Program-made: the position numbers and the translations under genes
From: an uncultured Alphaproteobacteria bacterium
Lineage (GTDB): Bacteria > Pseudomonadota > Alphaproteobacteria > Micavibrionales > Micavibrionaceae
Length of the DNA: 48,226 nt
Assembly (NCBI GenBank): GCA_937941545.1
Contig: CALDHI010000046.1
Coordinates: forward strand, 1 to 48,226
Reading direction: 5' to 3'
The notes under the pieces: model-generated
Database searches by the model: none
The model's input: the letters and a program-made list of their open reading frames with translations, nothing else
Told to the model about the DNA's origin: nothing
Shown here: in pieces, positions 1-48,226 of the stretch
How the letters are laid out: each line of letters opens with the position of its first letter
Numbering within the stretch: position 1 is the stretch's first letter

Positions 1-777
1 ATATTGTTGAAAGGGCTAGGTGAAGTGAACCAAGCGCCAAATCCACAAAAAGCCGCTGAAATGGTGATCATCCGCCTCTCATACGCAGCAGATTTGCCAG
101 ACCCTGCTGATATTATTAAGAAATTACAAGCGCAAGGAGCAAGTGTAGGCGCGGGCGGGGCTATGGCGTCGCCTTCTGTTGCTGGCTCACCGACGGCTTC
201 TGCTGGCGGGGTGGAGGCAACCAACGCAGTTGGAGCGGTTGGCAATGCGCCAACGGGGACACCTTCAAATGCAACCGTTAATTCGGTGATAGGGTTGGAT
301 AATAATTCCACCCCTCATTTTGTGATTTCACCGCAAATACAAAATGAGGAGACTCAAGTTAGTGGAAGCGCAAATTTAGCCTTAGCTGATGATAGTAATC
401 CTGTCCCTGAAAATAATGGACGTGTTGAAACGATGTTGGATGTTGTTCAAGCCCTTGAAAATTCAGGCGAAATGGTGTTCGCTATGCATATTAGAATGTA
501 TGCGCACCCTGTTAAAATTAAAGATAATAGCATTGAATTTAGTTTGGCTGATGGTGCGCCAGACCGCTTGTCACAAGATCTATCGCAAAAGTTAAAAGCG
601 GCAACAGGCAAGCGTTGGATTGTGTCCGTGTCCAGTGCCATGGGGCAACCGACTTTGGCGCAATTGGCGGATACGCAGCATCAAAACCTTCGTACGCACA
701 TTATGGAACAACCGTTGGTAAAAAATATTCTACAGCTATTCCCTGACGCAAAATTAAAAGAAATAACGGATAAATAA
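1..777 (+). CDS. dnaX: DNA polymerase III subunit gamma/tau, C-terminal part (5' end lies outside the window)
   Basis: The frame is open from base 1. The motif EMVIIRLSYAADLPDPADIIKKL resembles the conserved DnaX domain III segment. A low-complexity Ala/Gly/Ser linker and a tau-like C-terminus follow. ybaB lies immediately downstream, the classic dnaX-ybaB pairing. Confidence 0.8.
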   Translation: MLLKGLGEVNQAPNPQKAAEMVIIRLSYAADLPDPADIIKKLQAQGASVGAGGAMASPSVAGSPTASAGGVEATNAVGAVGNAPTGTPSNATVNSVIGLDNNSTPHFVISPQIQNEETQVSGSANLALADDSNPVPENNGRVETMLDVVQALENSGEMVFAMHIRMYAHPVKIKDNSIEFSLADGAPDRLSQDLSQKLKAATGKRWIVSVSSAMGQPTLAQLADTQHQNLRTHIMEQPLVKNILQLFPDAKLKEITDK

Positions 778-786
778 TAACCCACT

Positions 787-864
787 CGTTATTGCGAGCG
801 AAGCGCGGCAATCTAGTGCCAAGTCAATAGAGTTCTGGATTGCGTCACTACGTTCGCAATGACG
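787..864. repeat. PAL-1 palindromic repeat, copy A (CGTTATTGCGAGCGAAGCGCGGCAATC ... GGATTGCGTCACTACGTTCGCAATGACG)
   Basis: Imperfect inverted repeat arms of about 27 nt surround a loop of about 23 nt. The same arm consensus recurs at 12019, 14090, 28544 and 32289. Confidence 0.8.
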
Positions 865-894
865 TTTGAAAAATTAAATAAGGAAAGTCACAAA

Positions 895-1215
895 ATGAAT
901 ATCGCAAAAATGATGCAACAAGCCAAAGAAATGCAAGGCAAGATGGAAGAGATGCAAGCCAAAATGGGCGACGTCGAAGTCCACGGCGAATCTGGTGGGG
1001 GCTTAGTCAAAGTGACCATGACCTGTAAAAGCGAAATTCGTGCCCTCGATATTGACTCGAGTATTCTGGTCGCCAGCGAAAAAGAAATCGTCGAAGACTT
1101 GATTAAGGCCGCTATCAATGACGCCAAAGCCAAGGCCGACGCCAAAATGGCCGACGAAACCTCCTCCATGATGGGCGACATGGGCTTACCCGCAGGAATG
1201 AAATTGCCGTTTTAA
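895..1215 (+). CDS. ybaB: YbaB/EbfC family nucleoid-associated protein
   Basis: MNIAKMMQQAKEMQGKMEEMQAKM...VEVHGESGGGLVKVTMTCKSEIRALDID is typical of YbaB. AAGGAAAG is a good ribosome-binding site before the ATG at 895. The track start at 859 falls inside the PAL-1 repeat. Confidence 0.9.
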   Translation: MNIAKMMQQAKEMQGKMEEMQAKMGDVEVHGESGGGLVKVTMTCKSEIRALDIDSSILVASEKEIVEDLIKAAINDAKAKADAKMADETSSMMGDMGLPAGMKLPF

Positions 1216-1223
1216 ATAATTAA

Positions 1224-1254
1224 TTGACATAGATTTGCTCTTTGTATTTAATAT
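1224..1254 (+). promoter_or_regulatory. Candidate sigma70-type promoter (TTGACATA -35 element, TATTTAATAT -10 region) for the 1281 ORF
   Basis: TTGACA lies at 1224-1229 and an AT-rich -10-like stretch at 1245-1254. The exact -10 hexamer is ambiguous. Confidence 0.35.
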
Positions 1255-1280
1255 CCCTAAAAAATTAAGGGGAAAATATT

Positions 1281-1904
1281 ATGCATTATGGGAGCACGCC
1301 ATTTGAAGTATCCGCTTCACAAAGTAATACTATAAAACCAGTAACAAAATTACTGAATGCTGAAGAAAGAATTCGGTTTGGATCTGACCTCAAAAATTTT
1401 CCAAGCTTAAGCATTCGTTATGCTCGGGCAAGTGATTTTGTTGCTATTCAAACGATCAGTAATACAGGTATTAAAATTGTTGGTGAACAATTGACAATAA
1501 AGACCTTTAATAAATTTCTTCCTATGGCGCCTAAGGCAAATCCTTTCCGCCATCATCAAAAAATACTGGTGAGTGACAGTGGTGAAGCATTGGGGTTCAT
1601 TCGCGCTAATCATGACATTGAAAAAGGTGTCACCAGATTAACTCATTTATTTGCTGTAGAAGCATTTGATCTAAGAAAAGATAACCGTCATTTTGAAGTC
1701 TTGCCAGAATATATTTTGGAAGCAGATCTTCAAGACTCTGCTCGCCGTATAGCAAGTACGACGTCTATAAAGGCTGGATTTCCATTAGGAAGATATGATG
1801 CTGCTGAGCGAGTATCACAAATGGGATATACGCATATTGGTAGAGAACCTAGCCCAGTGATAAATGGTGCTATTATGCATGTTTTTCAAAAACGACTTGG
1901 ATAA
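1281..1904 (+). CDS. Hypothetical protein, 207 aa, orphan
   Basis: Long ORF with an ATG start and the ribosome-binding site AAGGGGA. It is visibly AT-richer than its neighbours. I recognise no domain. Confidence 0.6.
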   Translation: MHYGSTPFEVSASQSNTIKPVTKLLNAEERIRFGSDLKNFPSLSIRYARASDFVAIQTISNTGIKIVGEQLTIKTFNKFLPMAPKANPFRHHQKILVSDSGEALGFIRANHDIEKGVTRLTHLFAVEAFDLRKDNRHFEVLPEYILEADLQDSARRIASTTSIKAGFPLGRYDAAERVSQMGYTHIGREPSPVINGAIMHVFQKRLG

Positions 1905-1955
1905 TTGAAAACTAGTTCTTGTTGTTAGTCTTGTATAAATGCTTAAACTACCCTC

Positions 1956-2792
1956 ATGAAAATAGTCACTTGGAATATTAATTCGGTTCGCTTGCGGGCG
2001 CCGATGGTTGTTAAATTAATGCGCGAGGAAGCGCCTGATATTATTTGCCTTCAAGAAACCAAAACGATGGATGAATTTTTCCCGCGTGATGTGTTTGAAG
2101 CTGAAGGCTATACCCACATTCATATTGCGGGTATGAAAAGCTATAACGGTGTTTGTATTCTATCCAAAATTCCGTTCACGCAAACTGATATTCATAGCCG
2201 CGTTGGTAAAGAAGATTGTCGGCATGTTTCAGTATCGCTTCGCTCGCCCTCAGGGTCGCAGGTGACCTACGGGGGAATACCTTCAGGCATTCAAAAACTA
2301 GACATTCATAATCTATATATTCCTGCCGGCGGTGATGAGCCAGATCGTGACATTAATGAAAAATTTGGGCATAAGCTTGATTTTATAAATGAGATGCGCG
2401 ATTTCTTTGCTGCAAATTATACGGCGAATGATAATGTTGTGACGCTTGGTGATTTTAATATCGCCCCGCGTGAACATGATGTTTGGTCGTCTAAGCAACT
2501 CCAAAAAGTAGTCTCGCACACGCCGATTGAAATTGAGCATTTATCCAACATGGCGGACTCAATTGACTGGCAAGATGCAGTGCGCCATTTTGTCCCCGAT
2601 GAAGAAAAATGTTATAGCTGGTGGAGCTATCGCAACCGTGACTATACCAAATCAAACCGTGGGCGCAGGCTCGATCATATTTGGGTGACGAAGCCGTTAA
2701 TAAGTAGACTTACATCTTATAGAGTTTTAACAGAGTATCGCGCGCTAGAAAAACCATCTGACCACGTCCCTGTGATGATTGAGTTAGCGTAG
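1956..2792 (+). CDS. xthA: Exodeoxyribonuclease III
   Basis: MKIVTWNINSVRLR...ICLQETK...YNGVCILSK...HNLYIPAGGD...LGDFNIAP...RLDHIW...SDHVPV are EEP/ExoIII family motifs across the full length. Confidence 0.92.
   Translation: MKIVTWNINSVRLRAPMVVKLMREEAPDIICLQETKTMDEFFPRDVFEAEGYTHIHIAGMKSYNGVCILSKIPFTQTDIHSRVGKEDCRHVSVSLRSPSGSQVTYGGIPSGIQKLDIHNLYIPAGGDEPDRDINEKFGHKLDFINEMRDFFAANYTANDNVVTLGDFNIAPREHDVWSSKQLQKVVSHTPIEIEHLSNMADSIDWQDAVRHFVPDEEKCYSWWSYRNRDYTKSNRGRRLDHIWVTKPLISRLTSYRVLTEYRALEKPSDHVPVMIELA
2243..2280 (+). repeat. HP-2-like hairpin element embedded in frame inside xthA
   Basis: GCCC-TCAG-GGTC-GCAGGT-GACC-TAC-GGGG has the same architecture as intergenic HP-2 copies such as AGCC-TCAG-GCGCG-TAAA-CGCGC-TAC-GGCT. 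It encodes about SPSGSQVTYGG. Confidence 0.45.
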
Positions 2793-2833
2793 CGCGTTTA
2801 TAAAGTAGACTTACATTTCTAAAGGATGCCCTG

Positions 2834-2862
2834 TTGACATAATTAACGTTTTCTTTTAGAAA
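2834..2862 (+). promoter_or_regulatory. Candidate promoter: TTGACA, 17-nt spacer, TAGAAA, ending 6 nt before the ATG at 2869
   Basis: TTGACATAATT lies at 2834-2844 and the -10-like TAGAAA at 2857-2862. No convincing Shine-Dalgarno sequence sits between it and the ATG. Confidence 0.35.
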
Positions 2863-2868
2863 GTAACT

Positions 2869-3864
2869 ATGGTCGATACGTATACACAAACATCACGGGC
2901 GCATACTGATTTTTTAGAAGCAAGAGTAAGTGATGTTGATAAACATACTGCGCCTGTATTTATTGCGAATCTTTTATCGAGCAAGCCATTTGGTAAAAAG
3001 CAATTTAAAGATATGGCTGATTATGCAAGACGATTTTATGACTCAGGTATTGTTTTGTGTCAAAAAAGCCAACAAAAAAAAGAGCGTTTGCTCAACGTCT
3101 CTTTTGATTGGATGCAAGCAACAACTGGACACGTCTCTTATATTAGTGATCGATTGTTAACGCCTACCTCTTTTCATTTAGAAATGGATAAAAAATCTTT
3201 TTTTCATGTTGAGCGGTTATTTCCTATTATTTGGGATTACGACCATGTTGAGTTTCGTCAGATGCAACGGGCGCGAATGTTACCTGAATATGATGATGCT
3301 GATTTTATGCAAACCTTAAAAATAGGATTAGCGTTCTCAAATTATTTAAATGTAGATATGCCACAGCAAGGTAACGGGGCTGTACCAATTTTTTTGCCTC
3401 ATAAAAAAGGTGTGTTTTGTGGCTTGTGTGTTTTACAAAGCCCACAAGCATCCTATCCTCTTACGTACATAAAAAATGAATTTTCAAGATCTGGTCAAAA
3501 TATTCTGGTCAATCATGGGGCTCAAGATAGATTTAAACCATCATGGGGGTCAGGAGCCATAGTGGTTATAAAAACATTTATCCCTACGACACAATTATTT
3601 ACATTAAAATCGAATTTGTATGACAAAATGCAAACGATGTTAGAAGACAAGGCGTTTAATAAAAACATAGATGTTCTGTGGCAAAAATATAGAAGAGCAG
3701 AGTATTTTTCTTCTCAAGAATGGCCGTGTGTTCAAAGCGCTAATGATGACATCCGCAGCGTATTACAGTCTAAGGAATGGGCGCAAGCGGTGGCATCACG
3801 AGAAGGAAAAATTTCATATATCAATGCTGATCCGTTTGCAGATTTAAAGCCAAATGCTCTTTAA
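2869..3864 (+). CDS. Hypothetical protein, 331 aa, orphan
   Basis: Long uninterrupted AT-rich ORF with no recognisable domain. Its stop overlaps the stop of the convergent DUF1223 gene (the TTAA at 3861-3864). Confidence 0.6.
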   Translation: MVDTYTQTSRAHTDFLEARVSDVDKHTAPVFIANLLSSKPFGKKQFKDMADYARRFYDSGIVLCQKSQQKKERLLNVSFDWMQATTGHVSYISDRLLTPTSFHLEMDKKSFFHVERLFPIIWDYDHVEFRQMQRARMLPEYDDADFMQTLKIGLAFSNYLNVDMPQQGNGAVPIFLPHKKGVFCGLCVLQSPQASYPLTYIKNEFSRSGQNILVNHGAQDRFKPSWGSGAIVVIKTFIPTTQLFTLKSNLYDKMQTMLEDKAFNKNIDVLWQKYRRAEYFSSQEWPCVQSANDDIRSVLQSKEWAQAVASREGKISYINADPFADLKPNAL

Positions 3865-4607
3865 ATCTCGGCCTTACCTGCTGCGACAATATTGCCGACG
3901 CTGGAATTTTTATGAATGAGTAGGGCGGCGCCTTTTATATTTTGAACGTTAGATAAATCATAATTTATATCGCGCGCCGTCCCATCCCATTTTCCTAGAT
4001 CTATGACTTTAATGATAGGATTGGTGTAATGCACGGTGCGCCCTCTATTCTCACCCTTTGGAATGCTTTGTGTTACATCATCGGCGTAGGGGATGAGCAA
4101 GATTTGATAAATACCTTCATCCATATTTTGTAGACTTACTTTTAAGTTTTTTTCTTCATCAATAAGTAGACTCACATTTTCTAATTTATTTTGTTTAGAG
4201 AGAATGAACTTTATTTTCCCTGCTTGCGAACCAACGGTTTCATCATTGCCATTGATAATAATTTGCGGTGTGTAAGGCCCGCGTGATTGAAGAGCGTGTA
4301 CATATTGGCGTTGGCGGATGTTACAAAATTCTTTTGATAAGGTGTCCTCCCAATGTAAGTGGTTCCAATAGGTTACATTGCAACTAAGCGCGATGATATT
4401 ATCGTTAGCTTGGGCTAGGTCACTCAATAATTTATCTGCTGACGGGCAGGAGGAACAGCTTTGCGAGGTAAAAAGCTCCATGACCACAGGACTTTGAACT
4501 TCGTTTGCAATATCTGATGCGTGAGCATTGATCTTGTTAATATTTATGACACCATAAAGGCCGTAGAGCGCAATAATGCCAAGGATAGAGAAAATAATTT
4601 TGTTCAT
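3861..4607 (-). CDS. DUF1223 family (thioredoxin-like fold) secreted protein
   Basis: N-terminal signal-like segment MNKIIFSILGIIALYGLYG. ELFTSQSCSSCPSAD matches the characteristic DUF1223 motif. The ATG at 4607 is preferred over the TTG at 4622. Confidence 0.75.
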   Translation of the reverse strand: MNKIIFSILGIIALYGLYGVININKINAHASDIANEVQSPVVMELFTSQSCSSCPSADKLLSDLAQANDNIIALSCNVTYWNHLHWEDTLSKEFCNIRQRQYVHALQSRGPYTPQIIINGNDETVGSQAGKIKFILSKQNKLENVSLLIDEEKNLKVSLQNMDEGIYQILLIPYADDVTQSIPKGENRGRTVHYTNPIIKVIDLGKWDGTARDINYDLSNVQNIKGAALLIHKNSSVGNIVAAGKAEI

Positions 4608-4672
4608 TGTGACGACTTTCAACGGGCTGGTTCAATGGTATATTCGTGTTAATTGAAAAAAATGTTACTGAC

Positions 4673-5797
4673 TTAAAGTGTTTTGATTTTATCCGATACC
4701 GCTTGTGCAATCATATCATACCCCGCTGCGCTGGGGTGGAGGGTGTCATTCATATAACCACTGGCCGTAGCTTGGGCATATGTGCCAAGGCTGTCACGTA
4801 GGTCAATAAGGGGTAGACTGTTTTCGGAGGCGAGCTCGCCAATAGCCTCATAAATCCCTGCTTTATTGGCAGAAGTTGCCGCTGTACTGATATCATTGGG
4901 CACTTCTAACCATATCGCCGTGTTAGGGAAGTCTGTCTGATAACCCGTAATCATCGTTTGCATCGCGGCTTTAAAAGAAGATTTTGTTTCGCCCTGGTTA
5001 ATATCGTTAATACCAAAATTTATTTTTAAAACATCAGGATTGATATATGCAATAACTTCACCTGTTGTCCAAGGGGTATTAGATCCAGTGTAATAATAAC
5101 TTGCGCCTTTCATAGAGGGGGCGCCTGCGTTGATAAGGCTAACGTGTTTTTTCGTGCTGTCATAGGCTTCTATTCCGTGTAAGAAAAATCCACCTGTAGT
5201 CGAAATATTTAGCGTGTGTTGCCCTATGTTATTGGCGGAAATAAGAATGGTTTCATAGGTTCGTGAGTTGTTGAAATAAAGTGAGTGGGTTGTATTAGAA
5301 CCGCCATCAATATTATAGACAACATTATTGCCAGAGACGATGTTCTTTGCGCAATAAAGAATGAAGGTATCAACGTCCTTATCGGGAGAAAAGGAGAGCT
5401 GTCCGCTGGAACTAAATTGAAATAAGCCATGCCCTAATGCATTGCCTGTTCCATTTTTATTGATGCTGCCACTCCATGTAAGTCTATCATCATGATCAAG
5501 CACTCTCTCGTTGACGTTGTTGGTTTGGGGAGCGCCCCAGCCGATGAAGCTGTCTGATGAGGCTTCGTATCCTTCAGCCTCGATTAACGCGCGCAGTTTT
5601 TCAGTAGGGCCGTTATTTCGGAATTTGGCGGTTGAGCCAACGCCTGCGGTTGTGCTGTCGCCTATGGCTAATATTTTGAAATTGGCCGTATTGTCTTTGA
5701 CGGAGGCAAATAGAGGGATGGTCGGCGCCTCTAGCGGTGGCGTGAAGGGCGTTGATGTTTGGCGGGGGGATGTGCCTTTTCCTAATGTCAGTAGCAT
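4673..5797 (-). CDS. SGNH/GDSL family hydrolase (esterase/lipase-like)
   Basis: Block I is ILAIGDSTTAGVGS and block V is DTLHPSAAGY (DxxH). The ribosome-binding site AAGGA precedes the ATG. At 374 aa it is larger than a minimal SGNH domain. Confidence 0.75.
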   Translation of the reverse strand: MLLTLGKGTSPRQTSTPFTPPLEAPTIPLFASVKDNTANFKILAIGDSTTAGVGSTAKFRNNGPTEKLRALIEAEGYEASSDSFIGWGAPQTNNVNERVLDHDDRLTWSGSINKNGTGNALGHGLFQFSSSGQLSFSPDKDVDTFILYCAKNIVSGNNVVYNIDGGSNTTHSLYFNNSRTYETILISANNIGQHTLNISTTGGFFLHGIEAYDSTKKHVSLINAGAPSMKGASYYYTGSNTPWTTGEVIAYINPDVLKINFGINDINQGETKSSFKAAMQTMITGYQTDFPNTAIWLEVPNDISTAATSANKAGIYEAIGELASENSLPLIDLRDSLGTYAQATASGYMNDTLHPSAAGYDMIAQAVSDKIKTL

Positions 5798-5819
5798 GAT
5801 TAAATCCTTTATCTATCAT

Positions 5820-5857
5820 AAAAAAACGCCCGTTTCATTTAAGAAAGGACGTTTTTT
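5820..5857 (-). terminator. Rho-independent terminator after the MFS gene
   Basis: The hairpin AACGCCCGTTTC...GAAAGGACGTT is flanked by an A-run on the plus strand and a T6 run. Read on the minus strand it is a stem followed by a T-run. Confidence 0.6.
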
Positions 5858-5924
5858 AAAATTGGTTTTTGGGTGATTTCAATTTTTATATTATGATTAA
5901 AATCCTAAAAAGTCAAGCTTTATT

Positions 5925-7109
5925 TTAAGGTTGTTTTGTGGTGCGGGCTTTCATGACCTCCCATAAGGCAATACATAAGCCCCCTAGCATCAGCCAGCCA
6001 ATGATACTGTATAGGCCAACACCGATGGAATGATGAGAGACAAAATATCCTAATATCAAGCTGGACGGGATGAACAATAATTGAACCAATAAGTTTTTGG
6101 TTGATAAAATTGTTGCCCGTCGCTCAGACCCCACGCGCATGTTAATGGCGTTATCCACGCGCGGATTGGCCAAGCCGAATAGGCAAGAGCCCCCGAGCAT
6201 CAGCAAAGCGATGCCGACCCAATTCATCAAGAATCCTGACAGCATACAAACAGCTATCGCGCATAAGAAAATAATGAACAGCATTCTGATGTTGGAGATA
6301 TGCGTTTCTAACCTGTGCGCCATCTGGCTGGAAAAACCTCCCAGTAAGGCGCCAACGGCAAACAAAATTCCGAAATAAAATTCAGGGATTTCGAGTGCCA
6401 TGTAATAAGGTTGTTGCGACCACATGATAAGCTTTGTGCCATTAAATAAAATAGCGGCAAACAAAATAATGAAGGCAATTTCTTTATTGCCATGCAAGGC
6501 ATAAATCATCGTATCGCGCATATCTTTCAACGGATGCACGGTGACGGCGCTTTTGACGCGCGGCGGCTCCACCATTTTATAGGCGAAATAGATGGCGGGG
6601 ATAAGCACAAATAGCTCCGCATAGAAGGGCAACGTAGGATGCACTTCATACATAAACCCACCTAGAATACAAGCGAAGGCAAGGCTGTATAATCCGAGCC
6701 CCATGCGCTTTCCTTCCAATTTAGAAAATTGATTTTCCCTTTTTTGCGCCAGTAAAGTGTCATATAAAAAGGCACTATTAGTGCCAGAAAATAAGCTGAC
6801 TGCGATGCCGAATGTCGCTTGTGCGATAATAGCATCGGTTAAATCATTGGCTAAGATTAATAAAATAGACCCTATGATATAAATAACTACGGCAAGTATA
6901 AGAACGTTTTTGCGTTTCCAAACATCAGACAACCAGCCAGAAGGAACTTCTAAAATCACGATAAGTGCTGCAAAAACGGCTTCGGCAATTAAGAAATCTT
7001 GGAAGCTCAGCCCAATATAATCCGCATAATAGGGAATTATAATGGGTATGCAAAACAGCATGTTCATTGAAACTGTGTAATAGTTCAAATATTTTACGTT
7101 ATCTTTCAT
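5925..7109 (-). CDS. MFS transporter
   Basis: Roughly 12 predicted hydrophobic helices and an MFS-like loop (WLSDVWKRKN). The ATG at 7109 overlaps the GNAT stop as ATGA. Confidence 0.8.
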   Translation of the reverse strand: MKDNVKYLNYYTVSMNMLFCIPIIIPYYADYIGLSFQDFLIAEAVFAALIVILEVPSGWLSDVWKRKNVLILAVVIYIIGSILLILANDLTDAIIAQATFGIAVSLFSGTNSAFLYDTLLAQKRENQFSKLEGKRMGLGLYSLAFACILGGFMYEVHPTLPFYAELFVLIPAIYFAYKMVEPPRVKSAVTVHPLKDMRDTMIYALHGNKEIAFIILFAAILFNGTKLIMWSQQPYYMALEIPEFYFGILFAVGALLGGFSSQMAHRLETHISNIRMLFIIFLCAIAVCMLSGFLMNWVGIALLMLGGSCLFGLANPRVDNAINMRVGSERRATILSTKNLLVQLLFIPSSLILGYFVSHHSIGVGLYSIIGWLMLGGLCIALWEVMKARTTKQP

Positions 7110-7723
7110 GTCTGCCACCTTACATCCAAATCGGGTAAGCCGTCTAAGTTTATACGGCTGAAGCTATGGCTGTCCACGATATCACCGTTGGGTAATTTCT
7201 CGGCACATTTTGTGCAACCTTCATAGTCAAAGCCAAGTTTTGTGATGACGTTTTTACTCGCCTCATTCCCATCGGCATGACCAATCATAACCGCGCGCGC
7301 ATTAAGTGCGTTGAAGCTGTAGCGTGTGAGGGCATTGGCGATTTCAGTGGCGTAGCCTTTGCCTTGCTCGCTTTTGCGTACCCAGTAGCCAATTTCAAAT
7401 CGGCAGGTTTCCCAATCAAAACGGTGTAAACCAGACGCCGCAACAAAATTTTTTGTTTCTTTATCGAACGCATAAACCATCGCATCTTTGCGTAGAATAA
7501 AATCCGCGTAGGCTTTACGGCACACGCCTTCAGTATGGTTGACGTCAGTGTGAGCGTTTATCCATGGCATCCATCTTTTAAGAGCATCCTTGGTTTCCTC
7601 AATGGCTTCATAGACAACCGCCCCATCGCCAGGCATTGCGGGGCGGATAGTCAGGCGCGGCGTTTCAATCGGCATCGGCATGTCAATCAAGATAGGGTCT
7701 GTTTTTGTATTTAGATTAGTCAT
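7106..7723 (-). CDS. GNAT family N-acetyltransferase (RimJ/RimL-like)
   Basis: TPRLTIRP...GDG...IGYWVRKSEQGKGYATEIANAL...NEASKNVITKLGF are typical of RimJ-like GNATs. The ATG at 7723 has GGAG upstream. The 66-aa N-terminal extension in the track looks non-coding. Confidence 0.8.
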   Translation of the reverse strand: MTNLNTKTDPILIDMPMPIETPRLTIRPAMPGDGAVVYEAIEETKDALKRWMPWINAHTDVNHTEGVCRKAYADFILRKDAMVYAFDKETKNFVAASGLHRFDWETCRFEIGYWVRKSEQGKGYATEIANALTRYSFNALNARAVMIGHADGNEASKNVITKLGFDYEGCTKCAEKLPNGDIVDSHSFSRINLDGLPDLDVRWQT

Positions 7724-7815
7724 AGTTTTTCTCCTGTTTAAAACGTCATACGGGTAAACCCGAGGACTGGTAAATTTCAAAGGGCGGAGAAATACGAATA
7801 GGGAGTGAATATATT

Positions 7816-7840
7816 TATCAGCCGTTTGAAGGGGCTGATA
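7816..7840. promoter_or_regulatory. Perfect 8-bp inverted repeat TATCAGCC-N9-GGCTGATA upstream of the GNAT-MFS operon
   Basis: Read directly. It lies about 95 bp upstream of the GNAT ATG, with no T-run after it on either strand. It is more operator-like than terminator-like. Confidence 0.3.
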
Positions 7841-7990
7841 GGGTATGTTGGAATCAGCCAAATAATAGATGCGCAAAATTGCCCGCGAGCGATTTATAAG
7901 TCGCCGACGGTTTCGTGCCATTAATCTGGTGTATTTGTTTCAACATGATTTTAGTAAAACATGAAAAATGTATTTTGTAAAATAAAAATT

Positions 7991-8068
7991 GTCATACCCG
8001 CCTTGAGCGAGTATCTGGAGAAGAGTATTTCTTTAAATATGCAGACCCCCGCTCAAAGCGGGGGTGAC
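7991..8068. repeat. Inverted repeat pair GTCATACCCGCCTTGAGCG ... CGCTCAAAGCGGGGGTGAC (related to HP-2/PAL-1)
   Basis: Arms at 7991-8009 and 8050-8068. The right arm also folds on itself (CCCCCGC-TCAAA-GCGGGGG). It lies in the 367-bp gap between the GNAT gene and typA. Confidence 0.55.
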
Positions 8069-8211
8069 AAAATACAGCAACTGAAATTAAAAATAATGCT
8101 TCAAATTCTGTTCATGCATTGCATGTTTAAATTTTATAAATTAAGTGCGATCATAATATTTCAGTGAAAAACCTAAGATTTTTTATTGATAGGATTGAAT
8201 ATTATAAAAAT

Positions 8212-8254
8212 AAAAAAACCGCCTTATGAGGCTATTCTCATCAAGGCGGTTTTT
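8212..8254 (-). terminator. Rho-independent (bidirectional) terminator after typA
   Basis: AAAAAA-ACCGCCTT-(17 nt)-AAGGCGGT-TTTT lies about 35 nt beyond the typA stop. Confidence 0.75.
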
Positions 8255-8288
8255 CGAAGTTTAGAGACTTAAGTCTGCTAAATTATTT

Positions 8289-10127
8289 TTAGTTGGTCGC
8301 TTTTGCTTTACGTGAAGCAGATTTACGATCTGTTTCTTTTAAGTGAACTTTTCTTAAACGTAAGTTTTCTGGCGTGACTTCAACTAATTCATCATCGTTA
8401 ATGTAAGCAATCATTTCTTCCAAGCTCATACGCTTAGCCGTAATAATTCTAACGGCTTCATCTGTACCAGAGGCACGAACGTTTGTAAGTTGCTTCCCTT
8501 TCAGGATGTTGACTTCCAAATCATTCTCACGGTTATGTTCACCAATAATCATGCCTTCATACACTTTTTCCTGATGGTCAACCATGATCGTCCCACGGTC
8601 TTGCAGGTTAAAGATGGCATAGGCCACGGCCTCACCCGTTGCGTTTGAAATCAACGCGCCGTTACGACGTCCGCCAATATCGCCTTTGTAAGGGCCATAA
8701 TGAGAGAAGATACGGTTCATCAAGCCAGTCCCACGCGTGTCTGTGAGGAACTGTGATTGATATCCAATCAAGCTACGTGATGGTGCGGCGAAGATAATAC
8801 GTGTACGACCAATACCTGATGGACGCATATCGGTCATCTCTGCTTTACGTTTCGTCATTTTTTCAACAACGGAACCAGAATACTCATCATCAACATCCAC
8901 TGTCACTTCTTCGTATGGTTCTGTTGGTTGTCCATTTTCGTCTTTTTGGTAGATAACGCGTGGACGAGAAACAGTCATTTCAAAGCCTTCACGGCGCATG
9001 GTTTCAATCAAAACACCCAATTGCAATTCACCACGACCCGCCAGCTCAAACGCATCTTTACCGTCAGACTCGCTGACTTTAATCGCAACGTTTGTTTCGG
9101 CTTCTGCCATCAGGCGATCACGGATCATTGTAGATGTGAGTTTTTTACCTTCTTGTCCCGCATACGGTGAATCATTCACTGTAATGGTGACCGCCATTGT
9201 GGCAGGATCAATAGGGTCAGATTCTAGAGGCTCTGTCACGCTGACGTCACAAATCGTATCAGCCACGGACGCCTTCGCCATACCAGCGATGCAAACAATA
9301 TCACCCGCAACGGCTTCTTGAACAGGCACACGATCAACGCCGTTAAAGGAGAATAATTTTGTAAGACGGAACGTCTCAACTGTTTTACCATCCAATGACA
9401 TCGCCTTCACTGGCATGTTCACTTTCGCAACACCAGAGTAAATCTTACCTGTCAATGTACGACCTAAATAAGAGTCAGCGCCCAGCAAAGTAGACAACAT
9501 TGTGAAAGGCGTTGTTGTATCAACATCTGGCGCAGGAACATGTGTTAGGACAAGCTCCAATAATGGGTGAAGGTTTTCACGTTTACCATCCAGCTCAAGA
9601 TCACACCAACCGTCACGACCAGAAGCGTATAGCACGGGGAAGTCCAATTGTTCATCCGTTGCATCCAATGAGGCGAACAGGTCGAACACTTCATTTAGCA
9701 CTTCATCAGGACGCGCATCGCCGCGATCCACTTTGTTAATCATCACGATTGGGCGCATACCCAATTTCAACGCTTTACCAAGAACGAACTTCGTTTGGGG
9801 TAGTGGGCCTTCGGCCGCATCATTCAGCAAGATAACACCGTCACACATGCTCAATACGCGCTCAACCTCACCACCAAAGTCGGCATGGCCTGGTGTATCA
9901 ATAATATTAATACGTGTATCGTCCCAATTAATGGACGTACATTTAGCGAGAATGGTAATACCACGTTCTTTCTCAAGATCGTTAGAGTCCATCACACGTT
10001 CTTCAACTTTTTCATTCTCACGGAAAGAGCCACTTTGTGACAAAATAGAGTCAATCAGGGTCGTTTTACCGTGGTCAACGTGGGCAATAATCGCAATATT
10101 GCGGATTTTCTTGGGATCTTGAATCAT
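8289..10127 (-). CDS. typA: Translational GTPase TypA/BipA
   Basis: IRNIAIIAHVDHGKTTL, DTPGHADFGGEVER, NKVDR and full-length TypA-like domains, 612 aa. Confidence 0.95.
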   Translation of the reverse strand: MIQDPKKIRNIAIIAHVDHGKTTLIDSILSQSGSFRENEKVEERVMDSNDLEKERGITILAKCTSINWDDTRINIIDTPGHADFGGEVERVLSMCDGVILLNDAAEGPLPQTKFVLGKALKLGMRPIVMINKVDRGDARPDEVLNEVFDLFASLDATDEQLDFPVLYASGRDGWCDLELDGKRENLHPLLELVLTHVPAPDVDTTTPFTMLSTLLGADSYLGRTLTGKIYSGVAKVNMPVKAMSLDGKTVETFRLTKLFSFNGVDRVPVQEAVAGDIVCIAGMAKASVADTICDVSVTEPLESDPIDPATMAVTITVNDSPYAGQEGKKLTSTMIRDRLMAEAETNVAIKVSESDGKDAFELAGRGELQLGVLIETMRREGFEMTVSRPRVIYQKDENGQPTEPYEEVTVDVDDEYSGSVVEKMTKRKAEMTDMRPSGIGRTRIIFAAPSRSLIGYQSQFLTDTRGTGLMNRIFSHYGPYKGDIGGRRNGALISNATGEAVAYAIFNLQDRGTIMVDHQEKVYEGMIIGEHNRENDLEVNILKGKQLTNVRASGTDEAVRIITAKRMSLEEMIAYINDDELVEVTPENLRLRKVHLKETDRKSASRKAKATN

Positions 10128-10150
10128 ATTAATAACTTTCTTATTTCATA

Positions 10151-10186
10151 AGAGCCTCAGGCGTGCAGGCACACTATGGCTATTCT
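10151..10186 (+). repeat. HP-2 hairpin repeat, copy a (AGAGCCTCAGGCGTGCAGGCACACTATGGCTATTC)
   Basis: Shares AGAGCCTCAGGCG and the TCAG-stem-loop-TAY-GGCT layout with the copies at 11964, 12133, 12181, 14206 and 28630. Confidence 0.65.
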
Positions 10187-10405
10187 TTTTTAGGTTTAAC
10201 CCTGTGTCTTTTGAAGGTTCTACAAGGTTTTAAAGAGAAAAGCCACCGAAAAATGCAGAGAGAGTTATTTTCTATAATTCGTCTGTGACCCGCTAAACTT
10301 AACGGTTTCCTAACCTTATGCGACTACTATGGTAGTCAGGGAAATGTGTTTCACAGATCATATTGGGGGGCACATACACAACGGAAGTCAATTTAGGGGT
10401 AAATT

Positions 10406-11944
10406 ATGGTTTCCAATATCAATATTCTGACGTCCAGTCAGAACACTCAGCTGTTTTCTATTCAACAAACATCGCGCGCGCTGGATGTGGCACAGGCACG
10501 CGTTGCATCGGGCAATCGGGTCAATAGCGCGCTGGATAATCCACAAAGCTTCTTCACGTCCTTTTCTTTAAAATCAGATGCGGCGCAACTCAATAGAGTG
10601 CTGGATAATATTGGGCAAGCGGTTCAAACGATTAATTCCGCTGAGAATTCGGCTAATACACTCAGCAATCTAATTGATACAGCGCGCAATGCGGCGCAAA
10701 ATTCACGTGATAATCTACAAAATGATGCACAGGATTTAGGCGCAAAAATTTTGAGCGATGCGCCTGTGATTTATTACCGCCTAGATGAAACATCAGGGAC
10801 AACCGCGACTAATCTAGGGTCCGGTGGAACAGCGTTGGATGGGACGTTTAGTGGCGGGGTGTCTCTCGATCAAGGATCACTTACATTTAGCCTAGGGAAC
10901 AACTCTGTCTCGTTTGACGGTGCAAATGATTTTGTGGGTATTCCAAACAGTCCGCTGGTCAATACCTCTGTGATTAACGAGCGCACAGTTGAGCTGACCT
11001 TTAAAGCTGATAATTTAGAAGGCCGTCAAGTTTTGTTTGAAGAAGGGGGCGGCACCAACGCTATCTCGCTTTATTTAGACGACGAAAGTCTTTATTTTGT
11101 TGCGCGGGATGCGGGTGATTTTGGCCCCTTTAATATAAGTGTCGAAGTTGAAGCAGGTAAAACATACCAAGCGTCATTTGTTTTGAGTAATAGCGATAGC
11201 AGCTTTAAGGGATATTTGAATGGCGAAGAAGTAGGAGCAGGCTTTATTAATCAAGGAATTTCTGGTCATAGTGGCGCGGTTTCTTTGGGGCGTAATTCAG
11301 GTGGAACATTTTTTCATGATGGCGCGAATAGCGGCAACGGCGAATATTTCCAAGGGCAAATTTCAGATTTTGCGCTTTATAATACGGCATTAACTCAAGA
11401 TGATTTGCGGGAGCGGTTTGATATCACGCAATTGGGAACGGCGGAAGGATATAAGCAAGACGTTCAAGATATTTTGGCGCAAGTGGATAGCTTGATTGAA
11501 GATTCGGGGTATCGCGGTACAAATTTACTAAACGGTGATAATTTCAAAATTGAATTGAATGCGAGCGGTACATCCAATTTATTGAGCCAAGGCGTTGATT
11601 TAACCTCTTCTGGTTTAGGGTTTACCAATTTTGATTTCACAGATTTTGATGGTATTGATAGCGCGATATCGGAGATTGATGATGCGAATGACACGATTGA
11701 GCGTTTTTCATCGGGGTTATCCAATGATTTGGGCCTTATTCAAAATAAACAAGATTTTCTGGCAAAGACGGCCAATACGTATGAGGCAGGCGCGGATGAT
11801 CTTACGCGCGCCGATTTAGATGAAGAGGGTGCGAATATTCTCGCTCTTCAAGCGCAACAAGCGATTCAAATTGAGACATTATCATTAAGCGCAAAGGGAT
11901 CGAACATTGCCGATTTCCTATCGCGTAATCCTTTAGAGAGTTAA
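10406..11944 (+). CDS. Flagellin-family protein with a central LamG (concanavalin A-like) domain
   Basis: The N-terminus, ASGNRVNSALDNPQSFFTSFSLKSDAAQLNRVLDNIGQAVQTINSAEN, and the C-terminus, GYRGTNLLNGDNFKIELNASG and QNKQDFLAKT...ADLDEEGANILALQAQQAIQIETLSLS, resemble flagellin D0/D1 helices of the alphaproteobacterial DUF1522-type flagellins. The middle is LamG_3-like. The ribosome-binding site AGGGG is present. Confidence 0.8.
   Translation: MVSNINILTSSQNTQLFSIQQTSRALDVAQARVASGNRVNSALDNPQSFFTSFSLKSDAAQLNRVLDNIGQAVQTINSAENSANTLSNLIDTARNAAQNSRDNLQNDAQDLGAKILSDAPVIYYRLDETSGTTATNLGSGGTALDGTFSGGVSLDQGSLTFSLGNNSVSFDGANDFVGIPNSPLVNTSVINERTVELTFKADNLEGRQVLFEEGGGTNAISLYLDDESLYFVARDAGDFGPFNISVEVEAGKTYQASFVLSNSDSSFKGYLNGEEVGAGFINQGISGHSGAVSLGRNSGGTFFHDGANSGNGEYFQGQISDFALYNTALTQDDLRERFDITQLGTAEGYKQDVQDILAQVDSLIEDSGYRGTNLLNGDNFKIELNASGTSNLLSQGVDLTSSGLGFTNFDFTDFDGIDSAISEIDDANDTIERFSSGLSNDLGLIQNKQDFLAKTANTYEAGADDLTRADLDEEGANILALQAQQAIQIETLSLSAKGSNIADFLSRNPLES
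10751..11419 (+). other. LamG_3-like domain inserted in the flagellin variable region
   Basis: VIYYRLDETSGTTATNLGSGG...SVSFDGANDFVGIPNSP...RTVELTFKAD...GKTYQASFVLS...FKGYLNGEEVG...GEYFQGQISDFALYNTALTQDDL follows the canonical Laminin_G_3 pattern. Confidence 0.75.
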
Positions 11945-11963
11945 CAAGTCAAGGCTTGTTAAA

Positions 11964-11998
11964 AGAGCCTCAGGCGCGTAAACGCGCTACGGCTTTCC
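11964..11998 (+). repeat. HP-2 hairpin repeat, copy b (AGAGCCTCAGGCGCGTAAACGCGCTACGGCTTTCC), possibly the flagellin gene terminator
   Basis: AGCC-TCAG-GCGCG-TAAA-CGCGC-TAC-GGCT is followed by the T-rich TTCCTTTG, 20 nt after the stop. The small hairpin TTAACAAG-N6-CTTGTTAA (11941-11962) precedes it. Confidence 0.6.
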
Positions 11999-12018
11999 TT
12001 TGTAATGAAAAAAACATT

Positions 12019-12105
12019 CGTCATTGCGAGAACTACAAGGACGAAGCAATCCATCTTTATCTGTAGGTGGATTGCCGCAGTCGCTAACGCTCCTTCGCAA
12101 TGACG
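12019..12105. repeat. PAL-1 palindromic repeat, copy B
   Basis: CGTCATTGCGAG...GACGAAGCAATCCA // TGGATTGCCGCAGTCGCTAACGCTCCTTCGCAATGACG. Confidence 0.85.
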
Positions 12106-12132
12106 ATGAATATAATTCCTTACATAGAGACA

Positions 12133-12162
12133 CGTAGCGCGTTTACGCGCCTGAGTGCACTT
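12133..12162 (-). repeat. HP-2 hairpin repeat, copy c (inverted relative to copy b)
   Basis: CGTAGCGCGTTTACGCGCCTGAGTGCACTT is the reverse complement of the copy b core. Confidence 0.7.
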
Positions 12163-12170
12163 AAAGAAAG

Positions 12171-12213
12171 TTAAAAAAAAGCGTAGCGGGCTTGCCCGCC
12201 TGAGCGCACTTAA
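12171..12213 (-). terminator. HP-2 copy d serving as the rho-independent terminator of the DUF1674 gene
   Basis: On the minus strand it reads GCGC-TCAG-GCGGG-CAAG-CCCGC-TA-CGC followed by T8. It begins 3 nt after the TAG stop. Confidence 0.65.
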
Positions 12214-12216
12214 AAC

Positions 12217-12411
12217 CTAAAAATCCGTGCATCTTCCGCCTTTTTCCCAATCGCCATAGCGCGTGGGATCGGGGCCTTCTTGACCGGCATATTCTTCATT
12301 TTTCTCATTTAGTTTATTGGCTTCGTCTTTATGTTGCTCAATATCTTTCTCACGATGAAGAGGAGGAATAATTTTTGGGTCTGATTTAGAGCTTGGCTTT
12401 TGTGTCGTCAT
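12217..12411 (-). CDS. DUF1674 protein (SDHAF4-like succinate dehydrogenase assembly factor)
   Basis: The C-terminal PTRYGDWEKGGRCTDF matches the conserved DUF1674 tail. The ribosome-binding site AAGGA is present. Confidence 0.7.
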   Translation of the reverse strand: MTTQKPSSKSDPKIIPPLHREKDIEQHKDEANKLNEKNEEYAGQEGPDPTRYGDWEKGGRCTDF

Positions 12412-12428
12412 GTTTAATATCCTTATTT

Positions 12429-12713
12429 ATGACTGAGATACTAAAACCTTTAAGAGAAAAAATCGACTCAATTGATTCACAGCTTGTGACTTTATTGGTT
12501 GAGCGTGAGAAAATTGTTCATCAAGTGGCGGACATTAAAGAACAGCATGATATTGCCGTGGTACTGCCTGAGCGGATTGAAGAAGTCATTAATAAAGCCG
12601 CTGCGGCAGGGGTCGCGCAAGGCGGGACGGAGCGTTATTTACGTCAAATATATAAACGCATAATCGAGCTGTCTTGTGACCTTGAGACAGATTTAATGAA
12701 ATACAAAGATTAA
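12429..12713 (+). CDS. Chorismate mutase (AroQ class)
   Basis: LKPLREKIDSIDSQLVTLLVEREKIVHQVADIKEQH...LPERIEEVI follows the typical AroQ helix 1-2 pattern. The ATG at 12429 is preferred over the TTG at 12393. Confidence 0.75.
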   Translation: MTEILKPLREKIDSIDSQLVTLLVEREKIVHQVADIKEQHDIAVVLPERIEEVINKAAAAGVAQGGTERYLRQIYKRIIELSCDLETDLMKYKD

Positions 12714-12717
12714 TCTT

Positions 12718-14043
12718 ATGACGGATGATAATACGCAAGAAAAAGATACTGATAAAGGCCTGCACACGCGCTTTGTGGCGTATATGATGTTGGTTGAGGT
12801 GCTGGGCAAGAAGGCGCCGTTGGATCAAACATTGTCGCGTCATAAGGAGTTTAACGAGCTGGAGGGACGCGAACGTGGCTTGGCCCGTATGATTGTCGCC
12901 ACCGTGCTGCGTCATAAAGGCACGATGGATAAATTGATAGCCAAAGCACAAGATAAACCGCAAGAGCTTCGCCCGAGTTCTATTTACTACGTGCTTTATA
13001 CAGGCTTGGCGCAACTGATGTATATGGATGTCCCTGACCATGCGGCGGTGGATGTTACTGTGCGTTTGGCGGAAAAGCTTCAGATGGTGCGTCAAAAAGG
13101 TTTGATTAATGCCCTTCTTCGTCGCACGGGGCGTGAGGGTAAAGAATGGATGGCGGGCTTAGACCCTGTTTATACCAACACCCCGCAATGGCTTTTGGAG
13201 CAATGGATAAAAGATTATGGATTGACCGAGGCCGCTAATATTGCGACGGCATCGCTGGTTGAGGCCTCTACTGATATTACAGTCAAAAGTGATGTGGACG
13301 AGTGGGCGGAGAAGTTGGATGCCAAAATGCTGGCGACAGGCTCAATTCGCCGTAGTGAAGGCGGGAATATTACCTTATTAGAAGGATTTGAGGAGGGCGC
13401 GTGGTGGATTCAAGATGCGTCTGCGGCGTTACCCGCAAAGTTATTAGGGGATTTAAGCGGTAAAACGGTCATTGATTTATGCGCCGCGCCCGGCGGGAAA
13501 ACTGCGCAATTGGCCAATGTGGGGGCAAATGTGATTGCGCTGGATCGCTCCGCCAAGCGTATGGAGCGCTTGTTTGAGAATATGGAGCGTTTGGGTTTTG
13601 AAGACACGGTCGAGGTTGTAATCGGCGATGGTGCGATGTGGCAACCCAGCGAACCTGTCGATGCTGTGCTTCTTGATGCGCCGTGCAGTGCGACAGGCAC
13701 AATCCGCCGTCACCCCGATGTGATGCATTTAAAAACGGGACACGATATTACGCGCTTGGGCGCTTTACAGGCGCGTCTATTGGAAAACACCGCGAAGATG
13801 GTAAAATCTGGTGGAATTATTATCTATTGCACCTGCTCTTTACAAAAAGCGGAGGGCGAAATACAAATTGAGGAGTTCCTCAAAACCCATAGTGAGTTTG
13901 CGCGTAAGCCGATTGAAGCGGATGAGGTGGGAGATATGAGCGAGATTATTACCGCCGATGGCGATGTACGGGTCTTGCCGTATCATATGCAAGATAAAGG
14001 CGGCATGGACGGATTTTATATCGCGCGATTGGCAAAGGCGTAG
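12718..14043 (+). CDS. rsmB: 16S rRNA (cytosine967-C5)-methyltransferase RsmB/Sun family
   Basis: NusB-like N-terminal region, SAM site DLCAAPGGKT, DAPCSATGTIRRHPD and IIYCTCS catalytic cysteine motifs. Confidence 0.9.
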   Translation: MTDDNTQEKDTDKGLHTRFVAYMMLVEVLGKKAPLDQTLSRHKEFNELEGRERGLARMIVATVLRHKGTMDKLIAKAQDKPQELRPSSIYYVLYTGLAQLMYMDVPDHAAVDVTVRLAEKLQMVRQKGLINALLRRTGREGKEWMAGLDPVYTNTPQWLLEQWIKDYGLTEAANIATASLVEASTDITVKSDVDEWAEKLDAKMLATGSIRRSEGGNITLLEGFEEGAWWIQDASAALPAKLLGDLSGKTVIDLCAAPGGKTAQLANVGANVIALDRSAKRMERLFENMERLGFEDTVEVVIGDGAMWQPSEPVDAVLLDAPCSATGTIRRHPDVMHLKTGHDITRLGALQARLLENTAKMVKSGGIIIYCTCSLQKAEGEIQIEEFLKTHSEFARKPIEADEVGDMSEIITADGDVRVLPYHMQDKGGMDGFYIARLAKA

Positions 14044-14089
14044 AGAATACGTCTCTCTTAGTTCAGTTATTTTTTCTTTAAAAAAAGCA

Positions 14090-14184
14090 CGTCATTGTGA
14101 GTTCAAATTTATTTGGGCGAAGCAATCCAGAAATCTATCTGTTTGAAGCTGGATTGCCGCGTCGCTACGCTCCTCGCAATGACG
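14090..14184. repeat. PAL-1 palindromic repeat, copy C (most complete)
   Basis: CGTCATTGTGAG...GGGCGAAGCAATCCAG // CTGGATTGCCGCGTCGCTACGCTCCTCGCAATGACG. Confidence 0.85.
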
Positions 14185-14205
14185 AGGGGCTGGTTTAATT
14201 AAAAC

Positions 14206-14231
14206 CGCGTAGCGCGTTTACGCGCCTGAGC
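14206..14231 (-). repeat. HP-2 hairpin repeat, copy e
   Basis: CGCGTAGCGCGTTTACGCGCCTGAGC lies 22 nt right of PAL-1 copy C. Confidence 0.7.
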
Positions 14232-14438
14232 AAAATAAAGTGCAAAATAGTTACGACAAAAATTTGCCCTGTGGATAAAAGTCGCGTACCATAGAGGTAT
14301 AAGAGATTCGCCTACTATTATTTTAAGTCAATTTAGAGCCTCTTTTTCCTCGGGTTTACTCCCATACAAATACAAATTTATTTACAAAACGCAACGGTTC
14401 GTTAAATCTGTCCTGCGCGTATCGAAATGAGGACAATT

Positions 14439-15104
14439 ATGTCACGAGATATCAAAATAGCACCCTCCATTCTATCGGCTGATTTTGGGCATTTGGCGGA
14501 TGAAATTACCGCGATTGATAAAGCGGGCGCAGATTATATTCATATTGATGTGATGGATGGGCATTTTGTGCCCAACATTTCTTTTGGCGCACCTGTCTAT
14601 AAATGCGTGCGTAGCGCAACGAAGAAGTTCTTTGATGTTCATTTGATGATTGCGCCCACAGACGCCTATTTAAAAGATTTTGTGGACGCGGGCGCGGACG
14701 GTATCACTGTCCATGCGGAGGCGGGGCCGCATCTGCATCGCTCGCTTCAAACGATTAAATCACTGGGCGTGAAAACAGGGGTGGCGATTAACCTTTCAAC
14801 GCCTAATGACGTGCTAACCAGCGTAATGGACATGGTCGATATGGTGCTTGTCATGACGATTAACCCAGGGTTTGGCGGACAAAAATTTGTGCCATCATCT
14901 TTGGATAAAATTCGTGATGTGCGCCGTCGTATCACCGAGAGCGGGTATGATATTGATATTCAAGTTGATGGCGGTATTACTGCCGAAACGGCGCCTCAAG
15001 TGATTGAGGCAGGGGCGAATGTTCTGGTGGCTGGCACGGCGGTATTTAAAGATGGCCCCAGCGGGTATGCCAAAAATATTGAAGCCATAAGAGGAAATAA
15101 CTAA
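14439..15104 (+). CDS. rpe: Ribulose-phosphate 3-epimerase
   Basis: [16 protein letters not shown]...[12 protein letters not shown]...HLM...[13 protein letters not shown]...VDGGI are canonical Rpe motifs. Confidence 0.93.
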
Positions 15105-15110
15105 GCCCTC

Positions 15111-16763
15111 ATGCCCCTCCTCGATTCCCTGCAAACTAATGTCATACGTAAAGTCCGCACCCATGCGGGCCGTTTGACGTATAATTCGCCGCTCTATAAT
15201 TGGAGCCTTGGCGGTACGATTCCTGATCGTTTGATATTTAGCCCGTGTGATTTATGGCCGGGCGATACGGACAGTGCGCGTTGGTTGATTCACTCTGGCG
15301 CGTTCACCATTGGCGGTGATCGGTTAGAGCTTCATAACGCAGATTGGAAGCCATCGGGCGTTGAGCAACATTGGATAGACCATATTCATGGGTTTGATTG
15401 GATACGTGATTTACGCGCCCTTGGCGGCGATGTTGGGCGCAAGTCTGCGCGCATGATGATATTGAACTGGATTGAAAACCATCAGGGATGGGATGAGGAA
15501 ATCTGGCGCAGTGATATCGTGGGTAAGCGCCTCGGCAATTGGTTGGCGGGATATGATTTTTTTGGTGAAAGCGCGGATGAAGAATTTCAAGAATTGTTCC
15601 TCGATAGTGTCGTGCGACAGCTTCGCCACTTAGGGCGTGCGCTCCCTGGAATGCTGACAGGCTTACCGCTTCTTTATGCGATTAAAGGATTGGCCTATGG
15701 CGGTCTAACATTAGAGGGGCGTGAGAATTATCTGGAGCAAGCGCTCAATTTACTGGATGAGCAAATCGACAAACAGATTCTAAGTGATGGTGGACATATA
15801 ACGCGTAACCCTCAAAACTTAATGGAAACGATACGTATCTTAATTGACTTGCGTTCTGCTATTCGCCAAGGCGGTTATCCGGCTATTGCGAAGATACAAT
15901 ATGGTTTGGATCGCGCTGTGCCTGCGTTGCGTTTTTTCCGTCATGGGGATGGCGGGTTTGCGCTGTTTAATAACGCCCAAGAAAGCACCGCCGAGAAAAT
16001 CAAAAACACGATTATGCAGGCGTCTTCAAAAGCCCGTACATTGAACTCACTTCCCCATACGGGGTATGAGCGTATCAGTATGGGCCGGTCTTTGTTGATT
16101 GCGGATGCAGGAAAACCCCCGACTTGGCCACATGATCATCAGGCGCATATCGCGCCGCTATCGTTTGAGTTTAGCCATGGGCGCGAACGGATTTTCGTCA
16201 ATTGCGGAACGCACCCCACCAGCCATCAATGGCAAGATGCCCTGCGCTCTACGCCTGCGCATAACACGCTAATTATTGATGATCGAAATATGTGTGACCT
16301 GAATAAAGACGGCACAATGGGGCATCGCCCAAAAACCGTTGTGGTGGATCGTGATGATAAGAAAGACGGCGTGCTGGTTGATGCGTGCCATGATGGTTAC
16401 GTGCCGATTAATGGCATTATGCATAGACGCCGCTTTTATTTAACGGGCAAGGGGCATGATTTCCGCGGGGAAGATAATTTGACTTGCGCCACGGGTTTGG
16501 CGGCTCCTCATAATGTCGCGCTCCGCTTCCACCTTCACCCTAAGGTAATGGTTAGCTTGATTAAAGGTGGCGAAGAAGCGTTGTTAAGATTGAATAACGG
16601 AACAGGGTGGCGCTTCACCGCGAACGGTGGAAAACTGGAATTGGAAAACTCTGTCTATCTCGGTCAAGGCATTCGCCCGCGTAAAACCAAACAGCTGGTC
16701 ATCAAAGGCGTCATGGACACCGACCACAGCCAATTCAAATGGGCATTGCAGTTGGAGAGTTAG
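15111..16763 (+). CDS. Heparinase II/III-like family protein (conserved alphaproteobacterial)
   Basis: Size, position after rpe and motifs (HGFDWIRDL, GGH..RNP, FRHGDGGFALFNN, HAHNTL) match proteins usually annotated as heparinase II/III-like in Alphaproteobacteria. Confidence 0.7.
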   Translation: MPLLDSLQTNVIRKVRTHAGRLTYNSPLYNWSLGGTIPDRLIFSPCDLWPGDTDSARWLIHSGAFTIGGDRLELHNADWKPSGVEQHWIDHIHGFDWIRDLRALGGDVGRKSARMMILNWIENHQGWDEEIWRSDIVGKRLGNWLAGYDFFGESADEEFQELFLDSVVRQLRHLGRALPGMLTGLPLLYAIKGLAYGGLTLEGRENYLEQALNLLDEQIDKQILSDGGHITRNPQNLMETIRILIDLRSAIRQGGYPAIAKIQYGLDRAVPALRFFRHGDGGFALFNNAQESTAEKIKNTIMQASSKARTLNSLPHTGYERISMGRSLLIADAGKPPTWPHDHQAHIAPLSFEFSHGRERIFVNCGTHPTSHQWQDALRSTPAHNTLIIDDRNMCDLNKDGTMGHRPKTVVVDRDDKKDGVLVDACHDGYVPINGIMHRRRFYLTGKGHDFRGEDNLTCATGLAAPHNVALRFHLHPKVMVSLIKGGEEALLRLNNGTGWRFTANGGKLELENSVYLGQGIRPRKTKQLVIKGVMDTDHSQFKWALQLES

Positions 16764-17485
16764 GGACGTATTTGCAATAAATGAGTGGCAACTGAGCGGG
16801 CATTCGAAAAGGTAACGTTTACCTCGTTCATTTCTTTAATTAGTCGATTCCATTTGTCTGTACCTGGTTTGGCACAATCACTATCGTTTGAACAACAATC
16901 TGGCATTACCCAAACATTTAGCTCATCTTCTAGCGCGTCTATAGTTGTTTCCCGCATGCAGGATGTGAGGTTTCCTCCAGATAAAATAATGTTACTAAAG
17001 TCATTATATAAAAGTTCTGTTAATAGAGAACTTTTATATAAAGCAGAATTAGATTGTTTTGGTAATAGTCTTCTTATCCATTGTGCTTGAGCAGAAATTT
17101 TGTACAACCCGCCATTCGCTTTATCGGGGCCTTCATTTTCATTGTCCATATAAACAATGTAAGTTGGGACACCTAAAGAAGCTAAGATAGGAGCGGTGAT
17201 GGCTATATTATCAGCGGTTAAGTCGGTATCTTTATTACCGCTTTTTGAAAGTGGATTGAAGAAATCATCTTGCGGGTCAATAATAACGTGAACAAAGTCA
17301 TTGAATCTTTTGTTTAATATATTTTGTGCAGCAGACATTTGTATATGATCTGAGGCAAGATTAGGTTTCAAATTTTGAAATTGTTCCCGTAACCACGCGT
17401 TTGTCAAATCCCGAGTTGGAACTTGATTGATGGTCTTAAGGGGCCTCGTGTTAAGTTTGGTATCGCTCACAATTTGTTCAAACAT
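16760..17485 (-). CDS. Isochorismatase/cysteine-hydrolase-like orphan protein
   Basis: VIIDPQDDFFNP (catalytic Asp region), a mid-protein Lys and ILSGGNLTSCMRETTIDA (nucleophile Cys region) resemble the D-K-C triad layout. The gene is AT-rich. Confidence 0.45.
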   Translation of the reverse strand: MFEQIVSDTKLNTRPLKTINQVPTRDLTNAWLREQFQNLKPNLASDHIQMSAAQNILNKRFNDFVHVIIDPQDDFFNPLSKSGNKDTDLTADNIAITAPILASLGVPTYIVYMDNENEGPDKANGGLYKISAQAQWIRRLLPKQSNSALYKSSLLTELLYNDFSNIILSGGNLTSCMRETTIDALEDELNVWVMPDCCSNDSDCAKPGTDKWNRLIKEMNEVNVTFSNARSVATHLLQIRP

Positions 17486-17702
17486 AAGACATTATATAGG
17501 TGAAGCCATTGTTTATGTCAATCAAAAATTTAAAAGAACATAAAAAAACAATAGCTCTTGCCACATCAGTGTATTCACGTTATGTTCTTTCTTATAGATT
17601 AAGAGAACAAAAGGTGAAAAACATGGTTACTTTTATTATTAGCAGTTCATTAATGACTTACTTACTTTATCGTTTTGTATAACGGTTAAGGACAAAAATA
17701 AA

Positions 17703-19106
17703 ATGGCGAAATCTTCTAAACAATATGTGTGTCAATCTTGTGGAGGCGTGACCAAGAAATGGGCAGGCAAGTGCGAGGCGTGTAATGAGTGGAACACAAT
17801 TACGGAAGAAATCATTGAAAATTCTGTACCAAAAGGCTTAGGCAATTCACGCAAAGGCAACGCGATTAATTTTGTTCCCTTACAAGGTCAGGCCTCAGAA
17901 AAGAAACCCCGTCATGTAACGGGATTGGCCGAATTTGACCGTGTGACGGGCGGGGGCTTGGTTGTTGGCTCGGCTATTTTAATTGGTGGAGATCCGGGTA
18001 TTGGTAAATCTACATTATTATTACAGGCGGTTTGTAAATTAGCACTATCGGGCAAACGATGCCTTTATGTGTCTGGTGAGGAAGCCGTGGACCAAGTGCG
18101 GATGCGGGCGCAACGCTTAGGATTGGATAAAGCGCCTGTTGAATTAGCGTCGGCGACGTCGGTGCGTGATATTATTGCCAGTGTCGATGATGGGGGGACG
18201 CCCCCTGATTTGCTGGTCATTGATTCTATTCAAACCATGTATGTGGACACAGTCGAAAGCGCGCCTGGGACGGTGACGCAGGTCAGAACATCGGCGCAAG
18301 AGCTTATTCGTATGGCCAAGCGCCGTAATATCTGCATTCTTTTTGTTGGGCACGTCACGAAAGATGGGCAAATTGCGGGGCCGCGCGTGTTGGAGCATCT
18401 TGTCGATGCCGTCTTGTATTTTGAAGGCGATAGAGGGCATCAATTTAGGATTTTGCGTACCGTTAAAAACCGTTTTGGACCAACAGATGAAATTGGCGTT
18501 TTTGAAATGGCACAAGAAGGCTTGGTTGAGGTGGCTAATCCATCCGAACTATTTCTTGCGCAGCGCCAAGAACATGTTGCGGGTAGTGCTGTGTTGGCCG
18601 GTTTAGAAGGGACGCGCCCCGTGTTGGTCGAGGTGCAAGCCTTGGTTGCGCCTTCCGCACTGGGTAATCCGCGCCGTTCGGTGATTGGATGGGATGCGAA
18701 CCGACTTTCGATGGTGTTGGCTGTTCTCGAGGCGCGATGTGGGGTGACATTGTCCGATTGTGATATTTTCTTGAATATCGCAGGAGGCATTCGGATATCT
18801 GAACCTGCGGCGGATTTGGCAGTGGCGGCTGCGCTCATCAGCTCCCAAACGGGAAGTCCTGTTCAAGGGAACACTGTCTTCTTTGGTGAGGTAGGCTTAT
18901 CTGGGGAAATTCGAACCGTTAGTCAACCTGACGTGAGGATTAAAGAGGCGGCAAAGCTTGGGTTTGATCAGGCAATGATACCCGCACCGCCTAAACGTAA
19001 AAGTAAAGCGGGTAGTAAAAAACAACAATATCCGTTGTGTATAAAGCAGATTGACCACCTTGATGATTTGGTAAATCTTTTTGCGCAACAAAAACGCGCG
19101 GCTTAA
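17703..19106 (+). CDS. radA: DNA repair protein RadA
   Basis: Zinc finger CQSCGGVTKKWAGKCEACNEWNT, Walker A GDPGIGKST, the KNRFG motif and a Lon-like C-terminal domain. Confidence 0.95.
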   Translation: MAKSSKQYVCQSCGGVTKKWAGKCEACNEWNTITEEIIENSVPKGLGNSRKGNAINFVPLQGQASEKKPRHVTGLAEFDRVTGGGLVVGSAILIGGDPGIGKSTLLLQAVCKLALSGKRCLYVSGEEAVDQVRMRAQRLGLDKAPVELASATSVRDIIASVDDGGTPPDLLVIDSIQTMYVDTVESAPGTVTQVRTSAQELIRMAKRRNICILFVGHVTKDGQIAGPRVLEHLVDAVLYFEGDRGHQFRILRTVKNRFGPTDEIGVFEMAQEGLVEVANPSELFLAQRQEHVAGSAVLAGLEGTRPVLVEVQALVAPSALGNPRRSVIGWDANRLSMVLAVLEARCGVTLSDCDIFLNIAGGIRISEPAADLAVAAALISSQTGSPVQGNTVFFGEVGLSGEIRTVSQPDVRIKEAAKLGFDQAMIPAPPKRKSKAGSKKQQYPLCIKQIDHLDDLVNLFAQQKRAA

Positions 19107-19154
19107 ATCATCATAATACTTGTAAATTTTCATCAACTTCCGTACATATAGCGC

Positions 19155-19865
19155 ATGATTATTGATTTAGTAGTTGGTTTCGTCATTCTGGTGTCGGCGG
19201 GAATATCCTTTTTTCGCGGGCTTATTCGCGAAGTTTTGACGATTGCGGGTGTTGCCGCAGGGTTGTTCATGGCGGTGATGTTTGGCGGCTCATTGTCACC
19301 AGTCTTCCAAAGCTGGTTGGGCGTTGACCCTGAAGCGGAAACCCCAGAAAAATTATTTGATGTTATTCCAATGCCTTTGGTCGCAGATATTTGTGCCTAT
19401 GCCTCTATTTTTGTCCTTATCGTTATTGTTGTTGCCTTGATTAGTCATTTTACATCTGGCGCGGTAAAGGCGATGGGGTTGGGGCCTGTTGATCGAACGT
19501 TGGGTGTGATATTTGGTATTATTCGCGCTGTTTTACTTTTAAGTTTATTGTATCTACCTTTCCATAAGCTGATGTCTGACGAGGGCAAAGAAGAATATTT
19601 TGGGGACAGTAAAACGTATGTCTATATCGCTAAGACGGCAGACTTCATCGCACAGTTCTTGCCAGAGTCCGCGGACGTAGAGAGTAAGGTTAAAGACGAG
19701 GCGGAAAAAGGCCTAAAAGAACAACTTTATAAAAATGATTTCTTGAAAAATGATAAAACTAAGTCGTCAGACAAGAAGCCTGTAAAAAAACAAGAAACTG
19801 GTTATGGTGCTCAGGAACGCGAGCACTTAGAAACATTATTTGAGCGCCCCTCTGCGATAGAATAA
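19155..19865 (+). CDS. cvpA: CvpA family membrane protein
   Basis: The N-terminal IDLVVGFVILVSAGISFFRGLIREV is typical of CvpA, with about four transmembrane segments. The radA-cvpA-purF order is conserved. Confidence 0.8.
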   Translation: MIIDLVVGFVILVSAGISFFRGLIREVLTIAGVAAGLFMAVMFGGSLSPVFQSWLGVDPEAETPEKLFDVIPMPLVADICAYASIFVLIVIVVALISHFTSGAVKAMGLGPVDRTLGVIFGIIRAVLLLSLLYLPFHKLMSDEGKEEYFGDSKTYVYIAKTADFIAQFLPESADVESKVKDEAEKGLKEQLYKNDFLKNDKTKSSDKKPVKKQETGYGAQEREHLETLFERPSAIE

Positions 19866-19901
19866 TAATAAAATAACTCTTATAAACGAAAAGAAAATCA
19901 T

Positions 19902-21422
19902 ATGTGCGGTGTTGTTGGAATTTTTGGAACGAGTGAAGTTAATCAAGATATTTATGATGCCTTAACTGTTTTGCAACATCGTGGCCAAGATGCCGCGGGT
20001 ATAGCGACGGAAGAAAATGGAAAATTTTTCCTGCGTAAAAGCAATGGCCTTGTGCGCGATGTCTTCCATACACGGCATATGCGCCAACTTAAGGGTAATA
20101 TTGGTATTGGTCATGTCCGTTACCCAACAGCAGGCGGTGCCTCTTGCGCGGAAAGCCAGCCTCTATATGTGAATTCGCCGTATGGTATTACGCTGGCGCA
20201 TAATGGGAATTTAACCAACCATGAGCAACTAGCCAAAGAACTGTTTGAATCAGACCATCGTCACCTTAACACCAATTCAGATTCCGAAGTTCTGTTGAAT
20301 ATTTTGGCGCATGAATTGCAATTACAAGATAAACTGGCTGTTTCAAAAGATGATATTTTTAATGCGGTTGAGGCGCTCCATAAACGATGCAAAGGCGCGT
20401 ACGCTGTGGTAGCGAATATTTCGGGCCATGGCATTGTGGCGTTTCGTGATCCTAATGGTATTCGTCCTTTGATCTATGGCGAGCGCATGGGCGCACAAGG
20501 TCAAAAAGAATATATGGTGGCATCTGAAAGTGTTGCGCTTGATACGTTGGGCTTTGAAGTTGTGCGCGATTTAGCGGCAGGAGAAATCATTTATATTGAC
20601 GAAACGGGTGAGTTTTCTTGTTATACCCCAGAATTAAAAGCCGTTTATTCCCCGTGTATTTTTGAACATGTTTATTTTGCGCGTCCAGATTCGATGATGG
20701 ATGGATCCTCTGTTTATAAGGCGCGGGTGCGTATGGGCGAATATTTAGCAGATAAGCTCGTGCGCGAATGGGGAGCGGATCACGATATTGATGTAGTGAT
20801 TGCAATTCCTGAATCCAGCCGACCGAGTGCTATGGAGATGTCAGTACGTTTGGGCGTGAAATACCGCGAGGGGTTTGTAAAAAATCGTTATATTGGTCGT
20901 ACCTTTATTATGCCTGGCCAAGGGGAGCGTAAAAAATCTGTAAAGCAAAAGCTAAATCCGTTAGAGCTAGAGTTTAAAGGTAAGAATGTTTTATTAGTTG
21001 ATGATTCAATCGTGCGCGGCACCACGTCACGTGAAATTGTTGATATGGCGCGAAAAGCTGGTGCAAAGAAGGTTTATTTTGCGTCTGCTGCACCGCCGTT
21101 ACGTTATCCAAATGTGTATGGGATAGATATGGCGGTGAAGTCTGAGTTTGTAGCGCACGGGAAAAATACAGCAGATATCCAAAAAGAAATTGGTGCGGAT
21201 AAGTTGATATATCAAGATTTGGAAGATTTAATTCGCGCCGTTGTGCCAAGCGATGAAGATGTGTCAGCGCATCAATTTGATTGTTCTGTCTTTGATGGCA
21301 ATTATGTTACGGGTGACATTGACGAGGCTTATTTACAACGTCTTGAGATGTTACGTAATGACCGCGCAAAGAATAAAGATAATGAAGATCCAGATGTACA
21401 GATGATGATGGATCTAAATTAA
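19902..21422 (+). CDS. purF: Amidophosphoribosyltransferase
   Basis: MCGVVGIFG Ntn-amidotransferase start and PRTase motif [13 protein letters not shown]. Confidence 0.95.
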
Positions 21423-21439
21423 AAGGATTTGTTTTTATT

Positions 21440-22144
21440 ATGGTTGATCTATCAGGTAAAATTGCATTAATTACAGGCGCATCGCAAGGCATTGGCGCAG
21501 CAGTGGCAAAAGCGTACGCCAGTGCGGGCGCGCATGTTATTTTATTGGCGCGTAATAAACGTAAATTAGAACGTATTGATGATGCTATTAAAGCGTTAGG
21601 CGGACAGGCAACGCTCATCCCATTTGATTTAAGTGATAGTGATAATATCAAAAATTTAGGGCCTTTATTACAAGAGCGCTTTGGCAAATTGGATATCTTC
21701 GTTGGAAATGCGGCTATGCTGGGCACGCTTGGGCCCTTAACGGATATTAGCGCACGTGAATTTAATCAGGTGATGGCGGTGAACGTAACGGCGAATTTTT
21801 TGCTTCTCAAGACATTAAATATTTTACTGAAAGCATCAGAGGCGGGACGCGTTATTTTCCTGACGACGGGCGTAGATATCGTAAAAGGTCATGCATATTG
21901 GGGGACTTATGCGGTTTCAAAGGCAGCGGTAGAGTCGATGGCGCAAGTTTATGCAGGCGAAAATGAACAATCCAATATACGCGTCAATATAATTGACCCT
22001 GGGGCTGTGCGTACAGATATGCGTAGTAAAGCCAAGCCAGGGGAAGATCCAATGAGTTTGCCTGCGCCAGATGACATCATGGCTAGGTTTTTGGAATTGA
22101 CCTCAAATGATTGCCAATATCACGGGGAAATTCTTAAGGTATAA
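21440..22144 (+). CDS. SDR family oxidoreductase
   Basis: TGASQGIG cofactor motif and the YxxxK motif (YAVSKAA). It sits at the conserved position after purF. Confidence 0.85.
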   Translation: MVDLSGKIALITGASQGIGAAVAKAYASAGAHVILLARNKRKLERIDDAIKALGGQATLIPFDLSDSDNIKNLGPLLQERFGKLDIFVGNAAMLGTLGPLTDISAREFNQVMAVNVTANFLLLKTLNILLKASEAGRVIFLTTGVDIVKGHAYWGTYAVSKAAVESMAQVYAGENEQSNIRVNIIDPGAVRTDMRSKAKPGEDPMSLPAPDDIMARFLELTSNDCQYHGEILKV

Positions 22145-22174
22145 AAAAACGGGCATCGATATGAAGCCCGTTTT
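22144..22174. terminator. Bidirectional rho-independent terminator between the SDR gene and rplQ
   Basis: A6-CGGGC-(11 nt)-GCCCG-T4. Confidence 0.7.
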
Positions 22175-22196
22175 ATGAATGTTGTTTTTAAAAAAA

Positions 22197-22655
22197 TTAA
22201 GCTGCAGCAGCTTTTTTCTTTGGCTCTGTTTCAGCAACAGCGTCGTCTTCTGCGACATTATCAAACACTGGGCCTGAATCTTTACCTTTGGCACTTTCAT
22301 CGCGATCAACAAATTCTACGACAGCCATTGGTGCGTTATCACCATAGCGGAAACCCGCTTTCATTATGCGGATATAGCCGCCTTCACGTGTTTTGTAGCG
22401 CTCAGCGAGTGTATCAAAAAGTTTTGATACTTGTGTCTCATCACGCATACGACTCATGGCCAAACGACGGTCAGATAATCTGCCTTTTTTACCAAGCGTA
22501 ACAAGTTTCTCCGTAAAAGGACGAAGCTCTTTTGCTTTTGCCAAAGTTGTCGTAATTTGCTCGTGCTTCACAAGAGAAGCAGACATATTTGCGAACATTG
22601 CCTTACGGTGAGGCGTTGATTTGTTTAGTTTTCTTTGTTTCATGCCGTGGCGCAT
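22197..22655 (-). CDS. rplQ: 50S ribosomal protein L17
   Basis: [24 protein letters not shown]... Confidence 0.95.
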
Positions 22656-22681
22656 AACAGTATTCCTTCTAGTTTAATAAA

Positions 22682-23704
22682 TTACGCACTGAAAGGATCG
22701 TCTAATTTCTTAGCGAGCTCTTCAATATTTTCTGGTGGCCATCCCTCAACTTGCATACCCAAGTGGATACCCATGTTGGTTAGGACTTCCTTGATTTCAT
22801 TTAGTGATTTACGACCAAAGTTTGGTGTACGAAGCATATCGCTTTCGCTCTTTTGAACCAAATCACCAATATAAATGATGTTGTCGTTTTTCAAGCAATT
22901 GGCTGAACGAACAGACAATTCAAGCTCTTCAACTTTACGAAGAAGGTTACGGTTGAAGGGAAGCTCATCTGCTTCATCTTTTTCCGCTGCTGCTTCTGGC
23001 TCGTCAAAGTTAACGAACACTTGAAGTTGATCTTGAAGAATACGTGCAGCGAAGGCGACGGAATCTTCAGGAGAAATAACACCATTTGTTTCAATTGATA
23101 AGGTGAGCTTATCGTAATCAGTGATTTGACCAACGCGTGTATCTTCAACTTCGTAAGATACTTTACGTACAGGAGAGAACACACTGTCCACTGGGATAAG
23201 ACCCACTGGGCATTCTTCAGGACGGTTTTGCGCCGCAGGGCGGTACCCTTTACCTGTGTTCACTGTCATTTCCATGCTTAGTTTTGCGCCTTTATCCAGC
23301 GTACAAATAACCAAGTCTGGGTTCATGATTTCGATATCAGCGCCGGCTTCAATCATGCCTGCTGTGACTTCACAAGGGCCTTGTGCGTTTAAGCGCATTT
23401 TCTTAGGTCCTTCGATGTGCATACGTACCGCAATCGCTTTTACGTTCAATACGATATCTGTTACGTCTTCACGTACACCTTCGATAGAAGAGAATTCGTG
23501 TAACACACCATCAATTTGGATGGCTGTAACAGCTGCCCCTTGTAGGGAGGATAAAAGAATACGACGTAGCGCATTTCCTAATGTTAAACCAAATCCACGC
23601 TCCAAAGGTTCAGCGACAATTTTGCCCACTGTTTGTGCGTTGTTTCCGTGACCCACTTCTACTTTTGAAGGTTTGATTAATTCTTGCCAGTTTTTGTATA
23701 TCAA
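22682..23704 (-). CDS. rpoA: DNA-directed RNA polymerase subunit alpha
   Basis: (M)[11 protein letters not shown]...[11 protein letters not shown]...SVRSANCLK. The TTG start is preceded by GAGAGGA. Confidence 0.95.
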
Positions 23705-23762
23705 GACTTTGTCCTCTCAAGCTATTTTGAAAAATATATTTTCTTATTTTAGTAAATTGTAA

Positions 23763-24152
23763 TTAAACACGTCTGCGTTTAGGCGGACGACAACCATTAT
23801 GTGGTATTGGTGTGATGTCTTTGATGGATTTGATTGTAAATCCAATAGAACATAACGCACGCAGCGCTGATTCACGACCCGAACCTGGACCTTTTACTTT
23901 TACGTCTAATTCTTTCATGCCGTGCTCTTGCGCTGCTTTACCTGCATCTTCGGCCGCCATTTGTGCCGCGAAAGGTGTAGATTTACGTGAGCCTTTAAAG
24001 CCCATTTTACCGCAAGATGACCAAGAAACTGTGTTTCCTTGTGCATCTGTAATTGTGATGATTGTGTTGTTAAATGTAGAATTTACGTGGGCTTCGCCTG
24101 ATGTAATATTCTTTTTAACTTTCTTTTTAACTTTAACTGCTGTTTTAGCCAT
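23763..24152 (-). CDS. rpsK: 30S ribosomal protein S11
   Basis: [18 protein letters not shown]...[14 protein letters not shown]. Confidence 0.95.
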
Positions 24153-24224
24153 TGTTTTTGTCCTTGTTTATTGGGTCGTTTAATCGGCAAAGCCGTGAAA
24201 CGCCAATTTAATCTAAATATCTAA

Positions 24225-24605
24225 TTACTTACCGACTTGTTTTTTACCAGCAACGGCCTTCGCAGGGCCTTTACGGGTACGCGCATTTGTCTTTGTACGT
24301 TGTCCACGTACAGGAAGATGTTTACGGTGACGCAAGCCACGGTAACATGCCATGTCCATAAGACGTTTGATGTTCATAGACACTTCACGGCGAAGGTCAC
24401 CCTCAACCATATATTTGTCTGTGTCGATTTCTGCGCGGATAAGGTTTAGCTCATCTTCGCTTAATTCGTTCATTCTACGTGTTGGGTCAATACCAGTGTC
24501 CGCACAGATGTTTTTTGAAAATCTACGGCCAATGCCGAAAATTGAAGTCAATGCAATCCATACAGGTTTGCGGTCTGGGACGTTTACGCCTACAATACGA
24601 GCCAT
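24225..24605 (-). CDS. rpsM: 30S ribosomal protein S13
   Basis: [26 protein letters not shown]...[23 protein letters not shown]. Confidence 0.95.
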
Positions 24606-24735
24606 ATTTATTTCCTTTGTAAGTTTTAATCATTTCAAGCGAAACCGTAATGCCGGTTCCTAAACCACCAAAACCCTATAGAAACTGCCAAAAATTGAAT
24701 GGCGTAAATAAGCTACAGGCTTCTAGATTGAGCGC

Positions 24736-24763
24736 ATTATAGGAATTTGGAGGAAGATGTCAA
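24736..24763 (-). promoter_or_regulatory. Near-consensus sigma70 promoter for rpsM-rpsK-rpoA-rplQ
   Basis: The minus strand reads TTGACA, a 16-nt spacer, then TATAAT. This leaves a leader of about 125 nt before the rpsM ATG. Confidence 0.55.
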
Positions 24764-24798
24764 TAGGTTTGTTTTTAGAAATTCGCAACAAAAGACGG

Positions 24799-24832
24799 TT
24801 GACATAATTTTTATAGTGGTGTTTGTTATAAT
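24799..24832 (+). promoter_or_regulatory. TTGACATAATT element plus an extended -10 (TGTTATAAT) upstream of the 24939 ORF
   Basis: TTGACA lies at 24799-24804 and TGnTATAAT at 24824-32. The 22-nt spacing is too long for a normal -35/-10 pair, so the extended -10 would have to act alone. Confidence 0.35.
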
Positions 24833-24926
24833 AAATTAATAAATTAATAAATTAATAAATTAATAAATTAATAAATTAATAAATTAATAAATTAATAAAT
24901 TAATAAATTAATAAATTAATAAATTT
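24831..24926 (+). repeat. Octanucleotide microsatellite (ATAAATTA): 11 perfect units plus 1 imperfect unit
   Basis: Counted directly from 24831, period 8, composed only of A and T. It ends just upstream of the AAGGA ribosome-binding site (24926-24930), 13 nt before the ATG at 24939. Confidence 0.95.
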
Positions 24927-24938
24927 AAGGAACAAGAT

Positions 24939-25484
24939 ATGGTTAACATTATAGGTATTTGTGATAATTCCCCTGACACAATTTGTTTTTATCGTGAGGC
25001 TTTCTCACATTTAGTTGAGCCCCATAATGGTGTTGTATATCCGTCATTATTGGATCTATATAATGAATGGCACGAAGAGAGTGAAACGGAAGTTCCTGAG
25101 TTGTTAATAATGGACGTCTCTCATTTGTACGCAGGGATTGTCATACAAGATTTTGATAGTAAATTCGGGCGACAGGCTGTATCGCATATGCCTGTTTTAT
25201 TGACAGGGGATAAGACCAAATTTAATGATAAAACTATAGAAGAGGCTCAAAAATATTTCAAAGTAGTTGGTTTATTGCCTGGTGCTGCCGTTCTTACAAA
25301 GGTTTTTCCAGAGGTTTTAAATTTTCTGGTGGCAAATATTAGTACTATTTCTGATAGTCCTGCTGGTTACCAAGGGCAAATTAATGAGTTTGTGGCACAG
25401 GAAGCAGGGCATGATTCTCAATATGTTCAAAGTGCTTTGAATCGTTCAAGCAGCACATACACTCATGTTTTTATACCGCAGTAA
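24939..25484 (+). CDS. Hypothetical protein, 181 aa, orphan; weak resemblance to a CheY-like receiver domain
   Basis: The ribosome-binding site AAGGA is followed by 7 nt and the ATG. IIGICDNSP, PELLIMDVSH and MPVLLTGDKT loosely follow the REC beta1/beta3/beta4 pattern. The gene is AT-rich and opposite in orientation to the flanking adk and rpsM. Confidence 0.55.
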   Translation: MVNIIGICDNSPDTICFYREAFSHLVEPHNGVVYPSLLDLYNEWHEESETEVPELLIMDVSHLYAGIVIQDFDSKFGRQAVSHMPVLLTGDKTKFNDKTIEEAQKYFKVVGLLPGAAVLTKVFPEVLNFLVANISTISDSPAGYQGQINEFVAQEAGHDSQYVQSALNRSSSTYTHVFIPQ

Positions 25485-25488
25485 GGGT

Positions 25489-26067
25489 TTAACCCGCAGC
25501 CTCATCCTCTAATATCGCCTCTATCTGCATGGTGACTTCGTCTATGGGGCGCATGCCGTCTATGGGCGATACGATGCCTTGGATTTTGTAGTAGGGAAGC
25601 ACTACGGTGCTGTAATCGCGATATTGGGCGAGACGGGTTTTGAGGGCTTCAACATTATCATCGCTGCGGCCTTCTTCTTGGCTGCGCTTTTCAACACGCT
25701 CAATGAGGGCGTCATGGTCAACTTGGAGTTCAAGCACCATATCAATCTTATGGCCTTTATCTTTCAACATGACGTCGAGGGCTTGCGCTTGGGCATTTGT
25801 GCGAGGGAAGCCATCAAAGATGAAACCTTTAGCTTTTTTCTGACGCTCCATATTATCGGCAATCATGCCAATGACGATTTCATCCGAAACCAGCTTGCCT
25901 TCATCCATGATTTTCTTGGCGGCCAAGCCAAGTTCGGTGCCTTCCGCGATTTGAGCGCGTAGCATGTCACCTGTTGAGAGCTGTCTGAGGCCGTGTTGCG
26001 CTTCGATAATTTTGGCTTGTGTGCCTTTACCTGCCGCAGGAGGGCCAAAGAAAATGACGTTAAACAT
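25489..26067 (-). CDS. adk: Adenylate kinase (short form)
   Basis: FFGPPAAGKGTQA P-loop, LSTGDMLR, GFIFDGFPRT. Confidence 0.95.
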   Translation of the reverse strand: MFNVIFFGPPAAGKGTQAKIIEAQHGLRQLSTGDMLRAQIAEGTELGLAAKKIMDEGKLVSDEIVIGMIADNMERQKKAKGFIFDGFPRTNAQAQALDVMLKDKGHKIDMVLELQVDHDALIERVEKRSQEEGRSDDNVEALKTRLAQYRDYSTVVLPYYKIQGIVSPIDGMRPIDEVTMQIEAILEDEAAG

Positions 26068-26147
26068 GATATAAAACTCCGTTTTAAGCCGTCATACCGG
26101 CAAGCCGGAGGACGCTATCTTAATATATTCAATTATCGTTTATGTTG

Positions 26148-26179
26148 GCGCCCTCCCGCTGGTGGGCATGGCGCTTTTT
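26148..26179 (+). terminator. Plus-sense intrinsic-terminator-like hairpin in the adk-secY spacer
   Basis: GCGCC-(17 nt, with inner CCC/GGG pairing)-GGCGC followed by T5 on the plus strand. Both flanking genes are on the minus strand. Confidence 0.35.
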
Positions 26180-26186
26180 AATAAGT

Positions 26187-27545
26187 TTATCTTCTACGTT
26201 GACGGCCTTTTGTGCCACCTAGTTTAGATTTCTTCATCAGGCCTTCATATTGATGGGCAATCAAATGGGAGTGGATTTGTGCCACTGTGTCCATTGTCAC
26301 CGTCACAACAATCAAGAGGGACGTACCCCCAAAATAGAACGGCATGGAATATTTAGAAATCATAAATTCAGGTAATAAACAGATGAAGACTAGATACAAA
26401 CCACCCACCGCGGTAATGCGCGTTAGGACGTAATCTAGGTAATCTGCTGTGCTTTTACCCGGACGCATCCCTGCGATAAAGCCACCATTCTTTTGTAACA
26501 TCTCAGCATTCTCTTCTGGATTGAATACAATCGCAGTGTAGAAAAAAGCAAAGAACAGGATAAGCGCACCATAGAGCGCCATGTAGATTGGCTGCCCATG
26601 TTGTAGATAGCGCGAAATACTAGCAGTAATGTCACCGCCATCTGCACCTGTGAAGCCAACGACTGTTAAAGGAAGTAGTAGTAACGATGAAGCGAAAATT
26701 GGCGGAATAACACCTGATGTATTTAGCTTCAATGGAATGTGATTTTGTTGCCCCATTTGCATTTGATTGCCTTGCTGGCGTTTGGGGTATTGTACGGTCA
26801 CACGGCGCTGTGCGCGTTCAAAGTAAACAATAACAACAATAACAGCGATAATCATTGCGGCTAAGCCTAGAAGCTCAATTGCGTTAAACTCACCTTGACG
26901 GCCAAGCTCTAAAGTTGAGCCAATGGCACGGGGAAGTTCAGCCACAATACCTGCGAAGATGATAAGAGAGATACCGTTACCGATACCACGTTGCGTGATT
27001 TGCTCACCCAACCACATCAAGAAAACAGTACCACCAACGATAGTGATAACAGTTGAGGCGCGGAAGAAGAGACCCGGATCAATCACGGCAGACCCCGCAG
27101 AGCTTTGCATGCCTTCAAGACCAACGGCCAAGCCGTACGCTTGAACAGTGGCTAAAAGCACGGTTAAATAACGCGTATATTGGTTGATTTTCATACGACC
27201 AGATTCGCCTTCTTTCTTGAGTTTCTCAAGATTAGGGGACATCGCCGTTGCCAGTTGCATGATAATAGATGCCGAGATATACGGCATAATATTCAAGGCA
27301 AAGATGGTCATACGCGACAGCGCACCCCCAGAGAACATGTTCAACATATCCAAGATACCGCCGCCTTTTTGGGAATAAATATCCTTCCAAACAACAGGAT
27401 CAATCCCCGGTACAGGGATATATGTTCCCAAACGATAGATCAGAAGCGCCCCAAGGACGAACATGATGCGACGTTTAAGTTCTGTGGCTTTGGAAAACGC
27501 GCCCCAATTGGCACCTTTCGCAAGTTGTTCAACGGCTGATGACAT
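26187..27545 (-). CDS. secY: Preprotein translocase subunit SecY
   Basis: Ten-transmembrane SecY with GALLIYRLGTYIPVPGID, GIMPYISASII-like and WLGEQITQRGIGNGISLIIF motifs. Confidence 0.95.
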   Translation of the reverse strand: MSSAVEQLAKGANWGAFSKATELKRRIMFVLGALLIYRLGTYIPVPGIDPVVWKDIYSQKGGGILDMLNMFSGGALSRMTIFALNIMPYISASIIMQLATAMSPNLEKLKKEGESGRMKINQYTRYLTVLLATVQAYGLAVGLEGMQSSAGSAVIDPGLFFRASTVITIVGGTVFLMWLGEQITQRGIGNGISLIIFAGIVAELPRAIGSTLELGRQGEFNAIELLGLAAMIIAVIVVIVYFERAQRRVTVQYPKRQQGNQMQMGQQNHIPLKLNTSGVIPPIFASSLLLLPLTVVGFTGADGGDITASISRYLQHGQPIYMALYGALILFFAFFYTAIVFNPEENAEMLQKNGGFIAGMRPGKSTADYLDYVLTRITAVGGLYLVFICLLPEFMISKYSMPFYFGGTSLLIVVTVTMDTVAQIHSHLIAHQYEGLMKKSKLGGTKGRQRRR

Positions 27546-27579
27546 AAAATATACCTTAAATTTAAGTTGTAACTTTAGA

Positions 27580-27608
27580 GATATAGATAATTTAAGAGGT
27601 CATGACAA
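27580..27608 (-). promoter_or_regulatory. Candidate promoter for secY-adk (TTGTCA, 17-nt spacer, TATATC on the minus strand)
   Basis: Read directly in the 80-bp gap between the panB stop and the secY start. Confidence 0.3.
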
Positions 27609-27625
27609 GGTGCTTGTTTGATATT

Positions 27626-28432
27626 TTAAGCGGTTTTCTTTTTTGTCTCTTTATATGTATTCTCAATAGCGGGGAAAGAGCGGGTGCGGACTTCATTTGC
27701 GTATGTCTCTATGCTGTCATTTATGCTGTCGTTTAATTGCGCATATTGTTTCACAAATTTAGGCGGGCGTCCCAGTGATAGGCCTAGCATGTCTTCGGAA
27801 ACTAATATTTGACCGTCACACGCGTTAGAGGCGCCAATGCCGATAGTCGGGATGCTGATACTGGCGGTTATAGCGGCGGCGAGGGGTTCTGGCACGGCTT
27901 CGATTACCACGCTAAACGCACCAGCTTCTTCTACGGCTTTGGCGTCTGTCATAAGTTGTTTGGCGGAGTCTAACTCGCGTCCTTGCACTTTATAGTCCTT
28001 CACATCACTAACACTTTGGGGCAGAAGGCCAATATGTCCCATGACGGGTATATCGTTTTGGGTAAGGTAAGCAATGGTTTCAGCTTGCGCTTGTCCGCCC
28101 TCCAACTTCACTGAGTCGCAACCTGTTTCATCCATGATGTGTTGCGCGTTTTGCAAAGCGGTGATTTTGTCTGTCTCGTAACTGCCATAAGGCATATCAA
28201 CAACAACGAACGCAGTATGCGCAGCCTTTGTGACGGCGCGTCCGTGGCGGATCATCATCGGAATGTCTGCTTTTTGAGTGCTGTCTTCGCCATATAAAAC
28301 CATAGAGACGCTGTCTCCGACGAGTATCAGGTCACAATGTGTGTCTATTAAGGACGCAAGAGGCGCGGTGTAGGCGGTGAGGCATACAAGCGGCATTTCG
28401 GAATTTTGTAAGTCGTGGATTGTTTTTTTCAT
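27626..28432 (-). CDS. panB: 3-methyl-2-oxobutanoate hydroxymethyltransferase
   Basis: CLTAYT...LVGDS...VVVDMPYGSY...VKLEGG...MGHIGLLPQS are typical PanB motifs. Confidence 0.9.
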   Translation of the reverse strand: MKKTIHDLQNSEMPLVCLTAYTAPLASLIDTHCDLILVGDSVSMVLYGEDSTQKADIPMMIRHGRAVTKAAHTAFVVVDMPYGSYETDKITALQNAQHIMDETGCDSVKLEGGQAQAETIAYLTQNDIPVMGHIGLLPQSVSDVKDYKVQGRELDSAKQLMTDAKAVEEAGAFSVVIEAVPEPLAAAITASISIPTIGIGASNACDGQILVSEDMLGLSLGRPPKFVKQYAQLNDSINDSIETYANEVRTRSFPAIENTYKETKKKTA

Positions 28433-28543
28433 TTTTTAGTCGCTTAGGTGGGCAAGCCAGCTATGCGCTCTCCATAATTAATAGTATTTTATTTTGATAC
28501 GCATTATATTTTCCTAAATCAATTGTTTAATTGAAAATTTCAT

Positions 28544-28607
28544 ACGAAGCAATACATCTATAGCTGGCGGTGGATTGCTTCGTCGGCTTCGCCTCCTCGC
28601 AATGACG
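28544..28607. repeat. PAL-1 palindromic repeat, copy D (left arm truncated)
   Basis: ACGAAGCAAT...GGATTGCTTCGTCGGCTTCGCCTCCTCGCAATGACG. Confidence 0.7.
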
Positions 28608-28629
28608 ATTTATGTTTGATGTCGTTACG

Positions 28630-28670
28630 AAGGAAAGCCTTAGCGGGTTTACCCGCCTGAGGCTCTTGAA
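28630..28670 (-). repeat. HP-2 hairpin repeat, copy f
   Basis: AAGGAAAGCCTTAGCGGGTTTACCCGCCTGAGGCTCTTGAA is essentially the reverse complement of copy b, with compensatory changes in the stem. Confidence 0.75.
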
Positions 28671-28728
28671 ATAACAAAGTTATTTTTTACCCTGTCCCAT
28701 TTTTGCCAAAATGTTCGAATAACAATAG

Positions 28729-30135
28729 ATGATGACAAAAACACTTAAATTTATAGCTGTAATTTTAATCCTTATTGGGGCGAGCGCATTTGTGCCTGAT
28801 TCCAAAGCAAGGGAAATACCTGCCAGTCAAACGCAATTGAACCTGTCTTATTCTTCGTTGGTCAAAGAGGTATCGCCCGCCGTGGTGAATATCTATACTA
28901 AGCGTGTCGTGACACGGCGCGCCAGAGCGTCGAGTCCTTTTATGGGTGATCCGTTCTTTGAACAATTTTTTGGTGGTGGACTGAATAAAAGCCAAGTGGA
29001 AAGTTCGCTCGGGTCTGGTGTGGTTGTTGATGGGGAAGGTGTGATTGTCACCAATGCCCATGTTGTGAAAGGGGCGCAGGAAATATCTGTCGTGTTAAAT
29101 GACGGTCAGGAATTTGATGCGAAGGTCACTTTGGCGGATGAGAAATCTGATTTGGCGATTTTGCGAGTGGATACTAAAGGCAAGACGTTACAATCTGCAC
29201 GGTTAAAACCCAGCGAAACATTGGAAGTTGGTGATATTGTCTTAGCGATTGGAAATCCGTTTGGCGTGGGGCAGACGGTGACGAGTGGGATTATCTCCGC
29301 GTTGGCGCGCTCCTCGCTCAATATTAATGATTTTAATTTCTTCATTCAAACCGATGCGGCGATTAATCCAGGGAATTCTGGCGGGCCTTTGGTGGCGATG
29401 GATGGTTCTGTGATTGGAATTAATACGGCGATTTATTCGCGCTCTGGTGGCTCGCTTGGGATTGGTTTTTCCGTGCCGTCCGAAATGGTGCAAAGCGTAA
29501 TTGCGGCGGAAAAATCTGGCGCGACAAATGCCAGCGCGGTGCGCCCTTGGCTGGGTGTAACAGGGCAGACGGTCACGCGTGATATCGCTGCATCCTTAGA
29601 TTTAGATAAGGCGGCAGGCGTGCTGGTGTCTAAAATTCATAAAGAAAGCCCGGCGCGTAAAGCGGGTTTAAAAGTGGGGGACGTTATCACGGCGATTAAT
29701 GGACGTGATATTAATGACCCCACTGAAATGAAATTTCGTCTTGCCATTGTCCCCTTAGGGAACATGGCGGATTTAAAAGTGCTACGACGCGGTGAAACGC
29801 AAGAGTTGAAAATGCAAGCGATGCAACCGCCCGAAGATCCCCCGCGTCAAAAGACGCAGTTGGACGGTGCGCATCCATTACGTGGCATAACTGTAGGTAA
29901 CTTAAACCCACGCTTAGGCGTTGAATTGGGACTAGATACAGACCGTGATGGCGTTGTGGTGGTAGCGGGGCGTAACCGTTTCGTTGATGTGGGTGACATT
30001 ATTGTGTCCATTAATGGCTATGAAATTGAAGATGTGAAAGACTTGAATAAGGAATTGAGCCAAGCCCAACGACGCAATATGTTCGATATCGTCATTGAGC
30101 GCGATGGTCGTCAAAGCCGCGTTGTTGTGCGGTAG
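28729..30135 (+). CDS. Do/DegQ/HtrA family periplasmic serine endoprotease with two PDZ domains
   Basis: Signal peptide, catalytic TNAHVV, DLAILR and GNSGGPL motifs, and two PDZ-like regions. Confidence 0.9.
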   Translation: MMTKTLKFIAVILILIGASAFVPDSKAREIPASQTQLNLSYSSLVKEVSPAVVNIYTKRVVTRRARASSPFMGDPFFEQFFGGGLNKSQVESSLGSGVVVDGEGVIVTNAHVVKGAQEISVVLNDGQEFDAKVTLADEKSDLAILRVDTKGKTLQSARLKPSETLEVGDIVLAIGNPFGVGQTVTSGIISALARSSLNINDFNFFIQTDAAINPGNSGGPLVAMDGSVIGINTAIYSRSGGSLGIGFSVPSEMVQSVIAAEKSGATNASAVRPWLGVTGQTVTRDIAASLDLDKAAGVLVSKIHKESPARKAGLKVGDVITAINGRDINDPTEMKFRLAIVPLGNMADLKVLRRGETQELKMQAMQPPEDPPRQKTQLDGAHPLRGITVGNLNPRLGVELGLDTDRDGVVVVAGRNRFVDVGDIIVSINGYEIEDVKDLNKELSQAQRRNMFDIVIERDGRQSRVVVR

Positions 30136-30147
30136 CCAGATTATTTA

Positions 30148-30177
30148 TTGACATAAACAATGATTTATGTTTATATC
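30148..30177 (+). promoter_or_regulatory. Candidate promoter: TTGACA, 18-nt spacer, TATATC, ending 6 nt before the ATG at 30184
   Basis: TTGACATAA lies at 30148-30156. There is no Shine-Dalgarno sequence before the ATG at 30184 or the ATG at 30160. Confidence 0.3.
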
Positions 30178-30183
30178 TTGCGA

Positions 30184-30861
30184 ATGAAAAACTCCGCAAC
30201 AATCCAAGAAGGTTTTGAATCTATTAATCAAGTTAAGCAGATATACTTTGGCGATGGTGCGCCACAATATATTAACCTAGCAACGGTCAACAGAGAAGAT
30301 GGAACTCCGTATCCATCGAACGTACGTATTGTTCATGGTTCTGGTCTATCAATGTATTTTGTTACTCAAAGTATGAGCCATAAATTACAAGATATTCAAA
30401 ATAATCCTCGTGTTTCTGGTTCAATAATGGTGGGGCCACCCAAGCCAGGAGAAGGCGTAAGTGTATTTTTCAAGGGCGTTGCGCACAAGTTATCAAAGGA
30501 CGAAAATTTCCCTTCTTTTGCACCCGCAAATGAGGATGAACGTGGAACAATGATGAATCGTTTATGTGTGGATCGTGAAGATTACGCAGATAAAGGTAAT
30601 AATATCGCTATTTTATCAGAAAAAACAGATTTGAGATTGTGCCGAATTGTGCTGACAGAGGCTTGGTATAATGGAGGTGTGTGTGATGAAAATTATGACC
30701 TTGAGATAAATGCAAGCAGAGACATAAAATTTGTTATCAGTGATGGAGAACCTATTACCTCGCGTTATATGGTGGATAGTCGATTGCCATTACCTAGTAA
30801 TACTGCTGAGGTTTCTGCAAAAGAAGTTCGAAATTATTTTAAAATCTTCCCTAACTCCTGA
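30184..30861 (+). CDS. Orphan protein with a pyridoxamine 5'-phosphate oxidase-like (FMN-binding split-barrel) N-terminal region
   Basis: LATVNREDGTPYPSNVRIV...MYFVTQSMSHKLQDIQNNPRVSGSIM resembles the PNPOx/general-stress-26 pattern. The start is uncertain (30160 or 30184). Confidence 0.45.
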   Translation: MKNSATIQEGFESINQVKQIYFGDGAPQYINLATVNREDGTPYPSNVRIVHGSGLSMYFVTQSMSHKLQDIQNNPRVSGSIMVGPPKPGEGVSVFFKGVAHKLSKDENFPSFAPANEDERGTMMNRLCVDREDYADKGNNIAILSEKTDLRLCRIVLTEAWYNGGVCDENYDLEINASRDIKFVISDGEPITSRYMVDSRLPLPSNTAEVSAKEVRNYFKIFPNS

Positions 30862-30909
30862 GTGAGTTTTTTCCTTGGTTTTAGGGCTTAGAGCCTTTAA
30901 CTTATCTTC

Positions 30910-32211
30910 ATGACTCAAAGCCTTTTTCAATCTGCGAATTTAGAGAGCAATGCCCCGCGCCCGTTGGCGGATAGGTTGCGCCCGAAGACGTTGGATGAGA
31001 TAGCGGGGCAAGACCATCTTGTCGGGGCAGATGGACAGCTCACCCGTATGTTGAACGCGAAGAAATTAAGCTCGCTTATATTTTGGGGCACGCCTGGGTG
31101 CGGTAAAACGACGATTGCGCGTATATTGGCCGATCATACGGATTATCATTTTGAACAGCTCTCTGCGATTTTTTCTGGTGTGGGGGATTTAAAGAAAGTT
31201 TTTGAAAGCGCGCGGCTAAGACGCGAACAAGGACAGGGGACTTTGTTGTTTGTCGATGAAATTCATCGCTTTAACAAATCTCAACAAGATGCGTTCTTGC
31301 CTGTCATGGAAGATGGCACTATTATTTTGATTGGGGCGACAACTGAAAATCCCTCCTTTGAATTAAACGCGGCGTTATTATCGCGGTGCCAAGTGATGGT
31401 TTTAAAGCGCCTTGATGAGGTTGCGCTAGAAAAATTGTTGGTGCGGGCAGAAGATGAGCTTGGTCAAGCTTTGCCGTTAGAGGATGAAGCGCGAGATGTT
31501 TTGAAGGCAATGGCCGATGGTGATGGGCGTTACCTTCTGACGATGGTGGAGCAATTGAGCCACGTTGAGATAACATTAGATGTCGCGGGGTTGTCGGAAA
31601 TATTACAAAAACGCGCGCCCGTTTACGATAAAAAAGATGATAGCCATTATAATCTTATAAGTGCGTTGCATAAATCAGTGCGCGGCTCGGACGTTAATGC
31701 TGCGCTTTATTGGTTTGCGCGGATGTTAAGCGGGGGTGAAGACCCTAAATATTTGGCGCGACGCTTCACCCGTATGGCAGTGGAAGATATTGGCTTGGCT
31801 GACCCTCATGCGCTGGTTCAATGCGAAACAGCGTGGAAAACGTATGAGCGTTTGGGCAGCCCAGAAGGGGAATTGGCACTGGCGCAGGCGTTGATATATT
31901 TGGCGACCGCGCCCAAATCGAATGCAGGATACGTGGCGTATAAACAGGCGATGAGCTTGGCGAAAAAGACAGGTTCGCTGAACCCACCGGCACATATATT
32001 AAACGCCCCAACGTCAATGATGAAAGATATGGGGTATGGCGCAGGGTATGAATATGACCCCAATACGGCAGATGGTTTTAGTGGCCAAAATTATTTTCCT
32101 GATGATATTGAGCGCGTTGATATTTACCAACCTGTTGAACGCGGGTTTGAGCGGGATATTAAAAAACGCTTAGATTATTGGGCAAAGTTGCGTGCGCAGA
32201 AAAATGGATAA
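30910..32211 (+). CDS. rarA: Replication-associated recombination protein A (AAA+ ATPase)
   Basis: LADRLRPKTLDEIAGQDHL, GTPGCGKTT, LFVDEIHRFNK, the MgsA C-terminal domain and HILNAPT. Confidence 0.93.
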   Translation: MTQSLFQSANLESNAPRPLADRLRPKTLDEIAGQDHLVGADGQLTRMLNAKKLSSLIFWGTPGCGKTTIARILADHTDYHFEQLSAIFSGVGDLKKVFESARLRREQGQGTLLFVDEIHRFNKSQQDAFLPVMEDGTIILIGATTENPSFELNAALLSRCQVMVLKRLDEVALEKLLVRAEDELGQALPLEDEARDVLKAMADGDGRYLLTMVEQLSHVEITLDVAGLSEILQKRAPVYDKKDDSHYNLISALHKSVRGSDVNAALYWFARMLSGGEDPKYLARRFTRMAVEDIGLADPHALVQCETAWKTYERLGSPEGELALAQALIYLATAPKSNAGYVAYKQAMSLAKKTGSLNPPAHILNAPTSMMKDMGYGAGYEYDPNTADGFSGQNYFPDDIERVDIYQPVERGFERDIKKRLDYWAKLRAQKNG

Positions 32212-32230
32212 CTCTTTGGTAGAGATATTA

Positions 32231-32322
32231 TTGCCAAGGAGCTTTAATTTATTGGGGCGACTGAGGCCATCTATCTTAAGTAACGAATGGATTGCTTTGT
32301 CACTTCGTTTCTCGCAATGACG
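32231..32322. repeat. PAL-1 palindromic repeat, copy E (degenerate left arm, clear right arm at 32289-32322)
   Basis: The right arm is GGATTGCTTTGTCACTTCGTTTCTCGCAATGACG. The left part, TTTATTGGGGCGA...CATCTATCT, parallels copy C (TTTATTTGGGCGA...AATCTATCT). Confidence 0.5.
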
Positions 32323-32336
32323 GAGGTTCTTAAACA

Positions 32337-33218
32337 ATGAGAAATTTTGATTTATTTGTTGGGATTGATTGGAGCGGTAGTAAAGCTATCAACACAAAAT
32401 CAATTGCGGTGGCGGAATGTTTGCAAGGGGGTAGTGCGCCAACTCTATTGTCTGATATACGTTCTAGAGCGTCTGTCGCGGATTATATTGAAAGCTTAGC
32501 GCAACAAAATCGCCGCGTTATGATTGGTATAGATGCCAATTTTGGATATTTTCACAAAGTAGGACAAAGGCATTTTGGGACGAATTATCAGGCGCAAGAT
32601 CAATGGCGCATTGTGAATGAATATGCGCGTGAAGATGATAATTTTTATGCGGGTGGGTTCTTTAATCATGCAAAATTTGCGCCTGATTTTTGGCAGACAG
32701 GGACGACACCTGATTGGTTCAACGCAGATGACCTGAGACGGCAAACTGAAAGCCAATGCATTATAGATGGCTATGGTCATCCCGAAAGCCCGTTTAAGAT
32801 TTGTTATACGAAGCAAGTGGGCAAGGGAGGCCTGGCGGTGCAGCGGATGGCGCATTATTTAAAAGAAAAACTAGGTGATAAGATGGCTGTTTGGCCATTT
32901 GAGGATAATGAGAATGCTAAAATTGTGATGAGCGAAATTTATCCGCGCCAATTTCTGATGCGCTGTGGGCACGGCACGACGAAGGTGAAGAGTTTACAAG
33001 ATTTGAATAAAGTGCTGCCTTACTTTAAATCTAATGCGATGCGGGATGAGGGGGATGTCACCGACCACGATACGGATGCCCTAGTATCCGCGGCAGGATT
33101 GCGCTACCTTTGTGGGCAAGAACAAACAATCCCTAACACGCTGGTGCGCCCCTCGATGATGACGGAAGCGGCAAGACGCTGTGAGGGCTGGATATTTGGT
33201 GTAGGGGATAAGGCATAA
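32337..33218 (+). CDS. Hypothetical protein, possibly an RNase H-like fold (DUF429-like)
   Basis: The N-terminal FVGIDWSGSKA and the C-terminal DHDTDALVSAAGL resemble the acidic-residue pattern of DUF429-type proteins. This is a weak call made from memory. Confidence 0.35.
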   Translation: MRNFDLFVGIDWSGSKAINTKSIAVAECLQGGSAPTLLSDIRSRASVADYIESLAQQNRRVMIGIDANFGYFHKVGQRHFGTNYQAQDQWRIVNEYAREDDNFYAGGFFNHAKFAPDFWQTGTTPDWFNADDLRRQTESQCIIDGYGHPESPFKICYTKQVGKGGLAVQRMAHYLKEKLGDKMAVWPFEDNENAKIVMSEIYPRQFLMRCGHGTTKVKSLQDLNKVLPYFKSNAMRDEGDVTDHDTDALVSAAGLRYLCGQEQTIPNTLVRPSMMTEAARRCEGWIFGVGDKA

Positions 33219-33272
33219 TGAGAAATTGTGTACGAAAAAATACTTGGACGAATGAATTAAAAGGGCAGAGAA

Positions 33273-33890
33273 ATGCTTGAAGCATATTTAGCTGCTTTTG
33301 TTATTACAGCAGGAATTATTATAGGGCTTGGCCCACAAAATATTTTTATTATAAAGCAGGGCATTCGTGGGAAGCACGTGTTGGTGACGGTGCTGATTTG
33401 TGAGTTATGTGAAGTTCTGACAATAAGTCTTGGCGCGATTGGCGCGGGGTATGTTTTTTCACAGAATATTTTGCTTCAAAAAATTATTGGTATTGGAGGC
33501 GTATTGTTTCTTTTATTTTATGGCTATAAATCTTTTCGATCCGCTTATCAAAGTCATGCAGATATTGAGCTTCATCGGGAACAAATACCATTAAAAGAAA
33601 TTATCTTGGCTTCGTTGTCTATTTCCCTCCTCAACCCGTGGGCATTAATGGACACAATGGTTATTATCGGCGGCGGCGCGGCGCAATATGAGTCTTTGCA
33701 ATTGATGGTGGTTTTCGTCTTTGGGTCTTTGACGGCCTCAACATTATGGTTTTGTGCCATTGGGTTTGGCTCTAAAAAATTCCAACACATCTTAAATACA
33801 GACAAAGCAAATAAGATATTAGATTTAATAGCAGGCGTCATCATGTGGTTGGCGGCTTTTTACTTAATGAAAACGATGGTGTTAGGATAA
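33273..33890 (+). CDS. LysE/ArgO family amino-acid exporter
   Basis: Six transmembrane segments, the N-terminal GLGPQNIFIIKQG motif, and a size of about 205 aa. Confidence 0.8.
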   Translation: MLEAYLAAFVITAGIIIGLGPQNIFIIKQGIRGKHVLVTVLICELCEVLTISLGAIGAGYVFSQNILLQKIIGIGGVLFLLFYGYKSFRSAYQSHADIELHREQIPLKEIILASLSISLLNPWALMDTMVIIGGGAAQYESLQLMVVFVFGSLTASTLWFCAIGFGSKKFQHILNTDKANKILDLIAGVIMWLAAFYLMKTMVLG

Positions 33891-33896
33891 TATGTC

Positions 33897-34271
33897 ATGA
33901 GTATGATATTGGCGATTGCCTCTGGGGGCGCTATTGGGGCGGTGTTGCGCTATTTAATGGAAAGCATAAGTGTATTTGGCATGGATTTCCCTGTGGGGAC
34001 GCTCATTGTTAATGTGCTTGGCTCTTTCGCTATGGGGGCGTTGGTGACGTTTTTTGCGCTTTATTACACGCCATCGCCTGAATTACGGGCGTTTTTGGCC
34101 GTTGGCTTACTGGGCGCATTCACGACTTTTTCAACCTTTTCACTTGATGTCGTGACATTATGGGACAGAGGCGATATATATCACGCCATAGGCTACGGTT
34201 TGGCCTCCCTTATCCTATCGGTAGGGGGATTGGTTTTGGGTATGATTTTAGTAAGGCAAATTCTGACATGA
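33897..34271 (+). CDS. crcB: Fluoride ion channel CrcB/FluC
   Basis: GGAIGAVLRY...GTLIVNVLGSF...GLLGAFTTFSTFS are canonical CrcB motifs. Confidence 0.9.
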   Translation: MSMILAIASGGAIGAVLRYLMESISVFGMDFPVGTLIVNVLGSFAMGALVTFFALYYTPSPELRAFLAVGLLGAFTTFSTFSLDVVTLWDRGDIYHAIGYGLASLILSVGGLVLGMILVRQILT

Positions 34272-35254
34272 ACAAAGTATATTATCTTGAAGTGACCGAA
34301 GATGAAGACAACCAACGTCTTGATCGGTTCTTACAACATCACCTAAAAGGCACGCCGTTTGGCTTGCTTCAAAAACTCATGCGCTCTGGCCAAATACGGG
34401 TGGATAGCAAGCGGGTGAAGTCGTCTACGCGTGTGGCCGAAGGTCAAAGAGTGCGTATTCCGCCAATTGAGCATAAAGATAAAAATGAAAAACGCCTGAG
34501 CAAACAAGATGCAGAATTCATTCAATCACTCGTGATTTATGATGATGGTGACATTATCGCGATTAATAAACCTGCAGGCTTGGCCACGCAAGGCGGAACC
34601 AACGTCAATCGTCATATTGATGGCATGCTGGATGGATTAATTAAGAAAATTGATGGTAAAGAAACACCGCGTCCGCGCCTTGTGCATCGCCTAGATAAAG
34701 ACACATCTGGTGTTTTATTATTGGCGGGATCATCGAACATGGCACGTGAAATGGGAAAGATCTTTGCGGGACGTGATATCCGTAAAATTTATTGGGCGTT
34801 GACTGTACCTGCCCCTGATATGAATAATGGTGAAATTCGTGCGCCTATTATGAAAGTGGGCGGTATGGGCAATGAGAAAATGGCCGTTCATGAGGATGGG
34901 CAACGTGCCACAACGTTGTTTGACGTGATAGAGCGCGCCCATAAACAGCTGGCGTTTGTTGCGTTTTGGCCACGCACAGGGCGTACGCATCAAATCCGCG
35001 TTCATGCAAACCATATGGGTTGTCCTATATTAGGAGATGGTAAGTATGGGGGGCATGATGCGTTTATTGACGGTATTAAACATGTTCAGCGTGTTCACTT
35101 GCATGCGCGCTCCATTAGGTTCAAACATCCCAAAACCAATAAAATGCTCGAAATTGATGCGCCCTTGGCAGATGATTTGAAAAAGAGTTGGAAGTCTTTT
35201 GGATTTGACGTCAATTCGGATTATAATGCCTTTAGTGATATTAAAAAGGTGTAA
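34268..35254 (+). CDS. rluC: RluA-family 23S rRNA pseudouridine synthase (RluC-like)
   Basis: S4 domain (RLDRFL...GQIRVD), catalytic HRLDKDTSGVLLLA, and HQIRVH. The ATG at 34268 overlaps the crcB stop. The track's upstream extension overlaps crcB and is rejected. Confidence 0.88.
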   Translation: MNKVYYLEVTEDEDNQRLDRFLQHHLKGTPFGLLQKLMRSGQIRVDSKRVKSSTRVAEGQRVRIPPIEHKDKNEKRLSKQDAEFIQSLVIYDDGDIIAINKPAGLATQGGTNVNRHIDGMLDGLIKKIDGKETPRPRLVHRLDKDTSGVLLLAGSSNMAREMGKIFAGRDIRKIYWALTVPAPDMNNGEIRAPIMKVGGMGNEKMAVHEDGQRATTLFDVIERAHKQLAFVAFWPRTGRTHQIRVHANHMGCPILGDGKYGGHDAFIDGIKHVQRVHLHARSIRFKHPKTNKMLEIDAPLADDLKKSWKSFGFDVNSDYNAFSDIKKV

Positions 35255-35256
35255 GC

Positions 35257-36048
35257 ATGTCAGAAGAGCAAGTTGATAAAAGTGTAAAACGGCGCAAGAG
35301 ATTAAAGTTTTTCCTCTTTAAATTGCCTATTTTCTTTATGATTATTGGTGCCATATTGATTGGTGCGTTGAAGTTGGTGGAGCGCTATCCTGATCCTCTT
35401 CGTCAAGGGTTTGAAGAGTATTTATCCAAATCAACAAATACGAATGCAACAATTGGGCAGTTGAAGGCAATTAAATTCTTCCCTGTTGTGACGGTTCATG
35501 CAGAAGATATTACGTTTCATAATGGCGCGAACGCCGCGTTAATTGATTTAGAAATCGGCGATATTAAATTCGAAGCGCCCTTTGGCAGTATGTTTTTTGG
35601 CGCAGGCAAGTTCAATAATTTCGAAGTACAAAACTTTGTATCTGAGAAAAATTTCTTAAGTGATAATAGGATTGAAATAACGTCTGGTGAAGTTATTAAT
35701 GAAAAAGGGCCAGACCAATTTGGCTCGTTCATTAAATTAACAGGAAAAATTAATGAACGAGCGGCCGATATGGTTATTGAGATTGAGCCGCTTACCTATA
35801 ATTACCGCCTTGGGAAGACGGTTCCGTTTTCCTTTACCGTGGGTGAGTATGCGGTCAGCGCGACGCTACAGCGAAATTTCAAGAATGTTGAATTTGAAAA
35901 TTTAGTGTTTTCTAAGGGTGAAATTCAAGCCAAAGCAAAAAATTATTTTCTTAATCAAAAGAATGATTACCAAAAAAATAACCCCGTCCATTGTTTGCTA
36001 ATGGGCGATGATATTAATAAATGTGATGTCTATTTAAAGGAAGAGTAA
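35257..36048 (+). CDS. Hypothetical membrane-anchored protein (faint resemblance to an AsmA N-terminal region)
   Basis: Basic N-terminus plus one transmembrane segment (FFLFKLPIFFMIIGAILIGAL), then ATIGQLKAIKFFPVVTVHAEDITFHN. It is tightly packed between rluC and the ATP12 gene. Confidence 0.55.
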   Translation: MSEEQVDKSVKRRKRLKFFLFKLPIFFMIIGAILIGALKLVERYPDPLRQGFEEYLSKSTNTNATIGQLKAIKFFPVVTVHAEDITFHNGANAALIDLEIGDIKFEAPFGSMFFGAGKFNNFEVQNFVSEKNFLSDNRIEITSGEVINEKGPDQFGSFIKLTGKINERAADMVIEIEPLTYNYRLGKTVPFSFTVGEYAVSATLQRNFKNVEFENLVFSKGEIQAKAKNYFLNQKNDYQKNNPVHCLLMGDDINKCDVYLKEE

Positions 36049-36055
36049 TACGACT

Positions 36056-36772
36056 ATGATGAAACGATTTTATAAATTAGTGTCCTCTAAAAAATCAGGG
36101 AAGTGGTTTTTTATTCACTTGGATAACAAGCCCGTTAAAACTCCCTTAGGGCAGGATTTAAAAGTCCCGACGCAAGCGTTGGCAGATGCGATTATCATGG
36201 AGTGGGCATCACAAGGGGAGAAAGTGAAGCCCGAAACAATGCCGTTAACGCAAATCTTAACGACAGCTATTGATAAGATTAGAGACCGTGACAAAATTAC
36301 CGAAAGCTGTATGCGCTATTTAGATACAGACCTTGTTTGTTATTGGACAAAAGAGCCAGAAGATATGGCTAAGTTGCATAAAGCAGAATGGGGAAAATGG
36401 GTAAAATGGTTTGAACGTCAATTTGAAGTTCCGCTTTATACAACGACCAAAATTGATGCCCTTATCCAAGATGAAGAGGCGCATAAACGTGTTTGGAATT
36501 ATATAGAAAGTCTCGATGATTACTATTTCACAATAGTGCAGATTATGACCTCAATGAGTGGGTCTTTGATTTTAGCGTTAGCGTTTAGTGAAGCAGATAT
36601 TTCACCTGATGAAATTTTTGCGGCGAGTTATTTAGAAGAGCTTCATAGAAGCGAAATTTATAATGAGGCGCTACATGGGGTGGCCCCAAATGAGCAAGCG
36701 GAGCGTGATGCATTCATAAAAGATGCCAAGGCAGCGCGGGTCTTTCTTGACCTGGCTAATATATACGAATAA
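36056..36772 (+). CDS. ATP12 family F1-ATPase assembly chaperone
   Basis: KRFYK...LDNKPVKTPLGQDLKVPTQALADAIIMEWASQGEKVKPETMPLTQILTTAID matches the ATP12 signature. Confidence 0.85.
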   Translation: MMKRFYKLVSSKKSGKWFFIHLDNKPVKTPLGQDLKVPTQALADAIIMEWASQGEKVKPETMPLTQILTTAIDKIRDRDKITESCMRYLDTDLVCYWTKEPEDMAKLHKAEWGKWVKWFERQFEVPLYTTTKIDALIQDEEAHKRVWNYIESLDDYYFTIVQIMTSMSGSLILALAFSEADISPDEIFAASYLEELHRSEIYNEALHGVAPNEQAERDAFIKDAKAARVFLDLANIYE

Positions 36773-36774
36773 CC

Positions 36775-37425
36775 GTGGCTGATATCCCTGATGATGGCTT
36801 GATACAAGGGGCAGACGGTGTTTGGCGATGTTGGTGGCATGGTAATGATGCGCAATATTTACGCTACCATGACGAAGAGTGGGGCGTGCCTGTTGATAGT
36901 GACGTTCGCTTATTTGAAAAAATTACGCTAGAGGGGTTTCAGTCAGGTTTAAGCTGGCTTACGATTTTGCGTAAACGCGAAAATTTTCGAGCCGCGTTTG
37001 ATGGTTTTGATTTTAAGAAAATAGCGAAATATGATGAGGGTGATGTAGAGCGCCTCGTTCAAAATGCAGGGATCATCCGTCACTGTGGTAAAATTCTATC
37101 GGCGATTAATAACGCGCAAGCTGTGCAAACAATTATCGCTGAATTTGGATCATTCGCCGCCTATGTCTGGGGATTTGAACCACGTCAAAATGAGCGCCCA
37201 GTGCATTGTGACTATGCTACTTTGAAACAGATTACAATGAGCGAGCATAGCACGGCTTTATCAAAAGATTTAAAAAAGCGCGGGTTCAAATTTGTGGGAC
37301 CAACGACTTGTTATGCGTTCATGCAATCAATGGGCATCGTGAATGACCATGTGGTTGGATGTTATTGCCGCGATAAGCGGGAAGAAGAACGAGAGAGCTT
37401 CAAAAGGCCGACGCAAAGGGCTTAA
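36775..37425 (+). CDS. tag: DNA-3-methyladenine glycosylase I
   Basis: RCWW...YLRYHDEEWGVPV...LEGFQSGLSWLTILRKR...GPTTCYAFMQSMGIVNDH. GTG start. Confidence 0.9.
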   Translation: MADIPDDGLIQGADGVWRCWWHGNDAQYLRYHDEEWGVPVDSDVRLFEKITLEGFQSGLSWLTILRKRENFRAAFDGFDFKKIAKYDEGDVERLVQNAGIIRHCGKILSAINNAQAVQTIIAEFGSFAAYVWGFEPRQNERPVHCDYATLKQITMSEHSTALSKDLKKRGFKFVGPTTCYAFMQSMGIVNDHVVGCYCRDKREEERESFKRPTQRA

Positions 37426-37602
37426 TCTTTGTGCGCGGGGAAATCTTTCTCCGCTCCCTCGTTTTCAACAACACATTGATCGGTGTGTTCACCCTGCGCA
37501 GGTATTCTGTCTTTATCAAATATTGTCACACTCTCTAATTGATTGAGAACTGTCTCTAGTCGTTTTGATATCTTAGGTTTGTTTGATTTAAATAAGCTCA
37601 TA

Positions 37603-37682
37603 ACAAGATAATACAATTTTATGTTTTTAATTACAAGATAAATTGTCAAGATTATACAAGAAATATTGTTTATGCTTGTTGT
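37603..37682. promoter_or_regulatory. Cluster of CAAGA-type repeats upstream of the XRE regulator (candidate operator/promoter)
   Basis: ACAAGATAA occurs at 37603 and 37633, TCAAGATTA at 37646, ACAAGAAAT at 37656, and the inverted CTTGTTGT at 37675. A possible promoter is TTACAA, a 16-nt spacer, then TATACA. Confidence 0.3.
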
Positions 37683-38054
37683 ATGAGTTTTAAGAAAATG
37701 CCCAAACTATCAGATCGTCTACAATATATACGGGCGCGCTACAATTTATCACAGGTTGATTTGGCGCAAAAAGCGGGTACAACCCAGCAAGCGATTCAAC
37801 AAGCAGAAAAAGGAAAGGCTCGTCAGCCACGGTATCTACATAAGTTGGCGCATGCCCTTGAAATTCCGATTGATTGGATGATTTTTGGTGAAATTGAAAG
37901 TCATCAAAATATGGCGGTGAGCCAAAATGCTGGGTTACATGAAAAAGAAGAAGATGTCTTAAACCAATTTTTTTCGATGCCAAAACAAGATCAGAAGCTG
38001 ATTTACGATCTAATGAAGTCACGACAAAAAAGTGATGAGCCAGAAAGTAAATAA
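37683..38054 (+). CDS. XRE-family helix-turn-helix transcriptional regulator
   Basis: LQYIRARYNLSQVDLAQKAGTTQQAIQQAEKGK...LAHALEIPIDWMIFGE is the Cro/CI-type HTH pattern. Confidence 0.8.
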   Translation: MSFKKMPKLSDRLQYIRARYNLSQVDLAQKAGTTQQAIQQAEKGKARQPRYLHKLAHALEIPIDWMIFGEIESHQNMAVSQNAGLHEKEEDVLNQFFSMPKQDQKLIYDLMKSRQKSDEPESK

Positions 38055-38241
38055 ATTTATCTTGCTAACCCATATTGTTTTATGACATGTTTATCTATCA
38101 AAAATAATTTATAGAGGATAAAATGTTTCTAAATATTAAACATTCACTGCCTCTTCATCCCTCCTAATTATCTAAAAATATTAGATTTTATGCGGTGTTT
38201 GAAGATAGGCACTGCGCTTATTTTAGACTGAAATTATAGTT

Positions 38242-38253
38242 ATCAATATTGAT
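38242..38253. promoter_or_regulatory. Perfect 12-bp palindrome ATCAATATTGAT upstream of the ABC exporter
   Basis: Read directly, about 65 bp upstream of the ATG at 38317. Confidence 0.2.
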
Positions 38254-38316
38254 TAATTATATTAACGACGCGTTTGCGACGTCATTCAGACACTTTTATT
38301 TACTAGGACTATCGAG

Positions 38317-40092
38317 ATGAAAAAGAACGTAACAAAAAAAGATATTATAAAATTTTTCTGGTTTTATTGGGGCCAGAATAAGAAGGCTATTCCAGTTTTA
38401 CTACTTGTGATGGCGATTACTGCCATTGCGGACGCCTTATTTCCACTCATCACGGGAAACTTGATTAACGAAATTAGTAATCTTGAAGATCGTAATGTTT
38501 TCACACGTGGAATTATGACAGCATTTTCAACTTTGATCATTGTCGATGTGATGTATCACACATGCCGAAATGGCGGGCGTATGCTTTATAACCGTTATAT
38601 GGCGATGCCCAATTTAAAGCATGTTGTTGAAGATGGTTTTGATAAGGTGCAACAATTTTCATCGGACTGGCATGCTAATAATTTTGGCGGGGCTACGGTG
38701 CGTAAAATCACTCGTGGTATGTGGGCCTTTGATCAGTTTGAAGATAGTATTTATTTATATTTCTATGTCACTGCAATTCTGCTGACAACTATTGTCGTCA
38801 TCATGGCGTTGCAATGGCCTATCATGGGCTTGGTCACGTTGATCGCTATTATCGTTTATATCAGTATTAGTATATGGACTGTTTTAAAAATTAATGCGCC
38901 ACATTTTAAAGCTCATGCACGTGTGGATACGCGTGTTGGAGCGGCAATTGCAGATTCCATTACCAGTAATGCGACGGTAAAAGCTTTTGGTAATGAGGAA
39001 GCAGAGTTTAAATTATTTAAGGCCGTGACAGCTGAATGGAAGTTGATTGCTTATAAATGCTGGCAAGTGATGGAGCTTACAGACTATCTGCGCCGTCTCG
39101 TTGCAATTTTAATGACCATTAGCATGATTGGTACAATCTTGTATCTTTACAGTATTGGTAAAGCAGAGATTGGCGATATTGTTTATGTGACGACCACAAT
39201 TTGGGTTATTTTTGCGTACTTACGCCATGTTGGAGAAAAAATATCTGACGTACAAAAAGCTGTTTCTGAAATGGAAGATGTTATTTGGTATTGGAAGACG
39301 GATATTGCGGTTAAGGACAAGGTGGATGCGTCTGTTTTACAGGCAACGGATGGTCATGTTGTGTTTGATGATATTGATTTCACCTATGATAATCAGGGCA
39401 GTGCTATCTATGAAAAATTTTCATTGGATATTAAGTCAGGCGAAAAAATTGCCTTAGTGGGTGAATCTGGCTCTGGGAAATCTACGTTCGTGAAACTGTT
39501 GCAACGTCTGTATGATATTCAGGGCGGTGAAATCTTAATTGATGGAACGAACATTGCGGATGTAACGCAGAGTAGCTTGCGTAAAGCCGTTGCGTTGGTG
39601 CCACAAGATCCAATCTTATTCCATCGCTCGTTGCGTGATAACATTGCCTACGCCAAACCTGATGCGGATATAGATGAAGTGATTGCCGCATCGAAACGGG
39701 CTTATGCGCATGACTTTATCATGGGTCTGCCACAGGGATATGACACCTTAGTAGGGGAGCGTGGGATTAAGCTGTCTGGGGGAGAGCGTCAACGTGTTGC
39801 GATTGCACGAGCAATTTTATCTGAGGCACCGATTTTAATTTTGGATGAGGCAACCTCTGCGCTTGATTCTATCTCTGAAGATTATATTCAGAAAGCGTTA
39901 ACGGAGTTGATGAAGGGACGTACGACAATTACAATTGCCCATCGCCTATCTACGATTAAAAATGTTGATCGCATCTTGGTTTTTGATAACGGCAAAGTGA
40001 TTGAAGAAGGAATGCATGAAGAACTGCTAAAAAATGAAAATTCTCATTATAAAAAGCTGTTTGATATGCAAGTCATGGGTTTGATTAATTAA
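38317..40092 (+). CDS. ABC transporter, fused permease/ATP-binding exporter (MsbA/ABCB-like)
   Basis: Six-transmembrane N-terminal domain, Walker A GESGSGKST, signature LSGGERQR and Walker B ILILDEATSALD. Confidence 0.9.
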   Translation: MKKNVTKKDIIKFFWFYWGQNKKAIPVLLLVMAITAIADALFPLITGNLINEISNLEDRNVFTRGIMTAFSTLIIVDVMYHTCRNGGRMLYNRYMAMPNLKHVVEDGFDKVQQFSSDWHANNFGGATVRKITRGMWAFDQFEDSIYLYFYVTAILLTTIVVIMALQWPIMGLVTLIAIIVYISISIWTVLKINAPHFKAHARVDTRVGAAIADSITSNATVKAFGNEEAEFKLFKAVTAEWKLIAYKCWQVMELTDYLRRLVAILMTISMIGTILYLYSIGKAEIGDIVYVTTTIWVIFAYLRHVGEKISDVQKAVSEMEDVIWYWKTDIAVKDKVDASVLQATDGHVVFDDIDFTYDNQGSAIYEKFSLDIKSGEKIALVGESGSGKSTFVKLLQRLYDIQGGEILIDGTNIADVTQSSLRKAVALVPQDPILFHRSLRDNIAYAKPDADIDEVIAASKRAYAHDFIMGLPQGYDTLVGERGIKLSGGERQRVAIARAILSEAPILILDEATSALDSISEDYIQKALTELMKGRTTITIAHRLSTIKNVDRILVFDNGKVIEEGMHEELLKNENSHYKKLFDMQVMGLIN

Positions 40093-40100
40093 TCAGTCTC

Positions 40101-40694
40101 TTAATCTAACGTGATATCGCCTTTGATGATACGGCGGATGGTATCAATATAAAATTGCGGTTCAGCGTCTTTGACATTTTGTTCGATTGTCGCGACGCTG
40201 TCCTGCGCTTTCACAGGTACAATTTTCTGCGCTAAGATTTGTCCTTCATCATATTCATCATTAACCAGATGGATAGTGCATCCTGTTTCCGTGTCGCCAT
40301 TGTCTTTCACGGCTTGATGGACGTGGCGACCATACATGCCTTGTCCGCCATATTGAGGCAGCAAAGCAGGGTGAATGTTAAGCAGCTTACCATGAACGGC
40401 CTTAATTGTGCGCGGGCCAATCAGCTTCATATAGCCAGAACAACACAAGATATTAATTTTATTGTCTTCTAACTTTTGCGCGATGGCGCGATCTAAATCT
40501 GCTGGGTCGGGGTGCTTTGTGCTATTCAATATCGCCGTTTTAAGGCCTTTATTCTCCGCCCAGTTTAGCGCGCTGGCTTTGGCATTATTGGTAATGAGCA
40601 ATACAGGGGAGGCGATCAGATCACCCTCTAGACACGCATCCGTAATGGCCTGCGCGGAGGAGCCGTTATAGGAGGCTAAGAAGGCTAAGTTCAT
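40101..40694 (-). CDS. purN: Phosphoribosylglycinamide formyltransferase
   Basis: NIHPALLPQYGGQGMYGRHVHQAV...GCTIHLVNDEYDEGQILAQ. Confidence 0.9.
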   Translation of the reverse strand: MNLAFLASYNGSSAQAITDACLEGDLIASPVLLITNNAKASALNWAENKGLKTAILNSTKHPDPADLDRAIAQKLEDNKINILCCSGYMKLIGPRTIKAVHGKLLNIHPALLPQYGGQGMYGRHVHQAVKDNGDTETGCTIHLVNDEYDEGQILAQKIVPVKAQDSVATIEQNVKDAEPQFYIDTIRRIIKGDITLD

Positions 40695-40698
40695 GATG

Positions 40699-41181
40699 TT
40701 AAATCCAACTCTTTAAATTCGTGATGGCTTGGCCTTTATAAGATTTGTAAGACCCTTTCGCCATGCGGTAAATAAGGTGGAGCGTAACGGGAATAAAATA
40801 TCCGCCAAATAAAACCATATTGGCCTTGAGGTAATCTGCCGATAGGGACATCAGTTGATCTGATGTAAACATCACGCCGCTTTGTGCAGAATGCATCATG
40901 TTAATGACGATACTGTGATCGCCGATAAAATAGGACAACCCTAATCCAATCAGAACAAAAAATGAAAAAATCCAAATTGTTTTGGTCATGTAAGCATAAT
41001 GAGAATAATCCGCGCTTTGTTTGTCACGGGTGAATTTTAAAATGTAGTTTGTAATAAAAGTCACAAAGAAGATTAAGATTCCAAACGAAGCGATAGAAAA
41101 TATAGGAATTAAGTTCATGATGATGGAGACAACGTAGAGAACATATATCCCTGTTACTTCGTTATTCTTATTAAAAGTCAT
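40699..41181 (-). CDS. Hypothetical integral membrane protein, 160 aa, about four transmembrane segments
   Basis: Hydrophobic segments and an ATG start 2 nt after the mutL stop. It is AT-rich, with no recognised family. Confidence 0.55.
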   Translation of the reverse strand: MTFNKNNEVTGIYVLYVVSIIMNLIPIFSIASFGILIFFVTFITNYILKFTRDKQSADYSHYAYMTKTIWIFSFFVLIGLGLSYFIGDHSIVINMMHSAQSGVMFTSDQLMSLSADYLKANMVLFGGYFIPVTLHLIYRMAKGSYKSYKGQAITNLKSWI

Positions 41182-41183
41182 AT

Positions 41184-43037
41184 CTATCTTCTTCCAAATA
41201 ATTTTTCGATATCGATTAAGTTTAACGTGATATAGGTGGGGCGTCCATGATTACAATGGGCAAAGCTTTCGGTGTCTTCCATCTGACGTAATAAGGCGTT
41301 CATCTCATCCGCGTTTAATCGACGGCCAGAGCGGATAGAGCCATGGCACGCGGCGCTCGATAAGACTTCGTACAGAGATTTCTTTAGTTTTTCAGTTGTT
41401 TCATGCTCGGTAATTTCGTCAATAATATCATGGATGAGTTTTGGGATATTAACCTTCGCCCCCAAAGCAGCGGGCAGGGATTGTACTGCGATTGTGTCTT
41501 GACCAAAGGGTTCAATGCTAAGGCCAAATTTGCTTAAGGTCTCTTGATGCTCAATGAGGATATTAATTTTAACATCCTCTAAATCCATGATTTCAGGCAC
41601 CAGCAAGCCTTGTGATGCAACATCCCCTGCATCCATTTGGTTTTTGAGTTTTTCGTAGACAAGGCGCTCGTGCGCGGCATGTTGATCAACAATGACAAGG
41701 CCGTCTTTGGTTTGGGCAATGATATAGTTTTCATGAAGTTGCGCGCGCGCCGCGCCTAATGGACTTTTTATAGTCGGCGCAGTCTCATCAATCTCTTCAT
41801 AACGCGCGGAGGGATCAAACGTGCCTAAATTATCTTGCGCGGAGGGTGTCTGTGCGGATAAGGGCGCATAAAAATCTTGTCTCTTTTCGCCTAAGCCTTG
41901 TTGATTAGGATAGGCATATGAGCGCGGAACGGCAGGGCTGGCACCACGATTATACGGTAAATTTGGCGTATTACTTTGTGGTTGCATCATGCCCAATGTT
42001 TGACGCGATAAGGTGGAGGAAGTGACTTGTCCATGTTCTATCAAACCTGCTTTCAGGGCGGTGATGATAAGGCTGCGCACATGCCCTGCATCTCTAAAAC
42101 GCACTTCGGATTTTGCGGGGTGAACATTCACATCCACCATGTCGGGTGGGATATCTATATATAATGCGACCAGCGGATGGCGTCCTGAATGAAGCACATC
42201 CATATATGCCGCGCGAATACACCCTAACAATAACCTGTCCTTAACGGGACGACCATTGACGAATAGATATTGATATTGTGTGGTCGCGCGATTGAGTGTG
42301 GGAAGGGAGCTGTACCCTGATATCTTTAAGCCCTCACGTTCCGCCAAAACAAGGAAGGAGTTTTCGCCAAAATCTTTGCCTAATATAGCGGTTAAGCGTC
42401 CACGTCTTTGTGCTTCGGCATCACCATGCTGCGCGGTTAAGGTCATTTTCACTGCGCCATCATGGGACAGCTTGAATGTGACATGTGGAAACGCCATCGC
42501 AATGCGTGATATTGTATCTTTGACTGCGCCATATTCACTGCGCGCGGATTTTAAGAATTTAAGGCGGGCGGGTGTGGCATAAAATAAATCACGAATTTCT
42601 ATTGTTGTGCCATCGCTATGGGCTGTTGGGGTGGGATTATGTTTTGTGCCCCCTTCAATTTTAATCTCCCATGCTTCATCATTATCATGCGGTTTTGATT
42701 TTATCGACATACGAGAGATTGAACCAATAGACGGCAGCGCCTCCCCGCGAAATCCAAGGTGATTAATATTGACCAAATCATCATCGGGTAATTTTGAGGT
42801 AGCGTGACGTTGCGTGGCTAAATTAAGCTCATCCGCATTCATCCCGCATCCATTATCGCGGATAAGGATAAGGCTTTTACCGCCATCGCGTAGATCAATT
42901 TCAATCGAGGTTGCCCCCGCATCAATCGCATTTTCGACAAGCTCTTTTACAGCCGCGGCGGGGCGTTCAATCACTTCACCAGCGGCAATTTGGTTGACCA
43001 AATAATCGGGAAGTTGCCTGATATGGGGGGCGTTCAT
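41184..43037 (-). CDS. mutL: DNA mismatch repair protein MutL
   Basis: IRQLPDYLVNQIAAGEVIERPAAAVKELVENAIDAG (GHKL N-terminus) and the C-terminal endonuclease/dimerisation region with ACHGSIR. The ATG at 43037 is preferred. The alternative TTG at 43097 would overlap the upstream stop as TTGA. Confidence 0.9.
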   Translation of the reverse strand: MNAPHIRQLPDYLVNQIAAGEVIERPAAAVKELVENAIDAGATSIEIDLRDGGKSLILIRDNGCGMNADELNLATQRHATSKLPDDDLVNINHLGFRGEALPSIGSISRMSIKSKPHDNDEAWEIKIEGGTKHNPTPTAHSDGTTIEIRDLFYATPARLKFLKSARSEYGAVKDTISRIAMAFPHVTFKLSHDGAVKMTLTAQHGDAEAQRRGRLTAILGKDFGENSFLVLAEREGLKISGYSSLPTLNRATTQYQYLFVNGRPVKDRLLLGCIRAAYMDVLHSGRHPLVALYIDIPPDMVDVNVHPAKSEVRFRDAGHVRSLIITALKAGLIEHGQVTSSTLSRQTLGMMQPQSNTPNLPYNRGASPAVPRSYAYPNQQGLGEKRQDFYAPLSAQTPSAQDNLGTFDPSARYEEIDETAPTIKSPLGAARAQLHENYIIAQTKDGLVIVDQHAAHERLVYEKLKNQMDAGDVASQGLLVPEIMDLEDVKINILIEHQETLSKFGLSIEPFGQDTIAVQSLPAALGAKVNIPKLIHDIIDEITEHETTEKLKKSLYEVLSSAACHGSIRSGRRLNADEMNALLRQMEDTESFAHCNHGRPTYITLNLIDIEKLFGRR

Positions 43038-43093
43038 GTCTTTATTGGCGATTCTCATAATATGAAAATCATAGCCTGTATAGGCGTCTAATA

Positions 43094-44389
43094 TCAATCA
43101 AGAATTGCATCTTCTGTGTTGGCGGCGGATAAGTCTGTTTTGTCCAAAATTGCACCCGTTAAATCGGCACGACGAAGGTCACAGCCTTCAAGTTTTGCGC
43201 CCGTTAAGTCACACCCCATCAGGATTGAATCTTTCAAATCACAATTTTGTAAATCGGCATAGCGCATTTTTGAGCCACTTAGGTTGGTACGTTGAACGCG
43301 AACCCCTGCGCCGTTCGGGCTATCAAATCGTAAACCAGATAATTTAGCGCCCTTCAACTCCGCACGGTTGAGAACAGTATTTTGCAAAGATGAGCCACGT
43401 AAATCCGCACCAATCATTTTACAGTCTCTGAATGTTGAGCCATCAAGGGTTGCGCTTTGCATCTGTGCTTTGCTTAAATCTTGCCCCATAAAATTTGTTT
43501 CAAGGGCTTTGAAGGCGGTCATTGGGACACTGCGCAAATTGATAGCGTCGCGCATGTCCAGCCCACTTAAATCCATTTGAGCGCCGTTTTTACCGCCGCT
43601 GGCAACCCACGCACTGTGGTTAGCCATGATCTCTTCTATATCTTGGCCTGATTGTTCCAATGTTTGTTTTGTTAAATCATCACCAATCATGCTATCTAAT
43701 TTTGCGCCTTTCATGTCAACAGCGTTTAAGACTGTCCCGCGCATCACGGTGTCTTGCAGATTGGCATCACTTAAATCTGACCCTGTAAGGTCTGCATCAG
43801 TTAGGTTTGCCCCTTCAAAGTTACCGCCTGTAAAGACCGCTTCGCTCATGGTCACGCCTGTCATATCCGCATCAGAGAAATCAGCTGATATGGCTTTGAC
43901 GCCAGATAAATTTGTTTCGGATAATTTCGCGCCAGTAAAGATAGTATTGAAAGAGGCTTCGCCATCTTGATTGTTACGGGGGCGATTGCTCAATAAGCCA
44001 TCACTTCCCTGGCTCATGATTTTACCTTCGCGTAAATCAGCAGAGGCCAAGTCAGCGCCTGTTAAATTAGCGCCCGCAACATACGCGCCGCGAAAGTCGG
44101 CACGTTTGAAATTAGCATGGCTTAAATTGGCGTTGCTTAAATCACAGGCAAAAAAACAGCAAGAAGTGAAGTCGCCATTGGATAAATCTGCATTGACCAA
44201 GACTGATCCTGTTAAGTCCGCTTGTGATAGATCCGCTTTCTTGAAAGATAGGCCTGTCATATCACAGAATTTCAGCATGGCACGTTGCCCACCCTTTTGA
44301 CTACGCATAAATTTTGCGTGCTTATTTAGGGCTTCGTTTAATTCCCGTTGGGAAAGTTTTTTCAGGCTGGAGTTTTCATCGGTTGTCAT
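43094..44389 (-). CDS. Pentapeptide-repeat protein, 431 aa, two tandem modules
   Basis: Long runs of A(D/N)LxG-type pentapeptides such as ADLSQADLTGSVLVNADLSNGDF. Two similar leader segments occur: NKHAKFMRSQKGGQRAML and ANHSAWVASGGKNGAQMDL. Confidence 0.85.
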   Translation of the reverse strand: MTTDENSSLKKLSQRELNEALNKHAKFMRSQKGGQRAMLKFCDMTGLSFKKADLSQADLTGSVLVNADLSNGDFTSCCFFACDLSNANLSHANFKRADFRGAYVAGANLTGADLASADLREGKIMSQGSDGLLSNRPRNNQDGEASFNTIFTGAKLSETNLSGVKAISADFSDADMTGVTMSEAVFTGGNFEGANLTDADLTGSDLSDANLQDTVMRGTVLNAVDMKGAKLDSMIGDDLTKQTLEQSGQDIEEIMANHSAWVASGGKNGAQMDLSGLDMRDAINLRSVPMTAFKALETNFMGQDLSKAQMQSATLDGSTFRDCKMIGADLRGSSLQNTVLNRAELKGAKLSGLRFDSPNGAGVRVQRTNLSGSKMRYADLQNCDLKDSILMGCDLTGAKLEGCDLRRADLTGAILDKTDLSAANTEDAILD

Positions 44390-44404
44390 GACTGCAAGTG
44401 TACC

Positions 44405-45985
44405 TTATTTCGTGATAATCGCAAATAATCCCTGCGTGGATGAGTCTGCATCGGATAAATCTTTGTTTTCTAGCTTTTGTGACAGCTCTTTCCCTAGCTC
44501 AACACCATATTGGTCAAAGCTATTCACGTGCCACATCACCCCTTGAACAAAGGTTTTATGCTCATATAGCGCGATAAGCTTACCGAGGCTGTGGGCATCC
44601 ATTGTATCCATCAATAATGTTGTGTTGGGACGATTGCCATGGAAATATTGATAAGGCTTATCAGGGTTTTGACGCCCTTGCATCATCGCTTGCCCTTGCG
44701 CCAGCATATGGCTGAGCAATAATTCGTGATGATTGGGTAGGGAGGTGTCAGGGTTCAAAACACCAATAAAGTCGCAAGGGGTGATGTCGCTTCCTTGGTG
44801 GAGAAGCTGATAAAAGCTATGTTGACCGTTCGTACCAACTTCGCCAAACATAACGGGGCCTGTTTTATAATCCGTGATAGGGGTTCCATCATAATCAACA
44901 TCCTTGCCGTTTGATTCCATTTCTAGCTGTTGTAAAAACGCAGGAAAATATAGTAAACTCTGGGCGTAAGGCAGAATGGCCAGCGTGGAAAAATTTAAAA
45001 AATTACGATTCCATACGCCGATGAGCGCCGTTAAAACAGGCAAGTTTTCTTTCAAGTTCGTTGTTAAAAAATGTTGATCCATTTCATATGCGCCATCCAA
45101 AAGAGCGCGGAATTTATCAAATCCATGCTGCAAGCATAAGGATAAACCCACCGCAGACCACAAGCTGAAACGGCCATTCACCCAGTCCCACATAGGGAAG
45201 ATGTTATCGCTGTGAATGCCAAATGCTTCAACGGTGGTTATGTTGGATGATACGGCAACAAAATGTGGCGCAATATCGGCTCCTTCGGGTAAATTATCCT
45301 TCAACCACTGGCGCGCAGTGAGGGCGTTGGTCAATGTTTCCTGTGTCTTGAAGCTTTTTGAAATCACAACAAATAAGGTTTCACTTGCATCACATTGTGC
45401 AAAGGCACTTTCAATATCATCGCCATCAATGTTTGAAACAAAATATGTGTTTAAAATTTTATCTTGCGGCTTGGCGCATTTAATCAGTGCTTCACTGACT
45501 AAGCGCGGGCCAAGGTCTGACCCACCGATACCAATGGACACAATATTCTTAATCACTTTGCCTGTGACACCTTTATGCGATCCATCACGCACGCTATCAG
45601 AAAAGGCCTCCATTTTATTGAGAGCGCCATGAACGGCAGGCATAATATTCTCACCTGCAACTTCGACAACATCATTTGATGGACGACGCAGGGCAGTGTG
45701 CAGCACAGCGCGTTGTTCGGTGTTATTAATAATATCACCTTTAAACATCGCGTCCCGTTTGGTTTCAAAGCCGTGCTCTGTTAAAAGCTGGGATAATTTT
45801 GCCAAAATGTCATTCGTAATGCGTTGTTTTGAATAATCTAAAAAGAACCCTATAGAGCGTAAAGAATGCGTTTCAAATCTTGTGTTATTTGCGTCAAAAA
45901 GGCCTTGGATTGTTTTAGAGTGATAGGTATTGCCAATCGCTTCTAACTCTTTCCAAATAGGGTTTTTTGTTGGGTTATTCGACAT
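44405..45985 (-). CDS. pgi: Glucose-6-phosphate isomerase
   Basis: IGIGGSDLGP, SKSFKTQET, ESNGK and the full-length PGI pattern. Confidence 0.93.
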   Translation of the reverse strand: MSNNPTKNPIWKELEAIGNTYHSKTIQGLFDANNTRFETHSLRSIGFFLDYSKQRITNDILAKLSQLLTEHGFETKRDAMFKGDIINNTEQRAVLHTALRRPSNDVVEVAGENIMPAVHGALNKMEAFSDSVRDGSHKGVTGKVIKNIVSIGIGGSDLGPRLVSEALIKCAKPQDKILNTYFVSNIDGDDIESAFAQCDASETLFVVISKSFKTQETLTNALTARQWLKDNLPEGADIAPHFVAVSSNITTVEAFGIHSDNIFPMWDWVNGRFSLWSAVGLSLCLQHGFDKFRALLDGAYEMDQHFLTTNLKENLPVLTALIGVWNRNFLNFSTLAILPYAQSLLYFPAFLQQLEMESNGKDVDYDGTPITDYKTGPVMFGEVGTNGQHSFYQLLHQGSDITPCDFIGVLNPDTSLPNHHELLLSHMLAQGQAMMQGRQNPDKPYQYFHGNRPNTTLLMDTMDAHSLGKLIALYEHKTFVQGVMWHVNSFDQYGVELGKELSQKLENKDLSDADSSTQGLFAIITK

Positions 45986-47345
45986 TGGGTAGGTCTTTCA
46001 GTTCGTTAAATTTCTCAATATTCTCTGGTTGTCCCACCATAACAGTCAGGAGCTTAGAAGGATCAAGGAGACGATTTGCGGCGCGTTGTACATCTTCGAC
46101 AGTGACGCGATTAATATTTTTTTTGAATTGATCTAGATAATCAGGCTCGCGCTCATCAAGTTGTAAACTCAATAGAGTGCCAGAAATTTTATCCGTAGAA
46201 CTTAAACCCAAGGGCATCGCACCAATCAAATAAGATTTTGCATCGTCCAATTTTGTTTGAGGTAAAGGCGCAGATTTAATATTGTTCATTTCGGCGCGTA
46301 TAATATCCATCATGTCTTTAACAGACGCATTCTTGGTAGAGGTTGAAATGTTAATGCCACTTAAATAATCTTGCATTAATAGTGAGGAGTAAATTCCGTA
46401 GGTCAGTCCCCGTTTTTCTCGCGCTTCTTCCATCAGCATAGAACCAAATCCGCCGCCGCCGTAAATATAATTCATAACGCGTAACGCATCATAATCTGGA
46501 TCATTTCTATCAAAAGCAGGAAGAGCGGAGGTGATAATAGTTTGCGGGATATCTTTGTTATATATAAAGGTCTGCCCTTGGTTTTGAAGAGTGATTTCTT
46601 TTGTATTGTTCGTTGCGCCTGTGGCTGGTAAACCGCCAAAAACATTATCTAAGATAAGGGATAAATCTTCTTCCTTAATATCACCCGCCACGCCAATCAT
46701 GAGACGATCTTTCGTCAACCAATCTTGAGCGCGTGTCTTTAAATCAGACGGTGTTATATTTTGCAAACTAGTTATTGTGCCGCCACTGTTGAGGGCATAA
46801 GGATGTCCTGCAAAGGCAACGTCATTAAACAGCCGCGCATTAATCCAATCAGGATTGCCCTTTGAGGATTGAATACGTGAAATGTTGGCTTGCTTCATCC
46901 GCTCCACCGCATCTGCGCCAAATCGTGCCTGCGTGAGGGACAGTTTCAACAGTTCAAACGCTTTCTTTTGATTGCGTGATAGTGTCTTGAGCGTCCCGCC
47001 AAAATTATCACGGCCTGAGTTGAAATAGAGCGTGATGGAATTATCGCTTAACGCTTTTTGAAATTCTTGGCTGGTTAAATCCCCTGCGCCTTCATCCAGC
47101 GTGTTGGAGAGTAAACGTGCCAGCCCCTGCTTCTCAGTAGAATCTTGAATAGAGCCAGCTTGTTTAAACGCGAAACTGACCGCGATAATCGGCAGACTGT
47201 GGTCTTCGACCAGCCATGCTTTGATACCTGTTGCACTTGTGACTTCTTTGATGTCTAGGACTTTGTCACTCGTTGCTGTGTCGCGTGCTTGTACGTTTGA
47301 AGAAAAGACAACAAGGCTAATTATTAAAAGAGGTAAATATCTCAT
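45975..47345 (-). CDS. M16 (pitrilysin) family peptidase-like protein, no HxxEH motif seen (probably the non-catalytic partner)
   Basis: Signal peptide MRYLPLLIISLVVFSSNVQA and the M16 fold pattern (GLARLLSNTLDEG, REKRGLTYG). Its start overlaps the upstream M16 stop as ATGA. Confidence 0.8.
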   Translation of the reverse strand: MRYLPLLIISLVVFSSNVQARDTATSDKVLDIKEVTSATGIKAWLVEDHSLPIIAVSFAFKQAGSIQDSTEKQGLARLLSNTLDEGAGDLTSQEFQKALSDNSITLYFNSGRDNFGGTLKTLSRNQKKAFELLKLSLTQARFGADAVERMKQANISRIQSSKGNPDWINARLFNDVAFAGHPYALNSGGTITSLQNITPSDLKTRAQDWLTKDRLMIGVAGDIKEEDLSLILDNVFGGLPATGATNNTKEITLQNQGQTFIYNKDIPQTIITSALPAFDRNDPDYDALRVMNYIYGGGGFGSMLMEEAREKRGLTYGIYSSLLMQDYLSGINISTSTKNASVKDMMDIIRAEMNNIKSAPLPQTKLDDAKSYLIGAMPLGLSSTDKISGTLLSLQLDEREPDYLDQFKKNINRVTVEDVQRAANRLLDPSKLLTVMVGQPENIEKFNELKDLPNVE

Positions 47346-48226
47346 TTGGTTGTCTCCTCTATGTCTGCTTTATTTTTTGTTTTTTCAGGATAAAGATATC
47401 CCACCACACCAGGGCGAAGCCAAGGGGCGGCAGGGTCAAGATATGCCTTGGCCACACGTGAAATATCCACCGCCGTAATGGCTTGAATATCTTCAGGCCA
47501 GCTTTCGATGTCATCCAATGTACTACCCGTTGTGATGCTGTACCCAATGGTCATGGCGGGGCCGCTTAAACTGTCACGGGCGAAAACCGCGCTATCCATT
47601 AGGCGCTGTTTAGCGTCTTGAAGCTCTTGTGCAGTGACGCTATTTTCACGTAAGTCAGTGATTTCTGCTTCAATAAGGGGGAGAATATTTTTCGCTGTCA
47701 TATCATTTGCTGGCGTGGCGTAAAGTGATATCGTGCCATAATCTTGCGCGCTTGATGAGTATGATAAGCCCGCCGCAATGGCTTTCTTTTGGTCAACAAC
47801 TAAAGATTTGTAAAGCCTAGTTGTTGGGCCACCGCTCATAATTTGTTCTAAAACTTGCAAAGCAAGCGCATCTTGTTTGTTGTTCTTATAGCTTGGTGCA
47901 ATCAACATCTTTGAGACACTCTCTTGATGGATTGTCGGATGCGTTAACGTCATGACCGTTTCACCAATCGCCTTGGGCACTTCGGGGCGGATACGTTTGG
48001 GTAATGTTTTAAGCTTTAACTCTTTGAAATATTTTTCGACTAACGGGCGCACGCTATCGCTGGTTACATCTCCGCTGATAATGATGATGGCATTATTGGG
48101 GGCATACCATGCGTCATAAAATGTTTTCACATCATCCCATTCATAACCTTTAATCTCATTCATCCAGCCAATGACAGGCGTACCATAAGGGTGATTGACG
48201 AATAACGCGCTACGCATTTGTTCACT
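47342..48226 (-). CDS. M16 family peptidase, C-terminal part (5' end lies outside the window)
   Basis: ALFVNHPYGTPVIGW..., with the frame still open at the right window edge. It is paired with the downstream M16 gene. Confidence 0.8.
   Translation of the reverse strand, partial: SEQMRSALFVNHPYGTPVIGWMNEIKGYEWDDVKTFYDAWYAPNNAIIIISGDVTSDSVRPLVEKYFKELKLKTLPKRIRPEVPKAIGETVMTLTHPTIHQESVSKMLIAPSYKNNKQDALALQVLEQIMSGGPTTRLYKSLVVDQKKAIAAGLSYSSSAQDYGTISLYATPANDMTAKNILPLIEAEITDLRENSVTAQELQDAKQRLMDSAVFARDSLSGPAMTIGYSITTGSTLDDIESWPEDIQAITAVDISRVAKAYLDPAAPWLRPGVVGYLYPEKTKNKADIEETTK

Follow-up and report, generated by a model that had tools for sequence, protein, structure and literature searches.

A flagellin-family protein of an uncultured alphaproteobacterium with a conserved LamG module between ND1a and ND1b

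We analysed a gene in a 48,226-nt stretch of DNA (the window, meaning that whole stretch) from an uncultured alphaproteobacterium. The gene is genuine, and its product is a flagellin-family protein with one LamG jelly-roll. The analysis shows that it consists of a minimal Caulobacter-type D0/D1 core (280 aa) into which a 232-aa LamG module is inserted at the ND1a-ND1b loop. It belongs to a large and uncharacterised family found mostly in uncultured Micavibrio-like alphaproteobacteria. As the best explanation we propose that the gene encodes a flagellin paralogue that would act as a specialised minor filament subunit showing a ligand-binding module. To this whole chain, in which the protein is exported, enters the filament as a minor subunit and exposes a LamG module that binds a ligand as a contact device, we assign a probability of roughly 0.45.

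Results

The ORF at 10406..11944 on the forward strand starts with ATG and encodes 512 aa. Its parts and the evidence for each are as follows.

10406..10735, + strand: codons 1-110, disordered N-terminus, ND0 (aa 10-35) and ND1a (aa 46-106); Flagellin_N, AlphaFold2 (AF2), Caulobacter flagellin residues 14-108
10736..11431, + strand: codons 111-342, LamG (Laminin_G_3) jelly-roll insert with two linker helices; Pfam, AF2, Foldseek
11432..11941, + strand: codons 343-512, C-terminal core from ND1b to the tail; NCBIfam flagellin, Caulobacter flagellin residues 111-266, insert excision, tail comparison
11942..11944, + strand: stop codon; ORF translation

Pfam detected Flagellin_N (PF00669) at aa 5-110 (36.5 bits against a cutoff of 26.6, E=6e-9; profile positions 1-107) and Laminin_G_3 (PF13385) at aa 171-333 (53.5 bits against a cutoff of 27.6, E=4e-14). 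The region of aa 351-497 matched the NCBIfam 'flagellin' subfamilies PRK12688 and PRK14708 with E~1e-38, and the C-terminal ~170 aa matched the Caulobacter flagellins FljK/L/M/N in PDB with E~6e-9. The protein is a member of neither subfamily, scoring 132.9 bits against 614 for PRK12688 and 128.1 bits against 1384 for PRK14708. Together with the structure prediction, these matches bear out the sequence-only reading, which had described a flagellin-family protein with a single LamG domain between ~110 N-terminal and ~170 C-terminal core residues; every peptide string that it quoted is present in the translation. Two of the four profiles named there were found above their cutoffs, but neither Flagellin_C (PF00700) nor DUF1522 (PF07482) gave a Pfam match at E<=1, and a few family members have a precomputed PF00700 match. 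The label 'DUF1522-type' thus lacks direct support from a profile; only the C-terminal core resembles PRK12688/PRK14708. RTX nonapeptide repeats (HemolysinCabind, PF00353) were not matched by Pfam in the window protein, which contains only two histidines and no HEXXH motif.

The monomer prediction that had been proposed gave a confident AF2 model (pLDDT 91.1, pTM 0.75) composed of D0/D1 helices and a beta-sandwich. All D0/D1 elements are present, in the order ND0, ND1a, LamG, ND1b, hairpin, CD1, CD0. The beta-sandwich spans aa 122-325 and is flanked by linker helices at aa 111-117 and 331-341. The C-terminal part comprises ND1b (aa 343-366, with the YRGTNLLNG motif), the beta-hairpin (aa 380-394), CD1 (aa 414-467) and CD0 (aa 471-496), followed by a low-confidence tail (aa 497-512) that runs past the canonical flagellin end. 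Foldseek matched the model with a probability of 1.0 to filament subunits of H. pylori, P. aeruginosa and G. thiophilus, and matched its LamG part to ConA/LamG-like jelly rolls such as BoNT Hc-N, the trans-sialidase lectin domain and pentraxins. For the LamG part, a PDB profile search gave pentraxins, the N-terminal lectin-like domain of sialidase B and an S-layer LamG as the nearest solved relatives, and 4QVS was among the Foldseek and profile matches. The nearest solved relatives of the module are all binding modules.

The LamG module (aa 111-342, 232 aa) sits between ND1a and ND1b, within the Flagellin_N domain. When it was excised, the 280-aa remainder aligned in one stretch, 14-268, to residues 14-266 of the Caulobacter flagellins (E=1.8e-12), and the Flagellin_N score rose to 43.3 bits, covering profile positions 1-138 of 139. 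The classical layout, in which a hypervariable outer domain follows the ND1 beta-hairpin, is not that of the window protein, and the ND1a-ND1b insertion site is common to other flagellin classes of the same alphaproteobacterial clade. The departure is from the classical flagellin layout and not from the family core.

Within the family, the mean pairwise identity of the LamG domain was 0.50, with 37 of 204 columns at >=90%, whereas that of the core helices was 0.27-0.46. LamG is the most conserved part of the family protein, and the conservation is inverted relative to the core. The sequence-only reading had taken LamG for the flagellin 'variable region'; by site, inside Flagellin_N, and by conservation it is not. 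The inversion was also evident from a comparison with the IN-type flagellin across the same nine genomes. The D0/D1 core of the LamG paralogue was 59% (N) and 56% (C) identical, whereas that of the IN-type flagellin was 83% and 75%, beside which its hypervariable insert showed 41% identity. Since the core is less conserved than the IN-type core, the polymerisation surface is under weaker constraint.

The LamG module of the window protein shares 40-50% identity with the LamG modules found in RTX proteins, and 27 RTX LamG modules have the same residue at 33 of the 41 positions that are most conserved in LamG. The polar set common to LamG flagellins and RTX modules consists of N186, E196, R207, Q208, E212, E213, Y223, Y254, H288, H304, D305 and N326; another conserved residue, D261, is replaced by S in the window protein. 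An enzymatic jelly roll (GH16 or PL7-like), suggested by the conserved E/R/Q/H/Y cluster, was rejected since no such family appeared in Pfam, Foldseek or the PDB profile search. The LamG-bearing RTX relatives are proteins of 600-1400 aa with 8-14 RTX repeat matches and with C-type lectin, H-type lectin and tail-fibre-like domains. In three loci (L018, L034, L077), an RTX gene lies divergently adjacent to the LamG flagellin gene.

The sharing of the module bears on a reading in which the protein is a filament subunit with a purely structural LamG and no external ligand; mutual contacts of the outer domains would form a stiffening layer that helps swimming in biofilms or viscous media. In other flagellins, lattices of outer domains are known to modulate motility (PMC10256154, PMC11532411), strong outer-domain conservation could reflect lattice contacts, and the confident inter-domain linkers in the AF2 model suggest a fixed orientation. 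However, the conserved positions identical in the RTX proteins, which are not filament subunits, include the whole polar cluster; the constraint therefore belongs to the module and not to a lattice. The nearest solved relatives are moreover ligand-binding modules. A purely structural role is quite unlikely, and it is rather probable that LamG binds an external ligand.

The LamG-flagellin architecture was found in about 190 protein clusters among the matches listed and in 53 genomes, mostly Micavibrio-like MAGs. The MAG labels are mixed (Micavibrio, Rhodospirillales, Emcibacteraceae and unclassified), and the nearest relatives of the window organism mostly carry the label Micavibrio; because of the mixed labels, a predatory lifestyle of the source organism is only presumed. 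No family member from cultured Micavibrio aeruginosavorus was present among the best 120 matches of the second database search.

In at least nine genomes (loci L020, L025, L030, L038, L041, L045, L046, L047, L051), a family member directly follows flgE in the operon dksA-fliX-flgI-flgJ-fliK-flgD-flgE-[LamG flagellin]-[IN-type flagellin]-flbT-flaF-flaG-fliF-fliG-fliH-fliN-motA. In their core, the operon-linked LamG copies are 53-62% identical to the IN-type flagellin of the same operon, and most of them end in the same canonical C-terminus. A sigma-54 motif, TGG[CT]A[CT]-N5-TTGC, was detected in 19 of 56 upstream regions compared with 0.26 expected; in one clade, 13 of 14 members carry it at -44 to -61. 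Some genomes have two or more LamG-flagellin paralogues, and MAGs close to the window's organism carry both a copy of the window's clade and one of the sigma-54 clade. In these two clades, the C-terminus continues for another 5-12 variable residues after the point where canonical flagellins end. A universal partner gene such as a chaperone, cap or glycosyltransferase was rejected, as none is conserved across the loci. A GGDEF protein is the commonest neighbour of the family (20 of 80 loci); apart from it, the genes that recur beside dispersed copies are housekeeping genes.

The position after flgE raises the question of whether, instead of being a flagellin, the protein is the FlgL/HAP3 equivalent at the hook-filament junction or some other adaptor forming a single layer. 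The order flgE-[LamG protein]-[flagellin]-flbT-flaF resembles that of many alphaproteobacteria, in which flgK-flgL-flaF-flbT come after flgE. None of the proteins encoded in the fetched clusters scores high enough for the FlgL equivalog, some members are labelled 'flagellin-like hook-associated protein FlgL' by JGI, and the published ARL-13 list, in its available part, contains FlgK and no FlgL. However, the TIGR02550 score was only 21.2 bits (cutoff 127.2) and came from the N-terminus alone, and an operon-linked member had no FlgL match at E<=0.001, whereas the C-termini score E~1e-38 to 1e-46 on flagellin subfamily models. The PDB sequence matches include many flagellins and zero FlgL structures. 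Moreover, the occurrence of two or more LamG paralogues per genome, some with sigma-54 promoters, is unlike the single-copy flgL, and flgK is adjacent in none of the loci. FlgL identity was thus rejected on profile scores, copy number and PDB matches, and an adaptor role in general is very improbable.

A Pfam scan of window ORFs of about 120 aa or more revealed no flagellar gene besides the ORF at 10406-11944, consistent with the earlier description of the gene as stand-alone in the 48 kb. Five ORFs had no Pfam match, and the scan did not include the truncated first ORF and three short ORFs close to the ribosomal-protein cluster. Rfam and tRNA scans of the window found nothing. The 'repeat nest' noted downstream turned out to be a dispersed REP-like palindrome that is unrelated to the gene and not part of it. 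Since relatives sit in flagellar operons or have sigma-54 promoters, the absence of flagellar genes in the window says little.

The upstream region of the window copy contains the following elements.

10299..10330, + strand: TTAA-N7-CTAA-N11-TACTAT, a CtrA-box-like half-site pair followed by a -10-like hexamer; putative promoter, conserved in the subclade
10322..10337, + strand: palindrome GACTACTATGGTAGTC with a TAC-N4-GTA core, overlapping the -10-like hexamer; read from the sequence
10396..10399, + strand: G-rich Shine-Dalgarno GGGG, 6 nt upstream of the ATG; read from the sequence

The first element, whose pattern was derived post hoc, occurs with the same spacing 69-107 bp upstream in all six members of the window's subclade (6/6). 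It is also present in the independently fetched orthologues L088, which has a different genomic context, and L090, and a variant is present in L089 and L091. The CtrA consensus is TTAA-N7-TTAAC. Because of the resemblance to this consensus, the element is assigned as a putative CtrA-box-like promoter of the window's paralogue clade. The palindrome, with equivalents in L002, L005, L088, L089 and L091, may be an operator or mark where the transcript begins. The orthologues have G-rich Shine-Dalgarno sequences, each after a 5'-UTR hairpin. A sigma-28 promoter was rejected because no convincing match to TAAA-N15-GCCGATAA was found anywhere, and a sigma-54 promoter was rejected for the window copy because the motif is absent upstream. 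A simple sigma-70 and terminator scan gave no excess over the shuffled expectation.

Discussion

The window protein is very probably exported by the flagellar apparatus. It would have no signal peptide, as in other flagellins, and would exit through the flagellar type III export channel. Its incorporation into the filament is somewhat probable. In this proposal, D0/D1 would allow the protein to co-assemble with the IN-type flagellin, the major flagellin of the clade, as a minor subunit or one restricted to a segment. In classical flagellins, D2 emerges from the outer end of D1; the ND1a-ND1b loop would lie at this end, which would place LamG on the filament surface. The LamG module would be the selected part. 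It most likely binds a ligand, which is probably a glycan on a surface, and binding may depend on calcium. Part of the flagellum may thereby serve for contact or adhesion, for instance to prey or matrix. The paralogue clade of the window copy may have departed from the flagellar operon and acquired its own conserved CtrA-box-like promoter instead of sigma-54.

An alternative that is rather unlikely, although we regard it as a serious rival, is a secreted flagellin-like lectin that does not polymerise. Its termini would be kept as an export signal and chaperone-binding scaffold, and the protein would be free or loosely attached, as is Campylobacter FlaC. The faster evolution of the core than of LamG and of the core of the co-encoded major flagellin, the variable C-terminal extension of the window's clade, the isolated gene with its own non-sigma-54 promoter and the occurrence of the same LamG module in secreted RTX proteins are all consistent with a secreted lectin. 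In cultured M. aeruginosavorus, the unannotated GMV_1729, a candidate counterpart at the equivalent position, is expressed about 50-fold below flagellin. On the other hand, the predicted model keeps all D0/D1 elements, the beta-hairpin included, in a confident canonical geometry. The operon-linked clade has canonical termini and the above-mentioned core identity to the major flagellin, and FlaC-type proteins are generally known to be short, with no outer domain. Furthermore, most of the multi-copy flagellin paralogues studied so far are filament components, which also counts against a secreted lectin.

The minor filament subunit thus remains our preferred reading. Its core is weakly constrained compared with the IN-type core, and the window copy has neither a flagellar neighbour nor a sigma-54 motif; both observations run against a place in the filament. 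The C-terminal extensions count against a bulk filament role because such tails would point into the narrow central channel. Hence a filament densely coated with LamG, as had been envisaged from the sequence, should be viewed with caution, given the faster evolution of the core and the C-terminal extension in the window's clade. The S at the conserved position D261 in the window protein also speaks against the proposed reading.

Micavibrio preys epibiotically and has one polar flagellum without a sheath; its flagellar genes are upregulated in the attack phase (PMC3189940). Its lectin-bearing RTX proteins were proposed as factors for prey recognition and adhesion (PMC3189940). A wider reading, which we consider unlikely, is that the flagellum of Micavibrio-like predators doubles as a prey-recognition organelle. 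A lectin-coated filament or segment would bind glycans of the prey surface with the module of the RTX adhesins, and the paralogues in the flgE operon and those under sigma-54 or CtrA-like control would give segments differing in specificity or timing. If this were true, it would be the propeller itself with which the predator first touches its prey.

The outer domains of flagellins usually count as hypervariable decoration of the surface, inserted at one fixed site. The LamG-flagellin family differs in its insertion point, in an outer domain that is more conserved than the core and in a module shared with secreted, lectin-rich RTX proteins, in genomes that bear the labels of bacterial predators. 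Flagellins with functional outer domains are known, and LamG at ND1a-ND1b with inverted conservation is a variant of which no description was found in the literature searched. The architecture is widespread in MAGs and not singular, but it is uncharacterised. If the protein is in the filament, it is a concrete, testable candidate for the factor with which an epibiotic predator initially recognises or holds its prey, and would be the second clear case, after enzymatic flagellins, of a flagellum doing more than swimming. Structure surveys that use fixed N- and C-terminal trims and the 'flagellin' annotation will mis-cut or miss this clade.

The D0/D1 core of the window protein is the same as that of the Caulobacter crescentus flagellins FljK/FljL/FljM/FljN (PDB 6xky, 8uxj, 8uxn, 9cef; 273 aa). 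The FljK-type flagellins have no outer domain, whereas the window protein has the 232-aa LamG between the FljK-equivalents of residues 108 and 111. Both belong to multi-flagellin systems. The Caulobacter flagellin genes use sigma-54 and are controlled by FlbT/FlaF, and likewise sigma-54 motifs and flbT/flaF genes are present at LamG-flagellin loci.

PRK12688 and PRK14708, which we take to be Bradyrhizobium-type large flagellins, and the Micavibrio IN-type flagellin (ARL-13 GMV_775-like; P0085-P0119) share the C-terminal ND1b-hairpin-CD1-CD0 with the LamG family (E 1e-38 to 1e-59). They also have the same ND1a-ND1b insertion site, and the IN-type flagellin is encoded in the same operon in nine genomes. 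In contrast to the insert of the LamG family, theirs are Flagellin_IN-containing, beta-rich hypervariable domains on a conserved core.

Campylobacter jejuni FlaC is a secreted flagellin homologue that is not part of the filament; its gene lies apart from those of the flagellins, and the protein leaves the cell through the flagellar apparatus to act outside the filament. It has flagellin-like termini as does the window protein, whose gene likewise lies away from flagellin genes. However, FlaC is short and without a central domain, whereas the LamG family keeps a full D1 with the hairpin and a large conserved domain.

Flagellinolysin carries a metallopeptidase module at the canonical hypervariable site. 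It represents the same concept as the LamG flagellin, a functional folded module on a flagellin scaffold, but the latter has a non-enzymatic lectin/pentraxin-like module without HEXXH in the ND1a-ND1b loop. A 'flagella_HEXXH' peptidase cluster of flagellins is cited in PMC11532411.

The Micavibrio RTX 'hemolysin-related' proteins (PMC3189940) are type I secretion substrates with RTX repeats and lectin domains, and differ in this respect from the window protein, which has no RTX repeats. They nevertheless have the same LamG module and polar cluster as the LamG flagellins, and are encoded in the same kind of genome.

The LamG flagellin gene and its surroundings

The ATG-initiated ORF at 10406-11944 (+) encodes a protein of 512 aa. 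Every peptide quoted in the sequence-only reading, which had described a flagellin-family protein with a LamG domain, was present in the translation, and Pfam profiles bore the description out: Flagellin_N matched aa 5-110 (36.5 bits, cutoff 26.6) and Laminin_G_3 matched aa 171-333 (53.5 bits, cutoff 27.6). The C-terminal ~170 aa matched the C-terminal block of the NCBIfam 'flagellin' subfamilies PRK12688/PRK14708 (E~1e-38), with the protein far under the membership cutoffs of both, and also Caulobacter FljK/L/M/N among PDB sequences (E~6e-9). No Pfam match to Flagellin_C or to DUF1522 was obtained at E<=1, and the DUF1522-type label formerly attached to the protein lacks direct profile support.

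The scanned window ORFs specify housekeeping products (typA, DUF1674, chorismate mutase, rsmB, rpe, radA, purF, rpoA, ribosomal proteins, mutL, pgi and others), except for five ORFs with no Pfam match. As had been claimed for the rest of the 48 kb, a Pfam scan of the other ORFs, a few short ones excepted, revealed no flagellar, chemotaxis or export gene. Two encoded proteins are unexplained amid the housekeeping genes: a heparinase II/III-like protein (15111-16763), whose synteny with rpe is kept and also seen at L001, L003 and L005 (L-numbers denote loci of related genes in other genomes), and a 431-aa pentapeptide-repeat protein (43094-44389) between mutL and pgi.

The gene had been placed beside a 'repeat nest'. 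Repeats do adjoin it, but they belong to a dispersed REP-like palindrome, CGTAGCGCGTTTACGCGCCTGAG, which contains an internal GCGCG-N4-CGCGC hairpin. Five intergenic copies were seen in the window, where chance predicts none, and three of them sit between the flagellin gene and the convergent DUF1674 gene:

11969-11991 (-), REP-like palindrome
12133-12165, REP-like palindrome
12182-12214, REP-like palindrome
14208-14230, REP-like palindrome
28639-28661, REP-like palindrome

A large family tied to the flagellum

LamG flagellins form a large family, and the MAGs in which they occur are mostly labelled Micavibrio or unclassified alphaproteobacteria. A first database search yielded another 83 clusters at the 90%-identity level, 460-536 aa long and with identity down to 34%; nearly all carry precomputed Flagellin_N and/or Laminin_G_3 matches. 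A second search with a distant member as query gave 845 proteins at E<=1e-30 and 120 more such clusters among the matches listed. All LamG flagellins among the listed matches of both searches came from metagenomes or MAGs; the top 120 hits of the second included none from M. aeruginosavorus. Members are named 'LamG-like jellyroll fold domain-containing protein', 'hypothetical protein', 'flagellin' or 'flagellin-like hook-associated protein FlgL' in their sources. Scanning species-representative genomes revealed 231 related loci; among the best 80 of these, 59 loci in 53 assemblies had the flagellin-type architecture, complete or cut by a contig end, and six assemblies carried two copies; L029 has a tandem pair. 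The titles of the 53 assemblies mostly read 'uncultured Micavibrio sp.' or place them in unclassified Alphaproteobacteria; a few have other labels.

When the ORFs of the 80 loci were clustered and recurrent neighbours annotated, a conserved flagellar operon emerged at L020, L025, L030, L038, L041, L045, L046, L047 and L051. It runs dksA-fliX-flgI-flgJ-like-(two small ORFs)-fliK-flgD-flgE, then a LamG flagellin of 525-540 aa, a second flagellin of 546-565 aa with Flagellin_N, Flagellin_IN and Flagellin_C (IN-type), and flbT-flaF-flaG-like-fliF-fliG-fliH-fliN-motA. Some loci have, upstream of dksA, a third flagellin-like class (~440 aa). The three classes all match the same flagellin subfamily models, and none reached the threshold of the FlgL equivalog. 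The LamG flagellin family is thus tied to the flagellum.

Several other neighbours recur. The commonest, in 20 of the 80 loci, is a GGDEF diguanylate cyclase (e.g. L077 11738-12484; L020 20791-22098; L025 20149-21531), which also closes the flagellar operon after motA and suggests c-di-GMP control of a switch between motility and attachment. A ~550-aa SAM methyltransferase adjoins LamG flagellin genes in four loci (L038 11624-14946; L046 11514-13223; L089 80-1756; L091 64-1713). The L038 enzyme has the MethyTransf_Reg and PKMT C-terminal domains that mark the rickettsial protein-lysine methyltransferase type, and is followed by a TPR-sulfotransferase; both are candidate flagellin-modifying enzymes. 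Beside some copies of the window's clade lies an alginate-like polysaccharide modification cluster (L089 3517-13469; L091 3477-9419; L084 16471-19559) comprising AlgF, MBOAT/AlgI-like, two ALGX, alginate lyase, GT2 and UDP-glucose/GDP-mannose dehydrogenase genes, with MBOAT and a carrier protein at L084. This may be a coincidence or a link to surface-glycan biology.

Paralogue clades and promoters

A neighbour-joining tree of 56 full-length members showed three main groups: a flgE-operon-linked clade, a clade of 14 with sigma-54 promoters, and the window's clade. In 13 of the 14, a near-consensus sigma-54 promoter, TGG[CT]A[CT]-N5-TTGC, is located at -44 to -61; the motif occurred in 19 of the 56 upstream regions, where 0.26 would be expected at the background rate in 2.6 Mb. 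The late flagellin genes of Caulobacter are sigma-54 dependent. The other clades of the family are either embedded in flagellar operons or sigma-54-driven. The motif was absent upstream of the genes of the window's clade. The three MAGs closest to the window (CALDTV01, JALZUF01, JBCCKS01) each have one copy of the window's clade and one of the sigma-54 clade. The typA/DUF1674 neighbourhood is kept among the closest orthologues only, the others being found in unrelated housekeeping contexts.

Upstream comparison within the window's clade revealed another element, [T/C]TAA-N7-NTAA-N11-TAC(C/T)AT, overlapped by a TAC-N4-GTA palindrome and located 69-107 bp upstream:

10299-10337, putative promoter element and palindrome of the window's gene

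The pattern was derived from six sequences and found again at equal spacing in four orthologues fetched independently, among them L088, which has a different genomic context. The CtrA box is TTAA-N7-TTAAC, which the first part of the element resembles, making it a putative CtrA site.

Conservation of the LamG module

In an alignment of 79 family sequences, the LamG domain ranked first in mean pairwise identity (0.50; 37 of 204 columns at >=90%), against 0.27 to 0.46 for the core helices. The two flagellin types were compared in nine genomes that encode both in one operon.

Identity of flagellin regions in nine genomes (N-terminal core, C-terminal core, insert)
IN-type: 83%, 75%, 41%
LamG-type: 59%, 56%, 67%

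The IN-type shows the classical pattern, in which the core is more conserved than the insert, whereas the LamG-type shows the opposite. The LamG module is thus the selected part of the protein, and its polymerisation core is less constrained than that of the presumed major flagellin. Most operon-linked copies end as the IN-type flagellin does (...SVLRLF), with a core identity to it of 53-62%. Variable C-terminal extensions of 5-12 residues are found in the sigma-54 clade and in the window's clade, the window's protein ending in ...IADFLSRNPLES, which is a second caution besides the weaker core constraint. We infer that the LamG flagellin would be exported through the flagellar apparatus and join the filament as a minor or specialised subunit, with its LamG module binding a ligand. 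The main rival explanation, a secreted, non-polymerising flagellin-like lectin, is kept alive by the relaxed core and the C-terminal extension.

The same LamG subtype, 40-50% identical and with both linker helices, occurs in 700-3400-aa proteins of these genomes. Those scanned (about 1000-1400 aa) have 10-14 RTX repeat matches together with C-type lectin, H-type lectin or tail-fibre-like domains. The flagellin LamG has 41 positions at which conservation reaches >=90%, and a set of 27 RTX LamG modules conserves 33 of these identically, including N186, E196, R207, Q208, E212, E213, Y223, Y254, D261, H288, H304, D305 and N326; the constraint therefore belongs to the module and not to filament packing. 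Among solved structures, the module profile matched binding domains only (the S-layer-associated LamG 4QVS, PTX3, SAP-like pentraxins and the N-terminal lectin-like domain of pneumococcal sialidase B) and no enzyme family. The window's protein retains all the listed residues but D261: its codon 261 (11186-11188) specifies Ser, against Asp in 74 of 79 family members and 93% of RTX LamG modules. No other residue of the conserved polar cluster is changed, and the substitution might affect how the window's copy binds a ligand or metal.

In large RTX proteins of these loci, C-type lectin, H-type lectin, gp53-like tail-fibre and LamG domains accompany 8-14 matches to calcium-binding repeats. At L018, L034 and L077, a related 621-aa RTX/C-type-lectin protein or ORFs of the same cluster (589-632 aa, the L077 copy scanned) diverge from adjacent sigma-54-clade LamG flagellin genes. 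The large RTX proteins and the RTX-type ORFs are:

L068 8006-11074
L057 6839-11080
L069 7226-11077
L077 7661-9526
L018 7816-9714
L034 7950-9719

Micavibrio has a single sheathless polar flagellum, expresses flagellar genes highly in the prey-seeking attack phase, and has an enlarged set of 'hemolysin-related' RTX proteins, one of them lectin-bearing, for which a role in prey recognition and adhesion was proposed (PMC3189940). The cultured M. aeruginosavorus strain ARL-13 has one annotated flagellin, GMV_775 (1752 nt), which adjoins flbT-flaF and has expression indices of 632.7 in the attack and 191.7 in the attachment phase. Its flgD is followed by the unannotated GMV_1728 (2055 nt) and GMV_1729 (1713 nt), an acetyltransferase and glyRS (supplementary file 4). 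GMV_1728 and GMV_1729 occupy the positions of flgE and the LamG flagellin in the MAGs, GMV_1729 being the positional equivalent of the latter; its expression indices are 11.7 and 10.8, against 633 and 192 for the annotated flagellin (PMC3189940).

Predicted fold and insertion site

The AlphaFold2 model of the window's protein is confident (pLDDT 91.1, pTM 0.75; alignment of 79 family sequences) and matched flagellar filament subunits and ConA/LamG-type jelly rolls in Foldseek, the latter being BoNT Hc-N, trans-sialidase lectin domains, a GH43 accessory domain and pentraxins. The predicted elements are:

aa 10-35, ND0 helix
aa 46-106, ND1a helix, followed by a short helix
aa 122-325, beta-sandwich
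aa 331-341, helix
aa 343-366, ND1b, ending with the flagellin motif YRGTNLLNG
aa 380-394, beta-hairpin
aa 414-467, CD1
aa 471-496, CD0

Deletion of aa 111-342 in silico gave a 280-aa construct, which was searched again against PDB and Pfam. Its residues 14-268 aligned unbroken to 14-266 of the 273-aa Caulobacter flagellins, the PDB E value changing from 5.6e-9 (two stretches, intact) to 1.8e-12 (one stretch), and Flagellin_N coverage rose from 1-107 to 1-138 of 139. Since excision restores an unbroken alignment, the LamG module is a discrete insertion within Flagellin_N, at the ND1a-ND1b loop; together with the order of elements in the model, this relocates the module from the flagellin 'variable region' to which it had been assigned. 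The gene is real, and its flagellin-family product is conserved, with a LamG module that is cleanly inserted at a non-classical site and itself strongly conserved. In Salmonella FliC, the ND1a-ND1b loop lies at the same outer D1 end where D2 emerges, which by analogy makes display of the LamG module on the filament surface plausible.

The AlphaFold2 model of an IN-type flagellin (P0094, pLDDT 77) also has a beta-rich insert between ND1a (45-108) and ND1b (415-438). All three flagellin classes of the loci have the N-terminal ~105 residues in common, and their alignment resumes at ND1b. The unusual site thus characterises the whole clade, in which the LamG family forms a single lineage. This placement is apparently general to all flagellin classes of the alphaproteobacterial clade (P0094 model; L047 11794-13482; L041 256-1575), and profile alignment indicates that the large PRK12688/PRK14708 flagellins probably have ND1a-ND1b inserts as well.

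Nothing relevant on a flagellin with a LamG or concanavalin-like outer domain was found in the literature searched. The results of a large AlphaFold-based survey list Ig-like, beta-barrel, helical, HEXXH-peptidase, pectate-lyase-like and WD40 folds for flagellin outer domains, and a text search for LamG, jelly, concanavalin and lectin gave no match (PMC11532411). The survey trimmed the first 163 and last 100 residues and took only UniProt entries annotated 'flagellin' (PMC11532411); the LamG module would thereby be cut through and most members missed. Fixed-length trimming in published surveys would mis-define ND1a-ND1b outer domains.

PDB sequence and fold searches gave no solved flagellin with this outer-domain topology. 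The excised construct is contiguous up to residue ~176-181 of the Campylobacter and Helicobacter flagellins, where their outer domains start. In these classical flagellins the outer domain follows the hairpin, whereas in the window's protein the insert lies between ND1a and ND1b.
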